From IMG/VR virus record IMGVR_UViG_3300037585_001448, positions 1-64,000 of that record: a DNA stretch of 64,000 nucleotides. One strand, written 5' to 3'. The stretch's first letter is position 1, and every line of letters starts with the position of its first letter. The notes under the pieces are model-generated. The model had not been told where the DNA came from, made no database searches, and was given only the letters and a program-made list of their open reading frames with translations. The translations under genes and the position numbers were made by a program. Below are positions 1 to 64,000 of the stretch, piece after piece. Source of the DNA: a virus.

Positions 1-216
1 TATCGCCGTTGAACTGGACATCCACATAGTCGTACCAGTTGCTTGTACCCAGCGAGGAGCGGGCCGAGATGGTCAAATACAGGTGGTCGTAGGACGACGG
101 GATGGTTGCCGAAGTCCATGACGCTGCTGCGCCAGTGAGTTCTTCGTGGTCGATAACAGTGAAAGCAGCCATCAGGAACTATTCAATCCGTAGAGGGTGA
201 ACTCAGAACCACGCAG
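1..216 (+). repeat. Direct repeat copy 1 (exact over 1-127, mismatches at 128 and 134)
   Basis: Matches 37807-38022 by direct reading. Confidence 0.95.
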
Positions 217-678
217 CGAGTTGTAAGAACCGTCAAGCGTGATGGTGTGAACCGCAGCGGTGGCATCCCACAAACCAGAGTGGACAAATAAATCGGCACC
301 AGTAGCGATCTTGGCTCCCGAAATAAACTGGCAAGTTGTGTTCTTGTTCGTGTTGGCATAGTCCAAGATGTCGGCTACGACAACGCCATAGTCGGCGGCT
401 GTTGAATCTCCACCCGTACCTTCCACACCCATAAGACCCGCCAAACCGCTCCAACCGCCTGCCGATACCGAACTAGCAGCCCCCAATATTCGGTGACTGG
501 TGTAGTTGGTACCTGTATCGCCATTGAATACAAGGGTGACGGAAGCGCGGTTGCTGGCTGATGTTCTGATGGAGCATCGCAGTTGCAGATGCTCATACGT
601 CGCAGGAATAGACGAGAACGTCACCGTCGCAGCATCAGCCTCCAAATACGTTGTGGAGATTGCTTCGATCACAGCCAT
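172..678 (-). CDS. Tail-tip/receptor-binding beta-rich protein (cassette gene 4, phage A)
   Basis: Motifs TFSSIPxTY, FNGDTGxNY, DYANTNK, GLW, FTLYG. Paralogue of 37978-38493. Confidence 0.6.
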   Translation of the reverse strand: MAVIEAISTTYLEADAATVTFSSIPATYEHLQLRCSIRTSASNRASVTLVFNGDTGTNYTSHRILGAASSVSAGGWSGLAGLMGVEGTGGDSTAADYGVVVADILDYANTNKNTTCQFISGAKIATGADLFVHSGLWDATAAVHTITLDGSYNSLRGSEFTLYGLNSS

Positions 679-1265
679 CAGGCCACCATCCTTGGCAAGA
701 TCCCGAACAGGGAAACCTGACTGCCAGCCAGCATGTTCTCCCCGTAAACCTCAAATACGTCGATCTCTGAGATCGGCGCCTGATTCCTCCAAGTAACAGC
801 CTCCAACCGAACCCGACCCGAACCGTCCATGTCCTCCGCAAGTTGGGCTATGGACGATGTGTATTTGCCACTGTTGATGTCGAAGATGCTGCACACCCCC
901 GATGCGAAAATGTTTGCCGTCACATTGTTGTTCGGAATGAAACCAAGGAACGTGTAGGTCGGCCCAGACGACTCCCCTGCACTGGCGCTGCTGCCATCTC
1001 CTGTGAGGAACTGCTGCCCGTAAATGGCACCAGAGTTGTTGTTGTACCGCATACCTAGATAGCCCTCGCCCGTAGCCGCTTTTGCGCTGCGGGCATACCA
1101 GACGACCATCAAATCCATGTATTGGGAGAAGTCCCCGACCTGCCCGTCGTCGGTTGAGGTGAACGTGATCGTGGCCGTATCCGACCCGAGTGTCGTCGTG
1201 CCGAGGCCGACCCATGCCTCACCGTCAGTGAGAACACCATCAACGATGTATGCGGGGTCAGCCAT
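678..1265 (-). CDS. Tail-tip/receptor-binding protein (cassette gene 3, phage A)
   Basis: Paralogue of 38493-39080, with identical N-terminus MADPAYIVDGVLTDGEAWV. Confidence 0.6.
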   Translation of the reverse strand: MADPAYIVDGVLTDGEAWVGLGTTTLGSDTATITFTSTDDGQVGDFSQYMDLMVVWYARSAKAATGEGYLGMRYNNNSGAIYGQQFLTGDGSSASAGESSGPTYTFLGFIPNNNVTANIFASGVCSIFDINSGKYTSSIAQLAEDMDGSGRVRLEAVTWRNQAPISEIDVFEVYGENMLAGSQVSLFGILPRMVA

Positions 1266-2236
1266 TATGCGACCGCGTATCTGATGATGACAATGCCCGC
1301 AGCACCGTCCTTGCCCGTTGCCACGACGCCTGAGTCAGAACCATTGCCGCCGCCGCCTGAACCCGAGTTTACGACACCGCCAGTCGGCAACCCAGCCGAA
1401 CCAGTACCACCTCCACCCGTACCTCCCGCTGCCCAAGTACCCCCTGCAGCGCCGCCGCCACCAGCGTAAACAGCGGTCGTGTGACCTGACGAGTTCCCGA
1501 TCCCGATGTAGGTGGCCCCGTTACCGCCTTCGCCACCGTGAGCGGCACCCCTCGCTTGGGCGTCTTGTCCAGCGGCACCCGCGCCGCCACCGCCGCCGCC
1601 TGCACGGGTGCTAGCATCATTTTCGGAACCGTCACCGCCAGCGTTTCCTGTGCCTACACCCGATGCCAGACCGCCAGTCGAACCGCCTGACACGGTGCCA
1701 CCGCCACCACCTGAACCACCCGCTGGGACGGTGCCTCCGACGGTGCCTCCACCGCCGCCACCGCCACCACCGTCACCTGTAGCGCCGAAAGCCGTTGAAT
1801 CGGTGCCAGAGCCGCCATTCGCTGCGCTGGCTGCTGCACCGCCTGTCCCGACGACAATCGTGTACGTCCCAGCACTCACAGCGAACGCCCCGCTCGTCAC
1901 GGTTGATCCAGCACCCCCACCGCCAGCCATCCCATACGCAGTAGCGGTCTTGCCACCGCCAGCACCCCCGCCTGCGACTACGAGATACTCCACATCAGCC
2001 GCACCGCTGGCAACATAGAACTTGCCTGAACCACGGAACGTATGAACCCTGTAGGTGGTCCCCGAGTCGACGTACTGGGTGATGATCCCACCAAACGCCG
2101 TCAAACCAGCAGCACCGAACAGGCCGCCATTCAGCCAGGTAGACGTAGCCGTCGAAGGCCACGCCTTAGGCGTACTCCTGTTCCCCCGCCAGTTGGAAAC
2201 AGCGGTAGACGGGTTGGTGCGATCCTGACGAAACAT
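1265..2236 (-). CDS. Glycine-rich domain tail fibre/receptor-binding protein (cassette gene 2, phage A)
   Basis: YRVHTF..YLVVAGGG..GGGG runs..GIVIIRY, typical of phage Gly-rich tail proteins. Confidence 0.7.
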   Translation of the reverse strand: MFRQDRTNPSTAVSNWRGNRSTPKAWPSTATSTWLNGGLFGAAGLTAFGGIITQYVDSGTTYRVHTFRGSGKFYVASGAADVEYLVVAGGGAGGGKTATAYGMAGGGGAGSTVTSGAFAVSAGTYTIVVGTGGAAASAANGGSGTDSTAFGATGDGGGGGGGGGTVGGTVPAGGSGGGGGTVSGGSTGGLASGVGTGNAGGDGSENDASTRAGGGGGGAGAAGQDAQARGAAHGGEGGNGATYIGIGNSSGHTTAVYAGGGGAAGGTWAAGGTGGGGTGSAGLPTGGVVNSGSGGGGNGSDSGVVATGKDGAAGIVIIRYAVA

Positions 2237-2239
2237 TTA

Positions 2240-2593
2240 TCAGGCAGTAATACGGTTGACGTACCCGTTTATCATCACCACATTCGCCGCAGCGGCAAAC
2301 GCCTTGATGACAAGACCGTTCTGCAACAGCAGACCCGGACACACAAGCACCCACCCTGCCTCAGCAGCAATGGTGACCTCTGTCAGATCGTCGGGTGAAG
2401 TAACGCCGCCGTATTCGATGGTTAGTTTCCTGTCCGTCGAATCGGTGTTGCAGGCGTACAGCCATACTTCGTCCAGATCAGATGTGCCTGCGACAGCGGT
2501 ATGGATGGTTGTTCCTGCCGTGGCGGTGGGTACAACCTTGATGTTCTTGCCTGTCGTGCCACCAGACAGTTTGACCTTTGAGTATGTTGCCAT
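2240..2593 (-). CDS. Tail fibre adaptor/structural protein (cassette gene 1, phage A)
   Basis: Paralogue of 40049-40414 (DEVWLYA..GYVNRITA). Confidence 0.6.
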   Translation of the reverse strand: MATYSKVKLSGGTTGKNIKVVPTATAGTTIHTAVAGTSDLDEVWLYACNTDSTDRKLTIEYGGVTSPDDLTEVTIAAEAGWVLVCPGLLLQNGLVIKAFAAAANVVMINGYVNRITA

Positions 2594-2602
2594 TATCTTT
2601 CC

Positions 2603-2977
2603 TTAATTGAAGACAGTGTTGGATAGAATATCGTTGGCGTTGCCGTCGCCCTGAAGGGAGACAGTTCCCGTAGCATCAGGGAGAGTAATCGTCCGATCCG
2701 CAGTCGGATCAGTAACATTGATGTCAGTCTCGTATGCGTTAGCGGTTGAACCCTCAAACTTGATAACAGGATTCGACCCGTCGATCTTGATACCAGCAGC
2801 AAACGTCGCCAACTCCGAAACAGACAACGTGCCCTGAACGGTCGTCAACGAACCCGACGCAGAAAGAAACGGTGTCCCAGTAGCCCACGAAACAACATCC
2901 GTGAAGTTAGTGTTCATCTGGGACGCCACAATCGATGTGCCAGCACTGAACGAATTCGTGACGTTCAAAGCAGCCAT
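2603..2977 (-). CDS. Short tail fibre stem protein
   Basis: N-terminal NSFSAGTSIVASQMNTNF anchor and DPTADRTITLPDATGT fibre motif. ATG overlaps the upstream stop. Confidence 0.6.
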   Translation of the reverse strand: MAALNVTNSFSAGTSIVASQMNTNFTDVVSWATGTPFLSASGSLTTVQGTLSVSELATFAAGIKIDGSNPVIKFEGSTANAYETDINVTDPTADRTITLPDATGTVSLQGDGNANDILSNTVFN

Positions 2978-4668
2978 TAACGGATTCTCCTTGTCCTGTA
3001 CATAGCCACAGCGGAAGTTAGGCCCCATGTCCCTCGGTTGCCAATGGCAGGAGAAACACTGAACCTTAAACTAATAGCCTTGGCTGTCCCAGCCGTCGGC
3101 CAACGGAAGAACTTGTAAATGTTCGATGTGCCCCCCGCAGCCCACTCATCCACATCCCACTTGGCCGTATCCCACAGTGCCGTAGTCGTCACACCAACGA
3201 TAGATTGGCTCTGCGACACCGCCTCCGTACTCAAATCGTAATCCTTATAGATGCCCATACGGACAGTCAACGTGTTGTCCGCCAACATGACCGTGCGCGT
3301 CTTACCCCAACGCTTAGTAAACGTGGGTCGATTACCAATAAACCAGCCCGTCTGATAGAACGACTGGATCTCCGTACCTGTCGTCCCGTCATAATCGTCA
3401 ACGTCTTCGTCAACGTCCACTTTGGAAACACGGGTAAAAGCCGCCGTAGCATCCACCACCGAAGTCACAGCCAACCCCAAATGAGCGGCACCCGTCGGAC
3501 GGTACGCCAACAAAGAACGGGCATTAATGTCGTACCGTGCCCAAGCGCCCGACTGCCCCAACGACGGATCCCACATAAACGTATTGCGCCTGTTTGCCTG
3601 ATCCGACCCGGCCAGATTGTCACCCGACTGATAGTCCACAGACAGCCACAGTTTCTCATCAAACCACATCATAGACGGGGCTGTACCCAACGTCAGCGTC
3701 GACCCGTCATCCAACGCAGGCTTGAGGCGTTCAAACGCCCACGCCAAATCATCGTAAGACAACAAGTAGACGCCGTCTTCGGCATACCAGAAAAAGATTC
3801 CCACCGTTGAAGCGATAGGGCTGGTTCCGTTGCGGCATCCTGCCGCACGGGTAATGTTCCGAACCTCAAACGAGTCCCTGCTGAACCCGTAGATGGCGTA
3901 CACGCTGTTCTGCTTGAATACCAGTAGACGATCAGCGTCGGGGATAATGGCCGTTATGAAGTCGCCATCTTCGCCGATATCGATGTCGATGAAGTCGGTG
4001 GCTGTCCAGTTCTCCGCATCGTTCACCTCAGAAAACCTGACACGGTTTTTGTATGCCGTCCCCGACTCCGTTGTGTAGGCCACCCACACGAACTGTCCCC
4101 ATGTGGCAAGATAGCGTGCCGCTGGAAAGTGGCCGTCCGAAGCGTCAATGTCCGGCGTCAACGTGGTCGCATTGTTCGATCCAGACCATCTGACCGCCGA
4201 CTTGGTGCCTTCGCTACTCAGCAGGCTCCCGTTGGAAAGGTAAGTGTATTCGTTGAACGTGACACTGGCTGGAGGCTGAACCCCAGCGAATACGACCGTC
4301 CCAGCCGCCGAGGCGACCGCCGTGCCCCCAAAGTTCCCCGATGCCCCGTTGTTCCAGTACAACTTGGAGTTGCCGCTGTCTTTAACGGAAGCCAAAATCT
4401 GGTTAACGGAAGCGTCAGAATGCTGGTAGATGCCGTAAATCTGATCGGCTAAAGCAGTCCCGTTCAAAGCGTCAATGGCGTTGCGGCGCGACACGCCGCC
4501 ACGCGGATCAACGTCCACGTTCAGCAACGCCGGGGACTCGCTTGGGGCCAGATTGAACTGGTCTGCCCTGAGGTTCAAACCGCCCGTAAAATCGGCACGT
4601 TCGTCGTAACGGTACGGTTCAGCGTACCCCGTGTTTCTAAAACCAGCGGCGGGGAGGGTGAAAGCCAC
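2977..4668 (-). CDS. Tail tubular protein B / stabilisation (P22 gp10-like beta-propeller)
   Basis: DFTGGLN N-terminal motif, beta-propeller-like repeats, position after the adaptor gene. Confidence 0.7.
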   Translation of the reverse strand: MAFTLPAAGFRNTGYAEPYRYDERADFTGGLNLRADQFNLAPSESPALLNVDVDPRGGVSRRNAIDALNGTALADQIYGIYQHSDASVNQILASVKDSGNSKLYWNNGASGNFGGTAVASAAGTVVFAGVQPPASVTFNEYTYLSNGSLLSSEGTKSAVRWSGSNNATTLTPDIDASDGHFPAARYLATWGQFVWVAYTTESGTAYKNRVRFSEVNDAENWTATDFIDIDIGEDGDFITAIIPDADRLLVFKQNSVYAIYGFSRDSFEVRNITRAAGCRNGTSPIASTVGIFFWYAEDGVYLLSYDDLAWAFERLKPALDDGSTLTLGTAPSMMWFDEKLWLSVDYQSGDNLAGSDQANRRNTFMWDPSLGQSGAWARYDINARSLLAYRPTGAAHLGLAVTSVVDATAAFTRVSKVDVDEDVDDYDGTTGTEIQSFYQTGWFIGNRPTFTKRWGKTRTVMLADNTLTVRMGIYKDYDLSTEAVSQSQSIVGVTTTALWDTAKWDVDEWAAGGTSNIYKFFRWPTAGTAKAISLRFSVSPAIGNRGTWGLTSAVAMYRTRRIR

Positions 4669-4670
4669 CG

Positions 4671-5468
4671 CTACTCCCACGAATAGCGTAGACGGGCAGG
4701 CAGGAACGTTTGTGACCGCCAACGTGAAGCGTTGTTCGAATTGAGCAGCAGTGGTTGTGGGGCAGGCGAGTCTTCAAACCGTGCCCGCAAGTTTTCCAGT
4801 TCTCCTTGGAACAGGGCAAAGTATTGGTTGCCCATTCCGGAGTCTTCCTGCTGCTGATATGCCCGATATGTCACATACAACGTAAGAACGTTGTCGAAAG
4901 GATTGGGCCAATCGGGGGTGTCTGCGTCCGCTATACCAGCGCGATAGATGGCAGAGTTGCCGCCGAAATCGATGGCGTTACGGTATCCGCGGGCGTAAAC
5001 AGTGATTGCTTCCGAAGGGGTGGGGTACAGTCTGATCTGTAACGCGCCGCCCTGATTTCCCCACATGGACCAGTACCACGGGTCACCCGTCGTGTTGGCG
5101 TTGAGCGGGTAGACGATGTCGCCAGCGTCTCGTCCAATAAACTCCAACACATGGTCGTCGGTTCGCAGGGCCGCTACTTCCCGTATCCCCGGCGTTTTCG
5201 GGGCGGAAGCCCCGGAGAACGTTACTGCGTCGTGGACGAGTTGAACGCCTGTGGACGCATTCGATCCCACATCGGCTAACGAATAGTCCTTTGTGGAAGC
5301 AACGGTGTCGAAGGTTACACCCACCTCGTAGAACGGCCACCGTTTTTCCGAATATACAACGAGGTTGTAGCCCTCCCTGATGAACGTATTCAGGACGGAG
5401 TCAGAAATGTCTGTTGAATCGATGTCAACTACGTTGCGGACATAGTCACGCATTTCGCTTAGTTGCAC
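4671..5468 (-). CDS. Head-tail adaptor / tail tubular protein A
   Basis: Helical N-terminus, WPF and IRLYPTP motifs, located downstream of the capsid gene. Confidence 0.65.
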   Translation of the reverse strand: MQLSEMRDYVRNVVDIDSTDISDSVLNTFIREGYNLVVYSEKRWPFYEVGVTFDTVASTKDYSLADVGSNASTGVQLVHDAVTFSGASAPKTPGIREVAALRTDDHVLEFIGRDAGDIVYPLNANTTGDPWYWSMWGNQGGALQIRLYPTPSEAITVYARGYRNAIDFGGNSAIYRAGIADADTPDWPNPFDNVLTLYVTYRAYQQQEDSGMGNQYFALFQGELENLRARFEDSPAPQPLLLNSNNASRWRSQTFLPARLRYSWE

Positions 5469-5477
5469 AAAACGGCC

Positions 5478-5735
5478 TTACGTCGTGTGGAAAACGCAGG
5501 TGTCTGTGTCCCCGATCGGGCGCCCCTTGCAGGGGTTTCCGTTCTTAGTGGTGACGACACAGATCGGAGAAGGCGCCGCCACGGGAGGTTCATGGGTGGG
5601 GGTGGGGTTCACGCGTTGCACACGCCTGCCCTGCCCAATGGGGGGGCTTGCGGGGTTGAGCGTCTTATAGTTTCCCGCAGGTTCACCTGCAGGGCGCTGA
5701 CCCTGTTTGTATGCGTATGCGAAACCCCGTGCCAT
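5478..5735 (-). CDS. Small protein with C-terminal Cys/His Zn-binding motif
   Basis: CxxxTKxGxPCK..CxxH motif; GGAGG RBS. Confidence 0.55.
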   Translation of the reverse strand: MARGFAYAYKQGQRPAGEPAGNYKTLNPASPPIGQGRRVQRVNPTPTHEPPVAAPSPICVVTTKNGNPCKGRPIGDTDTCVFHTT

Positions 5736-5759
5736 GATACCTCCCGTAGCGGCAGCCGA

Positions 5760-6701
5760 CTAGCCGTTGGTGATGCCGTGCAAACGTCCCTGACGGGCGC
5801 GGTTGCTGACGGTCAACTGGCCATAGCAAAGCAACTGTGAGAACACAGCGTCCTGATTCGTTGGACGCACGAACGGCGTCGGCTTGAACCAGACATCACT
5901 ATGGGCCACCAACTGGAGGTACTTCGTGTTGAGGAAGTACATTTCGTTGGCAGGGCACGAATCATCAAACGTGATGGGTGCGCCCTTGAACAGCAGGTTC
6001 TGGAACCCGCCATCAGCCATGTCGGTATCCGTGTAACGGATCTGGTCAACCAGCAATGCCTCATAGGCTTCGTAACTCTGCCTACGGCCCATGATGATTG
6101 TCGGCTGGTCGTTGCCAACCGAAATGGTGTTGTACATGGAAGCCATGCCAGCCTGCGTAAGCACGCCGCCAAGGTTGGTCTGGGTTGGTCCCCAGAACGA
6201 GTTGCCAGCAGCGCCGGGGTTGATACCACCCACGGTGCTTCCAGAAACAAGGCTCTGAATGCCCTCCCAATCCTTGCCACCGTTGCCTGAGCCGTCAGCC
6301 CAGAACATGGTGTTCATGTTTTCGATAACGGATTCCTGCGTCTGGAAAATCTTGCCTTCCAGCAGATCAATGATCTGTGCCTCACCGTTATTCTTGGCTT
6401 CCTCAATACCGCTGATGGTAACGGTGGCAGCGTACTGGCCCCATGAATACTCAGCGGCCGAAATGCCTGTCTGAGCCGTCACGGAAATAGTATCTGTGCC
6501 GCTGTATGAACCAGCAGTTGAGTTTGTCCCATAAATGATTGGGACTACGATATTCGCACCACCCGAAATGCGCCGAATCGTCTGACCGTTCGTCAGGGCA
6601 TAGAACAAAGGCCTAGCCGAGAAGATGTTGTCAGTAAGTTTCGGGACATAGTTTTTAAGGGTGGTAGACAGAATCTCGTCAAAATCAGCGTTACCCGCCA
6701 T
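5760..6701 (-). CDS. Major capsid protein (HK97 fold), phage A
   Basis: 313 aa, follows the scaffold gene; VGGIN and MYFLNTKYL-type motifs. Confidence 0.85.
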   Translation of the reverse strand: MAGNADFDEILSTTLKNYVPKLTDNIFSARPLFYALTNGQTIRRISGGANIVVPIIYGTNSTAGSYSGTDTISVTAQTGISAAEYSWGQYAATVTISGIEEAKNNGEAQIIDLLEGKIFQTQESVIENMNTMFWADGSGNGGKDWEGIQSLVSGSTVGGINPGAAGNSFWGPTQTNLGGVLTQAGMASMYNTISVGNDQPTIIMGRRQSYEAYEALLVDQIRYTDTDMADGGFQNLLFKGAPITFDDSCPANEMYFLNTKYLQLVAHSDVWFKPTPFVRPTNQDAVFSQLLCYGQLTVSNRARQGRLHGITNG

Positions 6702-6723
6702 GGTCTGTCACCTCGCTTTTCTG

Positions 6724-7455
6724 TTACGAAGCAAGTTCCCGCTTGGCGCTTTCAAACGCCTCACGGATGGAAGAAACCTTTGCTGGAGCAGCCTGAGAGG
6801 AACCCGCTTGCTTCGACCCCGAAGGGGTCACCACACTCGCATCCCGTTTCGCCTCCGTACGCTCCTGCTCTTTCTCCAACTTCTGCGCCCGCCGCGACAC
6901 ATCGTCATAACGCATATGTGTCAATGCCGCCTCAAGATTCGTAATCTTGTTGGCTAACGCATGTTGGAAAAGATCCTGAGCGTCGAAATCGCCGTACTGC
7001 CCTTTCAAGTTTTCGACTTGCTTCTCTACCTGTTGTCGTCTGTGAACGCGGTCCTGTGCCGCCAACTTCTGCTCCAGTCCACGAATACGATCTTCGGTAG
7101 GGTCAGGGGTTTCATCACCCCATGCCGCACCGTAGGGATCAACCTCAGCCGCCTTGGGCGCCTGCCTAGTCGAAACCCCGAACGCATCCGCCAACGCTGA
7201 CATCGTCCCTTCCGGGTCCGATTCCAACGAAGTGACTATCGCTTCGGCTTGCTGCAACCTTTTGCGTTCGGATGCCAGTTCCTGCGTCTTACGGGTGTAA
7301 TCCGACTGTCGCTGGTATCCATCCCGAAGTTCCTCAAGGCTGACCTGCTCTTCTAAACCATCCACCTTCACGGTGTACGATTCAGCAGGTTCCTCCGAAA
7401 CCCCAACCGAAGAATCCGGACTATCCACCTCGGTGGGTTCCGTTGCATCTTCCAT
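6724..7455 (-). CDS. Capsid scaffolding protein
   Basis: YTVKVDGxEEQVSLEELRDGYQRQSDYTRKTQELA signature; AGGAGG RBS before ATG 7455. Confidence 0.85.
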   Translation of the reverse strand: MEDATEPTEVDSPDSSVGVSEEPAESYTVKVDGLEEQVSLEELRDGYQRQSDYTRKTQELASERKRLQQAEAIVTSLESDPEGTMSALADAFGVSTRQAPKAAEVDPYGAAWGDETPDPTEDRIRGLEQKLAAQDRVHRRQQVEKQVENLKGQYGDFDAQDLFQHALANKITNLEAALTHMRYDDVSRRAQKLEKEQERTEAKRDASVVTPSGSKQAGSSQAAPAKVSSIREAFESAKRELAS

Positions 7456-7527
7456 TTTATTGCCTCCTGAGAGTTCGCCTATTGAGCGACTGCTCTCTTC
7501 TACTAGGGACACTCTGTCCCAATCGAT

Positions 7528-9393
7528 CTATAGACTTCCCAAGTCCACGCCCATCTGATTCTGCAACTGCGTTACCAACTCGGGCGGAACACCGCTAGTC
7601 TCTGCAAAGGCATCTTCAGGGGGCATCATCGGCAGGCCCGCTGCGCCGGGTGGACCCGGCGGCGGACCACCGCCGCCTTCCGGCATCATCGGGGCCTGCT
7701 GCATCAGGAACTTGTCGGGGTCCTTGATGTCGAAACCGCGTTGGAGTACATGCCTCGCAAGCGCTGTCGGATCAATCACGGTCCCCACCAGCGGGGCCAT
7801 GGCGTTCAACAACGAAACGGCCTGCTGTTTACGGATGGTGTCATTGGTGGGCTGCGTAGAACCGCCCTCCACGGAATAATCGTACTCCCCGATGATATCG
7901 TCCCGGGTGTACGTCACAAAAAGGTTCTCGCCGCCACGACCCACCACACGGGCGACCTGCTCACCAGTCATGAACTGTTGCATCAACTGGATGATGCGAC
8001 GGGCGACATGTCCAATCCCCAATTCGACAATCGCCAACTTGTCCGCAGCACGGGCATTGCCAGCATCAGCGATGATACTCGCCTCAGTTGCGGTACGCCG
8101 AATCTCAGGGAACTGCCCCCGTGCATACTCCGACACACCCGAAACAGTGTAAATGTCCTCTTGAATAATTGAAGACATATTGTACACTTCGGGCGAAAGA
8201 GGGGTTTGCGGCATCGGAACCACAACCTCCGACAAAGGCTTGTTCTCGTCCACCACAGGGACCAGCCGACCATCCTGATCCGATTCCAAAGCCTCGCGGC
8301 CCTCTGGGCCGAACGAACGCTCATGATACAGGTACTTTCGTGCATACCGTTTCCGGGCATTCATCATCTGGGAACGAGTCTTGTTCAACTCCGTCTGCAA
8401 AGACTCAAGTGCTTCCAGATCACCTATCGGGTAGAAATAGTCCGGAACGTCATAGTTCCGCAACATCACAAACGGCTGCCCGTACGCATACGGCATGGGG
8501 ATCGGATCCACCAAGAACTCGTCGCCAGTCATGGACGATACCGACATCGTATTATTAGTGATGTCGTAGTATTCGTATATCGCCACCCGCTCCTCTTCCA
8601 ACAGGAACTGCTCTTGTTCCTGACGGTTACCAGATTCATACATCGGGTACAGCATGGCGTCTGCGGTTAGTGACTTGCGAACCGACGGCTTATAGTTCTT
8701 ATCCGTCTTGGCATCCTCTAGGCGTCGGATAACCCGCTGAGCGATCCACTTCGCATCAGCCATGCAGGTCGCTTCCGGATCGACAAACATGTCGAACGGA
8801 GAAATCCTCTCCAGAAACGGCTGATCCTCCACAACCATCATGCTGGTCTGGGGAATCATAGCCAGCAACTCTTCATCGCTAGGTAAACCGCCAGCCAACT
8901 CCGGGTTTTCCATCCCGTACAAGTCCGCCTCAAACAAGGCGTCCTCCCCCATTTCCTGACGTTCCACATCCCCCAAAGACCGCTCCTGCTCCACAAAGTT
9001 CCAACCAACCTTCAGCCACCCGTGGCCGAAAATCAGAAAGTCCTTCACGGTGCGGCGAAACGGATTGCGAAAATCGTGATGCCGCCACATGTAATTGATG
9101 ACAGCCTCAACAAACGTGGCCCTGTCACCATCCCCCGGCAACGTCGGAGATACCACAATCTTCGGATGATTCACCGACACCGACGGCGCAATAACATTTA
9201 CCGTACTAAACGCCAGATTGACAGCAATCAAATCTTCCGTACTGGCGGTTGTACGCGGCCAATGCTTGCCACGGTACAAATCGTTCATGCGACGCCACAG
9301 ACTGTCATAGCCCATATCGTCACGCCAACGCCCAGACGACCTCAGACGGCGCTGGACAATCTCATGCTGCTCAGCCCGCGTCTTACGCGCCAT
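7528..9393 (-). CDS. Portal protein (P22-like)
   Basis: 621 aa between terminase and scaffold; GxGWLKVGW, ISPFDMFVDP and RTATEA motifs. Confidence 0.85.
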   Translation of the reverse strand: MARKTRAEQHEIVQRRLRSSGRWRDDMGYDSLWRRMNDLYRGKHWPRTTASTEDLIAVNLAFSTVNVIAPSVSVNHPKIVVSPTLPGDGDRATFVEAVINYMWRHHDFRNPFRRTVKDFLIFGHGWLKVGWNFVEQERSLGDVERQEMGEDALFEADLYGMENPELAGGLPSDEELLAMIPQTSMMVVEDQPFLERISPFDMFVDPEATCMADAKWIAQRVIRRLEDAKTDKNYKPSVRKSLTADAMLYPMYESGNRQEQEQFLLEEERVAIYEYYDITNNTMSVSSMTGDEFLVDPIPMPYAYGQPFVMLRNYDVPDYFYPIGDLEALESLQTELNKTRSQMMNARKRYARKYLYHERSFGPEGREALESDQDGRLVPVVDENKPLSEVVVPMPQTPLSPEVYNMSSIIQEDIYTVSGVSEYARGQFPEIRRTATEASIIADAGNARAADKLAIVELGIGHVARRIIQLMQQFMTGEQVARVVGRGGENLFVTYTRDDIIGEYDYSVEGGSTQPTNDTIRKQQAVSLLNAMAPLVGTVIDPTALARHVLQRGFDIKDPDKFLMQQAPMMPEGGGGPPPGPPGAAGLPMMPPEDAFAETSGVPPELVTQLQNQMGVDLGSL

Positions 9394-9665
9394 TAGAAGT
9401 ACGCCTTATCCGGCAGGCGTTCGATGTTTCGACCCGCCGCCTTCGCTTCCATCGCCGCCTTCTGGCCGCGTTCTTCCCTGCTTAGATGCTGCTCTTCGGG
9501 AGGCAACTGGGATCGGAAACCCCGCCCAGTTGCGAACTTGACGCCAAGTAGTTTCTGACGACGTTCCCATAACTCATCCAACTCGGCGCAGGCCAACGGC
9601 CCACGCAGGCCCACGGTATAATCGCAGAACTCCGCGTAGGACGCCTCCCGGGGGAGGATCGCCAC
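9393..9665 (-). CDS. Hypothetical protein
   Basis: Co-oriented and coupled to the portal gene. Confidence 0.55.
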   Translation of the reverse strand: MAILPREASYAEFCDYTVGLRGPLACAELDELWERRQKLLGVKFATGRGFRSQLPPEEQHLSREERGQKAAMEAKAAGRNIERLPDKAYF

Positions 9666-9667
9666 AG

Positions 9668-9973
9668 TTACGGGCGCTTAGTGTGCGGCGCAGCGTTATG
9701 GCCCTTCAGGTCCGGCTGAGGCTTCGACGGCTCAACCTTGCCCGTCGGCCCATGCTGATTGAACGGTGTCTCACGGACACTGACTTCCCCGTAGCCGCCA
9801 GTCTGACTGGCGTACTTCGGAGCATCAAACCGCTGCTCCGGAGAGTTCGGCGCGGCAGGCTCCCAAATCGGGTTAGCCACCACGGAACCACCACGTTCCA
9901 TCTTGTTGTTCTGACCGTTCGGTCCATCAATTGTCACAGTGCCGTTCGTGTGCGACACAAAATTCTTAGCCAC
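9668..9973 (-). CDS. Hypothetical protein
   Basis: GGAGG RBS; in the late operon. Confidence 0.55.
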   Translation of the reverse strand: MAKNFVSHTNGTVTIDGPNGQNNKMERGGSVVANPIWEPAAPNSPEQRFDAPKYASQTGGYGEVSVRETPFNQHGPTGKVEPSKPQPDLKGHNAAPHTKRP

Positions 9974-10013
9974 AAAGACCTCCAAGTCTTAATAAAGCCT
10001 CTACAGGAACTGG

Positions 10014-10679
10014 TCAGACTGTCCCACGCATCGTATGGGAACCAATCTTCAAATCCGGATTCGGATCATCCTTCACCATCCGGGCAAACCAATCAACAGT
10101 CCAATAATCGTCCGCCTTCGGTGCAAACTCGGGCATAAACGCGTACTGGCGCATCTCATTCGCCAACGCCAACGCCATCACACGGTCATCATGCGGTGAA
10201 CCCGACATCGAACCCCGCTCATTACGCACATACGTCCGCAACTCCCCCAACGTGTACCGATCATGAATCGTCAACTCGCTTGACCGCAACGCCATCCCCA
10301 GATCATCAATCAACAAAGGCTTCGATGTGCGAGTCGTCTTCCACCCAAACTCCAAAGACACCTTGGTAGTCGCCCGATTCAACGTTCGTTTACGAAACAT
10401 GTTCGGATGACCCAAATGACGCAACTGAACAATCGTAGTCAACCCGTGATTGTTCGACTCCACACAAGTCAACGCACTATTATACCACAACGACAGATTG
10501 TACACCTCCTCAGCCAACGCATCCGGAGGAATATGCCCATGCCAAATAGCGACCTGTTCGCCAGAGCGAACATCCAAGACCTGAATACACGAATAATCCC
10601 CATGCGCCAACCCCTCCGCCGTATCAACCCCCATACAATACGGGCGCCCACCAACAGGCTCACGCCAAACTGTGAGCAT
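10014..10679 (-). CDS. terL: Terminase large subunit, RNase H-like nuclease domain (separate ORF)
   Basis: GVDTAEG, VESNNHG and HDDRVMALALA acidic triad. Confidence 0.85.
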   Translation of the reverse strand: MLTVWREPVGGRPYCMGVDTAEGLAHGDYSCIQVLDVRSGEQVAIWHGHIPPDALAEEVYNLSLWYNSALTCVESNNHGLTTIVQLRHLGHPNMFRKRTLNRATTKVSLEFGWKTTRTSKPLLIDDLGMALRSSELTIHDRYTLGELRTYVRNERGSMSGSPHDDRVMALALANEMRQYAFMPEFAPKADDYWTVDWFARMVKDDPNPDLKIGSHTMRGTV

Positions 10680-11565
10680 CTTTACGGAACTCCACAAAAC
10701 GAGCCGACGGGCGCCACAAATAACCGCCCTGACCCTCCTCAACAAAAACGTTCATCCGCTCCAACACATCCAAATCAAACACAGGGTTACCAGACTTTAT
10801 GAACGCTTCCTCAGGCGTCGTCGGATACTCCTGAGCCAACTGCCACGGCAACATCGACTCTTTCTTCGACAAATACCACGACTCGTCCCGATCACCCGCC
10901 GCCGACCAAGGAAAAAACATCGGAGAGAACCTGTTCGTCCCCGTGGACGACCCCACCCATAGTTCGTGGAAAAAGTTTCCGCTTCCATTCGCCGTACTAA
11001 GACCAATGATTCGGCCTCCGACATCGGCCACTGGTTCAATAGATGCCCACGCTTCCTCAGGATTAGGCAAAAACGCCCACTCATCAACAACAACCAGCGA
11101 CGCAGACTCGCCACGGGCAGGATCCGATGCCGAAGGCATCGAAGTAATCTGGCTCCCATTCCCAAACGCCATCTTCTGCTGATGCTCCACCAGCGACTCC
11201 GGGCCACGCTCCACCATCCACTCCGGCAAATGCTGAAAACCATACTTCGACTTGCGAAGCAACAACACCGACTCGCGCTCCGTACGCGACAAATCAATAA
11301 TGTTCTGATCCGGCCTAAAAAACGCCAACCAAAACTGGTGAGCCGCCACCAACGTCGTCCACCCAATCTGACGGGCCTTAAGAGTCAACGAATAACGGTT
11401 CTCATCCCAATGATCTAAAGCGAAAGACTGGGCGTCCCGAAGATCAAACAATATTCGACCATGAGCAGGATGGGCAATATGCCAATACATGCGTAAGAAG
11501 TACGACTCATCCTCAACGCAACGCCGCCACTCCGCCTCCCTCTGAAGTTCACTCAGACGGCTCAT
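10660..11565 (-). CDS. terL: Terminase large subunit, ATPase domain
   Basis: LKARQIGWTT (Walker A), VVVDEWAF (Walker B), LSTANG (motif III). Confidence 0.9.
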   Translation of the reverse strand: MSRLSELQREAEWRRCVEDESYFLRMYWHIAHPAHGRILFDLRDAQSFALDHWDENRYSLTLKARQIGWTTLVAAHQFWLAFFRPDQNIIDLSRTERESVLLLRKSKYGFQHLPEWMVERGPESLVEHQQKMAFGNGSQITSMPSASDPARGESASLVVVDEWAFLPNPEEAWASIEPVADVGGRIIGLSTANGSGNFFHELWVGSSTGTNRFSPMFFPWSAAGDRDESWYLSKKESMLPWQLAQEYPTTPEEAFIKSGNPVFDLDVLERMNVFVEEGQGGYLWRPSARFVEFRKDAHSLA

Positions 11566-11663
11566 CTACTCGAACAACGACTGTAACGTCCGACCCAAAC
11601 CCCAAACCGTAAAAGCAACACACCCGAACAGAACAAACACCGTCCCGCACAACACCCACTCCC

Positions 11664-11861
11664 TCACTGACACGACTCGCACACCTCAGGGTTCTCCAAC
11701 CCGCACACCAACGGCTCATCAGATTGCGGCCCATGAAACGGATCCCCCCACGGCCCCAACACAGGACGCTCACCAAACGCCTCCTCACGCCACACCTGCT
11801 CATCATCACCATCAAACGCTGGACCCAACACCACACGCTCCGTAACCTTCGGCCAAGCCAC
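11664..11861 (-). CDS. Small acidic protein ending CGLENPEVCESCQ
   Basis: ORF between terS and terL. Confidence 0.6.
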   Translation of the reverse strand: MAWPKVTERVVLGPAFDGDDEQVWREEAFGERPVLGPWGDPFHGPQSDEPLVCGLENPEVCESCQ

Positions 11862-11862
11862 C

Positions 11863-12318
11863 CTAATCCCCCACAACCCTCAAATGGTGGACCTGAGCCA
11901 ACAACTCATCAGCCAACTCCCCATCCGACAAACCAGAAGCCTCACGATCATCATCAACCAACACACGACGCTTCGGAGTAAACTTCTCAATATACTGCAA
12001 ATACAACGACGCAGCCTGTACACTCCCACCCACAGCCTGCTGATGCAACGCATCAATCACAGACTGAGTCCGCTCAGGATGAATATTCAACTCCGCAGCA
12101 CGACGATCCCACTCCTTCGCAAAACGAGGATCACGCTTAATACGCCGCACCGAATCCTCATGCACCCCATTCTCAGCAGCCCACTCATACTGATGTTTAG
12201 GATCCCTATCGGGACCCTGCAACAACCAATCCAACAACTGCGCCCACTTCTTCGGCATCGTCTTCTGACCCGAAGACTCATCCCATTTCCAACCCCGGCC
12301 ACCACCATTCTGCGGCAT
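11863..12318 (-). CDS. Probable terminase small subunit (HTH)
   Basis: HTH-like EWAAENGVHEDSVRRIK and GSVQAASLYL; AGGAGG RBS; upstream of terL. Confidence 0.7.
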   Translation of the reverse strand: MPQNGGGRGWKWDESSGQKTMPKKWAQLLDWLLQGPDRDPKHQYEWAAENGVHEDSVRRIKRDPRFAKEWDRRAAELNIHPERTQSVIDALHQQAVGGSVQAASLYLQYIEKFTPKRRVLVDDDREASGLSDGELADELLAQVHHLRVVGD

Positions 12319-12543
12319 CCAACACCTCCTAAAAACACACCCACACTGTCCCGCCACAAACTGTCCCCCTCACGAAACGCCTGCTCACAGCATGGGACAC
12401 ACAGGGTAACCATATGGGGGGAGCCACAGCCATGCCATGGCATGAGGTGTACAGTCCGAGCAGCCCAACGGGCGTCCGGCAGCCCACTGCCCCTCCATAT
12501 CTATACCTAGTAATCGGATGGATGGGGTACCCCCGCCATGCCC

Positions 12544-12565
12544 GGGGGGGTGGGGTGGGGTGGGG
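12544..12565 (+). other. G-quadruplex-forming tract G7TG4TG4TG4
   Basis: Read directly; non-coding. Confidence 0.8.
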
Positions 12566-12631
12566 TGCAATGGATGGGCCGCGGCCCGGGCGTGTCCGTG
12601 TCTGTACCTTGTACATTCTCGCCCGGACGCG

Positions 12632-12666
12632 AAAAAACCCCGGCCAGCGCATGGCTAGCCGGGGTC
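12632..12666 (-). terminator. Intrinsic terminator for gene 12702-13442
   Basis: Minus strand reads ACCCCGGCTAG..CTGGCCGGGGT followed by a T-run. Confidence 0.7.
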
Positions 12667-12701
12667 GTTCCGCCCGGACCGCTGGCCCGGAAGGGTAGGG
12701 G

Positions 12702-13442
12702 TCAGACGCTGGCCACTGCCATCATGGCGCCACCTATGGCCGCGAGCCTGTCGACGCTGATGGCGCTGATGTCGATGGCTGTGGTCAAGGCGTGGACGAT
12801 GCCGTCGGTGTCCTCTGGCATGACCTCGTCGACGACTTTCCAGACGTTGGCCGGGTTGACTGTCACCGCGTCGGGCGCGGGTTCGGTTGGGTCGCTGGAT
12901 TCGGTTGCTGGCTTGCCCGCGGCCTTGTCCGCGGTTTCGACAGCGACCTTACGCGCCTTGCTCGGGGAATGTCCGTCGTCGGTTGCCGCGTCGCGGGTTG
13001 CGACGTAGGCGTCGACGTAGGCCCGGACATGCTTTGCAGTGTCCCGCTTTTTATTGAACGTGACCCATGTCAAGCCTTTGCCCATTGGGCGTGTGTCCGT
13101 GGTCGTGACGCCCATGGTGGTCAGTGACTTGTGGACCTCGGTTGCCGTGGTCGGTACGTCGTCCAGTGTGGACAGTGCCAGTGCCAGCGCGGCGCCTGTT
13201 TTGGCATCGTTAGCCGATACGGTGCCAGCGTAGGCCGTCATCGTTTTGCCGTCGGCTAGTTTCCACTGGCATCGATCCGTGGTGCGCTCTGGTGTGAGTC
13301 GTCCACCGTCTCTGCCTTGTGCGAGCCAGATGGCAGCGCCGTGGTCTAGGGACGTTGTAGCCGTTTCACCGTGTCGGCGTGCGGCCTTTACTGCCGTGGC
13401 AGTATTGGTCCCTAGGTCATCTAGTGTGAGTAGTGCATTCAT
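12702..13442 (-). CDS. Hypothetical Ala/Thr-rich protein (divergent early gene)
   Basis: 246-aa ORF with GGAG RBS and its own terminator. Confidence 0.65.
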   Translation of the reverse strand: MNALLTLDDLGTNTATAVKAARRHGETATTSLDHGAAIWLAQGRDGGRLTPERTTDRCQWKLADGKTMTAYAGTVSANDAKTGAALALALSTLDDVPTTATEVHKSLTTMGVTTTDTRPMGKGLTWVTFNKKRDTAKHVRAYVDAYVATRDAATDDGHSPSKARKVAVETADKAAGKPATESSDPTEPAPDAVTVNPANVWKVVDEVMPEDTDGIVHALTTAIDISAISVDRLAAIGGAMMAVASV

Positions 13443-13556
13443 GTCGTGTCTCCGTTTCTCAGTCTGGCGGGTTTGCCAGTACTGGCAACGCTATCGGGGT
13501 GCGCGTTGTTTCACAACGTGGTCCACGGTTTTTTTCTGGCCGGGGTTCTGTCCGTC

Positions 13557-13569
13557 TGTACAGTGTACA
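13557..13569. promoter_or_regulatory. TGTACA-N-TGTACA motif (representative copy; 7 perfect + 2 near-perfect in phage A)
   Basis: Perfect at 13557, 14690, 15782, 17163, 18758, 20580, 25587; one mismatch at 12603 and 13897. Confidence 0.8.
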
Positions 13570-13659
13570 GTCTGGCCGTGTCTGTCTGTCTGGCCGTGTC
13601 TGTGTCCGTGTGTACCTGATGGATGCGTGATGGATGCCTGATGGATGCTCAATGGATGA
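13570..13659. repeat. Short tandem repeats (GTCTGGCCGTGTCTGT x2; TGATGGATGC x3-4 at 11-bp period)
   Basis: Read directly. Confidence 0.75.
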
Positions 13660-13696
13660 GGTTGTGATCGTCGTATTCTCACGATAGAATGATGCT

Positions 13697-13915
13697 ATGG
13701 CATCAGATGATAAAGTTTTGTTCAATGGTGAGTCGGTCACTTTCGTGTCCGGCGTGACGTTGGATCAACTGCAGGCGTTGCCACTGCTGGACGGGCGTAC
13801 CCCGGGCGGTAAGTGGTCCGATAGTCGTGGTCGTAATGGCCGGGTCAAACTTTCGTATGACTTGGACATTGTGCTACGGCGTGCGAAGGAGAGGAATGTA
13901 CAATGCACAGACTGA
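13697..13915 (+). CDS. Hypothetical early protein
   Basis: TAGAAT -10-like element just upstream (possible leaderless start). Confidence 0.5.
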   Translation: MASDDKVLFNGESVTFVSGVTLDQLQALPLLDGRTPGGKWSDSRGRNGRVKLSYDLDIVLRRAKERNVQCTD

Positions 13916-14688
13916 CCGTGTCGGCACCGTTGGTGTTTCGGGCGTCGACTGATCGTAAGACTGCGCCGTGGATTGCGTGGCGTAAGGATGGGCGTGGTGT
14001 GCCGTTGGCGAATGCTTTCGGGTTGCCTGCTGGTCCGCAGTTCTCGTGTGGTGGTGCGACTGCGTGGTGTGAGCGTGTCTGCTATGCGGCGAATCTGGAG
14101 CGGTGGCCTAGCGTGCATGCGTTGGTGATGGGCAACTGGTCGGTGTACCAGTCGCTAAAACGTAGCGTGCCCGGGCTGATGGACGCTAGCCGTCCGATGC
14201 TGGATGACTTGCTGGCTGACTGCGAGCGTCGCGGCGTGGATCCTGTGTGGCGCTGGTTCTGGGATGGGGATATTCCGGGCCGGAACTTTGCCCGGGCTAT
14301 GCGTCGGCTGGCTGATGAGTATCCGACGGTCAGGTTCTGGTGCTACACGCGTTCGTATGATGTGGTGCCGTTGCTGGCTGGTGCCGACAATCTGTCCGTG
14401 TATCTGAGCGTGGATGAGTTTAACGTGGATGCGGCTGTGGTTGTGAAGGCTGCCAACCCGTGGGTCGGGTTGGCTTGCTGTGGTGACAGTTGGGATGAGA
14501 CGGAGGCGTTGGCTGCCCGTTTCCCCGACGAGCGGCGGGGTCCGAAGTGTCCCGAACTGGCGAGGCGTCCTAATGGGGAGCGTCGTATCCCGCTGGTAGT
14601 CTGGTCGGGCAAGGTCGGTGTCGGTGCGTGTGTCGAATGTGGCATGTGTGTCGACGGCGTAAATAATGTGCGGTTCGCTGCGGCGTGA
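13903..14688 (+). CDS. GP88-family Fe-S/radical-SAM-like phage protein
   Basis: FGLPAG..SCxGATxxCxxxCYA, RWFWDGD, FWCYTRS and C-terminal CxxCxxC. Confidence 0.7.
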   Translation: MHRLTVSAPLVFRASTDRKTAPWIAWRKDGRGVPLANAFGLPAGPQFSCGGATAWCERVCYAANLERWPSVHALVMGNWSVYQSLKRSVPGLMDASRPMLDDLLADCERRGVDPVWRWFWDGDIPGRNFARAMRRLADEYPTVRFWCYTRSYDVVPLLAGADNLSVYLSVDEFNVDAAVVVKAANPWVGLACCGDSWDETEALAARFPDERRGPKCPELARRPNGERRIPLVVWSGKVGVGACVECGMCVDGVNNVRFAAA

Positions 14689-15991
14689 CTGTACAGTGTA
14701 CAAACCAACAATGAGGAAGAAAGAGGTAAGGCTATGGCTTTAGTGACGAGTAACGCTACGATGACTGTTGTCATCTTGGATAACGAAGAGGCGCTGGCGT
14801 TGTCGAAGGTGCTGGATGCGTTGTCGGTGTCCGCTTCGATGATCCCGTCGAACTGGCCGTGTTTGGGCGAGTTGAGGGATGCGATGTCGGGTGATCGCTA
14901 TGCGTAGGCGCAACTGGCATTGGCCGCAGTCTGCCTATGGTCCGTCGTGGTCGTGGGAAGAGGTGTTGGCTGGCAACGTGCGTCCGGGTGATGTGCTGCT
15001 GGGGCGTGAGAAGTACGGTCGGCAGAACCGTGGCGTCGTCAGGTCGGTGTCTAGTTCCAAGATAAATGATGGCACTGGGTTTAGCACTGTGACGGTGATG
15101 TTTCGGTGGCGTCGTGTCGGGGAGGGGTTTCGTCCCCGGGATGCGGTGCGTGTGCGTAGTCCTCGTGTGACGCATGGGGCGATGGTTGATTATGGGTGGG
15201 GCGATAGCCCCCCGAAGGAGAGGAAGTGAGCATGCAGCACACGCACATGGTGACGCAACGGGTGAACTTTGTGGGTGTCCACAGTGGGCAGCACACTGAT
15301 CTGGATAATGCGACGTTTAAGTTGCCGGGTGGGGATCTGATCGTCGTGTATTACAGGGACAGCAAGGACAACATGGGCGTGCCGGGTAAGGCGGGGATGA
15401 CGCGTCGTGTCTGCAATGAGGATCTCCCGCCGTTGCGGGAGATGAAACTGAAGGCTAAGTATCTCAACCGATAAGGAGAACGTCCATGTGGATTGATGAA
15501 GGTAGCCCGACACGCGAGATCAAGGTCACGCTGTCGATGAAGGACATAGCCGGATGGTTGGATGCCCACGTTGACGATCTGCACTTGACGCATGTCGACA
15601 AGGCACCCGGCTTCGATCATGGGGCGGTGCGTATCTGCCTGCTGTGGAAGGAGCAGAAGTGAACCAGTTGACGTTCGACGGGTTTCTGTTCTACCTGTTC
15701 GGGGGCTGCGTGCTGCTGCTGGCGTGGTCTGTAATCGAATTCTTTTGGGAGCGGTGGGACAACCGCAAGTAGCCGATACAATGTACAGTGTACAAACAAA
15801 AAGGAGAGAGTAATGAGTGAAGTGCAACGCAAGTATTGGGGGATGGCGTCGAACGCTATTGCCGACCACATGATTCAGGCCATTGACGCTATCACCGACT
15901 TGATGTCGGTGCCTGCTGACCCGGAGCCTGAACCTGATCCTGATGATTGGCGTGAGGCAAAGGAGCAGGACAAGGCAGACGAGGCGGCGTC

Positions 15992-16144
15992 ATGAGTATG
16001 TGGAACGATGATCTGCAACTGAAGGACGACGACGGCTACTACTTTGTGGACTCCGATGAACTGGAAGGTTTGTGTGACGAGTTGGAGATGAAGTTGGACG
16101 AGGGGCGTCGGGAACTGTCCCGTCGGGAGGAAGAAGATGAGTAG
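15992..16144 (+). CDS. Very acidic 50-aa protein
   Basis: Own translation: 20 of 50 residues are D/E; ATGA overlap with the upstream gene. Confidence 0.55.
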   Translation: MSMWNDDLQLKDDDGYYFVDSDELEGLCDELEMKLDEGRRELSRREEEDE

Positions 16145-16466
16145 AACGCTGAAAACCTGTGATCGTTGTGCAGGCAGGCCGTTCACATCATCCTCATGGG
16201 TGTTGTGCCAAACCTGCTGGGCGGCTTGCTTCAAATCACTGACCGTCAAGGACTACGAAGGACACTGGTGGGTGGACCGTCACGACGGTGACCGACCCGT
16301 ATGCCGCGACTGCGGAGCCAACCCGGGGGACCACCCCGTGTGCGAGCCAGCAGAGCGCGCAATAGAACGCTTAAAGGATAAGCGTGTACAAAAAAGCAAG
16401 GCTGTTGTCGAATCAGACTTCGACCTTGACGACATGGCGAAAGCCATAGGAAACGGAGAAGCATAG
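16137..16466 (+). CDS. Zn-finger protein
   Basis: Three CxxC motifs. Confidence 0.55.
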   Translation: MSRTLKTCDRCAGRPFTSSSWVLCQTCWAACFKSLTVKDYEGHWWVDRHDGDRPVCRDCGANPGDHPVCEPAERAIERLKDKRVQKSKAVVESDFDLDDMAKAIGNGEA

Positions 16467-16468
16467 TT

Positions 16469-16870
16469 ATGGTTTATTCAAGCCCAAACGGGACCATTCA
16501 GGGTATCAACCAGACTGAGATAGCGGGGCGTCACGGTGTCACACCGTCCTGCATCTCCTACTACATCAACACATGGACAGAGGACACTGATCATCCCTTC
16601 CCGAAGGCGACATGCAAGATCCAGCAGTGGATCACCCGCAGCGACGGCGGCGAACAGTGGGGACGGCCATTCCTGAACTATGACCCGCGGGAGGTATTCC
16701 TTTGGTTCAGTAAGTTGGACGAGGCGTCCACCCGGCGCAGGTCCGAAGGCCAGCGGAACGCCACCCGGCGTCCCGTTGGTGTGCCCATCGTTGCTCAGAC
16801 TGTCACGCCTCCGGCGTTGGAGGAACTGACCCGTCGGGTCGCCAAGTTGGAAGAGACGGTGATCTTCTAA
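16469..16870 (+). CDS. AlpA/excisionase-like winged-HTH DNA-binding protein
   Basis: EIAGRHGVTPSCISYY..FPK..YDPREVFLWF. Confidence 0.6.
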   Translation: MVYSSPNGTIQGINQTEIAGRHGVTPSCISYYINTWTEDTDHPFPKATCKIQQWITRSDGGEQWGRPFLNYDPREVFLWFSKLDEASTRRRSEGQRNATRRPVGVPIVAQTVTPPALEELTRRVAKLEETVIF

Positions 16871-17199
16871 TGTTGGCACCTGAAACGTCTGTCCGTGATG
16901 TCGTTGCCCTGTTGGAGCAAGCCATCGAAGATAGGGACGACGGCGGTGGTAGTGCGTCGTTGCTACAGAATGCACTGGCGGCTATCTCTGAACTGATGAT
17001 GGCCTATGACCATTCCCATTCGCTGGGACTTGTAATGAATTCGTTTCAGTACAAGTGGGCGTCCGCTTCGCTGCATCACGCAGAGCCGGGGGACTACTCT
17101 CCGGCTTTGCATAGGGTAGTGGAGAACATAAGCACGGCGTATAATGCGTGATCAACCATGTTTGTACAATGTACAAACCCAAACAGAAAAGGAAAGGCA

Positions 17200-18252
17200 A
17201 TGAATAGACCAACAGAGTTTGACAGGCACGAAGGTCACTTCCTGCTTGAGAGAGCAGCCAAGACAACTGCGAGTGAGACAGCATGGCAAGTCATGGAAAG
17301 AGCGAACGCTTTGTTCCCTGTCTCCTACCCGGCGGCGTGCTGGCAGAGTCCTAGCGGCCTCGTCTCTCAAGGAGAGCCTACGGGACAGGGCTTGAACGCC
17401 CGCGACATGGTCGCTGCCGTGGTACCCCGTGTCGAAAGCGGTGCATACAGGGGGAAGCCGTTGCATAAGTATGTGGTGCGGACTGACACCAGTCAGGAAC
17501 TGGGGCTGCACTCGTGCAAGTACCCGGAGACAGACGGGTACAAGCCCATTGCTGACATGGCGGAGGAACTGTTCCCCGACAGCGCCACCTCGTGTACGGT
17601 GTTCGGTGCAGGTGAGCGTGTTGCGTTGACGCAGCAACTCACGGATCCAGTGGATCTAGGCGGTGGCGATGTCATCCAGCCTCAGATTTGTTGGATCAGT
17701 TCCCTGAATGGGACTTGGCGCACCGCCGTGTACGATCTGACGGAGCGGTTGTTCTGTCAGAACCAGTTGGTGGGGCAGAAGCCGTTGATAGCGGTGAAGC
17801 ACACCAAGAACCACGACGACCTGCTGTCCATGCGGGTCACTATCCTGCAAGGTGCCCGGGACAGGACGGAGACGTTGGCGAACATGGCGAAGGTCATGGT
17901 CAACCAAGAGTTCACCGACGTTCAGTTCATGGCACTCGTCAACACCTTGGCACCATGGAAGGAGGACATGTCTCAGCGAACTAAGAACATCAACGAGACG
18001 AACCGTCTCGCCTTCCGGCAGCACTGGGCGGACGAGAAGGAAGAGTGGGGTGCTGGCAACATGTGGTTGGCGTTCAACGCCATTCAGGGTGCAGAACAGC
18101 ATGTCATCAACGGTGTCAAGCGGGGCCGCTACTGTAAGGACAGGGCTTTCCAGAAAGCCTTGGACGGCAAGACACCTCTGGCTACAGAGGCAATGAACCT
18201 GCTGATGCAGGTTCCGTTGCAGCATGGGGGCGTGGTTCAGAGCCATGGGTAG
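17200..18252 (+). CDS. DUF932-family phage/plasmid protein
   Basis: VVRTDT..LG..Y, RLFCQNQL, VKHTKN and MWLAFNAIQ motifs. Confidence 0.75.
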   Translation: MNRPTEFDRHEGHFLLERAAKTTASETAWQVMERANALFPVSYPAACWQSPSGLVSQGEPTGQGLNARDMVAAVVPRVESGAYRGKPLHKYVVRTDTSQELGLHSCKYPETDGYKPIADMAEELFPDSATSCTVFGAGERVALTQQLTDPVDLGGGDVIQPQICWISSLNGTWRTAVYDLTERLFCQNQLVGQKPLIAVKHTKNHDDLLSMRVTILQGARDRTETLANMAKVMVNQEFTDVQFMALVNTLAPWKEDMSQRTKNINETNRLAFRQHWADEKEEWGAGNMWLAFNAIQGAEQHVINGVKRGRYCKDRAFQKALDGKTPLATEAMNLLMQVPLQHGGVVQSHG

Positions 18253-18463
18253 TGCTAGACGCAAGAGGCCCGTGGGTCACGGGCTTAACGTGTACAAGCG
18301 GGGACTGTGCCGTTGCGACGTTTGCCGTGAAGCAAACAGGGAACACGAACGCAAGGTTCGTCAACGGACACAGATGCCCACGATGCCGTTCCTGTACGAT
18401 ACGCTGACCCTGTCTGAGTTCAAGAAGTACAGGGGCTACGACACAGAAGAGGAAGGGAGGTGA
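18245..18463 (+). CDS. Small Zn-binding protein (HG..Y..CRCxxCR)
   Basis: Motif common in actinophage early genes. Confidence 0.55.
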   Translation: MGSARRKRPVGHGLNVYKRGLCRCDVCREANREHERKVRQRTQMPTMPFLYDTLTLSEFKKYRGYDTEEEGR

Positions 18464-18468
18464 TTTAT

Positions 18469-18702
18469 ATGGCACAGGTTCTAACGAACTTTCCTGCAAG
18501 GATCCGCACGGAGCAGTATCCGTGGGGTGATTGGTTCGATGGGATTCCCCGTCTGCTGGAAGAAGGCATCGACTACAAGGTCGCAACGTCTTCGTTCCGT
18601 GCGTCGGCCCATCAAGCCGCCAAGCGTTACGGCATCAAGGTCCGCATGACAATGCAGGCCGGGGGACTGGCAATCCAGTCCTACAAGCCGACTGACGGCT
18701 AG
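18469..18702 (+). CDS. Small putative DNA-binding protein
   Basis: YPWxxWFDG motif; strong GGAGGTGA RBS. Confidence 0.55.
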   Translation: MAQVLTNFPARIRTEQYPWGDWFDGIPRLLEEGIDYKVATSSFRASAHQAAKRYGIKVRMTMQAGGLAIQSYKPTDG

Positions 18703-18711
18703 CATAGGATC

Positions 18712-18747
18712 GTGGTGGCCGGGGACCCTCTCCCCCCCGGCCACCAC
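18712..18747 (+). terminator. Hairpin, probable terminator
   Basis: 13-bp stem GTGGTGGCCGGGG / CCCCGGCCACCAC; no long U-tract. Confidence 0.6.
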
Positions 18748-19075
18748 ACCACCTCTCTGTACACTGTACAAACGGAACGGAAAAACCTTGAGCAAAGAAC
18801 TCACAATAGAAGAGAGAATCTCCCGCCTAGAAACCGAAGTATTCGTGGGTGAAACAGGCGTAGGAAAAGCGGTAGTTGGGCTATATGAACTGACCCATAA
18901 ACTCCTGCAATTAATCGGGGATCACGCCCACGATTCGTCCTTTAGGGACAGTAAACTCATGCACGAAATCGGCCAATTGTACTCCGCTTTGATGGGCGAC
19001 AACGCCGACGACGACAGCGCAGACAACGTGGTGGTGCTGCACCCGGACGGGCCGGAATCCCCGTGACTGTACCCC

Positions 19076-19140
19076 CCATGCCATGCCATGGACCCGGGAA
19101 CCCCGCTGGGGTTCCCATGCCATGCACCAGCCATGCCATG
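19076..19140. repeat. Seven CCATG repeats around a 9-bp hairpin
   Basis: (CCATG)3, then GGGAACCCC-gct-GGGGTTCCC, then (CCATG)2, then (CCATG)2. Confidence 0.8.
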
Positions 19141-19153
19141 AGGGGATGCTAGG

Positions 19154-19972
19154 ATGCCTGATGTGACCAACGACCGCATCGTCCTCCGCCAATCTTGGCT
19201 TGGAACTCTCGCCATGTGCCCTGAACGGGCACGCCAAGACATGCTGGGGATCTCCGCCAACACCGAATCGACCTCCACCGCAATCGGATCCGCTGTCCAC
19301 TACGGGATCGAACAGTGCCTCGTTCAGAAGATGCAAGCGGGAACGCCACTGAATCTGTCCGACACAACAGATGCTTCGATGCAATGGTGGAACGAGAACA
19401 AGAACAACATCGTTCGGTGGAACCACAAAGATGGCGAGCCGGAAAAGATTATCGAACTCAACTCGGCGGCATGGTGGAAAGAAGTCATGCCCGATGTACA
19501 CCCCATCGCAGTCGAATGGAAGTTTGAACTGCCGCTGGTGGTGGACCACCAGCCAGAGATTTGGTTGCAGGGAACCATCGATTGTGTCCAAGAATTCCCG
19601 CGGCCCATCATCGACTGGAAGAACCCGGGCAGCAAACCTCGCACGGAGTGGGAGAAGAAGCGGTGGTCGGTACAGGCCGCAGCGTACACTTGGGCCGTAG
19701 CGTCACAGGCTGACAGCGGACTGACCGAACCGCTACAGTTCGAGTTCGTGCATCTAGTAAAGGGCGACGTTTACCGTACCCTAGTTGATTTTGGACCTGC
19801 GGAGTGGGCTAGTCTGGTCGCTTTGGCCCGCTCTGCAGGTACCCTTATAGCCGCAGACCTGCCAGTATGGCCGTTGAACATGACGGGCTGGCACTGTGCC
19901 CCCAAATGGTGTGGGGCATGGGCTACATGCAGAGGCAGGTTTGCGGGACCAGATCCATGGAACCAACTATAG
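19154..19972 (+). CDS. PD-(D/E)XK RecB/Cas4-like exonuclease
   Basis: CP, GSAVH, VEWKF, GTID, IIDWK, QAAAY and C-terminal Cys cluster. Confidence 0.85.
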   Translation: MPDVTNDRIVLRQSWLGTLAMCPERARQDMLGISANTESTSTAIGSAVHYGIEQCLVQKMQAGTPLNLSDTTDASMQWWNENKNNIVRWNHKDGEPEKIIELNSAAWWKEVMPDVHPIAVEWKFELPLVVDHQPEIWLQGTIDCVQEFPRPIIDWKNPGSKPRTEWEKKRWSVQAAAYTWAVASQADSGLTEPLQFEFVHLVKGDVYRTLVDFGPAEWASLVALARSAGTLIAADLPVWPLNMTGWHCAPKWCGAWATCRGRFAGPDPWNQL

Positions 19973-19984
19973 AAAGGTAGACCC

Positions 19985-20575
19985 ATGGCAGCAGCAACAA
20001 CAGCAAAGAAAACAGAGAACACCTTCACGGTGTTTCGCAGACAGGTTACTCAGACGGGTGCCTACGAACCAGCGGAAGCATCCTGTTCCGTCACCATCAC
20101 GGTTGACGGCGACATGACGCAAGACGCTATCGCTGAGCAGATTGCCGAGTGGGGCAACACGCTTGAGATGGCGAACTACGAGGCGCTGGGTATCGGTTAC
20201 GAAATCACCGAGCAGGGCATCCGGAGGTTGGACAAAAGCGTTCCCGGGAATACAGCGGCTCCTGCCGTGGCGGCGCCTACCCCGGGGCCTGCGCCCCGAA
20301 GTGCGCCCGTCGTCGGAGGTAGCGGCATGTCGGACTTCTGGACCGACCTGATGAACAACCAGAGCGGCTGGTGGCCCCCCAACTGGGAGAAGAAGTTGGA
20401 TCCCGCCGCCGCCTTCAACAAGAAGGGTCCCGACTACAAGCGCCGGGGCGATGGTAAGGGCATCTGGTTGACGAAGCCCGACGGTTCCTCACAGGTACCT
20501 GACTGGTTCGTCTGCCCGTTCACAGGCAAAACCGCTGACGAACTGGCCTCCATCGGGGCGCAGATCCGCGGCTAG
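19985..20575 (+). CDS. Putative ssDNA-binding/annealing protein
   Basis: Lies between exonuclease and helicase; Pro/Ala linker, KGPDYK..GIWL. Function inferred from context. Confidence 0.4.
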   Translation: MAAATTAKKTENTFTVFRRQVTQTGAYEPAEASCSVTITVDGDMTQDAIAEQIAEWGNTLEMANYEALGIGYEITEQGIRRLDKSVPGNTAAPAVAAPTPGPAPRSAPVVGGSGMSDFWTDLMNNQSGWWPPNWEKKLDPAAAFNKKGPDYKRRGDGKGIWLTKPDGSSQVPDWFVCPFTGKTADELASIGAQIRG

Positions 20576-20598
20576 TCTTTGTACACTGTACATAGATC

Positions 20599-21564
20599 AT
20601 GGACGTTCTAACCCCTGAACAGGTAGCCGACCGTCTCGCCGCAGTCCATGACGGTGAGGCGGTCGGTTCCCCTTCGGATAAGAAAGCACCGCGCCGTTGG
20701 TCAGCGACCACGGCAGTCGTGGACAACCTCGTCGGGTTCATCCGCAACCCGGCTGAACGCTGGTATCTGGGCTACCCGGAGATAGACCTCGCCACCCGTG
20801 GCATCGGCAAAGGTGAAGTGCTGTTGGTGGTGGGGCGCAGCCACACAGGCAAATCGCAGGTCCTGCTGAATGGCATAGTCACCAACCTGATAAACGACCC
20901 GTCGGCCCATGTCGTGATCTTCGCCATGGATGAGCCGCGGGAACTGGTCGTGATGAAACTGTTCTGCCTGCTCCAAGGCAAGTCTTCCACGGAGGTAGAG
21001 GAAGCGATCAAGGCTGGCGACAACAAGGTTTTGACGGAACTGAAAGAAGCGGCCTCCAGCGAACTGTCCCGTGTCGCCGTGGTGGACGACTCGTTATCGC
21101 TGGAAGCGATGTCGGAAGTCATGGAAGAGGCCCGCCAATGGTGGGGATGCAACCCGTCGTTCTGCATGATGGACTATCTGGAGTTGCTGCCCGGCGGTGA
21201 CGCTGACGCCACAGGTGTGACCTCCAAGGCGCAGGCCGTCAAGCGGTGGGCGAAGTCGCAGCGTGTACCCATCGGGCTGGTTCATCAAGCAGGCCGGGGG
21301 GCGGGACAGCCGGGGCAGGCGGCAGGTATCCACGCCGGGCGGTACGGCGGTGAACAGGAAGCGATCTTCGTGCTGGAGGTTTACCGCAAACGGGACCGTG
21401 TCGACCTGTCCGACTGGGAGAAGACCTACCACGCCAACAGTGTGAACCTGAATCTGTGCAAGAACAAACGCACGGCACGTTTGTTGGATCAGATCTACTA
21501 TTTGGATCCCGAATGCGGGCACGTTCACCCGTACTGGGAAGAATTGGTGCCGGGCAATGGATGA
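20599..21564 (+). CDS. DnaB-like (SF4) replicative helicase
   Basis: GRSHTGKS (Walker A), FAMDE, MMDYLELL, VHQ, CKNKR. Confidence 0.85.
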   Translation: MDVLTPEQVADRLAAVHDGEAVGSPSDKKAPRRWSATTAVVDNLVGFIRNPAERWYLGYPEIDLATRGIGKGEVLLVVGRSHTGKSQVLLNGIVTNLINDPSAHVVIFAMDEPRELVVMKLFCLLQGKSSTEVEEAIKAGDNKVLTELKEAASSELSRVAVVDDSLSLEAMSEVMEEARQWWGCNPSFCMMDYLELLPGGDADATGVTSKAQAVKRWAKSQRVPIGLVHQAGRGAGQPGQAAGIHAGRYGGEQEAIFVLEVYRKRDRVDLSDWEKTYHANSVNLNLCKNKRTARLLDQIYYLDPECGHVHPYWEELVPGNG

Positions 21565-22543
21565 GATCGATTCCCAAGTCGTGTTCGACTTTGCGTTGCT
21601 GTTCCGTGGCGGCAAGGTAGCCATCGATGACCCCGCCGATTCCAAAGGGTTTCGTCCATGGCAGACAGACAGCGGCGGCTTCGTCGCCGCCGACGGCAAG
21701 GATTTCTTAGAGGTAGTTGAAGATCACCTGCTGCGGGAACCAGCCATCGGCGTGTACCCCCTCTTCCATCAAGGCGACGGGTTCAAGGTGTACTGGGGGT
21801 GTGTCGACTGGGACTCCGGGCTACGGGAGTCCTTTGTCCACGCCCGTAATGTCCACGAGGTGCTGCGTCAGGTGGGGATCACCTCCCATGTGGAACGTTC
21901 ACGTTCCAAGGGCTACCACCTGTGGGTGTTCTTCACGGAAGAGATGCCAGCGTTCGACGTACGCACGGGGTTGATGGCAGCGTGCAATGTGGTCGGGGCA
22001 CCCACGAAAGAAGTAAATCCTAAACAGGTTGAACTGTCGGATCGTGGGTGGGGCAACGGGGTGCGTTTGCCCTACGGGAAGAACCGTCCGAAGGGTGGTC
22101 ATAACGAGATGACGAACCCGGATGCCACGATCAGCATGATCCCTGTGCATGCGTTCACGAAGGCAGCGATGGAAAGTCTGGTCACCCCGGAGGCGTGGGA
22201 GGCTGTCACAGCCCTGTACAGCCCTCCTGAGGCCCCCTTCGGGGACGAACAGATGCCAGATGACACCACCCACGGTGTGGACCTCAGGGGACTTCCCGGG
22301 GCGATTAGGAAGAACGGCCCCCGGACGACCCCCGACAAGCCGCACGGAGACAGGTCCGCCACCTTGTTTTCTTTGGCGTGTGCCATGATTAGAGACGGCT
22401 ATGAACTGAACGTGGTAGCCGGGGAACTAGAGGGGGCAGACAGGGACTGGGGTGGCAAATATGCGCGGCGACCCGATGGTCGCCAACGGCTATGGAAGAT
22501 GGTCTTGGATGCCAAGAAACTGGCATGGGAACCAAAGGACTAG
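21557..22543 (+). CDS. AEP primase(-polymerase) with PriCT-like C-terminus
   Basis: CVDWD, ERSRSKGYHLWVFF, GNGVRLPY and DRSATLFSLA. Confidence 0.8.
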   Translation: MDEIDSQVVFDFALLFRGGKVAIDDPADSKGFRPWQTDSGGFVAADGKDFLEVVEDHLLREPAIGVYPLFHQGDGFKVYWGCVDWDSGLRESFVHARNVHEVLRQVGITSHVERSRSKGYHLWVFFTEEMPAFDVRTGLMAACNVVGAPTKEVNPKQVELSDRGWGNGVRLPYGKNRPKGGHNEMTNPDATISMIPVHAFTKAAMESLVTPEAWEAVTALYSPPEAPFGDEQMPDDTTHGVDLRGLPGAIRKNGPRTTPDKPHGDRSATLFSLACAMIRDGYELNVVAGELEGADRDWGGKYARRPDGRQRLWKMVLDAKKLAWEPKD

Positions 22544-22544
22544 G

Positions 22545-22904
22545 ATGAAAAGTTATTCCGTTCGGATAGACCGCCGCCCCAAGGTGAAGGCGCGTCCGCG
22601 CCACACCAAGAAGGGGCATGTGTTCACCCCGAAGGAGACGCTGATAGAGGAAGACTATGTGGCTCAGGCGTGGCGTGACCAAGTCGGTGAACAGATCGAA
22701 GGCCCCGTTGAAGTAATGGTAGTGTACAGTCCGTCATGCACGCTGCTGACTGTGGTAGAGTCTCCGCACGACGCCAGAACATTGCGTGGAGACTTGGACA
22801 ACTACATAAAACTAACATTGGATGCACTGAATAAAGTAGCGTGGGATGACGACAGCCAAGTGGTCCGCATAGCGGCAGTGAGGGTAGATGAGCGAAAAGA
22901 CTGA
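22545..22904 (+). CDS. rusA: RusA-like Holliday junction resolvase
   Basis: KARPR, DLDNYIKLTLDALN and WDDDSQV. Confidence 0.85.
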   Translation: MKSYSVRIDRRPKVKARPRHTKKGHVFTPKETLIEEDYVAQAWRDQVGEQIEGPVEVMVVYSPSCTLLTVVESPHDARTLRGDLDNYIKLTLDALNKVAWDDDSQVVRIAAVRVDERKD

Positions 22905-23394
22905 CGACACCAAGTACCAGAACTTCGCAAACAAATCGTGGCAAACACGCTTCGACAAGATGGGCGACGACTCCGAAGCAGCGTTCGAACGCAACAGCGA
23001 AGAATGGATCCGATACGGGCTGAACCGTCCACCGTTCCCCGTCGGTCGGCTACCGCTGGGAATACGGTACACCCCTGACTACATCTGGGCAGGCAACTAC
23101 CTCGTGGAAGTACAAGGCTGCTCCCCCCGCAAAGGGGTCAAACTCAAGTGCGAAAAATATGTAACCATCGAAACGATCTGGCACCCCCTGCTACCCGTCC
23201 TGTATTTCTTCTGGGATTCAACCCGCGAACTACACACGATAGCCACGCAAGAAAAACTGCGTCAACTAATTAAAAGCGACCAAGCAACCATCGGAACCTT
23301 CAAAGACCCGGGCGGCGAAAAGCCGTTCTGGCAGTTGAAGACAAACATGTTTGATTGGACGCCCGATGGGGACGCAGCGCGAATTTCCGATTGA
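22888..23394 (+). CDS. Putative PD-(D/E)XK-like nuclease
   Basis: YTPDY..LVEVQG. Confidence 0.5.
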   Translation: MSEKTDDTKYQNFANKSWQTRFDKMGDDSEAAFERNSEEWIRYGLNRPPFPVGRLPLGIRYTPDYIWAGNYLVEVQGCSPRKGVKLKCEKYVTIETIWHPLLPVLYFFWDSTRELHTIATQEKLRQLIKSDQATIGTFKDPGGEKPFWQLKTNMFDWTPDGDAARISD

Positions 23395-23839
23395 CCCCCG
23401 CTGGCTTAGCGGAGACAGCGGAGCCGAAGAAGAAAGCAACTGGCTACACCGCGCCCTTCGCAACGCGCTGCCCGCCGAAGGACGCTACGACACCGACATC
23501 GAACGGATGCAATGCGAACGCCCCGACGGCATCCACCCCTCCAGCAACCCCACCCTAGAAAACACGTTGGAAGTCAAAGAGATACTGGGTGCAGCCATCG
23601 AAGCGTTAGAACCCGAAGAACGATGGATAGCAGAACGGCTACTCATCGAAGGGTTGTCGCTACGCAAAGCCGGAGCCGTACTAGGGTGCCCCAAAACAAC
23701 ACTGGCACGCAGACGAGATGCCATCCGCGTTAAACTAATCAGGGCCGTGGCAGGCCAACCCGCCATTACCAGACGGTTAAGGCAAACAGAAAAATCTTTA
23801 GTCCTCTATAGCGAGACACTGTCTCATCATCCCCATTAG
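23366..23839 (+). CDS. Sigma-70 region-4-like HTH transcription factor
   Basis: AIEALEPEERWI..EGLSLRKAGAVLGCPKTTLARRR. Confidence 0.7.
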   Translation: MGTQREFPIDPRWLSGDSGAEEESNWLHRALRNALPAEGRYDTDIERMQCERPDGIHPSSNPTLENTLEVKEILGAAIEALEPEERWIAERLLIEGLSLRKAGAVLGCPKTTLARRRDAIRVKLIRAVAGQPAITRRLRQTEKSLVLYSETLSHHPH

Positions 23840-24109
23840 GGATGTGACCCACACACCGAAAGCGGCCTGCGCCTCATCGACGCCGTCCATGCCCGCATAG
23901 AATGCGGCCAACAGGCACTCCGCTTCCTGCTCGTTGAACACCAGCAACAAACCAAGGATCCCATCCGGCGACCACTTGGCGTGCGTACCGTCCGTCGTGT
24001 CGAACAGATGCGCCGTTTCCTCCAACTCGTAGAGGATTTCCCGCTCAACCTCAGCGCCCTGAGTTGCTAGGAACTCGGTCCACTTCGCATCCAGTTCAGC
24101 GGCATCCAC
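23798..24109 (-). CDS. Hypothetical protein
   Basis: Last gene of the late arm, convergent with the sigma-like gene; start approximate. Confidence 0.5.
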   Translation of the reverse strand: MDAAELDAKWTEFLATQGAEVEREILYELEETAHLFDTTDGTHAKWSPDGILGLLLVFNEQEAECLLAAFYAGMDGVDEAQAAFGVWVTSLMGMMRQCLAIED

Positions 24110-24111
24110 GA

Positions 24112-24273
24112 CTACGACCCTACACGGTCCCGGGCGTACGTCTTGACCACCGACAGGGCCGCAGCAATTCCTGCCACCGCCGCTGATCTCGCTGATGCCA
24201 GTTCCGACACCATGAATACAGCCAAAAATGCTTGGGCAAACGTCCACGCTGCCCGTTCAAACATGTTGCTCAC
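24112..24273 (-). CDS. Holin (r1t-like, two TM helices)
   Basis: Own translation: MSNMFERAAWTFAQAFLAVFMVSELASARSAAVAGIAAALSVVKTYARDRVGS. Not in the ORF track. Confidence 0.7.
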   Translation of the reverse strand: MSNMFERAAWTFAQAFLAVFMVSELASARSAAVAGIAAALSVVKTYARDRVGS

Positions 24274-24587
24274 TTCTTCTTCCCCTTGTTAGATCGTTTA
24301 GAATGGTCGTGCGCTATGGCAGCCGCCTGATCGCGAGGGTAACCCTCGCTTATCAGCGTGCCAATGTTCTGTGCAATAGCGTTCTGACTCTTGCCGCGCT
24401 TCAACGGCACGACTAATACCTCGGCCGACGCGGCTTCTTCGGAGCCACCTCAATCACGCAGCGCCCTACGGGCACCACTGCGCGACTGCGAACCAACATG
24501 CCCGATACCGCTGCCAAGCGTGCTGGTCGTGACCAACACCTGATCGGCCTTCACCTTCTTCGGAGTTGAACCATCCCTCATGATGCC

Positions 24588-24776
24588 CTACTTCCCGAAC
24601 GGTCGGCCACCAAAAGCGGCGTTTCCCAAATTGGTTGAACGCAGATACGCCGCAGCCTTAGCAGCCTTCTTCGACATGTCCCACATGTTGAACGAAGACG
24701 TAGAATTGTAAGGCTGGTCATCCTGCGACCCGAACGTTTCCTCAAACGTGGGACCGTACCCTTTACCTCGTGGCAT
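24588..24776 (-). CDS. Small basic hypothetical protein
   Basis: GAGG RBS; downstream of the amidase. Confidence 0.5.
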   Translation of the reverse strand: MPRGKGYGPTFEETFGSQDDQPYNSTSSFNMWDMSKKAAKAAAYLRSTNLGNAAFGGRPFGK

Positions 24777-24785
24777 TATGTTTCC

Positions 24786-25556
24786 TCACTGTAAGAACAG
24801 GGCAGAAAACGTGTGAACGTCAACCACCCCTGTTGCCTTCAGAAATCCCTGCGACCTCTGAAACTCCTTCACCGCCCTAGCGGTCTTGCGCCCAAACACA
24901 CCATCAGCACGCCCCGGCTTAAACCCCCGGGCCGTCAAACGGGCCTGAACCAGCCGCACGGCATCACCACGACGCCGACGCGGCCACCGCCCCAAAGGCG
25001 ACACCGTTATCTGCTCCCTCAAGTCACGGAAATAGGCGGCAATCCCAGCCCAATCAGCATCCGACTGAGCCGCATCGACCGTCATCCCGGCCTCAACCCA
25101 ATTCCCCAACCAATCCCCCGGACAGGTCGTAGACCCCTTACGCCGATGCGTAGACAACCACAAATGATCCCCAAACCGCTGCGACGCAGCATTGGTTACA
25201 ATCTGGAACGACTCAAGAACCTTCTCTCTAGGTTTCGCATCGCCATGGCCCGTGTAACAGACGGAGATGGACTTGGCGTTCCACCCCTTAGTGGCACCAC
25301 CGCGTGCATCCCAGCCTCGTCCTTCAAAGATTGTTCCTGTCTCATCCACCAGCCAATTGTAAGCAACACCGTCCCAGCCCTTACGCAGATGGTGGCCCTC
25401 AAAGGCCACCACCGCCGCAGTCCCCTTCGGGCCATCCTTCACCGCCGAATGGTGAACCACCACGCCCTTCACACGGCCCGCACGCAACGGCGTAAACCTG
25501 CCATTGCGGGTTGCAGGCGGCTGCGCCCCCCATTGGCGACGCGAAATGAACTGCAT
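24786..25556 (-). CDS. Endolysin: PGRP/Amidase_2 N-acetylmuramoyl-L-alanine amidase plus peptidoglycan-binding domain
   Basis: ISRxxWGA, VVHHS, GWDGVAYN, FEGRGW, HR..TTCPG; C-terminal DGVFGRKTARAVKEFQ. Confidence 0.9.
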   Translation of the reverse strand: MQFISRRQWGAQPPATRNGRFTPLRAGRVKGVVVHHSAVKDGPKGTAAVVAFEGHHLRKGWDGVAYNWLVDETGTIFEGRGWDARGGATKGWNAKSISVCYTGHGDAKPREKVLESFQIVTNAASQRFGDHLWLSTHRRKGSTTCPGDWLGNWVEAGMTVDAAQSDADWAGIAAYFRDLREQITVSPLGRWPRRRRGDAVRLVQARLTARGFKPGRADGVFGRKTARAVKEFQRSQGFLKATGVVDVHTFSALFLQ

Positions 25557-25602
25557 ACTAGAAAGCCCCCGCTGTCCCGGCATCAATGTACACTGTACAA
25601 AC

Positions 25603-28600
25603 CTACCTTCGGGGCCGTTCCAGATCTAAACGATCCTGCCTCGTCATCTCCCGCTCCACCCTGCGGCGTACACGCTCGTTGCGCTGCTCCCTCGGGGTAT
25701 TCAACCTGAGGCTCACACCACCAAACATCGACATCACCGACTGAATCCAACGAGACTGCGTCTTCTCATCCTCTGGAATGACCCGACGCAACCGCCCAAC
25801 GAACGGCATCATGTTGTCCAACACCGCCAAACGGTTGTCGTACATCATCCACTCACCCTTACTGTTCTTCTTCGCCCACCCCAAAGCCTGAGCGGCCTGC
25901 ATCAACCCCGGAATCATCCTCGTAGCCGCAGGCACAGGCACATACTCTTCCCTGAAAGGAATCCCCTCAAAGACCCGCTTGCCCGCCCAATACTCAATCG
26001 GGGTCTTCAAGAACGGTGTCGTAGACGAGAACATCTGCTCCATCACCTTGCCATAACCACGCTGCGTCGGATCAAACTTGAACAAATCCTGCAACGGAAA
26101 GTCAGGCTGCGAATAAGCCTGAGCGCCGCCGATACTGAACGGCAACTGCAAACCGAAACCCTCCATAAAGTAGTCGGGGACTGTACCCTCACGCTCTTCA
26201 CCCAACTCTATGTTGCGACGCAACGACATCAGACGGTTGAACTTGCCCGGGCTGTTCGCCAAGAAACTCATCTGCAACGGCAGATTGTTCCTCGTCCAAG
26301 TGTAGAACGGGAACACCCTCTTACCGAACCTGCGCTCCGCCTCCGACAAACCACCATAGTTGAAGTGCAGTTTGTACGTCATCTCCAAAGCGTCATCCAC
26401 CGAACCACCCACCCGGCGCATATACAAGCCTGTGCCTAAACGCATCGCTTCCTCAGCGAACGTGTTCGCGTGGCGAACCCCGGCGAACATAAAGAACCCG
26501 GCGTCCATCGGATTCATCCGAATCCGACCCGAATACTTGGAGTTCTCCTTGGAACCCCACACCCAATCCATGCGGCTGGTACGCCCAAGGTTCACATCGA
26601 CAACGGATGCGGCCTGACCGCCCCCATGAACACCCAACTGCACCAACTCCAACGCATTCGCATACTCCACGTTGCCCGGATTATCAGCAACCAACTTCCT
26701 GAATCCAGCAGCCAAATCCCCGTTGCCTGCCTTGTACGCCTTGTCGATCAGCCGGAACGTTCGTGGGACTTCCGTCAACGGGATGTCCGCAAACCACATG
26801 TTTGCCATCCCACCAAAAACGTTACGGGCCACAAACCCCGGCGTCGCCACCATCTGCGCCTTCAACCAGTTGTGCGCCTTGTCGTACGCTTTCAAGAAGT
26901 TGCCTACTTCGACACGGTCATCCATCTTCTGGGCAGCCAACATGGCGTAAGTAAACTCGTCAGCAAACTCGGCGTTGCCAGCGACAAGCCACTCGTCCAT
27001 CGCCCCGCTGCCCCACATCTGCTTCCCACCAGCGTTAAACAAATCCTGCAATTGGCTGGCAGTCACACCAGACAAATCAAACTGCCCACCGAAACTGTTC
27101 AGGTTAAACGGCTTGCCGTTAGCAGCCCCCAACATGTTGCCTACCTTGTTGGCAAGATTGTTGCGCTGTTGCTCAGCGAGCAGAATCTTCTGCTCCACTT
27201 CAAGCCGTTGCAGTTGGATGTTCTGAACCAACAGTTCCTTTTTGGCGAGCGTTTCCCGCCGCGCATCCAAACGCCCCTGAGAGGCAGCGCGGGCAGCCGG
27301 GTCGCTGCTTCTGATCTGGGTGTTTAAACGATTTATCTCATCGGACGTATCAAGGATGGCCTTATCGAACGCGCCATACAGGCGCTCTTCGGCCATAAAC
27401 GACGCCTGATTGACCTTGCCCGCACGCAAGTTGTCGTACTGTTGAACAAGATAACCCCACTCAATCAACTCGCCGCGCTCAAACGCACCGTTGGGTACAC
27501 CCCAGTTGTCCAACACCGACTGGATAGCGTTCCAATACTCGTTGGAACGAACCCCCACACCAGTATCCAACGCATCCCGAATAACGTTGGCGACCTGCTC
27601 TGGGATGGGCGCGGTGTATGTTGCGCCGCCCGCCTCAGCAGCAGCAGGGTTGTAAACTCTGTCCCCGACGCGTACCAGAGCGTATTCGTTGAGAAGATCC
27701 CGAAGCCCCGGGTCGGAGACATCTGCGTCTATGTTGGCTCGCAACTGTGGGTTGTTGGTTTCCAACAGCGACAACGGGTAACGGTCTTCTTCGTCGAACA
27801 GTCCAAGCCTTTGACCGTTGGCACGGTATTCCGCTATCGCAGCGTCCCAAGTAGCGTCGTCTACCAGTGCCGCAAACTGATCGGATCCTGCCAGTCCTAT
27901 GAACGTGTCGCCCGGCGTGTAGCCCCCCGCCGCCGGGGTCCATCGGGCAGCGTTGCGGAGATCCCTGAACGCTCTCCAGAAATCATTAAGGGGGCTGAGC
28001 CCCGCAGTGCGCCCACTGCCCGTATCAGCAGCGTACGCTATGTTTGAAATCGTGTCATCAACACGGGTCATCAAATCGTCCAGAACATACTGCGGATCAA
28101 GGTCATCAAACCCGGCAGCAAAACTCCGCAACGTCCCCGCATCCGTCGGAATACCCGCCACCTCCATGGCAAAGTCGTCGGCCTGAGCAGACGACGGTCC
28201 ACCCGAAATCTGATCCTCCAACGAAATCTGCAAGTCTTCTAGTCGCGCACGCATCTCCGGCAAATCGATACGAGGCGACAACCCGGACGGATCCCCCACG
28301 GCAGAGGGAACAGGGAAAGGCTCCCGTCCCAAAAACGGCATATACCGCTGCAACCCCGCAGTACCCCAAGTCTGCTCCGCCGTCGCAGCCAACCCCTCGC
28401 GCACATGCTTAGCATGTGCAATCAACGACTCCATAGATGTACCCGAAGTCTCGCTTCTCAAAGCATCGGGAAGAAGATTAGACAAATAGTTGACGTTCAG
28501 AATGTTTTCCAAATCGCCCAGTTCCGTCAACAAAGCAACCTGCCTAGCGGCGGCATCACCCGACGCCGCACTCAAAGGCGTCGGACCCACCCTCATGCCG

Positions 28601-31600
28601 CCTTCGTTTCCAAACCCAAGAACCTTCGGGACAGCCACCCCCCTCTTGCTCCTCCAGAGCCTCCCCTGATTGCCTCTCAGTTCTCCCGGCACCGTCGGCG
28701 TCCTCTTAGCCGAACCGCCGCTCGTGTACCCACCCCCTACAATGTCTGCGGCCCGAACCGCCCCATCGGCACCCAAGTTTCCGTCAGCAACGCTGGCTAT
28801 CTCCAACCCGTAATACGACCCAACATCCAGCGGTCTATTGGCTAAGCGAGTAAGCCCAGCCATACCGTAAAAGTGGTGTCGATTAAAATCACTGGTAAAT
28901 TCGTTCACCATGTCTGGGATAACCTCAGCCCAACCGCTCAGAGTATCTCCAAGCCCGGCCCCACTGGCGATAATTTCTTCGATGGCGTCCCTGATGGGGC
29001 CAGCAGGCGGCAACACTAGATCACCGTTGGCAATAAGATCATTTATCGGCGCATTCGCGGCGTTCGGTCGTTGTGCAAGCAGGTCTTGAGCAGCCCGGAT
29101 AAACGTTTTAGATTCGGCACTCAGCCCGGGAGTCTCCCAAACAGTTTGCAAATTGCCATCAGCATCAGGCAGACGCCACGCTTGAAACGGTTCGAACAGT
29201 CCGTTCGCCCCGCCCTCCACCACACGATTCCCAGCCCCGTCGCTTCTCCCAAAGATGTACGAGTCCACCATGTCTCCACGATCCGTACTCCCAGTCATTA
29301 TCGACCCTGCCCTGACTGGGACTTGAAGCCTGTCGGCCTCATACAAAATCATAGAATCCATGTACGCACCCAAAATGCGCTGTATTCTGGGCTGAAAATC
29401 GGAGACTTCAATCATTGTGCCAAGGACTCGCGCCGTATCGGAGCGGTTGAACGATCCAAACACCGTAAAGGTCACATCGAACCCGTCGTTCACATACCAC
29501 GTTGCAGTAAAACCTATGATTTCTTCAAACGGCAACCTGCCCGCTACAGCATCAACGCTTTCTCCCGTCACATCAGCCACCGCTTGAGCAACATCCCTAT
29601 GTACCGCTTGGAGTCCCCTCAAACTGCTAATCAGTTTTTCGCCGCGCTCCGCCCCTTCCGGGGTGCCCCCCATCCCGGCCCTGATCACCTCTTCGGTCGA
29701 CCGCAACTCACCACCCGGCGTTGCGGGTGGATACCACTTCTCATCCACGGGATGCCGCATCTGTTCCTCACTGAAACGATGCAAAGCACGGTTATTCCCA
29801 CCCTCAAAGCCCATGGAAGCAAACTCTGCGTTGACTTGGTCAAAGAAAGTCTGCGTGGGTACACTCTGGGTGCCAGCAGACAACGCTGTCGCCCGACGCA
29901 AAGCCTCAGCGGCAACAACCGTCTGATCATGCAACATCGCAGAATCCGACAAAGACGCAGCAAACGGCAACAAGTCAGTCTCCAAGAAATTCAGGCTCGC
30001 TTGGATGTCAGCATCCAAAGCCTGAAGCCCCGCAAGAAACGTCGGATCATCCACTGCCCCCGTAGTCGCATCCACGGTCCGGACCACCAGCCCCGTAGGC
30101 CCAGTTGTAGAGCCAATGTTTCGGATGTCCTTGCTCAACTTGGCGAACTTCGCTACCCCTTCGCTCAGCAGGCGGGCACGAACCATCACCGAATCCAAAT
30201 CCTCCAAGATGGGTGCCAACTGGCGGATCGCATCTATCGAAAACGCCACAGGGTTCGCACCCGGCGGTGCAGCAACCAGATCCTCAAACGGAATACCCGA
30301 GTTCAACCATCCAAGTGTCGTATCCGTCCCCGGCACACGCGGCGTAGTAGCCACCCGCCTGTACCCCAAAATGTCCTGCAAATCATCAACAATCGCAGTC
30401 ACCTCGTTAACCAAAAGTTGCGACTCAACACGCCCCTCATGCAACAAATTGGTCAACTCGTCTACACGGGCCTGCGCTTCAGGAAGATCAGCCCCATGAC
30501 GGGCCACCCACGCCTCAAGATTCTCAATCGTCTGCGCCCGCGCACCCGCCCCCACAGCCAGAATCGCATCAACAACAGCCTGAGCAGCAGCCTCATCATC
30601 CGTCAACCCCTGCAACGCCTCATTGCCAACCCGAACAGCGTCCTCCAAATCAGCCAACTCGCGGGCATACCCCCTATAGGTATCAGCGTTATAGATCAAA
30701 CCCTGCGAAGCCGCATACGACTCAATGGACCGCAACCGAATATCCGCAGCCAACGAATTGATATGAGCATTCTCGCGGGCCTCAAACCCCCGAACAAACA
30801 ACGACTCGCCCTCACCCAAGTGACCAGCCTCACGATACGCAGCCTCAATCTGCTCCGGAACAGACAACCCCTCCGGCTCAGTCGTAAGTTCACGGGCAGG
30901 ACGGCGACGCCTAGTCGCCAACTCCTCCGGCGTCAGATCACGCCGAATAACAGTAGACCGACCATCCGGCCCCTGACCCACCACACGCTGCTGCACATCG
31001 GCACGCTGAGGATTACTACGCCTCAACAAACGACGCACACTCCCCGACCCATCCGCTCTAGGGACCACCAACTCAGTGCCATCACCAAACGTGCCATCGG
31101 CACGGGTACCCGCAGGCCGCATGTTGCGGCGGCGAAGCCGCCCCGAAGTAGCCCGACGACGCACCTCATCCATAGTCTGAGCGTCCGGCAACACCTCTTC
31201 AAACTCGCGGGAAACCCCCTCCATCCACGGCGGCAAACCACCACCATGCGCCCCCCGAACAATCTCCAAACCATCAGGAGTCCAAATCTCCGGCGTGTAC
31301 CCCCCAAAGTCCACCATCACATCATTCATGTCATTAACAAGTTGCCCCTCAGACCCATACAAATCGCCCCGAGACAAAAACTCTGAATCAGGAGTACGAA
31401 TCAACTCGTCATAACGCCGAACAACAAACAAGATCTGCTCATCCGACAACCCGGGGAAACGACCCCGCACCGCATCCATCACCTGCGGAGAAACAACACC
31501 ATCAGCGAAATCGTCCACCAACTCCGGCGACAACTCCGTCAAACGCCCCAACGTCTCATCATCCACGCGCCCAACATTCTGCTGAACCTCATTCAAGAAA

Positions 31601-32901
31601 ATCTTGCGCCGACGCATAGCGCTATCAGCCCAATACCCGCTCGTCATCGCACCACGGTTGTAACTGTTGCGTATAAAGTTACCGAGAATAATCTTGTCAG
31701 GATCCTTCGTGCGAAGAAGACTGTTAGCGACCTTCTTCCGATCACGACCCTTCTGCTTAAACGCAATATCCTCGTCCGTAGCGCCCCGACCCCGAGCCAA
31801 CGTGTCCAAATACTTTTTTTGCGGATCAACAAAGAAATCACGGAACGTCTGACCGAAACGAGAAGAAGCCACCTTCTCCCAACCGATACCCGGCGACGAC
31901 ATGATCGATGCCGTCACACCAGAAGCAATCGGAAACACACCAAACGGCAACACATCCACAGGCACATTCGCCGCACGCTGCAACACCTGCCTGAACTCTT
32001 CAGGGATCTGATCCAACGTTTCACGCTTCTGGGCCTTAAAGACCAGATCTGCCATATCGGCATCCGGACCCAACACCTTCGCCATGCGTTCCTGAACGAG
32101 CCGTGGAATCTGAGACGCACGCTTGCGTGCAATACCAGCAGAACCACGGGTCAGCCTGCCCAACACTGGGCCTGTTCCCGGGACACGGAACCTCAGCCCC
32201 GTTTCAATCCCAAGATCATCGATAAGTTTCTTGCCGACCTCGCCATGCTGTCGTGCCAGAACATTTCTGGCACGAGAAACACTGCCACCCTTGGCACCAG
32301 CAGCCACCACAGCATCCTGTGCAGCCCGCAACGTAGCCTGCTGAGTGGCATCCCTGACACCCAACTCCCCCAGATCCTTCACCAACGGTGCCAGATCGTC
32401 CACAAGCCCCTTAGCGCCCCTCGCACGGGCAAAAGCACCCAACCCCCCAGCCCAAGACAACGGATCCAGCAGAACGTCTCCAGCAAGCCCTACAGCCCTG
32501 TTACCCCACTTGCCCAGATTGATATCTTCATCATGGAGAAAGTCGCCAAACCCATAATGTGTACGCGCCTGCTCCGTGAAGTCGCCCCAACTGAAACCCT
32601 CACCGTCGAAAGCGTCCTTGATCTCCTTCACACCCGAAGTGAGAATCGCACGGGGCATATCGATTACACCCAGTGCTTTGCCTAGGAAACCGCCGAAACC
32701 CCCGCCACCCTGTTGGGCGCCCTGTTGGGCGGCACGGCCACCCGAGGCGGCGAGTGCCGCCGCCATGCCAGCACGGTCAATCCCCCCCACCCCCCTAGGG
32801 GTGGTAGGCAGCGTGGGCAGGCCCGTTGGCATGGCGGGTAGCCGGGTACCACGGTTCTCTACGGCCTTGAAGATGTCTTCAGGAGACAGCCGGACGACCA
32901 T
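25603..32901 (-). CDS. Large internal virion/DNA-ejection protein (2432 aa)
   Basis: N-terminal GLAGDVLLDPL; C-terminal FNYGGLS..VFPFYTWTRNNLP, typical of podovirus ejection proteins. Confidence 0.7.
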   Translation of the reverse strand: MVVRLSPEDIFKAVENRGTRLPAMPTGLPTLPTTPRGVGGIDRAGMAAALAASGGRAAQQGAQQGGGGFGGFLGKALGVIDMPRAILTSGVKEIKDAFDGEGFSWGDFTEQARTHYGFGDFLHDEDINLGKWGNRAVGLAGDVLLDPLSWAGGLGAFARARGAKGLVDDLAPLVKDLGELGVRDATQQATLRAAQDAVVAAGAKGGSVSRARNVLARQHGEVGKKLIDDLGIETGLRFRVPGTGPVLGRLTRGSAGIARKRASQIPRLVQERMAKVLGPDADMADLVFKAQKRETLDQIPEEFRQVLQRAANVPVDVLPFGVFPIASGVTASIMSSPGIGWEKVASSRFGQTFRDFFVDPQKKYLDTLARGRGATDEDIAFKQKGRDRKKVANSLLRTKDPDKIILGNFIRNSYNRGAMTSGYWADSAMRRRKIFLNEVQQNVGRVDDETLGRLTELSPELVDDFADGVVSPQVMDAVRGRFPGLSDEQILFVVRRYDELIRTPDSEFLSRGDLYGSEGQLVNDMNDVMVDFGGYTPEIWTPDGLEIVRGAHGGGLPPWMEGVSREFEEVLPDAQTMDEVRRRATSGRLRRRNMRPAGTRADGTFGDGTELVVPRADGSGSVRRLLRRSNPQRADVQQRVVGQGPDGRSTVIRRDLTPEELATRRRRPARELTTEPEGLSVPEQIEAAYREAGHLGEGESLFVRGFEARENAHINSLAADIRLRSIESYAASQGLIYNADTYRGYARELADLEDAVRVGNEALQGLTDDEAAAQAVVDAILAVGAGARAQTIENLEAWVARHGADLPEAQARVDELTNLLHEGRVESQLLVNEVTAIVDDLQDILGYRRVATTPRVPGTDTTLGWLNSGIPFEDLVAAPPGANPVAFSIDAIRQLAPILEDLDSVMVRARLLSEGVAKFAKLSKDIRNIGSTTGPTGLVVRTVDATTGAVDDPTFLAGLQALDADIQASLNFLETDLLPFAASLSDSAMLHDQTVVAAEALRRATALSAGTQSVPTQTFFDQVNAEFASMGFEGGNNRALHRFSEEQMRHPVDEKWYPPATPGGELRSTEEVIRAGMGGTPEGAERGEKLISSLRGLQAVHRDVAQAVADVTGESVDAVAGRLPFEEIIGFTATWYVNDGFDVTFTVFGSFNRSDTARVLGTMIEVSDFQPRIQRILGAYMDSMILYEADRLQVPVRAGSIMTGSTDRGDMVDSYIFGRSDGAGNRVVEGGANGLFEPFQAWRLPDADGNLQTVWETPGLSAESKTFIRAAQDLLAQRPNAANAPINDLIANGDLVLPPAGPIRDAIEEIIASGAGLGDTLSGWAEVIPDMVNEFTSDFNRHHFYGMAGLTRLANRPLDVGSYYGLEIASVADGNLGADGAVRAADIVGGGYTSGGSAKRTPTVPGELRGNQGRLWRSKRGVAVPKVLGFGNEGGMRVGPTPLSAASGDAAARQVALLTELGDLENILNVNYLSNLLPDALRSETSGTSMESLIAHAKHVREGLAATAEQTWGTAGLQRYMPFLGREPFPVPSAVGDPSGLSPRIDLPEMRARLEDLQISLEDQISGGPSSAQADDFAMEVAGIPTDAGTLRSFAAGFDDLDPQYVLDDLMTRVDDTISNIAYAADTGSGRTAGLSPLNDFWRAFRDLRNAARWTPAAGGYTPGDTFIGLAGSDQFAALVDDATWDAAIAEYRANGQRLGLFDEEDRYPLSLLETNNPQLRANIDADVSDPGLRDLLNEYALVRVGDRVYNPAAAEAGGATYTAPIPEQVANVIRDALDTGVGVRSNEYWNAIQSVLDNWGVPNGAFERGELIEWGYLVQQYDNLRAGKVNQASFMAEERLYGAFDKAILDTSDEINRLNTQIRSSDPAARAASQGRLDARRETLAKKELLVQNIQLQRLEVEQKILLAEQQRNNLANKVGNMLGAANGKPFNLNSFGGQFDLSGVTASQLQDLFNAGGKQMWGSGAMDEWLVAGNAEFADEFTYAMLAAQKMDDRVEVGNFLKAYDKAHNWLKAQMVATPGFVARNVFGGMANMWFADIPLTEVPRTFRLIDKAYKAGNGDLAAGFRKLVADNPGNVEYANALELVQLGVHGGGQAASVVDVNLGRTSRMDWVWGSKENSKYSGRIRMNPMDAGFFMFAGVRHANTFAEEAMRLGTGLYMRRVGGSVDDALEMTYKLHFNYGGLSEAERRFGKRVFPFYTWTRNNLPLQMSFLANSPGKFNRLMSLRRNIELGEEREGTVPDYFMEGFGLQLPFSIGGAQAYSQPDFPLQDLFKFDPTQRGYGKVMEQMFSSTTPFLKTPIEYWAGKRVFEGIPFREEYVPVPAATRMIPGLMQAAQALGWAKKNSKGEWMMYDNRLAVLDNMMPFVGRLRRVIPEDEKTQSRWIQSVMSMFGGVSLRLNTPREQRNERVRRRVEREMTRQDRLDLERPRR

Positions 32902-32906
32902 CGGAT

Positions 32907-35525
32907 TTACTTACCCCATCCGGGTTTCCCGTTGGCTTTCAGCATCCCGAACGTATTGCCACGGCTATGTTGGAACAGAATGTATTCTTCCACAGTGGGA
33001 TAGTTGGCAGGCAAGATGTCCATCATGGCTTCCAACTCCACATCACCGTATTTGGTTCCTGCGCCCTCGTGCCCTGCAGGAACAGTGAAGGAGTCGCCCG
33101 ATTGGAAGAAGCGACCAACGGCTTTACCAGTAGCAGCCGCTGCATCACCAACAGCGCCCGAAACGCCTTCACCCCACTCAAAGTTGCCCGTCGTGCCTTT
33201 TTCACGCAGTCGCCTCATCTGCTCATTTTTGACGGACAGCGACGACCCTGCTTCTAGGCTCTCAGATTCCGACAAGTTCCCAGCCCCCGAATCGTACCCA
33301 CCAGTGGTGGTCCGGGTTTCCTCCAAGGCATCCACGGCAGCCTCCGCCAACGGCTCAGCAACCTCCTGCGAGGTGCCATCTTCCATAAACTGTTCGGTGT
33401 ACAGGAACGTCAACACTGGGCCGTAGCCCAAAGCAGCCAGAGCGTGTGCGTAACCTGTGTTGTCGGCGTTGATGTTGTTGTTATACATGTAGTCAGCGAC
33501 TTCCTGCATAATCGCAGCACCGCCCTCTACCGAACCAGCGTGCAGCGACAACTGTGTCCCCAAGTTGAAATCCTGATCGCCCAACTCGGCAATATCCATC
33601 GCCTGATCCCACGCAAACTGATCGTCAGCCAGATCAAACTTGTCTTCAAGCAACTTGAACTGGTTCTTCTCCAACTGGCGGTCTATCACCCCAGCAGCCT
33701 GATCGCCGCGGGCCTCCCACCAATCCAAATCCAGCCCCTTCTGGGCGAAGTCCAACTTGTCAGCAGCCATACCCTCAGTAGAAGCAATCTGGTCAGCGAA
33801 CTGTTGAGCCGACACCTGCTCCGCAGCAGTCAACCCCGTCGCCGTATCAAACCCGTACTGGCGCCCAGTCGACGGGTCGATACCCTGAGCAGCCAACGTC
33901 GCCGTCTGTCCAGCATCCAACCCAGTCGCAGTGTTAAAGCCGTACGGAAGACCAGTAGCCGGATCGATCCCCACATCAAACTGGCGGATCTGCTCAGCCA
34001 ACCTGTCAGTATCGACCGCCCGATCCAAACCGCCCTCACTGACAGTCAAAGCACGATCCAACGCAGCCTCACTGATACCAGTCGACAAGCCCGGAATATC
34101 CACCCCGGAAGCCAACCCGGCAGCAACAGCACGCGGATCCAAACCCAAGAACGGTGCCAAATCAGCGGCCTGCAACGCCTGCGAACGGGCATCATAATCG
34201 GCACCAATCCTGTCCGTCTCAGCGCCATAACCCAACTCGTTCGTACGGGACCGCAAATCCTGCTTGTACCCCCCGAAGATACCCTCACCCATAAACTTGC
34301 GGTCGGCATCAGCCATCTGAGAAACCAAACCCAGATCATCTAAATAGGCTCCACGCTCCTCAGCGCCCGCCATCGCAACAGCATCAGTCATATCCAACCT
34401 GTCACCAACCAACCCCGGGTTCACCCCGGCAGCCCGCAACTGCTCCTCCAAAGCCATACGGTCGTCGTACCGTTGCGCCCGCTGAGCATCACTCACATTG
34501 CGGAAATCGCTAGTAACAGCGTTCTGTGTGGAAAGAAAATCTTTCCACACGCGCTCAGTCTCAGTATCGTACAGTTCCTGCGCCGTCTTAATATCCAACA
34601 GACCACTGTTCAACATGCTTGTGATAGCGGTCTTGGTGTCGTCCAGTCTGGTTTGGGCGACATCGCGGGCGTTCTCACTTAACGTTTCAATAGTGCCTGC
34701 GGGGTCGCCCGGAGGAATGTAACCCGCTGGTGGAACATAGACGGGGTCATCCACAACAGTGTCATCCACAACGGTGTCATCTACGACGGTGTCATCTACG
34801 ACGGTATCGTCACCGCCACCCATGTCGCACGCGCCGTTTACCCAAGTTCCCCCACCCTCAACACACAACTGCTGGGGAGTTTTAGCAACACCCTTGACTT
34901 TAATCTTGCCGTCCACCCACTCGTACTTGCTCGTGGCCGCAGGCTCTCCCAAACCTCCTTGACCATCCCGCAACATCGTTGCGGCGTCCTCGCTTAAAAA
35001 CCCTGCAACGCTGCCATCCCCCATGGGATCCAGACCAAACTGGACACGAGCCTCGTCGCTACCCAACCCCTCCAACATCTTCAAATACTCGTTCGCATGC
35101 TGCTGCGGAGTCTTCTCCACAACAGGCAAATCATCTACTCCCGATGCTGCGTTGTTGGCGTCGTCAATAGCCTGCATCGCCGTAGCGTTTATATCACCCC
35201 ACTGGTACTGTGACCCCGTCGGGGCAGCCGTAGTTGCATTCGCTGCGCCACCCGGCGACTGATCAGGGAGAATCTTAAACGCCGCAGTACCATCCGGCTT
35301 CAATGTAACTGTGCCGTTGCCATGGGGCTTCAGCATCGCCTCCACGATCTGGCGTTGTGCATCAAACCCCGGAGTCACCGTGGGAAGCGGCTTCGCTTCG
35401 GAGCCTTGCGCCACAGACGCAAAGAACCGCGCCAACTCAGGCGAAATAACATCCTTCGTTTTCGTGGGAGTCCCCTGAGAATAACGGTTATTACCTTGAC
35501 CCGGATCGAAACCAAACCCACCCAT
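32907..35525 (-). CDS. Internal virion/ejection protein (872 aa)
   Basis: Acidic and helical, with DDTVV repeats; upstream of the large ejection protein. Confidence 0.55.
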   Translation of the reverse strand: MGGFGFDPGQGNNRYSQGTPTKTKDVISPELARFFASVAQGSEAKPLPTVTPGFDAQRQIVEAMLKPHGNGTVTLKPDGTAAFKILPDQSPGGAANATTAAPTGSQYQWGDINATAMQAIDDANNAASGVDDLPVVEKTPQQHANEYLKMLEGLGSDEARVQFGLDPMGDGSVAGFLSEDAATMLRDGQGGLGEPAATSKYEWVDGKIKVKGVAKTPQQLCVEGGGTWVNGACDMGGGDDTVVDDTVVDDTVVDDTVVDDPVYVPPAGYIPPGDPAGTIETLSENARDVAQTRLDDTKTAITSMLNSGLLDIKTAQELYDTETERVWKDFLSTQNAVTSDFRNVSDAQRAQRYDDRMALEEQLRAAGVNPGLVGDRLDMTDAVAMAGAEERGAYLDDLGLVSQMADADRKFMGEGIFGGYKQDLRSRTNELGYGAETDRIGADYDARSQALQAADLAPFLGLDPRAVAAGLASGVDIPGLSTGISEAALDRALTVSEGGLDRAVDTDRLAEQIRQFDVGIDPATGLPYGFNTATGLDAGQTATLAAQGIDPSTGRQYGFDTATGLTAAEQVSAQQFADQIASTEGMAADKLDFAQKGLDLDWWEARGDQAAGVIDRQLEKNQFKLLEDKFDLADDQFAWDQAMDIAELGDQDFNLGTQLSLHAGSVEGGAAIMQEVADYMYNNNINADNTGYAHALAALGYGPVLTFLYTEQFMEDGTSQEVAEPLAEAAVDALEETRTTTGGYDSGAGNLSESESLEAGSSLSVKNEQMRRLREKGTTGNFEWGEGVSGAVGDAAAATGKAVGRFFQSGDSFTVPAGHEGAGTKYGDVELEAMMDILPANYPTVEEYILFQHSRGNTFGMLKANGKPGWGK

Positions 35526-35956
35526 TACGCCATAGCCTCCCGAATCTCAGCCGCCCTCGCAGCACGAGACTCAGCCACCCCCAAAACATCCTCAAACCGC
35601 GACCCCTGATAACCCCCATAATCACCCAAACGCTGTACCGCCAAATTGAACATAGCCTGCTCCAAAGCGCCCCCACGCTCCGCACGACGGCGATCATAAT
35701 CCGCCCCCGCCTCCGCCAAAGCCAAATTGCGGATACCAGAATCCTGCAAACCACGACGAGCCATACCCGCCTCCAACTGGGGTACAGCCTTACTCCACTG
35801 CTTCGACATATCAAACTTGTCGCGGTTATACGACGTACGCGCCTGCTTCTGCCCCATAGAAGACTTAGCCAAAGCAGCAGCCAGACGCGACGAAGGAGAA
35901 GTCCCGTACGGATCCGCTATATTGTACTTTGGTGTCTGATACGGGTTGAACGCCAT
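35525..35956 (-). CDS. Small internal virion protein
   Basis: MARRGLQDSGI motif; synteny. Confidence 0.55.
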   Translation of the reverse strand: MAFNPYQTPKYNIADPYGTSPSSRLAAALAKSSMGQKQARTSYNRDKFDMSKQWSKAVPQLEAGMARRGLQDSGIRNLALAEAGADYDRRRAERGGALEQAMFNLAVQRLGDYGGYQGSRFEDVLGVAESRAARAAEIREAMA

Positions 35957-36339
35957 CAGCCGTAAACCTGACCTGCCAACAGCAACGTAGCCGTTTCCAC
36001 ATTCACATTCACAGTCACAGTACCCGACGCACCACCACCACTGATGGCTGTGCCAGCCGTCACACCCGTAATGTCACCAGTAGTAGGGGCCGTCCAAGTT
36101 AGCCCGCTCGCTGTAGTTGAATCGGCAGTAAGAACATACGTATTTATTCCCGCCGTCAACTTCGTCGCCGTATCGGCCCCTGTTCCAACGATCAGATCGC
36201 CCTTGGCGTCCGTGTCTACAGTAAGGGTCACGGCACCCGTTGAACCGCCACCCGCTAGACCCGACCCCGCCACGACATCCGTGATGTCGCCCGTCGAAAC
36301 CTGATCTACGACCCTTTGAGAAATCCGATTCAAACCCAT
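35956..36339 (-). CDS. Short tail fibre protein with two GDITxVxAG repeats
   Basis: Repeat also seen in phage B gene 40424-41185. Confidence 0.6.
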   Translation of the reverse strand: MGLNRISQRVVDQVSTGDITDVVAGSGLAGGGSTGAVTLTVDTDAKGDLIVGTGADTATKLTAGINTYVLTADSTTASGLTWTAPTTGDITGVTAGTAISGGGASGTVTVNVNVETATLLLAGQVYG

Positions 36340-36341
36340 TG

Positions 36342-36635
36342 TTACGCTCCAAAGTACGTTACGAAGATTGTGGAACTAGAACCACCAACACGAATAAACC
36401 TGATGACCGACAAATCGTCATTCACCAACTCAGCCGTGCTGTACGGATTCAAGTAATGACCAACAGACGTAGTGGGCGTACCCCACCTCATCCTGATCGC
36501 CTCAGCACCATTCGTAATCATTGCCGCCACAGCACCAGCAGGGATGGAAGCCAACCCGATAGATGCGTCAGCGACAGTCAAGGACTCGTCGCCCAGTTTG
36601 CTCCCCATCTCTGAGGCTGCCTGCCTAATAGCCAT
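36342..36635 (-). CDS. Small beta-rich structural protein
   Basis: AGGAG RBS; PTTSVGH motif. Confidence 0.5.
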   Translation of the reverse strand: MAIRQAASEMGSKLGDESLTVADASIGLASIPAGAVAAMITNGAEAIRMRWGTPTTSVGHYLNPYSTAELVNDDLSVIRFIRVGGSSSTIFVTYFGA

Positions 36636-36771
36636 AACTGCTCCTAACCGCCAAGCGCGGTTACTCGCGCTTCCAAATCGTCCAACTTCTCTTGAATCTT
36701 CCGCAACTCGTACTCAATGGGGCGAGCATTAGCGCCCTGCATCCGACGAGTAGGTTTGTACACGACCGTCA

Positions 36772-37122
36772 TCATTCCTCCCAGAAAGACTGCTCGTCCT
36801 GCATCAACAACACGCCCACAGAGGAAGCCACTCCAGCGATCAGTTCCTCCATTGCGTCCACACGGCTACACAGGTCTTCCATCGCTGCCAACCGTGTTTC
36901 TAAATCCCGAATGTCTTCCGAAACATCTTCCACTCGCGCATAAGCGTGCATATCCATCGAATCTTCAATGGATTCAACCGACTCTTCGAGGCGGTCGATG
37001 CGTGACACTGTGCGTGCAGACGACCATGTGATTGTTCCTGCGATGACCGCTACGGACAGGATGAGCCCGACCGCGATGGTCGGTATCTTTACCTGTCGGA
37101 TGTCGGTCGGCTCGTTCATCAC
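36772..37122 (-). CDS. Membrane-anchored coiled-coil protein
   Basis: One N-terminal TM helix followed by heptad repeats. Confidence 0.55.
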   Translation of the reverse strand: MMNEPTDIRQVKIPTIAVGLILSVAVIAGTITWSSARTVSRIDRLEESVESIEDSMDMHAYARVEDVSEDIRDLETRLAAMEDLCSRVDAMEELIAGVASSVGVLLMQDEQSFWEE

Positions 37123-37445
37123 TCAGCAGCGAGCCTTGCCGCCTCAGCAGCATCCCAAGCAGCCTGTGTTGGTGGGTCCATCGGCCACACAACCTCAGAC
37201 ACACGCGAATACGTCGCAGGTAGATCCCGCAACGACTGGCGGTACGCAGCCCACTCCTCAGCGGTGTGGTCACCTAACGCGGCGTCAGCCAACTGTGTCC
37301 AGTCTGCTGCTGCCAGCATCCCGTTGCGTTGCGATCTGACCATGTTCATGTCCAGATCGGCAGCCTCAGCCCGCGCATCCAGTTCCGCTTCTTCTTCCGC
37401 GGTCAGGTCGTAGTAGACCCCGTTGACAACCTTCTGTCTTGCCAT
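37119..37445 (-). CDS. Tail fibre assembly chaperone
   Basis: RSQRNGML..DWTQLADA..WAAYRQSLRDLP..WP. Confidence 0.85.
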   Translation of the reverse strand: MARQKVVNGVYYDLTAEEEAELDARAEAADLDMNMVRSQRNGMLAAADWTQLADAALGDHTAEEWAAYRQSLRDLPATYSRVSEVVWPMDPPTQAAWDAAEAARLAAE

Positions 37446-37447
37446 TT

Positions 37448-37978
37448 CTATGCTCCTGTTACTCCGTAGAGGGTGAACGATGAATACTGCATCAGGTCGC
37501 CGTTTTGCGGGTCGATAGTGATTGAGGTGATCGCAGCGGTGCTAGACCACAACCCCGCCCCTATGCCCATTGTCCAATAACCGTTTGTGGTGGTAGCCCC
37601 TTCGGTGACGAACCCTGCTACTACCTGCTTGAAGTTCGCCGTGTTCGCATAGTTCGGAATCCAAATGCTTGCGTTACCGAAGGTGTCAGCAGTTGACCCA
37701 TCGGCGTTTATGAGAAGAACGCGATCCAAACCATCAGCACCCGACGTTCGCCACGACCCTGCGGAAGCCTGCCCATAGACTCCCGTTGACGAATAGTTGG
37801 TACCCGTATCGCCGTTGAACTGGACATCCACATAGTCGTACCAGTTGCTTGTACCCAGCGAGGAGCGGGCCGAGATGGTCAAATACAGGTGGTCGTAGGA
37901 CGACGGGATGGTTGCCGAAGTCCATGACGCTGCAGCGCCTGTGAGTTCTTCGTGGTCGATAACAGTGAAAGCAGCCAT
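37448..37978 (-). CDS. Tail-tip/receptor-binding protein (cassette gene 5; contains the A/B junction)
   Basis: Same motif family as 172-678; its 5' end is also present at 1-172. Confidence 0.65.
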   Translation of the reverse strand: MAAFTVIDHEELTGAAASWTSATIPSSYDHLYLTISARSSLGTSNWYDYVDVQFNGDTGTNYSSTGVYGQASAGSWRTSGADGLDRVLLINADGSTADTFGNASIWIPNYANTANFKQVVAGFVTEGATTTNGYWTMGIGAGLWSSTAAITSITIDPQNGDLMQYSSFTLYGVTGA

Positions 37979-38022
37979 CAGGAACTATTCAATCCGTAGA
38001 GGGTGAACTCAGAACCACGCAG
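37807..38022 (+). repeat. Direct repeat copy 2
   Basis: Matches 1-216. Confidence 0.95.
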
Positions 38023-38493
38023 AAAGTTGCTGCCACCAGACTGGTCTATCAGGATCGTGTGTACCGCTGCGGTGTCATCCCACAGGCCCGAATCCACCGA
38101 AACGAGGTTGGCCTCGTCCCCAATCCCTGAGAGTATTAAACAGGTCGTGTTCTTGTTCGTGTTCGCATAGTCCAAGATGTCCCACACCACCCCCCCGAAG
38201 AGGGTGGCAAGGACGGCGTTCGCCCATCTCCCCGCATACATTTCAGAGTTCCCCGTAACGGCTTGGCCCAATGTGGTTGTGTCGTATCCCATCATTCGGT
38301 GAGCGGAGTAGTTGGACCCCGTATCACCGTTGAATCGAATCGCACCGTAAGACGGCTGGGAAGCATGGGTGTAGTCAGTTTTGGCGTTGATGCGGAGTTG
38401 CAGATGCTCGTACGTCGCAGGAATAGACGAGAACGTCACCGACGTAGCATTAGCCTCCAAATACGTTGTGGCGATTGCTTCGATCACAGCCAT
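37978..38493 (-). CDS. Tail-tip protein (cassette gene 4, phage B)
   Basis: Paralogue of 172-678. Confidence 0.65.
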   Translation of the reverse strand: MAVIEAIATTYLEANATSVTFSSIPATYEHLQLRINAKTDYTHASQPSYGAIRFNGDTGSNYSAHRMMGYDTTTLGQAVTGNSEMYAGRWANAVLATLFGGVVWDILDYANTNKNTTCLILSGIGDEANLVSVDSGLWDDTAAVHTILIDQSGGSNFLRGSEFTLYGLNSS

Positions 38494-39080
38494 CAGGCCA
38501 CCATCCTTGGGAGGATGCCGAACAGGTCGATGCGGGTGCCGATAGCGAAAGTTTCACCTGACCCGATCATGTCGATTTCGGAGATCGGTGCTTGTGACTT
38601 CCAAGTAGTCGCACTCAACCATGCTTGCCCGTTGCCGTCCATGTCGTTTGCGCTCTGGCTCACACTTGACTTGTATTTGCCGCTGTTGATGTCGAACAGA
38701 TGAGACACGGTGGCTGAGAAAACATTGGCGGTGTCACCGTTTCTGGGGGCGTAACCCAGATAAGCGGAGGTCGTAGTGCTTGCGTTCGGGAACAACGAAG
38801 GGGATGCCCCGTCGCAGTAGAAGATTTGATATGCGTAGTTGCTGGCGGTGTCGTTGTTGTATTGAGCGGCCAGATAGTCCCCGTAAGTGGCCCCAGTGGA
38901 GTACCGCACATACGAGATAATGACCAGATCCATGTATTGCGACCAGTCTCCGACCTGACCGTCATCGGTGGATGTGAACGTGATCTCCGAAGCAGTACCC
39001 GTCAGCGTCGTGGACGCCAAAGCGACCCATGCCTCACCGTCCGTGAGAACACCATCAACGATGTATGCGGGATCAGCCAT
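38493..39080 (-). CDS. Tail-tip protein (cassette gene 3, phage B)
   Basis: Paralogue of 678-1265. Confidence 0.65.
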   Translation of the reverse strand: MADPAYIVDGVLTDGEAWVALASTTLTGTASEITFTSTDDGQVGDWSQYMDLVIISYVRYSTGATYGDYLAAQYNNDTASNYAYQIFYCDGASPSLFPNASTTTSAYLGYAPRNGDTANVFSATVSHLFDINSGKYKSSVSQSANDMDGNGQAWLSATTWKSQAPISEIDMIGSGETFAIGTRIDLFGILPRMVA

Positions 39081-40045
39081 TAGACCGCATACCTGATGAT
39101 GACAATGCCCGCAGCACCGCCGCCCGCCTGTCCACCAACGCTACCGTCGCCCCCCTTGCCGCCACCGCCGCCGCCCGTATTCGGAACGCCGCTGTGGGCA
39201 GGCTCTGTTGTTCTTGTTGCATCGCCGCCGCCACCCTGACCGCCGCCTTGTCGGTCGGTTCCTGAGCCGCCCCCGCCACCCGCATAAGTCGGTGTCGTTG
39301 CGGTAATCCCATAACCTGCGGCACCAGCACCGCCGTCGCCTCCGTACTGGTTAGTCCCGCCGCCGTCGCTGCCCACACCCCCAGCGCCACCGCCTCCCCC
39401 AGCGGATTCTTTCGACACGTTATCGCCGCCGAGGCCACCGTCGTATCCTTGACGGGGCGGTCCTGCAACACCAGCCCCGCCAGCGTGTGTGGAATCTGCG
39501 GGACCGTTTGTGCCCCCGCCCCCGCCTGAACCGCCAGCCCCACCCGCATCGTAATCATGTCCACGACCACCACCCGTGCAGGTCACTCCTAAAGCGGAAC
39601 TGTTAGAACCCGCAACACCCGCAGCGTCGTCACCGCCCGCTCCACCCGCACCAACAGTGATGGTGTACGGGCTGGAAGCCACATCGACGGTAACAGCCGT
39701 ACTTGTCAACAGGCCCCCAGCGCCGCCGCCACCAGCGTTGTAGGTGGCTGAGGCACGCCCGCCTCCACCGCCGCCGCCTGCGACAATCAGATAATCGACA
39801 TCAGCCGAACCGCTGGCAACATAGAACTTGCCTGAACCACGGAACGTATGAACCCGATACGTCGTACCAGAATCCTCATACTGCGTGATGATCCCACCGA
39901 ACGCCGTCATAGGCGCAGCACCACCGAACAGGCCACCATTTAGCCAAGTAGACGTAGCCGTCGAAGGCCACGCCTTAGGCGTACTCCTGTTCCCCCGCCA
40001 GTTAGAAACAGCGGTGGACGGGTTCGTCCGGTCCTGACGGAACAT
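39080..40045 (-). CDS. Glycine-rich tail protein (cassette gene 2, phage B)
   Basis: First ~42 aa identical to 1265-2236. Confidence 0.7.
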   Translation of the reverse strand: MFRQDRTNPSTAVSNWRGNRSTPKAWPSTATSTWLNGGLFGGAAPMTAFGGIITQYEDSGTTYRVHTFRGSGKFYVASGSADVDYLIVAGGGGGGGRASATYNAGGGGAGGLLTSTAVTVDVASSPYTITVGAGGAGGDDAAGVAGSNSSALGVTCTGGGRGHDYDAGGAGGSGGGGGTNGPADSTHAGGAGVAGPPRQGYDGGLGGDNVSKESAGGGGGAGGVGSDGGGTNQYGGDGGAGAAGYGITATTPTYAGGGGGSGTDRQGGGQGGGGDATRTTEPAHSGVPNTGGGGGGKGGDGSVGGQAGGGAAGIVIIRYAV

Positions 40046-40048
40046 CTA

Positions 40049-40414
40049 TCAGGCGGTGATCTGGTTGACGTAGCCGTGAAGCGTGATGACGTTCGTCGTT
40101 CCAGCGAACGCCTTGACGATCAGCGCCGTCGAAGCGTTCCCCTTCAAGAGCAGCCCGGGCGCGACCAGAACCAGCCCGGCCTCCGTACCGATCGTCACTT
40201 CGATCAGATCGTTCGGCGACGTTGTGCCACCCCACTCCAATGTCAACTTGACATCAGCCGAGTGAGTGTTCATCGCGTACAACCAAATCTCGTCATACGT
40301 CGTCGCGGTGCCTGACCCGGTGTGGATCGTGGTCCCGGCGCTGCTGGTCGCAGCGACAAGCACCGCCCGCCCGTCCGTTGACCCTGACAGTTTGGTCTTT
40401 GCAAATGTTGCCAT
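40049..40414 (-). CDS. Tail fibre adaptor (cassette gene 1, phage B)
   Basis: Paralogue of 2240-2593. Confidence 0.6.
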   Translation of the reverse strand: MATFAKTKLSGSTDGRAVLVAATSSAGTTIHTGSGTATTYDEIWLYAMNTHSADVKLTLEWGGTTSPNDLIEVTIGTEAGLVLVAPGLLLKGNASTALIVKAFAGTTNVITLHGYVNQITA

Positions 40415-40423
40415 GTTGTTCTC

Positions 40424-41185
40424 CTAACCAGAGAATACTTGTCCGGCGAGAACGATGTTTGCATCCGTCCACGCTGTTGCTGGTGCGCTGTCTAAAGTGA
40501 GTGTCCCGATCGTAGCCGTATCGGTCACGGACAGATTGCCGTCATCGACTACGAGGGCATCCTGTCCGTCGGTGCCAGTAATGGTGAGAGATTCTGCACT
40601 TGAGTCCCAAACGCATTTATCTCCCGCCGTGTCTGAGAAAAGCGTTACGTCAACTCCCGACCCGTCAGAGCCGAAGGCCACAGCGGCGTCGATAGCGAGG
40701 TTCAACGTGGCTGCCCCGCTCGTCGCACCGCCCGACAGGTTCGTTCCCGCCACGACCGAAGTGATGTCACCCGCTGACACGACATCGGAGATCAACGCCT
40801 TCTTCGTAGCGTTGGAATCGTCAACGTCTGAGATCAGCATGTAGTCCGAGGTCGTCGCCGTCGCTGAGGTCGCCCCGTTCACATCCACGTTCACCGTGAC
40901 CGTGCCCGAAGTCCCACCACCCGACAAGGCCGTACCCGCCGTGACACCTGTGATGTCTCCGGCGAGATCAACCGCAACCCAAGAGGAACCGTTGTAATAC
41001 GACAACGTGTCAGCCGGAGTCGTCGTCGTGTACGCGAACATTCCATCGCTGGGGCTGGTCAGCGCAGCGTCACGGGCCGTAGCCGTAGCGAACACCATGA
41101 TGCTCTGTTGCATGACGTAGGTGTTCAGGTCCGATGCCGTTAGGACATCGCCTGTGCTCCATGTCTTGAAGCCTGCTCCGGCCAT
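40424..41185 (-). CDS. Siphovirus tail fibre/minor tail protein
   Basis: FKTWSTGDVLTASDLNTYVMQQ anchor; GDITxVxAG repeats. Confidence 0.7.
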   Translation of the reverse strand: MAGAGFKTWSTGDVLTASDLNTYVMQQSIMVFATATARDAALTSPSDGMFAYTTTTPADTLSYYNGSSWVAVDLAGDITGVTAGTALSGGGTSGTVTVNVDVNGATSATATTSDYMLISDVDDSNATKKALISDVVSAGDITSVVAGTNLSGGATSGAATLNLAIDAAVAFGSDGSGVDVTLFSDTAGDKCVWDSSAESLTITGTDGQDALVVDDGNLSVTDTATIGTLTLDSAPATAWTDANIVLAGQVFSG

Positions 41186-41213
41186 TAGTGCCTCCTGTCG
41201 GCTGAGACTATCA

Positions 41214-42449
41214 TCAGTACGAAAGCGCCGAGGTGCCTAGCACCCCTGAGGTCGCGCTGTCCAAGATGAACCCATCAAGGATCTTCTCTGCGGTCTGGAA
41301 CGTCGTTTTCCACGACGACGGGGTGATCGTATGTTCGATGCCCTGAACGGACAGGGTGCGGGTCACCGTGCCGCCGCCCGGCTGCGTTCGGGTGACCTGA
41401 ATCGGGTCGAACAGTTCGGTGTCCAACGCGGCGATCACCCGTGCGCTCGTGTCCTGATAGGCGTCAATCGTGATACTGCCGATGCGAAGTTCGGGGTCTT
41501 TGCGCTCGTTCAGGATCGCCTTGGCTTGAAGTAACGCATCTGCGTCGGAGTCCATGAGTAGCCCGGTGCGGGACAGGTCACGAAGGAAGAACGAGTTGAT
41601 CGAATCCGTGTCGCTGACATTCTGGGCGCTGCCCCCGGTGCGCTGAACCGTGACATCGTTAGCGAGGATCGTGTCGTCAATGTCGAAGTCGATTGACTCG
41701 TAGTAGATCCCCGACCCGGTGTCTACATACACCGTCGGTGACGCAGCGTGCGCTTTCACGATCGCGTTGCGGTCCATGAACTTGAGGACACCGTTCGTCT
41801 TGGTGAAGAACGCCCCCAACTCCGTGTCGGTGATTGTCTGGCACGCCGTCAACGTGTCGCGTGTCGTACCGGGGTCCGCTTGACAGGTTGTGAGGCCCGT
41901 TGAGAAGTCTCGGCTGGATGTCGGCCAACTGATCTCGTCCAGTATCTCCCCGAGCCGAATGCCGGTCGTGTCGCCCGCCGATGACCCGGCCACGTTCGTC
42001 ACGTTCGTCAGGTTCAGGATGCGGAACGCATCGGTCGCTACGAGGGTCACGAACGCAGCGTTCTCACCGGGCGTGTATGTGTAGTCCCACTCGTCAATGA
42101 ACCCCGAGTAAAGCGTGTAAAGCGTCCCCGAGTAGGTGGCGGTGACTTTCAACTGGCGCATCGGGAGGATCTTGTCGGCGTAGGTGCCGTTGTCAGGATC
42201 AAAGACCCCCGTTGTGTCCGTGAACGTCACCGTCGAACGGCCTGCCTCATGGCGGTCAAGGATTCGATCTCTGCCTCTAGCAATGTTCACCGTGTTCACG
42301 AGGCTCGTGATGTCCACCGGGAGGGTCGCCGCATCCGACAGAACACCCGTACCCAACGGAGACGCAGCGTCACCAAGCACAAGGTCAACACCGAACGACG
42401 GCGACGCCGTGAACCGAACCGACACAGCCAGCGTCGCAGCAGCAGCCAT
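41214..42449 (-). CDS. Minor tail / baseplate hub protein
   Basis: Immediately after the tape measure; IARGR..FDP and FILDSATSGVLG. Confidence 0.7.
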   Translation of the reverse strand: MAAAATLAVSVRFTASPSFGVDLVLGDAASPLGTGVLSDAATLPVDITSLVNTVNIARGRDRILDRHEAGRSTVTFTDTTGVFDPDNGTYADKILPMRQLKVTATYSGTLYTLYSGFIDEWDYTYTPGENAAFVTLVATDAFRILNLTNVTNVAGSSAGDTTGIRLGEILDEISWPTSSRDFSTGLTTCQADPGTTRDTLTACQTITDTELGAFFTKTNGVLKFMDRNAIVKAHAASPTVYVDTGSGIYYESIDFDIDDTILANDVTVQRTGGSAQNVSDTDSINSFFLRDLSRTGLLMDSDADALLQAKAILNERKDPELRIGSITIDAYQDTSARVIAALDTELFDPIQVTRTQPGGGTVTRTLSVQGIEHTITPSSWKTTFQTAEKILDGFILDSATSGVLGTSALSY

Positions 42450-45400
42450 TACAACACCACCGCCCTACCGGCCTGCTGCGACCTGAGAAGCCCCCGTCGG
42501 ATCGACTCCACAAGGTCACGTTCCGACGCCACCGACCCTTCGACGTTGACAGTGATGTACGTCGCACCGCCACGCGGTGAGATCGTTTCTCCGGCGTGGA
42601 CGTTGACCAGACCGGCGCTCTTGACGAAGCCACCCTTGGCAGCAGAAGGGACGCCGAACATATCTTCCAAAATCTTGGCCGCATCATCCGCACCCAACTC
42701 CCCAGCGCCAAAAGCCGAGAAGGCACCAACCCCCAACGCAACCTCATTGACGGCGTTGAGGATGGCGTTCTTCCCGATGGCGTCTTGACCGGCGTAGTGG
42801 GCCGACTGCTGGATGTCGGAGAACCAGTCTCGGTACTCCTTGGGCTGCTGGCTAAGTGTGTTCAACCATTCGGATTCCAGACCGATACCACCCTGCGAAG
42901 GCCCAGCAAAGTTAGTCGTTCCACCACCACCCGTAGCACCACCACCACCACCGGTAGTGCCACCGCCTGCGGTGGCTGCGTCGTTGATCTTGTCTTTGAG
43001 GTCGGCGAAAGCGCCGCCTGCGTCATAGATCAGGTCGGTCAACTCACGCCAAAGGTCGTTCTGCGCTGACTGTGCTGCGTTGACTTCATCTTGGACACGC
43101 TGCAACCGAACCTCAGCGTATTCCTGCTGCTGGGTTGCCGCTTCCAGAGCCGACTGCGCTTCCGTTTGCCGTGCCAGAGCGGCGGTCTTCTCTTCCTCAG
43201 CGTCCGTCAACGCCTTCGTGATCTGCGCCCTTTCCGTATCCAGCGCAGCGGATTCCTCACCCAACTTGAGGAGGTCATCTTCCAACCCTGCCTCAACCAC
43301 CCTGATGCGGTTCAGTTCCTTCGTTCGGGCAGACTCAAAGTCTGTCGCCTCAGCCTCAGCCAACTTCGCCAACCGCAGATCCTCGGTAGCGATCGCCAAC
43401 TTGAGGCTGATGTTCTCCTGTTCCTTCTGCAACACCGCGGCCTCGGTACGCACCTCGTTGAGTGCCCTCTGCGCGGCTCGTAGTTCGTCAGATCCGCTGC
43501 GGGCCTCAGCCATCGCCCGGTCGTAGTCCTGCGTCGCCGACATGAGAGCAAGGACATCGACTTCGCCGTCCTCGTACTCCTGTTCGACCTTCCGCAACTG
43601 GGCTTCCAACCGTTGCAGCGTTTTGGCTTCCCTGACAGTCAGGTCCATCAACCCGGCGTCCTCACCAGAGATGAGGTTCATGTCGATAAGCGCCTGCTCA
43701 ACATCGTTGATGGCTGCCTGCTGTGTCTGCAACGCAGCGACGTTCGCTTCGGCGCTCGTTACGTCAACTACCGCGTCGCGGGTGCCTTCCAGTTCCTTGA
43801 CCTTTTCGGCCAGTGTGATCGTCGCCAGTTTCGCTTTGTTGAGGTTGTGGGCCAGCGACGCCGCGAACTCTGTGTTGTCCAACGCGTACTTGGCACGTTC
43901 CGCATCCAACGCGGTGATCTCCGCGGTGACATCGGCTATCTCATCAACAATGGCTAGTTGCCGGGCGACAATCTCAACGTCGCGGGCATCAAGGGCGGCG
44001 ATCTCTTCCTTGAGACGCAACTGGTCGCTGATCGCTTCGTCACGGTCCCGTTCAGCGTCGGCGATGTGACGAACAGTGTCAGCGACATCTTGGTGGGCGT
44101 CACGCAGGTCGTTGGCGAGTCGCAGGGCGTCACGTTCAAGGTCGGCTTGTTCCTGCAACAAGCGGATACGTTCATTTTCGGCGTCGATCACAGCCTGAGC
44201 CGCGTCGGCTACCCCCTTGCGGTAAGTGGCCTCCCTTGCTGTTTCTCTCCCCGCCTTGAAGTCAGCCCCCATCGAATACAACTTGGCGTCACCCGCATCC
44301 GAGTACGCCTGAGCAACCCCACGCACCTCGGCTGCTTCTGCCGCTGCCGCTTCGGCAGCCTCAGTCATTCCCGAAGCCAGCATCGTGACGACGCCAACCG
44401 CCCGCTGCCGAACCACGTTCGCTTCACGGGTGGCAAGAACGTCGTCCCAAGTCCGTTCGGTTTCTTCCTCTACAGCAGCAGCCACCCCCAACCCGGCTTC
44501 ACGCAACCGGTTTTCCACACCAACAGCCTGATCCTGAGCAGCGGCGAGTTCTTCCGTGATTGCTGTCAGTCGCGCCTGCCGCGTCTCCAACGACCGGGTG
44601 TAAGCGATCACCATTTCCAACGCCTCTGCGTGCTTGCCCTCAGCAACAAGGTTGTCAACGGTTGCCCTCTGGCCTGCGTTCAGGGCGTCCGAGTAAGCAA
44701 GCACATTCGCGGCGCTCTCGAAGTATTGCTCGGCAGTCTTCTCCTGAGCCGCCCGATCGTCGTCGTAGGCGTCAGCGGTCTTATCCAACGAAATCAGGAT
44801 GTTCTTGAGACCTTGGTTGGAAAGTTTGCCCTGTCGCATCGCTTCGATTACTGCGTCGGTGTCTTCACCTAGGACATCCCGGTGGGCTTCCAAAACCCTG
44901 ATGTTGTTTTCCTCATGGCCCTTCATGGTGACGATCGACCCGGCGAGGTCTTGGTAGGCGTCGGACCCTGCCGCGGTCATCGCGTTGTGGTGTTCCATGT
45001 CGGTGATGTAGGTATCGAAGACGGCTTTGACATCCCGACCGATGAGTTCCTGCATCAACACCATGCGCCCGTTGAACTGCTCAACCTCTTCGTCGGCGTC
45101 TCCGGTTACGTCAGCGAGTGCTTTGAGGCGTGCCGTCAACTCGTCAACATCGGTGGTGAGGATCGTGGATGCTTCACCCGTGTCGATCATTTCTTCGCGC
45201 AGCAACTTCATGCGGTCCTGATCGCGTTGCGCTTCCTCACGGTTCGCTTTCAACGCCAAGAACAAGCCGCCACCGATAATCGCTGCCGCCCCAACAGCGG
45301 CAAACCCGAGGCCACCTGTAGACATCCCCAGTTTCGCAGCGAGCGTGCCAATGCCCTTCGCCATGCCGCCGCCGCCGGTAATCATCCCGGTGACACCATC

Positions 45401-46642
45401 ACCAACCTTCTTCAACGCCCCAAGGCCACGGGCGACGCTGCCGATCCCTATGAGCGCCGGGCCAGCAGCCGCGGCTATCCCCGTAAGGGCAATCACCATC
45501 TTCTGCATGAACGGCGACAGGTTGTTGAACTTGTCAGCGAGATCCTTGATGAACGCAGCCAACTTCTGGATCAACGGAACGACTATCGGGATCAACTTCT
45601 GCCCGAGGTCGATCATCACGATTTTCAGGTCGTTCATCGCCTGTTGCATCTTGAACCCGGCGGTGTCCTCAACCGCTGCCATGCCCCGATTCAACGTCCC
45701 CGCCGAACGGGTCATCTCGTCCATGACACCAGCAGCCTCAGCAGCAGCCGTCCCGGTCAACTGGAGCGCACCCGCTAACGCCTCGGAGTCCTCAAAGACG
45801 GCCCCCATTTCCTTGCCGTTGGCTTCCAACTGGGTACGCATATCCATCAGAGCGCCCAACAGGTCTTCATCGGCTGCCGACCGGAGGTCTTCGACACTCA
45901 GGCCGACATCTTCAAGCGTTTGGCGTGCCATCTGAGACGGCTTGATGAGGGTACGAAGGATGCCCCGCAACGAACTCGTTGACTGCGAAGCGTTACCTGA
46001 CGCTCTGGTCAGGAAAGCCAACCCGCCACCAACCTGATCGAACGAGATACCCAACTCGGCTGCCATCGGGATCAAGCGACCAAACTGTGGGGCGAGGTCT
46101 TCGGCAGATGCCTTGCCCTGCTCAACGGTCTTGGCGAGAACGTCGGTGGCTTCGGCTGCGGAGATGTTCGCCGCCCCGTAGCCGTTGATAGCGTTCGTGA
46201 CCGCATCAGCGATCACCTCGGCGTCGCCCATCCCGATCGCTGCGGCTTTCGCTGAGGCTTCCAACGCCTCAACTGCGGTTGCCCCCCGGAGGCCAGCCGA
46301 AGTGATGAAGAACATTGCGTCGGCAAGTTCCCTCGGTGCCTGCGCTGTTTCCCCCGCCAACCGCAGGACATCTTGCTCAAAGCCCTTGACGGTCTCAGCG
46401 GACAAGCCGACCATGCTTTGGATCTTCGTCATCGAAGTCTCAAAGTCGGACGCTGCTTTGATGGCCCCCGCTGCCGCGCCCGCAATGGGCATCGTCAACG
46501 CCATCGTCATCTTCGTTCCGGCCTTCTGGGCCGACGTACCAAACTTGGTGAGTTTGGACTCAGATTCTTTCAGCGCGGAACTAAAGTTCTTCGCGTCAAG
46601 GCGAAGGCTGGCTACGAGTTCAGCAACCTTCGTCCCTGCCAT
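42449..46642 (-). CDS. Tape measure protein (TP901-like)
   Basis: 1397 aa, Ala-rich helical, hydrophobic middle, long coiled coil. Confidence 0.9.
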   Translation of the reverse strand: MAGTKVAELVASLRLDAKNFSSALKESESKLTKFGTSAQKAGTKMTMALTMPIAGAAAGAIKAASDFETSMTKIQSMVGLSAETVKGFEQDVLRLAGETAQAPRELADAMFFITSAGLRGATAVEALEASAKAAAIGMGDAEVIADAVTNAINGYGAANISAAEATDVLAKTVEQGKASAEDLAPQFGRLIPMAAELGISFDQVGGGLAFLTRASGNASQSTSSLRGILRTLIKPSQMARQTLEDVGLSVEDLRSAADEDLLGALMDMRTQLEANGKEMGAVFEDSEALAGALQLTGTAAAEAAGVMDEMTRSAGTLNRGMAAVEDTAGFKMQQAMNDLKIVMIDLGQKLIPIVVPLIQKLAAFIKDLADKFNNLSPFMQKMVIALTGIAAAAGPALIGIGSVARGLGALKKVGDGVTGMITGGGGMAKGIGTLAAKLGMSTGGLGFAAVGAAAIIGGGLFLALKANREEAQRDQDRMKLLREEMIDTGEASTILTTDVDELTARLKALADVTGDADEEVEQFNGRMVLMQELIGRDVKAVFDTYITDMEHHNAMTAAGSDAYQDLAGSIVTMKGHEENNIRVLEAHRDVLGEDTDAVIEAMRQGKLSNQGLKNILISLDKTADAYDDDRAAQEKTAEQYFESAANVLAYSDALNAGQRATVDNLVAEGKHAEALEMVIAYTRSLETRQARLTAITEELAAAQDQAVGVENRLREAGLGVAAAVEEETERTWDDVLATREANVVRQRAVGVVTMLASGMTEAAEAAAAEAAEVRGVAQAYSDAGDAKLYSMGADFKAGRETAREATYRKGVADAAQAVIDAENERIRLLQEQADLERDALRLANDLRDAHQDVADTVRHIADAERDRDEAISDQLRLKEEIAALDARDVEIVARQLAIVDEIADVTAEITALDAERAKYALDNTEFAASLAHNLNKAKLATITLAEKVKELEGTRDAVVDVTSAEANVAALQTQQAAINDVEQALIDMNLISGEDAGLMDLTVREAKTLQRLEAQLRKVEQEYEDGEVDVLALMSATQDYDRAMAEARSGSDELRAAQRALNEVRTEAAVLQKEQENISLKLAIATEDLRLAKLAEAEATDFESARTKELNRIRVVEAGLEDDLLKLGEESAALDTERAQITKALTDAEEEKTAALARQTEAQSALEAATQQQEYAEVRLQRVQDEVNAAQSAQNDLWRELTDLIYDAGGAFADLKDKINDAATAGGGTTGGGGGATGGGGTTNFAGPSQGGIGLESEWLNTLSQQPKEYRDWFSDIQQSAHYAGQDAIGKNAILNAVNEVALGVGAFSAFGAGELGADDAAKILEDMFGVPSAAKGGFVKSAGLVNVHAGETISPRGGATYITVNVEGSVASERDLVESIRRGLLRSQQAGRAVVL

Positions 46643-46646
46643 GCCT

Positions 46647-47233
46647 CTACCGCCTCACTCTGGATCGGTTGCTCGCCATCTGGCGGCTCTGCTTCGATTC
46701 TTCCGCTTCGATCTGAACCAACGCGACCCATTCCGTCATCTCAGCCGACGACATGCGATCTAGGAGTTCGCCTACCGTCATGCTGAGTTCACGGGCTAGT
46801 CGGAAGTAGAAGCGTCGCTCAGGGTTGAGTCGTCCACGGCTGTCGGGGAAGCCGAGGAATCTTTTCCCGCTTCGTCCACCGCCGTTTCTGACAATCCTGA
46901 CGCCGCCATACAAGCGTTGGCTAGGTCATTGACGATTCGTGCGTTGCGCTCAAACAGCCACTCTTGGTCGCCTTCCTCAAAGACCAGTTCACCGGATTCC
47001 GGGTCGTAACAGGTCTGAGAGATGACATGCCACCACATGCCTTCGATCCGGTCAGGATCGTTGACGTTGGTGGAACCATCAGGGTTGGCAATCTCCGCGA
47101 CAAACCGGGCGCGTGCCCGTGCGGTGATCGAACGAATCTCAACGGTGACACCCCACTCAGGGATCTCATAATCTTCGGTGCTGCTGTCGTCAGCAGCCTG
47201 AATCTTCTCGCTCAACTTGGACACGATGGTCAC
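46647..47233 (-). CDS. Tail assembly chaperone G/GT with -1 programmed frameshift
   Basis: Slippery G GGA AAA at 46869-46863 joins ORF 46796-47233 to the -1 frame GKRFL..LARELSMTV..SSAEMTEW. Confidence 0.8.
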
Positions 47234-47255
47234 TCCTCTTGTTGTGGGTTATTGC

Positions 47256-47663
47256 TTAGAACGTGGTGCGGGTTACCCCACCTGTGCATTGCAGGTCGAT
47301 GCTGTATGTCACAACGTCGCCGACCGGGTTGCTGACGGAGTAGTTGGTGAGAATACATTCGCCCGTGTATTTGACGTAGCCGGAAGTGCTGCCCGCCGGG
47401 CCAAAGATGAACGTCCGGGTCGCAGGCTCCGTGCCGATGATGTAACCGTCAATGGTTGCATCCCACAGGCCGCTCACCGAAATCGTCGCATCGCGAAGAC
47501 CAACGATGTACGACTTGGAGGTCGAACCGAAAGCCGTCGTTTCGGCTGTGTCGATCGTTTCGGGAAAGTCAACACTGGTGAGAGTGTCAGAAATGTCGCG
47601 GCTGGTACCACCTGTGTCGTCAAGCGAGAAGTTGGTTGCCTTGCCGTGTACGAAGGTTGGCAT
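47256..47663 (-). CDS. Major tail tube protein
   Basis: ETTAFG..YIVGLRDATISVSG; directly upstream of the chaperone gene. Confidence 0.75.
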   Translation of the reverse strand: MPTFVHGKATNFSLDDTGGTSRDISDTLTSVDFPETIDTAETTAFGSTSKSYIVGLRDATISVSGLWDATIDGYIIGTEPATRTFIFGPAGSTSGYVKYTGECILTNYSVSNPVGDVVTYSIDLQCTGGVTRTTF

Positions 47664-47675
47664 TGTTTGGTCCTC

Positions 47676-48443
47676 CTAGAACCTAGCGAAACTCACCATG
47701 AAGGTGATTGAACCGGATGACCCGGCACTGGTAGCGGTCGCTCGGACGTACCGGTTCACGGTCCCCGAGCAAACCACCATCTCCGATGTCTTGGCTCCTG
47801 CCCCGACAGCGGTGAATGAGATGAGATCGGCAGCCGACCCAAAGTCAGAAGCCGAATCATGTTGAACTTTGATAGTTGTGACGCCCCCGCCGACGCTGTT
47901 GACGGGAACGTGGAGCAGCGCGGCCCCGCCTGCGGTAGAGGCTGCCGAGCCGTCCACACCGGTCAACGCACCAAGGGCGTTGTAGTCGATCGACGTAGCC
48001 GTGGTCAACTGAACGCCTGCGGTGATCCCGTAGGTCATCGTCCCCAGCGTTCCAGAGTTGCTGGTGCCTTGAAAGTCGGCGGTGACCGTCGATACGTCTG
48101 CGACCGGGTTAGAGATCGCGTAGTTGGTTTCGTGAGTTCTGGCGATCGTGGCCCGGTTGCCGATCGTCCCGCCAGCCTCAGCAATCGTGATATTCGGTGC
48201 GGTCGCTGAACCGAGGATCGCTTGGAGTTCTTCATCAGAGCCGTCGGTGTCAGCGGTCCACATCCCGCTCATTGAAAGTGTGCCGTCGGCCAACCCCAAA
48301 ATGTACGCCTTTGAGGAATCGCCAAACGAAGTCACCTCCGCTGTCTCGTTCGTGAGCGTCACATCAGCGGTGTTGAAGTACGGCGTCATCACGAACTCGT
48401 CCAGATAAACGTCGGTGCCTTTCCCATGTACGAACGTGGGCAT
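47676..48443 (-). CDS. Tail-tube paralogue with extra C-terminal beta domain
   Basis: Same MPTFVHGK start and EVTSFG..YILGLADG motif. Confidence 0.65.
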   Translation of the reverse strand: MPTFVHGKGTDVYLDEFVMTPYFNTADVTLTNETAEVTSFGDSSKAYILGLADGTLSMSGMWTADTDGSDEELQAILGSATAPNITIAEAGGTIGNRATIARTHETNYAISNPVADVSTVTADFQGTSNSGTLGTMTYGITAGVQLTTATSIDYNALGALTGVDGSAASTAGGAALLHVPVNSVGGGVTTIKVQHDSASDFGSAADLISFTAVGAGAKTSEMVVCSGTVNRYVRATATSAGSSGSITFMVSFARF

Positions 48444-48725
48444 TTACTTACCTCCCGATTTCTTGGGGGTGGGTTCTTTTTCGGCGGGTTCTTCCTCGTA
48501 AGCCTCGTTGACATCCGGGGTATCCGGGTCGTCGGCTACGAAATGGCCGTTGTCATCGCGAGCGCGCTTCTTGAACGTGGATTCAAGTTCAAGGTACCCG
48601 GCACCGATACGCCAGTCTTTCTTGCCAGCAGCGATGTCTACGACATCACCCGGCTCGTACCGTGTGCCAGCGACTTCGATGCCGCTGGTACCGGACTCGC
48701 CGCCGGTCACAACATACTTGGGCAC
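48444..48725 (-). CDS. Small hypothetical protein
   Basis: GGAGG RBS; RARDDNGHFVADDPDTPDVNEA motif. Confidence 0.55.
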   Translation of the reverse strand: MPKYVVTGGESGTSGIEVAGTRYEPGDVVDIAAGKKDWRIGAGYLELESTFKKRARDDNGHFVADDPDTPDVNEAYEEEPAEKEPTPKKSGGK

Positions 48726-48825
48726 GGTGCCTCCTCCGTAGGGGCGTGAACCGATGATCCCAAAAGGGCACCGGGCCACGTTCCGGCCACAAAGGGCACT
48801 TGTGTCGTTTGGTCGAACCCTAGCA

Positions 48826-49074
48826 CTACGCCCCCTGATCGCCTGTCATCTGACGGGCAGCGACAAGACGTTTAGCGGCAGCGTCGCTGAACGGTCGTTC
48901 GGTAGCCGCAGGAGGGGCCGACTCGTTGCGGCACTTGCAGCGAGAACACTTGATCGTCCACGGTGCCGTCACCCGTTCGGCCAGCAACCGTCCACAGTTC
49001 CCGCACCGGACCTTGAGGCGCGTTACCCGCTTCGCTTCTGGTACGAACTGCTCGGCATAGGCGTCGTCGTTCAT
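48826..49074 (-). CDS. Mu Com-like zinc-finger regulator
   Basis: VRCGNCGRLLA..IKCSRCKCRN. Confidence 0.7.
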   Translation of the reverse strand: MNDDAYAEQFVPEAKRVTRLKVRCGNCGRLLAERVTAPWTIKCSRCKCRNESAPPAATERPFSDAAAKRLVAARQMTGDQGA

Positions 49075-49081
49075 CAGGCAT

Positions 49082-49489
49082 CTACGAGATCGTCTTCTGG
49101 CAGGTGAAGTTGATGGAGAACACCGCCCGGTCCTGACTGTCCCGCATGATCGGGAACGGCGACTGGATCGCTTGGATGCGTTCATACCGGGTGGAGGACA
49201 GGTCTTCGTTCGTGACAAGGTTCATCTTGTCGAACACATCCTTTGCCAGAGCACGGCCCGTCGAATACGACGACGCCCGGATCAGGGTTTGGACGTTGGG
49301 TTGTTCAATGACCGGAGCCGAGTTGTTCGACATGGTGTTGATCGGACCCTGACCGCCGGTTTCCTGAACGGAGACACAGGTGTCGGGGTCGTCGGGGAGG
49401 CGACCAAGGAACAGGTTGGTGCCGAGCGTCAATGTTACGTTTGTGACATTTGCTGCGAGGTAGGTGCCGACCTCATCCAGCACGCTCAT
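49082..49489 (-). CDS. Tail terminator / 'minor capsid' family protein
   Basis: LFLGRLPDDPD, PNVQ..RA and D..DR..FSINF. Confidence 0.75.
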   Translation of the reverse strand: MSVLDEVGTYLAANVTNVTLTLGTNLFLGRLPDDPDTCVSVQETGGQGPINTMSNNSAPVIEQPNVQTLIRASSYSTGRALAKDVFDKMNLVTNEDLSSTRYERIQAIQSPFPIMRDSQDRAVFSINFTCQKTIS

Positions 49490-49929
49490 CGGAGGTCACC
49501 TTGGATCTCTCGCATGAGTCGCCGCTCCATGCCTTGGGCAGCCATGAAGAACGGGAACTCCAAGAACTTGCCTTGCCCGGACTTCTGGTAATACTTCTTC
49601 TCCACCGGGTTCCACGCCAACCCCCGGTTCGTTGGAACGCCCGCTGTTTCGTGGACCTCTTTCGCATACGGCGTGTCGGCGTCTCCGACTGTCACAGCCG
49701 TTTCGTACACTCCCCCCACCGGGTTCGTCATGGGAGGAACCGTCGGTTCCTGCGCCACCGTGGACCTGAGGTAGCCGGTAGCGACCGGCACCAACCCGGT
49801 GACCGCTGTCTCCAACCGGTTGGCTTCCGTCCAGATCGCCCGCGCTGCCGTCTTCGGCAGGTTCTCAATGTCCTTGACCTTCTTGAAGAAGTCGCTCATG
49901 TCCAGATCGAACGAAGCGTTCTTAGCCAC
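49486..49929 (-). CDS. HK97 gp10-like neck protein
   Basis: VPVATGYLRS, PYAKEVHE and KFLE. Confidence 0.75.
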   Translation of the reverse strand: MAKNASFDLDMSDFFKKVKDIENLPKTAARAIWTEANRLETAVTGLVPVATGYLRSTVAQEPTVPPMTNPVGGVYETAVTVGDADTPYAKEVHETAGVPTNRGLAWNPVEKKYYQKSGQGKFLEFPFFMAAQGMERRLMREIQGDLR

Positions 49930-50284
49930 GGGTGTTCCTTCCGCAGAACACGACGACGCACTGTTGGCCGAAGTTGTCGGTGCGGCGCTCCACCTTGATG
50001 ATCGGGCGTACCGCTGAGATCGGAGCGGGAAGGGTGATCTCGTCTTCCGGGTTGATGTTCAGCGAATCATCAGGGATGAACACCTTGTATTCGGCGATGC
50101 GTTCCTCGTTCTCGTTGCGGATCACATCATCGGACTTCTCCACATAGGCCGAATACGAAGTGGTGGCCCCCGTGAACGCCCGTTCGCCATAGTTGTTGAG
50201 CGACGAAGTAGTACGAATCGCCACCGTGTCTGGCGTCATGTCGTTCTTGATGTCGGTCATAAACTGGATACTGGAAGCGGTCAT
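49922..50284 (-). CDS. Head closure protein
   Basis: Synteny; NNYGE motif. Confidence 0.6.
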   Translation of the reverse strand: MTASSIQFMTDIKNDMTPDTVAIRTTSSLNNYGERAFTGATTSYSAYVEKSDDVIRNENEERIAEYKVFIPDDSLNINPEDEITLPAPISAVRPIIKVERRTDNFGQQCVVVFCGRNTRG

Positions 50285-50754
50285 CAGTCCGCACCCGGCC
50301 AAAACTGGATCGTGCCAGTCGTAGTACCCCTGTCGTCAAACTGTCTCTGCCAGAACAACGGTTGCACCATGTCGGAGTTGCCACGGTCGATGTCCTTGTC
50401 AGAAATCGTCATGCCACCAAGGTACGGGGTAGGGACCAACCCCTCCCGTGATGCCAGTTCCTTCAACTCGGTGGCTTGATCCCGGTAGCCCTTCGCCTTC
50501 TGGCTCATATCGACCCGAAGATCACCGACCGCTTTGTCGGCCATGCGTGAGAACTTTGATGCGATCGTCAGACAGCACCGGTACGAAGCGTCGTACAAAC
50601 CGGTTGTGGCCGTATCCGACCCTGTGACCTGATTGTTGACCCACGCGATCTCTTCGTCACTCACCAACTGGTCAGTCGTGTCGGTGTCGCCGATCAGAAA
50701 TCGGATGGCGTCACGGGCGTTTGCTGACGGGTCACCGCTGTAAGTCCAAGTCAT
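50284..50754 (-). CDS. Head-tail adaptor
   Basis: DAIRFLIGDTD..LVSDEEI. Confidence 0.75.
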   Translation of the reverse strand: MTWTYSGDPSANARDAIRFLIGDTDTTDQLVSDEEIAWVNNQVTGSDTATTGLYDASYRCCLTIASKFSRMADKAVGDLRVDMSQKAKGYRDQATELKELASREGLVPTPYLGGMTISDKDIDRGNSDMVQPLFWQRQFDDRGTTTGTIQFWPGAD

Positions 50755-50773
50755 TTCGTGCCCCTAACTGGCT

Positions 50774-50809
50774 AAGGCCGGGAGCCGGTGTTAGCCGACC
50801 CCCGGCCTT
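50774..50809 (-). terminator. Hairpin downstream of the capsid gene
   Basis: AAGGCCGGG..CCCGGCCTT stem. Confidence 0.55.
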
Positions 50810-50838
50810 CTAGCCGTTCTTGCTCAACAGGTGAGGGT

Positions 50839-51786
50839 CTAGGCCACGCAGTTTGAGAAGAAGTAACCCAGAGGCGATGAGACGACCTTGAAGTCCCATG
50901 CGCTCTGAATCTCAATGCGGTCGGCCCGCAGGTGATCCATGCGGAACCTGCTGACTGCGGTGCTCGTACCCAGACCGCCACCAACTCCGTTCCAAACGAA
51001 GTTGTACCCGGCGCTTGGGGTCATCAGACCTGCGCTCGGGGCGACGTAGGCAAGGAGGGCGTCCTTGTCACCGATCTGCGCGTAGGAGTCAGTTGCCCCC
51101 TCCGCAGCGGAATCGTAGACGCCTGCCATGACGAGGACACGATCGACACCAAGTACCTTGGCGATCAAGTCCGTGTTGATGGACTCTGCGCTGGTGTATT
51201 TGTACCTGTCCACGATGTCGCTGTGGTTACGCAGAATAGAGAAGACTGCGTAAGACACGATCAACGTGTTCGCGATGTAGCCGGTGTTCGTCAGGATCGT
51301 GTTGATCCCGGCCTGAACGTCTGCGATCGGAGTCGAACCCGAAGCACTCCAAAGAGTGCTAGGGGTGCTGTCCGTTCCCCAAACGCTGGTTGTGAACGCC
51401 GACGAGGCCCAATCCCGCTCCTGACGAATCAGCATTTGCTGAGACAGGAACCGGGTTGCATCCATGTCGGGGTTCAGTGGGCTGTCAGAGTTCTCACGAA
51501 CCTGATCGCCGATGTCCTTGTGCAACGCGTAGACCGACGTTGAATAGGACGCCGTGCTCAGGCCGTATCCGCTACCCGCCGACTCCGTTCCATCGGCACG
51601 CCGCTGAACAGCGTCCCGCATGAAATCGGACTGGGTGTATTGGAAGTAGAGGTCTGACTGCTTGTTGACAGGTACCGTCGGAAAGGCGTTCGGTGCAACG
51701 AAGGCGTAAGCCTCCTGCATGTACGCAACCGACATATTGGTTAGCACGCTGTCAACGTGTACGTCATTTCTGGTTGGCTGTGGCAT
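50839..51786 (-). CDS. Major capsid protein, phage B
   Basis: HVDSVLTNMSVAY, FPTVPV and PSAGYNF; follows the decoration gene. Confidence 0.85.
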   Translation of the reverse strand: MPQPTRNDVHVDSVLTNMSVAYMQEAYAFVAPNAFPTVPVNKQSDLYFQYTQSDFMRDAVQRRADGTESAGSGYGLSTASYSTSVYALHKDIGDQVRENSDSPLNPDMDATRFLSQQMLIRQERDWASSAFTTSVWGTDSTPSTLWSASGSTPIADVQAGINTILTNTGYIANTLIVSYAVFSILRNHSDIVDRYKYTSAESINTDLIAKVLGVDRVLVMAGVYDSAAEGATDSYAQIGDKDALLAYVAPSAGLMTPSAGYNFVWNGVGGGLGTSTAVSRFRMDHLRADRIEIQSAWDFKVVSSPLGYFFSNCVA

Positions 51787-51799
51787 TGGTCAGTCCTTC

Positions 51800-52186
51800 C
51801 TACTTCGCACGGCCGTTGGTGACGTTGAGAATCATCTCAGTCGTCTCGCCAGCAGAAGCAGCACCGAGACACTGACCCATCATGTAGACGGTCGTGTCGG
51901 TGCCGGGAGAGATTGCGTCAGCCTGAGCGTCAGCAGAAGTCCCGATGAAGTTACCGGCAGCGAGTGTGCCGTCGGCAACAACCTTGGAAACTCCCGAGAC
52001 GGCGACAATCGCCGACTCCCCGCTCTCTGGGGCGTTCTGGAGGATGCCGATTGGAGCGTTCGTGATAGCCGTAGCCACGTTCACCGTGCTGGCCGAAGCC
52101 AGAACGACGAAGTGGTACTGCTTGGACGAAAGATCCGCGGCAGCCGTGAGAGTCCCTATGGTGACTAATCCGGTTTCGTAAGCCAT
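51800..52186 (-). CDS. Capsid cement/decoration protein (DUF2190-like)
   Basis: AAADLS..YHFV..IGILQNAP..GVSKVVA. Confidence 0.75.
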   Translation of the reverse strand: MAYETGLVTIGTLTAAADLSSKQYHFVVLASASTVNVATAITNAPIGILQNAPESGESAIVAVSGVSKVVADGTLAAGNFIGTSADAQADAISPGTDTTVYMMGQCLGAASAGETTEMILNVTNGRAK

Positions 52187-52935
52187 CAGGCGTTCCCCGT
52201 TTCAACTCGGTGCTGGTGGTACAGGCCGGGGTTAGCAACCGTGACACTCTGGAGGGCATCGGTGTACGACGTAAACTGACCGTCGCTTACCGCTGCCTTC
52301 GCCAACGAGTCGATCTGCTCCCAAGCCGAATCGGTGGCCGGTTCGCCATCCGTTCCAATCTGAGCCATTGTGATGTTCTCCGAAAGGAGAGCATTTGCCG
52401 CGTCAAGAACCTTCTCAACGGCGGCAGCCTCGTTCGGGGAATCGTGACGCAACGACACCAGAGTCTTGGTGAACTCTTCGGTCATCTGCGGGAGATACGA
52501 CCAACCGCTCACACGGTCGGTGGCCTTCTCCACGGCCCTTTCATGCTGGAGTGCCTTCGCCAGAGACTCAGCATCGGTGGCCCGCTTGCGTAGATCGTCG
52601 ATCTGCTTCGTGATCGCTTCGGGAACGGTGTCATCGACGGACGCCATTACAGGCTCCCGCTCAACAGCGTCCACGGAGGTTTCGCTCGCATCGACAGTCT
52701 CCGGCTCGGTGGCCTCGGATGCCTCATCAGTGGTTTCGGGCTGCTCCACGCTGGTCTCTTCGCTCACGGTTATTCCTCCCGTGTCGTCGGTTGAGTCAAC
52801 ATCTGACATTAGCGAATCTGCTTCGTCCAGAACTTCGTCAAGGCTCTTCATCAGAAGCCACCCCTCGTGGAGATGGGCCGGATGGTCAACACCCGACGCT
52901 TCGATGATTTCTAGGTCTGTCAGTTTTTTCGCCAT
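52186..52935 (-). CDS. Scaffolding protein with protease-like N-terminal strand
   Basis: LTDLEIIEASGVDHPA followed by acidic and coiled-coil regions. Confidence 0.7.
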   Translation of the reverse strand: MAKKLTDLEIIEASGVDHPAHLHEGWLLMKSLDEVLDEADSLMSDVDSTDDTGGITVSEETSVEQPETTDEASEATEPETVDASETSVDAVEREPVMASVDDTVPEAITKQIDDLRKRATDAESLAKALQHERAVEKATDRVSGWSYLPQMTEEFTKTLVSLRHDSPNEAAAVEKVLDAANALLSENITMAQIGTDGEPATDSAWEQIDSLAKAAVSDGQFTSYTDALQSVTVANPGLYHQHRVETGNA

Positions 52936-53215
52936 AATGCAGAAAGGCCACACCCTTTTCAGATGTGGCCCGTGGGCTTGCCTCTATTTTCCAGACCGTG
53001 GGTTCACGGCCTAGTCGGAACCATAGCACTTCCCTCTGGTGTAACAACGGTTACGACTTCTACCGGTTGAGGGCCACCGTTGAGCACGATGGTCGGGCGT
53101 TTGCGTACCGCACCCCGGTTGGCATACAACCGGACCTCAACCTGACCATCGAACGATGCGACAAGAGCCGCTATGCGAGCGAGTTGCTGCTCCCACGAGT
53201 CAATGACTGGATGGC

Positions 53216-54526
53216 TCACACCAAAGCCGGTTCGCCCAAGGCGGCTTCCATGCGTCGGGCGCTGCCACCGATCGAATACCCGCGGAGGTCGCCGTTCTGG
53301 ACTAGATCCCACGCCCACGGTTCCCAGATGACACCCATGAACGGGGTGTTGGCAGGGAAGTCGAACGCTCTGTCGTCTTCGCCGGGGAGGCTCATCGCTG
53401 CGGTGATCGGGAACGGCCAAGTCAGGAGTTCAACGAACTCTCCGGCTTTCGTATCGGAGTGCTGGAGGTAGATGGACCGGTCGTCCTTCTTCATCCACCC
53501 CCACAACGCTTGCTGCAATGTGTCGTCGTCAGTGAACTCACCGTGGGCGTCCAACACACCGGGGACGTAAACCGGGCCGAGGGTGTACCGCTTCGCGTCG
53601 GCCTTCTCCACAACCATTGTCCCCGACTTGGAAATGCGGGTTTGGATCTCGGCACGAACGAACTGGCGCATCGCTTCGACGTTCGGCGTGTTGCCCATCA
53701 TGTCAAAGCCGTTCATCCACTGGGTCAACTGGCTCAACGACGCACGGCTCACGCGCTGCAACGAGATTTCGGCGTCTCGGCGGTACTCGCGACGACGCTT
53801 GCCCTTGCCCTGCTCCACGTTGGCGTAGGTGCCGCCCGGCGTGAAGTTCAGTTCGTCGTCCACGACCTCCATGCCGAGCATGTCAAGCATGATCTCCTGC
53901 TTGGCGTGGATGAGTTCCATCAACGGGCCAAGCAACGGTTCGCACTCTGGGCTGTCCAGCATCGTGCGGTACGCCATCAACAGGAGAGTCATGGCGTCCT
54001 GCTCGTAGCCGCCACCGCCGTGGTCCTTGTCCATGATGCGCTTCCCTACCTCGTCGGCTGGAGTGTGAGTCGTTGTGCGGCTGGCGAGCAAAACCCGCGG
54101 GGCATCGGAGCGTTCCATCTCTGGGTGCATGTCCAGCCACGCTCGGAGCACCTTCGCTTTCACCGCGGGAAGGTCCGCTGCCGGGATGCGGACACGCTGC
54201 CCCCGGTAGCCCTTCCCTAGAGCAGCGACAGCCAAACCGACTTGCCGTCGGGTGACCTTCATCTCTGGTGTCTGCCAGAGCCGCAACTTCCACGTTGACG
54301 GCTTCTCAGGATCAGGGACGTAGGCGTAAGCCACGGCGGGGTATTCCTCACCGCTGTCCGTCTTGGTTGCCTTCTGCATGTCGGCCCCCTCTGATGCGTA
54401 CAGCGCAGCGATCTGACGGCGGGCCGCAGCGCGGGTCTTGTGGCAGCCCATCAACTGGTCGGTGCCGTCCTTGACGACGCCGAAGCCGGAACAATCGCTT
54501 CGGTTGGCAGCGACCGAGTAGGGCAT
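53216..54526 (-). CDS. XkdF-like prohead serine protease with N-terminal accessory domains
   Basis: GPVYVP..DAHGE, H, and GYSIGG catalytic-Ser motif. Confidence 0.75.
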   Translation of the reverse strand: MPYSVAANRSDCSGFGVVKDGTDQLMGCHKTRAAARRQIAALYASEGADMQKATKTDSGEEYPAVAYAYVPDPEKPSTWKLRLWQTPEMKVTRRQVGLAVAALGKGYRGQRVRIPAADLPAVKAKVLRAWLDMHPEMERSDAPRVLLASRTTTHTPADEVGKRIMDKDHGGGGYEQDAMTLLLMAYRTMLDSPECEPLLGPLMELIHAKQEIMLDMLGMEVVDDELNFTPGGTYANVEQGKGKRRREYRRDAEISLQRVSRASLSQLTQWMNGFDMMGNTPNVEAMRQFVRAEIQTRISKSGTMVVEKADAKRYTLGPVYVPGVLDAHGEFTDDDTLQQALWGWMKKDDRSIYLQHSDTKAGEFVELLTWPFPITAAMSLPGEDDRAFDFPANTPFMGVIWEPWAWDLVQNGDLRGYSIGGSARRMEAALGEPALV

Positions 54527-54553
54527 GGCCCGCAGCGTAGCAAGCCCGGTGGG

Positions 54554-54805
54554 TTACTTGATGAACCGCCTGACACCCCACTCGGTAGCAAGCCTCTTCG
54601 CTTCCTTTCGGGTGATGATGTCAACACTGTTGGCTTCGCCGAACCGCCAGTCGTTCAACGTCAGGGTCGGCACCCAACCATCTGGGTGAAGCACCATGTC
54701 TTGCAGATACGACGGCCCTTCTTCACTCATGTAAAGAACAGTGTGCGTCCCATCAGGTGCCGTCCTCGCGTAGTAGGTGCGGGTGACGGTGGACCGTCGG
54801 GCCAT
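54554..54805 (-). CDS. Candidate immunity protein for the alarmone-synthetase domain
   Basis: 83 aa, YY..GW..DIITRKEAKRLA. Recalled resemblance to Tis1/IapK-type proteins, unverified. Confidence 0.45.
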   Translation of the reverse strand: MARRSTVTRTYYARTAPDGTHTVLYMSEEGPSYLQDMVLHPDGWVPTLTLNDWRFGEANSVDIITRKEAKRLATEWGVRRFIK

Positions 54806-55056
54806 CAGGCAGCGCCTACGTCGCGTGGCCCTACGTCTGGTGAGCCGACGAACCCGGTGAGGTCGGGCCACTCGCCGGGGATCTCCACGATGCCGCCCTC
54901 GTCGGCGATCTCCTTCATCTGCCGGGAGATGATCTTCCAACGACCTTCCATCATCGGCGACTTCGGCAACTCAGACCGAGGGTCGCCGTACTTCCACCCG
55001 GCTGAGATTTCCACCATCATCCGGTTGAGTTCTTCGCTGGTTGGTACTGCCATCAT
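54805..55056 (-). CDS. Small protein, candidate immunity/antitoxin
   Basis: Own TACACT -10 (55077-55082) and AAGGAG RBS; coupled to 54554-54805. Confidence 0.4.
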   Translation of the reverse strand: MMAVPTSEELNRMMVEISAGWKYGDPRSELPKSPMMEGRWKIISRQMKEIADEGGIVEIPGEWPDLTGFVGSPDVGPRDVGAA

Positions 55057-55095
55057 CGTCTCCTTCGTTGCTTCGTAGTGTAGCCGGTTCTAGCG

Positions 55096-55641
55096 TCACA
55101 GGGCGATGGCCCCGGCGATCCGTTCAGTGATCGCAAAGTCGAACGGTGCAGCATCCCACCCGGTTGGGTCGTGGTCTACGCCCAGCCCGTCGGCGTCGAA
55201 CTCCTTGACCAACTGTGCTGCGAGATCCGGGGCGACGTACCGAAGCAGCGACAGGTACTCGGTGCGGAACGGTCGGGTGTGCCCCTTCGGGAGATCGTGC
55301 CGCCAGAACGACATCACATGGGCGAGTTCGTGGCAGATGATCTGGACGTTCCAGTGTTGCCTGTTGAGTCGGATCGCCCAACCCGCGTGGTAGTGACCAC
55401 CCCGGCTGGCCGAGTCCGACCGCTGCCGGAAACAGTGGACTGGTTCGATCATGGCAGCGTCGCCGCCCCGTGCGTACCAGTACGGCGACTCGGTGATTGC
55501 ATCGACCAGCGCCTTACACGAATCGAACTCGGTGAACGACTGGTAGGGCTTCAACACGACCCGGCTTTCCGCGGCGTACACCAGTTCGGCCTCAACGTCA
55601 GAGACAACATCCACGGTCGGATCAGCAGACCACGCGCTCAC
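55096..55641 (-). CDS. HEXXH metallohydrolase, TIGR04338/Rv0185-like
   Basis: VYAAE, CHELAH and GHxxxFxxxYLxL; GTGA overlap with the DUF2786 gene. Confidence 0.8.
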   Translation of the reverse strand: MSAWSADPTVDVVSDVEAELVYAAESRVVLKPYQSFTEFDSCKALVDAITESPYWYARGGDAAMIEPVHCFRQRSDSASRGGHYHAGWAIRLNRQHWNVQIICHELAHVMSFWRHDLPKGHTRPFRTEYLSLLRYVAPDLAAQLVKEFDADGLGVDHDPTGWDAAPFDFAITERIAGAIAL

Positions 55642-56498
55642 CGGGACAGCGCCCCTACCGCACCGCTCTTGACGGCTGAACCGCCAAGGCGTGCCCGTCC
55701 ACCGGCAGCCTGTCCAGCCGACCGGCCCGACCCGCCGAAAGACCCGGCAGATGATCCCCGCCCGGCGCACACCTTCGGGTACTTCGTGTCGAAGACGCTC
55801 TTGACCGCTTGGTCCTTGTCACGCAACGCCACCTCAACCGACGTACTGACGACCATTTCGGCTTCGGCCTGTTCGGCAGCGAACGCCTCTTCGGCTTCGC
55901 GTGTCGCTTCCAGCCGGGCTTGCCTGATCCGGCCCGCCACCCGGTCGGTGAACCCAAGCAGGAACGCGTTCTTCCAAGCGATGACATGGCCCGGCGCGTA
56001 TGTCTCCGACCGCATCTGAGCGACCATCTCTGGTGCATGGACCGCTTCGGCGGCTTGAAGGCTCAACGAGGTGACGAGCATGTCCACATAGTCAAGGTCG
56101 GACTCAAAGCCGCAGACCTCAATCCACTTGACGTACTGCCGCTTCGGACGCGGACCCCGGTCGGCAACATCAACCTCGTACCAGTCGTTCAACTCTGGGG
56201 AGAACTGCTTGCGGCCCGCTTGGATGATCTGCGTCAACCCGTGAGCACGGGCGATCTGGGAAACCAGATTCATCCGTGGACTCTCGTACTTCCCGGCATC
56301 GACGTAGAACCGTCGAAACCCGATCGTGTCTTCGACCGGTTTGCCAGCAGCGAGCACCAGCGCCTCTTCGATGCCGTACTTCGCCATCAGGCGTTCGGCA
56401 CCGCTGATGAAAGCGTGGGCCTCTTCCTCGTAGTCGGTGGCTTCGGCCTGATCCAGCAACGCCCGGACCTTGGCGAGCACCTTGTCATGGTTGCTCAT
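55638..56498 (-). CDS. DUF2786-domain protein, Rv0184-like
   Basis: KVRALLDQAE..EEEAHAF..AERLMAKYGI, GFESD and AFLLGFTDRV. Confidence 0.8.
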   Translation of the reverse strand: MSNHDKVLAKVRALLDQAEATDYEEEAHAFISGAERLMAKYGIEEALVLAAGKPVEDTIGFRRFYVDAGKYESPRMNLVSQIARAHGLTQIIQAGRKQFSPELNDWYEVDVADRGPRPKRQYVKWIEVCGFESDLDYVDMLVTSLSLQAAEAVHAPEMVAQMRSETYAPGHVIAWKNAFLLGFTDRVAGRIRQARLEATREAEEAFAAEQAEAEMVVSTSVEVALRDKDQAVKSVFDTKYPKVCAGRGSSAGSFGGSGRSAGQAAGGRARLGGSAVKSGAVGALSR

Positions 56499-56863
56499 TA
56501 GATGATCCCCGCCTTGTCCAAGTAGTCGGCTGCGAACTTCATCGCCTCGTTGAAGGCTCCGGCGTCTAGCGACCATGCAGGTACGCCGCCGTGGAGGTTG
56601 AGTCCAGCGGTCTGGCACCGGTCCTCGTCCAGCAAGGTTGATGCGTAGTACCGGCTGGCGAACTGGCCGTGGCCGGGGAACGTCGGGTCGCAGTTCGGAC
56701 GGGTGTAGTCGTAGAACTCAACCATCGCGCCGTATGGCTTGCCGTCCGGGTCAACGCTGTCGTTGACCAGACATCCGTCGCGACCGTAGGTCTCTCCCTG
56801 TCGGACGATCTTGACGAGGAACACCTTGCCCTCGTCGTTGGTCACCTTGTGGAACTTGTTCAC
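56498..56863 (-). CDS. Hypothetical protein
   Basis: GQFASRYY..GLNLHGGVPAW; AAGGAG RBS. Confidence 0.6.
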   Translation of the reverse strand: MNKFHKVTNDEGKVFLVKIVRQGETYGRDGCLVNDSVDPDGKPYGAMVEFYDYTRPNCDPTFPGHGQFASRYYASTLLDEDRCQTAGLNLHGGVPAWSLDAGAFNEAMKFAADYLDKAGII

Positions 56864-56918
56864 TGTCTCTCCTTGTTGGTTGTCGGTTGGAACTCGTGGG
56901 CACCGGGGCAGCAAGCCT

Positions 56919-57374
56919 TCATTCGACGTACTCCCATTCGCCTAGACAATCCTGAATGAACAGGTCGTGGTTGAAGCACTTGGCGCAATCGCAACCCGCC
57001 TCGTACTCCCACTTCCCCTTGAACGGTTCGCCGGTCATGGTGTGCTGGTTGCGCCAACCCTTGACGGGCCGGTCCTTGGGGCGGGTCACCGCTGCCCGCT
57101 CACGGGCGTTGGCCTCTTCCCTCTCGCGCTGCTCCTGCTCCCGCTCTGCGATCAGCGCCTTGTCCTGCCGGTAAGCCGCGGCAACGTCAGCGGGATCGCC
57201 ACCGCCGTGAACCCAACTCATACCGAACTCTGCGTAATCCTCGGCTGCGTGCTGTGCATCCATGTATTCGTCACAGGCCGGGCACCGCTCTGGTCCCATG
57301 TGGACCTCGGTCTGGCTTTCCGAAAACTCTGTGGCCTCCGGTTCCGTCGTGCAGGTTGCGATGTGCTCGCTCAT
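56919..57374 (-). CDS. Hypothetical Cys-containing protein
   Basis: CxxC and CxCxxC motifs; GGAGG RBS. Confidence 0.55.
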   Translation of the reverse strand: MSEHIATCTTEPEATEFSESQTEVHMGPERCPACDEYMDAQHAAEDYAEFGMSWVHGGGDPADVAAAYRQDKALIAEREQEQREREEANARERAAVTRPKDRPVKGWRNQHTMTGEPFKGKWEYEAGCDCAKCFNHDLFIQDCLGEWEYVE

Positions 57375-57529
57375 CACTCGGCCTCCTTGATGTCGATGGT
57401 CGCCTTGGCTGCTGCCACCGTTGTCCACCGGGACTCACGGGGGAGCAGGGACAGGTACGGAGCATGAACAGTCACAACGCCATCGTCATCAGTTGTGATC
57501 TCATAGCCCTTGTAGGTGGTGGCGCTCAT
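57374..57529 (-). CDS. Small hypothetical protein (YKGYEI..)
   Basis: First gene after the promoter at 57569-57598. Confidence 0.5.
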   Translation of the reverse strand: MSATTYKGYEITTDDDGVVTVHAPYLSLLPRESRWTTVAAAKATIDIKEAE

Positions 57530-57568
57530 CACTGTCTCTCCTTGGTAGCCGGTCTCTGTCATGACCCC

Positions 57569-57598
57569 AGTGTAGCCTGATGTAGCGCCTTGACGCAA
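57569..57598 (-). promoter_or_regulatory. SigA-like promoter TTGCGT-N18-TACACT
   Basis: Read on the minus strand. Confidence 0.55.
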
Positions 57599-57603
57599 CA
57601 TGG

Positions 57604-58002
57604 TCACGCTGCCTTCCTCTTCCGACTGGCGAGGATCTCCCCCACCCGCTCTTCGTGTTCGGACTCCCCGACCCGCCGGGCCACCTTCGCCACCCGATCA
57701 GCCTTGAACACCCGCGTCCCGCAGCCCACCTTGTCCACGCCGTTCTTCGTGTACGGGCCGTAGCACTCCACGAGTTCCCCATCGTGGGGACTCACGATGA
57801 ACCGCCGGAACTTGAACCAGCCCGGCTTGCCGTACACCCGGAACCGTCGTCCCTTCACCAGCGGGAGGGTCGCCCCGTCGTACTGGTCGTGGAACTCCCA
57901 GCCCTCTGCTTCACGCTCGGCCTGCACCTCGGCGTAATGCTGCTGGTTGATCTTGACCCACTTCGCTGCGAGCGGTCGTGGGGCCGCTATCGGTTGTGCC
58001 AT
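57604..58002 (-). CDS. Hypothetical basic protein
   Basis: AAGGAG RBS before ATG 58002. Confidence 0.55.
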   Translation of the reverse strand: MAQPIAAPRPLAAKWVKINQQHYAEVQAEREAEGWEFHDQYDGATLPLVKGRRFRVYGKPGWFKFRRFIVSPHDGELVECYGPYTKNGVDKVGCGTRVFKADRVAKVARRVGESEHEERVGEILASRKRKAA

Positions 58003-58188
58003 GTCGTCTCTCCTTTTGGCTGGTGACTTCCTTCCACAAACACATTCTAGCATCTTGAAGCACGCTGCATTTTCGGGGTTCACCCCACCAAAACCTGACC
58101 TGCGGTTATGCCCGCGCGCGAAAACTGAACATGCAGGTCACAGCGTTACGAAAAAACTTTCAGAAAGTTTGCGGCTAGACTGGGCTAC

Positions 58189-58446
58189 ATGGCAACTCTG
58201 CTGAGGCCAGACCTCCCCACACCACAACTCTCCCGCGTGTTCGGGCATCTCAAAGACGACGCCCCATACGCCGACCTTGACGACGCCACCCGGACTGCGC
58301 TGGTCGATCGCGCCATGTCCCAAGGGGTTGCCTCGTTGACACCCTCAGAGCGTCAGATGATCGAAGACACCAACACCAACAGGCTCAAGAGGCTTCGACG
58401 CGGTGGGGTCAACTACGACATGCTCACCCAGCAACGAATCGACTAG
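58189..58446 (+). CDS. Small protein, candidate immunity protein (ART-like domain)
   Basis: Leaderless after TAGACT (58176-58181); weak paralogue of the next gene. Confidence 0.45.
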   Translation: MATLLRPDLPTPQLSRVFGHLKDDAPYADLDDATRTALVDRAMSQGVASLTPSERQMIEDTNTNRLKRLRRGGVNYDMLTQQRID

Positions 58447-58449
58447 CAG

Positions 58450-58689
58450 ATGGCTACCGACCCGATCACGCTGGACCGGCAAGCAGGACGCCTCGCAGCG
58501 TTTCTTCAACCCCAGCATCGCGGTGCGCTCGCCAAGACGGTTCTCGCCACCCCACCCGGCGACGACATCGCCGAGCCGTACCGGGGATGGTTGGAAGACC
58601 CCACGACCGTTCCTGTGATCGACCTTCTCAAGCCCTCAGAGTTGACGGCAGCCGACGCCGAGTGGATTCACGACGGAACCCGCGACTAG
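58450..58689 (+). CDS. Small protein, candidate immunity protein (ART-like domain)
   Basis: Convergent with the MuF gene; stop codons overlap at CTAG 58686-58689. Confidence 0.45.
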   Translation: MATDPITLDRQAGRLAAFLQPQHRGALAKTVLATPPGDDIAEPYRGWLEDPTTVPVIDLLKPSELTAADAEWIHDGTRD

Positions 58690-61600
58690 CCGACACTGAC
58701 CCCGACGGCGCTGCGATTGAGAATGACGTAGTAGTTGCCGGGGACTTCGGTGGTCGTCACCCCGGTACTAAAGTTGTACCCCGTCAACGTGGGCTTCACT
58801 ACTTCGATGATGTCCACCCCCTGCGACGCCGCATACCTGCCGACATCCGTGTAGAGCAGTTCAACAGTCTCTCCTAGACGCTTGAGTTCGGCCATTGCCT
58901 CCTTCACCGCTGGTTCGCTGAACCACGGATGGTCTGCCCCCGCTATGTCCTTCATACTTTCAACGGGCCAGTTCCTCATGTAGTCAGGGCCGAGGATCGT
59001 GTTGCCACGCTGGATGTCGATGTCGTCATACCTTTGCATCGCTTCCGTGACGCTCAGTGTCGTCTTCTTGATTTCTTCGATCTGGCTGTTGAGCGGTTGG
59101 GCTGCTTGAAGCATTTCTTGTTCTAACGGTTCGTACAGGGCGATCTTGGCGTCAGCCTCAACAACCATTTCAACAACGGTCCCGTGTTCCCAGTCTCCGC
59201 TACCGGTACCGATCCCGAACTTTTTTGTTGCGAAGTCATCAGCGATGTCCTCAACGTCGCTGGCGTAAGTACCGTTGCCGAACAGCCCTTGTCCCACATA
59301 GGTGGTGTCGCCGGGGTCGATGAACTCTTGGACGAACTGATCGACCTCCGCTCGCTCATTGGCACCGAAGCCGCGGTACAGAACTGTGCGCCCCTCTGCT
59401 ATGGCGTCTTCCATTTCCCCAACTGTCAACTGTTGGACGCCCGCGTCAGGCCACTGGGTTTTGATGATCTCCCGCAACGCCGGGTCGTTCGATACCTTTG
59501 GGTCGTTCCAACTGAGCCGGTTGTCGCCCGTCTTCGGCATGGACTCTATGACTTCTTCTACGTTGGCTACTTCGTCAAACCACTTCTCGGGCTTCGTCGC
59601 TTCGACCACACGCCCAACCGGCTGCTGTCCTTCGTTGATGAGCCGAGCGAACTCCTCAAGATCGTCAATCGTTTCCGATAAAGCCGAGGGATCGACAACC
59701 GGTGGTCTACCCGCTGCCCGCTGCCTGATCTCGGTGAGTGTGAAGTCCAACACCTCCGGCGATTCGGCTTGGGTGACGCGAGCCGCACGGATCATGTCGT
59801 TGACTCTCCCAACCTCAGGAAAGTCTAAGAGTTCGTCGGCCATGACAACAGCGTTCCGGTTCAAGAGAAGAACCTGACTGCTGTACGCTTCATCACCAGA
59901 CGAAATAAGCGTGTCAACAACAGCGTCGTAGCCGAGCAACGTCGCGATCGCCCCATCGTCGGCACGCGAAACCTTGACACCCTTGAAGCGGCCTTGCGCC
60001 CCCTGCATTTTGTCATTGACGACCAGCCGGTAGATCGACTGGAACGCCGGGTCGTCTATCGGGTCGCCGGTTTGTTTCGCTAAAGCAACCAGACCGAACG
60101 GGTCGTCACCCGTGTACCCCAACCGGTCCAGCGATGTGCCAACAGTTTCAATACTTGCCGAAGACGGCAGCCTGCCCGAGATATGTCCCGGTAGCACATC
60201 GTCAATCGTCCGGCCCCGGATGTCTCGTAGCGCCGACACCGCAGCGGTGGACGCATCATCTATCGCAAGGTCAGCGGCAACCTCAACGATCTCTTTCGCT
60301 TGGGCACCCATCGCCTGTTCGATAAGAGCAAGGTCGCTGCCCGTGACGGTCTTTGCGTCTGGTTGGAGCGCCGCACGAAGCACACCACCCGCCTCGTCCC
60401 CGCTCCAACCCTTTGAGTACGCCGCCGCCATGTCCATCGCGGTGTCCAACCCATCGCCATCGCCAAGGGTTCGCAAACCAGCCTCCGCGGAGGTCTCGCC
60501 AGCGTTGGAGAAGAAATAGGTACCGTCGCCGTAGTGGCCGGTCCCGGTGTGGAAGTCCCCGGATTGGAGTTCTTCAAGGAACTGGATGTTCTCGTCGCCG
60601 CGCAGCAACTCCAAGCCGCCTGATTCCAACACCTCGTCCAGTTCAGCGTCGGTTACCAGTTCAGGGAGGTCGTCAAACCCTCTGGCCCTGCGAAGATCCT
60701 CCAGTTGCGCCTTGACAGCGATCGTGTTGTCAGGGTCGGTGGGGTCAACTTTGACGCGGTATCTGACCCTTGTCGGGTCAGCGCGCGCATCGTCCAGCGT
60801 CGCCAAACCGCTATCAGTGACCATCCGTTTCGCCTTGTAATAGTCACGGTCGATCATCTCTTCTAACGCTTCGCGGGCTTGGGCCTCCCACGCAACCGCT
60901 ACCTGATCCAAGTTCGCACTCGTACCGAACGGGTCCACGAGATCAACGATGTCTTCAACATCCACGACCGGGCGCACAAAGTCCGGGTTCTTAGCAAGGA
61001 AGTCGTCGTACAGGTCCGGTCGAACAATGCGTTCCGATTCCCCGGCGATCTTCTCGTACACAAGGATCGGCTTTTCGCCCTGCGCGACGTTGTTGTCCCA
61101 CAACCTGATCTCATCGAACAGGTCGTCGGCTGCCGCTTGGGGGAACACTTCCGACACGCCAGCATGGGTGTCGCGTATCACCTGCTCTGGGACACGACGA
61201 CCGCTTCGCGCCCCTCGGGCTGCTGAACGGGCCACCGCTTCTTCGGTTTCGATCGTGACGTACTCGGCTGTCACTCGGGTGGAACTGGCACGGGCCTCAG
61301 CGACCTTCTTCTGCAACTTGGCGTAAGACGAATCGCCGGTACCGTCCAAGACAATGTTGTTGCTGCCGTCCAACGCTTCGCTCATCAACTGCTTGCCCAT
61401 GTACGACGACTCTTCATGCACATACGCCGCAGCGTTCACAGACCAGTCGCCGCGCTGGTCGATGATCTGGACGTATTCGGGAATCATGTCTTTGGCTTCG
61501 TCGGCGTTGACGAGCACATGACGATCAGGTAACACAATCGTGTCGGTGTTTGTGAGGCTGGACTTACCGGACGCCGGGCCACCCCCCATGAACACAACCT

Positions 61601-64000
61601 CGTTGGATTCGGTGTAGCCGCCCTTCGCTAACTCTGCTTCGATATATGGACGGTGAACGCCCTCAACACGCGACTCAATCCACTTGCCGTCCACGGTGTT
61701 GCGGGCCATTGTGTCGATCTCTGGCACAACGTCGTAGTCGGCTTTGCGAAGAAACTTGGCGTAAGCGTCCTCGTCGTAGATTTCCAGCAAGCCATCCTTC
61801 TTGCGGAGGATCAACTGGGGTGGATCAAAGTTCGTGTCCCACAGTTTGATGTCGTCAAAGATGTTCTCGTCCAGAATGTCGGGAAAGATCCGGCTGATAC
61901 TGGAATGGGTGTCTCGCACCACCTGTTCAGGGACGTACCGGCCTGTCCTGCGGCCACGGGCTGCCGCCCGGCGTACCGCCTCTTCGGTATCGACAGTCAC
62001 ATAGTCGGCGATGACGCGCTCACCGCTGCTGTTTGCCCGCGCTGACGACACCTTGCCCCGAAGTTTCTCAATGGACGAATCCCCGGTGCCGTCAAGCATC
62101 GTGTCGCGACCCGACTGAACCGACTCGGCCATGATCTCCTTGGAAAGCATGGATGACTCTTCGTGAACGTAGGCGGCAGCCTTCGTGTTGCTTTCCTTGG
62201 AAAGCACCTTGTATTCGGGAAGGTGTCCCTTGATTTCGTCGGCGTCAACGACGACCATCGTGTCCGGGTCGAAGTCGATCAACTTTTGCCTGATCGCTGT
62301 TCCCTTCCCTGACGCTGGACCGCCACCCATGAAGTGAACGACCTGTTCGCCCGGCTCGGCAACAGGAACGTCGCCGATGATGTCGGCTGCGATGTCCCGG
62401 TGAAGTTGCCTTCGGAGTTCCCAGTATTCGCCGTCGATCTGCGTGTACGCGTCTTCGGTGCCTCCCGGTAAGCGACCCCCGAACCGGTTGTAGAGGTCGT
62501 CGTCTGTTGCCAGCCGGTACGGGTTGGGTTCTTCGGGGAACCACTCAAGGTCCGTGACACGTTTCGGATGAGGGAGGTCGTCGGCGATGTCGGCAGCGGC
62601 CCGAACCAGACGCTTCTTCTCAATGTCGTCGATGCCTATTTGCCGGGACTTCTCGTAGTAGCCCCAAATCTTGTCTTTGACATCAAGGCTGTCTGGGGTG
62701 TGGAACTGGATTTCGATGATTACGCCGTCTGGGCCTCGGAAGTTTGCGTTGATGCCGTTGTACGGGTTCTTGGCGTTGGGTTGACGCCAGTAGTTCTTCG
62801 GTCCCTTGGTGAGTTCGTAGCCTCGGTCACGCAGGTCACGCATCGCTGCGGCGACATCATCGTTGTACCGGGCTTCGTCTATGACCATCGTGTACCGAAC
62901 AGAGTCGCTTACCTCGTCGGCGACCTCGGTTACCGTTCGTAGCCGCTGCGGGAACGCTGCCGTTTCGTCTACGAAGTCGGTGGCGATCTTGCGGGCCAGC
63001 GACGCTTCTTCCTTGACGTTGAACTGGAGGCCGTACAGGTCCGCTCCGATGTCGGACGCGGTGCCCTGCACCTGAGCGGTGATGTTGCCCTGCGCCGCGA
63101 ACGCCTTCTTGTGGATTCGGGTTGCTTCCCGCCACGCCTGCTCGCGTACCGCAGCAGGGATGTCCGGTGGTGCCATGACCTGACCGGGTAGCCCCGTGGA
63201 CGGTGGAACGATCGTGTCGTACACCACGGTCCAAGTGCAACGGCAGTTCGGGTGCGCTGGGGGCAGGTCTCGGGGTTCGACCACCCAGTTGCCGCCCCTT
63301 GGGTACGCAGCGTTGAACGATCCCCCCTCAAAGGCGACGACCTTGCCGTGAAGCGGTTCACAAATCTGGCACACCTCAAACGATGAGGTGATCCACTGAC
63401 GGCCAGCACGCTGCGGGTTGAACATTCCTGCTTCGGCTGCCTGCCGGGCTGCGACCATCTTGCCTTGGTTGGAGGCTTCCATCATCTCGGTGCGGGAGAT
63501 GACACGGGTTCGATGCTCGCGGAGTTTCTTGCCGTACTTGGATGCCTCACGTTCAACGGCTTCCAACGCCTGCTCGGTGGTCTTGCCTGCTGCGACCGCT
63601 TCCGCGAACACGGTGCGGCCCCGGTTCAAGACGGCGTTGTGTTGCGGCAGCGTCAACCCGGCTACCGAAGGAGCGAGTCGTTCACCGAACTCTGCTAGGT
63701 CACCCAGCGACGGTGCCGTCTCCAACACCTCGCCGAGCATGTTCATCATGGCTTGCCTGCCGCCCTTGCCGGTTGTGCCACCGATGATGTCTTGCAGGTT
63801 CGCTCGGGTGTCCTCAGCGATGTTGGTAATCAGCCGGGCTGATTTGTTTTCGGCCCACTGTTTCCCCGCCGGGGTTTTGGTGGAGAACCCGACAGAGAAC
63901 GACGACCCCACAGGTGGCATCAACGTCACCGTCTTCGGGGTTGCTGCCTTCTGGATCTGGTTGATGGCTGTCGGGTCTGGTTTGCGTTCCAGTTGCCCTA
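58686..64000 (-). CDS. MuF minor head protein fused to RelA/SpoT-like, two zeta-like kinase and two ADP-ribosyltransferase-like domains (5' truncated)
   Basis: RTE..CQIC..PPAHPNCRC (MuF); KEEASLARK, DSVRYT, YNGIN, EIQFHT (synthetase); GGGPASGK x2 with HEESS and LDGT (zeta-like); RG..GxGxY/FGxGTY..LNR x2 (ART-like). Frame is open to base 64000. Confidence 0.85.
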   Translation of the reverse strand, partial: GQLERKPDPTAINQIQKAATPKTVTLMPPVGSSFSVGFSTKTPAGKQWAENKSARLITNIAEDTRANLQDIIGGTTGKGGRQAMMNMLGEVLETAPSLGDLAEFGERLAPSVAGLTLPQHNAVLNRGRTVFAEAVAAGKTTEQALEAVEREASKYGKKLREHRTRVISRTEMMEASNQGKMVAARQAAEAGMFNPQRAGRQWITSSFEVCQICEPLHGKVVAFEGGSFNAAYPRGGNWVVEPRDLPPAHPNCRCTWTVVYDTIVPPSTGLPGQVMAPPDIPAAVREQAWREATRIHKKAFAAQGNITAQVQGTASDIGADLYGLQFNVKEEASLARKIATDFVDETAAFPQRLRTVTEVADEVSDSVRYTMVIDEARYNDDVAAAMRDLRDRGYELTKGPKNYWRQPNAKNPYNGINANFRGPDGVIIEIQFHTPDSLDVKDKIWGYYEKSRQIGIDDIEKKRLVRAAADIADDLPHPKRVTDLEWFPEEPNPYRLATDDDLYNRFGGRLPGGTEDAYTQIDGEYWELRRQLHRDIAADIIGDVPVAEPGEQVVHFMGGGPASGKGTAIRQKLIDFDPDTMVVVDADEIKGHLPEYKVLSKESNTKAAAYVHEESSMLSKEIMAESVQSGRDTMLDGTGDSSIEKLRGKVSSARANSSGERVIADYVTVDTEEAVRRAAARGRRTGRYVPEQVVRDTHSSISRIFPDILDENIFDDIKLWDTNFDPPQLILRKKDGLLEIYDEDAYAKFLRKADYDVVPEIDTMARNTVDGKWIESRVEGVHRPYIEAELAKGGYTESNEVVFMGGGPASGKSSLTNTDTIVLPDRHVLVNADEAKDMIPEYVQIIDQRGDWSVNAAAYVHEESSYMGKQLMSEALDGSNNIVLDGTGDSSYAKLQKKVAEARASSTRVTAEYVTIETEEAVARSAARGARSGRRVPEQVIRDTHAGVSEVFPQAAADDLFDEIRLWDNNVAQGEKPILVYEKIAGESERIVRPDLYDDFLAKNPDFVRPVVDVEDIVDLVDPFGTSANLDQVAVAWEAQAREALEEMIDRDYYKAKRMVTDSGLATLDDARADPTRVRYRVKVDPTDPDNTIAVKAQLEDLRRARGFDDLPELVTDAELDEVLESGGLELLRGDENIQFLEELQSGDFHTGTGHYGDGTYFFSNAGETSAEAGLRTLGDGDGLDTAMDMAAAYSKGWSGDEAGGVLRAALQPDAKTVTGSDLALIEQAMGAQAKEIVEVAADLAIDDASTAAVSALRDIRGRTIDDVLPGHISGRLPSSASIETVGTSLDRLGYTGDDPFGLVALAKQTGDPIDDPAFQSIYRLVVNDKMQGAQGRFKGVKVSRADDGAIATLLGYDAVVDTLISSGDEAYSSQVLLLNRNAVVMADELLDFPEVGRVNDMIRAARVTQAESPEVLDFTLTEIRQRAAGRPPVVDPSALSETIDDLEEFARLINEGQQPVGRVVEATKPEKWFDEVANVEEVIESMPKTGDNRLSWNDPKVSNDPALREIIKTQWPDAGVQQLTVGEMEDAIAEGRTVLYRGFGANERAEVDQFVQEFIDPGDTTYVGQGLFGNGTYASDVEDIADDFATKKFGIGTGSGDWEHGTVVEMVVEADAKIALYEPLEQEMLQAAQPLNSQIEEIKKTTLSVTEAMQRYDDIDIQRGNTILGPDYMRNWPVESMKDIAGADHPWFSEPAVKEAMAELKRLGETVELLYTDVGRYAASQGVDIIEVVKPTLTGYNFSTGVTTTEVPGNYYVILNRSAVGVSVG

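Follow-up and report, generated by a model that had tools for sequence, protein, structure and literature searches.

Phage proteins that carry 2-15 effector domains on one polypeptide have been described as 'polyvalent proteins' and are predicted to be delivered with the phage DNA (Iyer 2017, PMC5512222). Within this class MuF is a hub, with fusions to RelA/SpoT enzymes and to zeta-like kinases, and the most frequent modifying domain is the ADP-ribosyltransferase (ART), present as many as 12 times. MuF toxins have also been described (Jamet 2017), among them Apk2 (Bartoli 2023; Paulet 2025, PMC12226406), which has one toxin domain and is carried by temperate phages whose hosts are Firmicutes and Pasteurellaceae. 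The alarmone synthetase SaEAS of Streptomyces albidoflavus (PDB 8VX3) is Sec-exported and stand-alone and makes both (p)ppApp and (p)ppGpp, and the same paper reports 39 EAS-type sequences fused to SPP1/MuF (PMC12691689). For cyanophage P-SS2, 96.5 peptides of gp030 were counted in purified virions by mass spectrometry, the highest number among the table rows examined in that study (PMC2784084), in which gp030 is annotated as a capsid / head-morphogenesis protein and its effector content is not described.

We analysed a window of 64,000 nucleotides (positions 1 to 64,000 of IMG/VR record IMGVR_UViG_3300037585_001448) from an uncultured marine phage, in which a single minus-strand ORF encodes a 1,896-aa MuF head protein (P0002) with five enzyme modules (Table 1). 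A preliminary description of this DNA had placed the five modules behind the MuF motif PPAHPNCRC in one ORF, and profiles, structures and models bore out all of these assignments, with module coordinates accurate to a few tens of bases. Its suggestion that the architecture had not been described was overstated, because Iyer 2017 for polyvalent proteins, and Jamet 2017 and the Apk2 work for MuF toxins, have already described the class and 39 MuF-fused EAS sequences are on record; its remark that MuF proteins usually carry a single C-terminal toxin holds for the temperate-phage set of Jamet 2017 only and not for MuF proteins generally. The exact order MuF-RSH-zeta-zeta-ART-ART was not found in the available text of Iyer 2017, and the five-module protein and its R-Y-D branch of ARTs are new members of this known class.

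Table 1. Features of the polyvalent MuF gene and its 3' neighbours (positions in the window).
Feature	Position	Strand	Basis or remark
Polyvalent MuF gene, window part	58686..64000	-	ORF list and translation; open at window edge
MuF / SPP1 gp7-like head-anchoring domain	63231..63614	-	P0002 255-382, ends in PPAHPNCRC
RelA/SpoT-homologue synthetase, EAS/Apk type (module 1)	62565..63107	-	P0002 424-604
Zeta-toxin-like P-loop kinase 1 (module 2)	61839..62351	-	P0002 676-846; Pfam PF06414, 1GVN alignment
Zeta-toxin-like P-loop kinase 2 (module 3)	61089..61601	-	P0002 about 926-1096; second Pfam Zeta_toxin stretch
ART-fold domain D4 (module 4)	59805..60728	-	P0002 1217-1524; long helical insert
ART-fold domain D5 (module 5)	58695..59627	-	P0002 1584-1894
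sB, 79 aa, small conserved gene convergent with toxin gene	58450..58689	+	95% aa identity in L009, L010
sA, 85 aa, small conserved gene just 3' of toxin gene	58189..58446	+	Conservation in Tara contigs

The full gene extends from 58686 to an ATG start at base 64376 of the 93,140-bp virus record, so its first 126 codons lie outside the window. Directly upstream is a portal gene (Pfam Portal_Mu, E 8.7e-34), the end of which coincides with the start of the MuF gene, and protease-like and major capsid protein genes follow downstream. Arthrobacter phages have major capsid proteins that share ~49% identity with the one encoded here. The gene thus sits among phage head/packaging genes, as expected of the polyvalent class, and its five enzyme-type modules after MuF compare with the at least two distinct effector domains that define that class. 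No match to the MuF gene was found by megablast in 50,697 phage records. A peptide tag common to the five module borders was not found, the best match being 5/10 residues.

The MuF domain was matched by Pfam PF04233 (Phage_Mu_F) with an E of 8.6e-8 (33.3 bits against a cut-off of 29.6), and the PPAHPNCRC motif (P0002 372-380, window 63237-63263) falls within this match. TIGR01641 phageSPP1_gp7 (E 2e-4) and PHROG head-morphogenesis families also matched, while the isolated N-terminal segment gave no meaningful Pfam match. The synthetase module matched the solved alarmone synthetase SaEAS 8VX3 (E 7e-12 as a single sequence, 1e-20 as a profile), the XopAD C-terminal domain (E 9e-23) and Apk2-type MuF genes of S. 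pneumoniae prophages (tblastn E about 1e-15, ~28% identity). Both RSH catalytic motifs are present, the Asp of D-x-x-R and the Glu of E-x-Q-x-x-T, giving as candidate catalytic residues D491 (in DSVRYT) and E555 (in EIQFHT), which were invariant across 10 relatives. E555 aligned with EVQFHT of 8VX3, and D491 with an Ala of that chain that is most likely the D121A site of that construct. The earlier label of a RelA/SpoT-type synthetase thus stands by similarity to SaEAS and Apk2 and fails for Pfam RelA_SpoT (PF04607), which gave no match on the isolated synthetase segment even at E up to 10.

Pfam Zeta_toxin (PF06414) matched the protein in two stretches with an E of 9e-41 (139.9 bits against a cut-off of 22.3). 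The two kinases are 45% identical to one another (E 2e-60), and both carry the GGGPASGK, (D/N)ADE, HEESS and LDGTGD motifs, which were invariant across 10 relatives. Within kinase 1 the Walker A Lys (K691) and D713 align with K46 and D67 of the zeta toxin 1GVN; the equivalents in kinase 2, K938 and D959, were assigned by paralogy with kinase 1, and kinase 2 also matched 1GVN as a profile (E 2.5e-6). The proposal of two tandem zeta domains with intact motifs was thereby confirmed, with catalytic Lys and Asp kept in each.

D4 and D5 share about 27% aa identity, and one family profile (HMM) matched both (E 1e-39 and 1e-55, respectively). This family comprises 268 representative clusters at E up to 0.001. 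Neither domain in isolation had a Pfam match at E up to 10, the ART-PolyVal model PF18760 included, and ten short D4/D5 relatives matched nothing in Pfam; two other family members scored below the PF18760 threshold, with 25.6 and 21.4 bits against a cut-off of 31.2. Family alignments compared by hhalign with three PF18760 segments gave an E of 0.002-0.003, and the D4/D5 motifs are colinear with those of bona fide PF18760 domains (YHG/YRG, GxGxYF/GNGTY, LGYDG/GYDAI). In place of the H-Y-D site of ART-PolyVal, the strand-1 His is replaced by an invariant Arg, giving R-Y-D. The candidate triads are R1259, Y1287 and D1484 in D4 (plus N1506-R1507) and R1668, Y1704 and D1855 in D5 (plus N1887-R1888). 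Across 64-70 family members R, Y and N-R do not vary, and at least 90% of these sequences retain GYD. Judged by these motifs, D4 and D5 are a divergent Arg-for-His branch of ART-PolyVal and not a classical R-S-E or H-Y-E toxin.

Structure prediction pointed to the same fold in two independent AlphaFold models (pLDDT 84.8 for D5 and 80 for D4). Every one of the best 22 VIA matches of the D4 model was an ART fold, with diphtheria toxin first (Z 7.6), while the D5 model matched a structural protein of the cyanophage A4 pre-ejectosome (Z 9.0), diphtheria toxin (7.1) and SAIP (7.0), as well as cholix toxin, MbcT and PARPs. For both domains the top ~20 VIA matches were ART-fold chains only, with ExoA, ParT and RES also among the named folds, and overall 110-140 residues were aligned at 3.4-5.3 A with Z of 7-9. 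BFVD structural matches for D5 were ART-PolyVal-like proteins, and Foldseek of D5 against the PDB returned only weak PARP matches (E about 0.05). The ART fold suggested by the preliminary description was therefore recovered by AlphaFold and structure search (VIA and BFVD, weakly by Foldseek), while Pfam ART models do not match the pair and its site reads R-Y-D.

Two small plus-strand genes adjoin the 3' end of the MuF gene. sA has 95% aa identity in two Tara contigs (91% DNA identity), against 75-86% for the overlapping minus-strand frames, and the stop codons of sB and the toxin gene have the bases CTAG in common. No family match was found for sA or sB, neither gene product resembled known immunity families, and in the Protein Atlas both gave scores at chance level or no match. 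A homologue search with sB returned only two close, near-identical clusters in 5.8 billion proteins. The possibility that sA and sB are a paralogous pair was not supported, since the two give no alignment. Complex prediction for D5 with sB had a median score of 0.01, which gives no verdict either way. An Aph1-like gene (L002:5125-5613; bases 69125-69613 of the virus record) matched the solved (p)ppApp hydrolase 7SMG with an E of 9e-16 and lies ~5 kb from the toxin gene among replication genes; macro and ADP-ribosylglycohydrolase genes were not found in the phage.

Homologues with different domain content, which the preliminary description had proposed to look for, were found: relatives retain a MuF-synthetase-zeta core, and their C-terminal modules are swapped or varied. 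An N-terminal MuF domain with a C-terminal region variable among relatives is also the arrangement of a MuF toxin. Going by accession prefixes, the related contigs are Tara Oceans assemblies. A cultured relative is P-SS2, where gp030 (NC_013021 17648-22147, 1,499 aa) contains MuF, one zeta-like kinase (40% identity) and one ART-family domain (E 1e-30), is located after the portal gene, and has its stop overlapped by a small convergent gene; gp031 of P-SS2 showed no significant similarity to sA or sB.

From these similarities we consider P0002 to be probably a virion-carried polyvalent head protein that delivers five enzyme modules to the host. This reading as a virion-carried multi-effector is the best supported, and from homology we infer activity, substrates and injection. 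During assembly the N-terminal region and MuF domain (SPP1 gp7 / Mu F type) would attach the protein to the portal and the inside of the capsid, and by this attachment the virion would carry the five modules and bring them into the host together with the DNA. There the EAS/Apk-type synthetase, by homology, may make (p)ppApp or (p)ppGpp by pyrophosphorylating adenine, and possibly also guanine, nucleotides, which would drain ATP and stall the host. The two zeta-type kinases, apparently old paralogues, may phosphorylate a nucleotide-sugar or nucleotide, as zeta/PezT do UDP-GlcNAc, and the ART-PolyVal-like D4 and D5, with R-Y-D for H-Y-D, are predicted to ADP-ribosylate host targets using NAD+. 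The C-terminal modules would be exchangeable cassettes. The phage Aph1-like (p)ppApp hydrolase may clear the alarmone, either in the infected cell after takeover begins or in the producing cell. A toxin-immunity arrangement would account just as well for the Aph1-like gene and for the small convergent genes, which are conserved.

Several of these observations could also be explained by a MuF polymorphic toxin of the type known from Jamet 2017 and Apk2, in which lysogen-released particles kill non-immune bacteria and the hydrolase, sA and sB give immunity to the producer. Cassettes varying on a conserved MuF core are consistent with this, as are the encoded hydrolase, which corresponds to the known hydrolase-type immunity of Apk2, the purifying selection on sA and sB beside the toxin-gene 3' end, and the small convergent gene in the equivalent position of P-SS2. 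We hold it to be unlikely, however: no integrase or resolvase (PF00589, PF00239) was found in the 93-kb record, rated 100% complete by CheckV, which is in itself not proof of a lytic lifestyle, and no close prophage copy was found in GTDB with one genome for each of 185,579 species, where only MuF-level matches of at most 36% identity appeared. The hydrolase gene is also not beside the toxin gene, sA and sB are unlike known immunity families and unlike each other, and one relative (L007) retains D4 with no clear sA homologue. It is extremely improbable that misassembly or the joining of separate genes produced the tandem modules, even for a contig from a metagenome assembly. The paralogous modules are diverged at the protein level (only 45% identity for zeta, about 27% for ART), the longest direct repeat inside the gene is 41 nt at 73% identity, and the frame is unbroken across 5.7 kb. 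All five modules are present in a 1,888-aa protein from a different sample (P0004, 88% identical to P0002), the architecture is seen again on independent contigs, and other contigs span the module junctions. Misassembly, named in the preliminary description as what would undo its reading, is thus unlikely given the lack of a long internal repeat and the recurrence of the architecture.

It is also possible, though in our judgement improbable, that fewer than five modules are active and that D4 and D5 are dead pseudo-ARTs comparable to PARP13 and TASOR, with a structural or target-binding role within an internal head protein or an ejection protein. The Arg in place of the strand-1 His, the lack of a canonical catalytic Glu and of any Pfam ART match, the pre-ejectosome protein as the best structural match of D5, and the very high virion peptide count of gp030 (PMC2784084) would all agree with this, and the middling VIA Z means that the two domains could be binding modules instead of enzymes. 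Against it, the invariance or near-invariance of R, GxGxY, GYD and N-R in 64-70 diverse sequences indicates that an active or ligand-binding site has been conserved, and in polyvalent proteins family members accompany further modules of the ART and NUDIX types. A strand-1 Arg is, moreover, ordinary in R-S-E ARTs. A more elaborate reading, which we regard as quite doubtful, would make the R-Y-D domains a distinct ART clade, as yet unmodelled, whose chemistry or target is new; they might, for instance, break down NAD+ or modify nucleotides or nucleic acids and not ADP-ribosylate proteins. Together with the synthetase and kinases they would then attack the host pools of ATP, NAD+ and cell-wall precursors in stages and reversibly, the attack being switched off by the Aph1-like hydrolase and the small convergent genes, in a lytic marine phage and not a lysogen.

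As a virion-carried multi-effector, P0002 would be among the richer natural cases of several predicted host-directed enzymes behind one capsid anchor, and it joins three published lines, those of polyvalent proteins, MuF/Apk2 toxins and exported alarmone synthetases. The analysis also defines an ART-PolyVal-like family, with R-Y-D as its site, that goes undetected by current Pfam models. P-SS2 gp030, the virion presence of which is already published (PMC2784084), offers a cultured system for such cargo, although it differs from P0002 in having no alarmone synthetase, a single zeta and a single ART module.

Compared with Apk2, the order of MuF followed by an RSH-type pyrophosphokinase is the same, and a (p)ppApp-hydrolase-type gene is likewise present in the phage, but four further modules are found here, no integrase was found, and the hydrolase gene is non-adjacent. 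SaEAS is the closest solved relative of module 1, with Asp/Glu motifs that align, whereas module 1 is a segment of a phage MuF protein. The kinases share with zeta/PezT (PDB 1GVN, 2P5T) the Zeta_toxin fold, the Walker A Lys and a catalytic Asp in a D-x-D-type motif, and differ in being two tandem paralogues within a larger protein with GGGPASGK(G/S) as Walker A. With ART-PolyVal (PF18760; N4-ART / Tox-ART-HYD2 clade), D4 and D5 share the ART fold, the colinear motifs, the helical insert between the halves, and a presence, frequently as multiple copies, in MuF and polyvalent proteins; unlike it they have Arg for the strand-1 His and an extra invariant N-R in the last strands, and the Pfam model is blind to them. 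P0002 differs from the polyvalent proteins of Iyer 2017 in having no MPTase or other processing peptidase domain and in ART copies that are R-Y-D instead of H-Y-D and below the Pfam ART-PolyVal threshold, and it resembles them in its many effector domains per polypeptide, its head-packaging gene setting and its MuF hub.

We found the P0002 gene, which codes for a five-module MuF protein, as one minus-strand ORF open at the edge of the window. In the full 93,140-bp IMG/VR record (CheckV completeness 100%), of which the window is the first 64 kb, it runs complete from an ATG. Its start is overlapped by the 3' end of the portal gene (Portal_Mu type, E 8.7e-34). Downstream on the same strand are short genes of unknown function, one for a DUF2786 protein, one for a protease-PHROG protein and that for the major capsid protein (phrog_1005, E 2e-87), a setting typical of an SPP1 gp7 or Mu F gene. 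The DUF2786 protein, which also had a weak DUF7168 match, is encoded inside the head module, with the MuF gene on one side and the protease gene on the other. A protein of 436 aa carries composite PHROG matches in its C-terminal 130-190 residues (head maturation protease, 'RNA ligase' and 'DNA methyltransferase' families), and is probably the prohead protease, extended at its N terminus.

Locations of the features described (L002, record slice beyond the window; L091, P-SS2 region)
Feature	Location	Strand	Size
P0002 gene	record 64376 (ATG) to 58686 (end)	-	1,896 aa
Phage_Mu_F	P0002 255-382		
Synthetase module	P0002 406-605		
D4 candidate site	P0002 R1259/Y1287/D1484		
D5 candidate site	P0002 R1668/Y1704/D1855		
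sA	window 58189-58446	+	85 aa
sB	window 58450-58689	+	79 aa
DUF2786 protein	window 55641-56618	-	326 aa
Probable prohead protease	window 53219-54526	-	436 aa
HD-domain gene	record 69125-69613 (L002:5125-5613)	-	163 aa
P-SS2 gp030	L091:3789-8288		1,499 aa
P-SS2 gp031	L091:8285-8488		
DUF3626-matching module	P0005 1652-1796; P0014 1936-2001		
A4 ART-like domain	PDB 9K3A chain B, about 1261-1601		

The preliminary description had placed five modules behind MuF: an alarmone synthetase, two zeta-type kinases (Zeta1, Zeta2) and two ADP-ribosyltransferase (ART)-like domains (D4, D5). Pfam confirmed MuF and two Zeta_toxin stretches, the synthetase was recovered against a solved structure and the ART fold by AlphaFold, while catalysis by D4 and D5 is something we infer. 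Pfam RelA_SpoT gave no match on the stretch that separates MuF from Zeta1; this stretch matched the alarmone synthetase SaEAS (8VX3) at E 7e-12, and at E 1e-20 using a profile of ten relatives. The NCBIfam model for XopAD/skwp type III effectors likewise matched the module with its C-terminal domain (E 9e-23), in agreement with a published note of Rel-like domains at the end of some XopAD proteins. MuF genes in prophages of S. pneumoniae, Mannheimia and Pasteurella, where the Apk2 papers put their toxins, matched it too (E about 1e-15). EIQFHT aligned to EVQFHT, and D491 to an Ala in the 8VX3 chain; 8VX3 is a D121A mutant (PMC12691689), and by this alignment the Ala is most likely the mutated position. 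Zeta1 and Zeta2 share 45% identity (E 2e-60), with Zeta1 K691 and D713 aligned to K46 and D67 of zeta toxin 1GVN and K938 and D959 retained in Zeta2. Relatives carry separate orthologues of the two copies (64-95% identity for Zeta1, 50-93% for Zeta2), which points to an old duplication with both copies maintained. Synthetase and zeta motifs were invariant in 10 of 10 relatives (46-88% identical overall).

Homologues with different domain counts, proposed earlier as a check, were readily observed, including P0007 (a single zeta domain, D4 and D5), P0013 (MuF-RSH, one zeta and an unrelated tail), P0015 (MuF-zeta-ART-ART) and P0016 (three ART and two zeta domains). A different sample yielded P0004, 88% identical and with the same five modules, and three relatives (P0008, P0010, P0011) retained MuF-RSH-zeta-zeta with unrelated tails. 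P0005 and the relative contig L007 keep D4 and have D5 replaced by about 570-670 aa. A module with a DUF3626 match was observed in the place of D5 in both close and more distant relatives (P0005, P0014) and is another cassette of the P0002 family. Among close relatives, identity is 93-98% over the core but only 74-76% over D4. Judged from these sequences, such cassette-like variation is what polymorphic or polyvalent effectors should show. Combined with the finding of no long internal DNA repeats in the P0002 gene, it effectively excludes misassembly as the source of the tandem modules.

Pfam matched neither D4 nor D5, and the similarity between the two is weak (27% identity, E 0.007). Searched in full with HMMER, 1.84 billion representatives yielded a family of 268 proteins at E <=0.001, most matching both domains. 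The alignment of 64 mostly short members contained an invariant R (…RG), G-x-x-x-x-G-x-Y (GNGTY) and R (LNR), with GYD and L-N in at least 90% of the 64, and its HMM scored D4, absent from that alignment, at E 1e-39. AlphaFold models using these alignments reached pLDDT 84.8 (D5) and 80.0 (D4). A structural search (all-against-representatives) returned essentially only ART-fold chains among the best ~20 rows for each. The top match of D5 was cyanophage A4 pre-ejectosome chain B (Z 9.0, 21% identity), with others including diphtheria toxin (7.1), SAIP (7.0), cholix toxin, MbcT, exotoxin A, ParT, RES toxins, tankyrase and PARP1; D4 matched diphtheria toxin (7.6), cholix toxin (7.2) and SAIP (7.2), among others. 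These Z values are middling, and the argument for the predicted fold rests on the uniformity of the match lists. Against predicted viral structures D5 had 19 matches at E <=0.001, the named ones being 'ART-PolyVal-like' or 'PolyVal ADP-ribosyltransferase'. As far as prediction allows, both domains adopt the ART fold. The A4 pre-ejectosome paper contains no 'ADP-ribosyl' wording, so the ART-like domain of this ejection protein has apparently gone unmentioned until now.

Profile-to-sequence alignment placed YRG, GNGTY and GYDAI opposite YHG, G(R/P)G(F/H)YF and LGYDG of PF18760 (ART-PolyVal) domains, the comparison set being PF18760 domains and one stretch tied to PF18760 by jackhmmer. The family aligned to PF18760 segments at E 0.002-0.003 (hhalign), and two members had direct but sub-threshold PF18760 matches. 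Based on these similarities we read D4 and D5 as a putative divergent branch of ART-PolyVal (H-Y-D), with Arg replacing His.

The P0002 architecture was absent from isolates among 50,697 phage records. Cyanophage P-SS2 encodes gp030 after its own portal gene. The annotation calls gp030 a capsid or head-morphogenesis protein, but it carries a single zeta domain (40% identity), a single D4/D5-family ART domain (E 1e-30) and a weak match to MuF, and is in its domain content a MuF-zeta-ART polyvalent protein. Purified virions gave 96.5 peptides of ORF 030, more than any other ORF in the rows covered here from Table 2 in Sullivan et al. 2009 (PMC2784084). The same source gives ORF 031 as 68 aa on the opposite strand, overlapping the ORF 030 stop, with 1.5 virion peptides; gp031 (67-68 aa) is convergent with gp030. 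By analogy, the gp030 peptides are the best available evidence that P0002-type proteins would travel in the particle.

Outside the window, 5 kb upstream of the P0002 gene and beside SSB and DNA methylase genes, lies an HD-domain gene that gave E 9e-16 against 7SMG, an Aph1-type (p)ppApp hydrolase of solved structure. It is likely an eraser for the synthetase module, and it favours (p)ppApp as a putative product of that module. Directly 3' of the toxin gene and convergent with it are sA and sB, the stop codon of sB having the bases CTAG in common with that of the toxin gene. Both are real genes under purifying selection: in two contigs at 91% DNA identity sA and sB were 95% identical as proteins, compared with 75-86% for the overlapping minus-strand frames. 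They had no family match and no resemblance to each other, and may serve in immunity, as chaperones or in something else. No integrase, resolvase, Macro or ARH genes were found in the phage record, and no close prophage copy of P0002 in GTDB genomes.

We consider P0002 to be, quite probably, a capsid-anchored, injected multi-enzyme effector. It would act as infection begins, and the hydrolase that the phage itself encodes would keep the alarmone burst in check. A toxin for competition, after Jamet 2017, draws its main support from the hydrolase gene and the small conserved sA and sB, and seems to us unlikely. That the ART-fold modules are non-catalytic, which overlaps with either the effector or the competition reading, is equally doubtful.

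The preliminary description knew of no account of this architecture, but the kind of system is already known. Iyer et al. 2017 (PMC5512222) describe polyvalent proteins of 2-15 domains, whose components include zeta-like kinases, RelA/SpoT, ART in up to 12 copies, and MuF, which they record fused to RelA/SpoT as well as to zeta. Jamet 2017 lists ART and RelA-like MuF toxins, and the SaEAS paper (PMC12691689) reports 39 EAS-type synthetases fused to MuF. New are P0002 as a specific five-module member, the R-Y-D ART branch without an existing model, and the link to P-SS2 gp030, which has one zeta and one ART domain where P0002 has two of each. The hydrolase-type immunity of Apk2 (PMC12226406) is mirrored here by the phage's Aph1-type gene.
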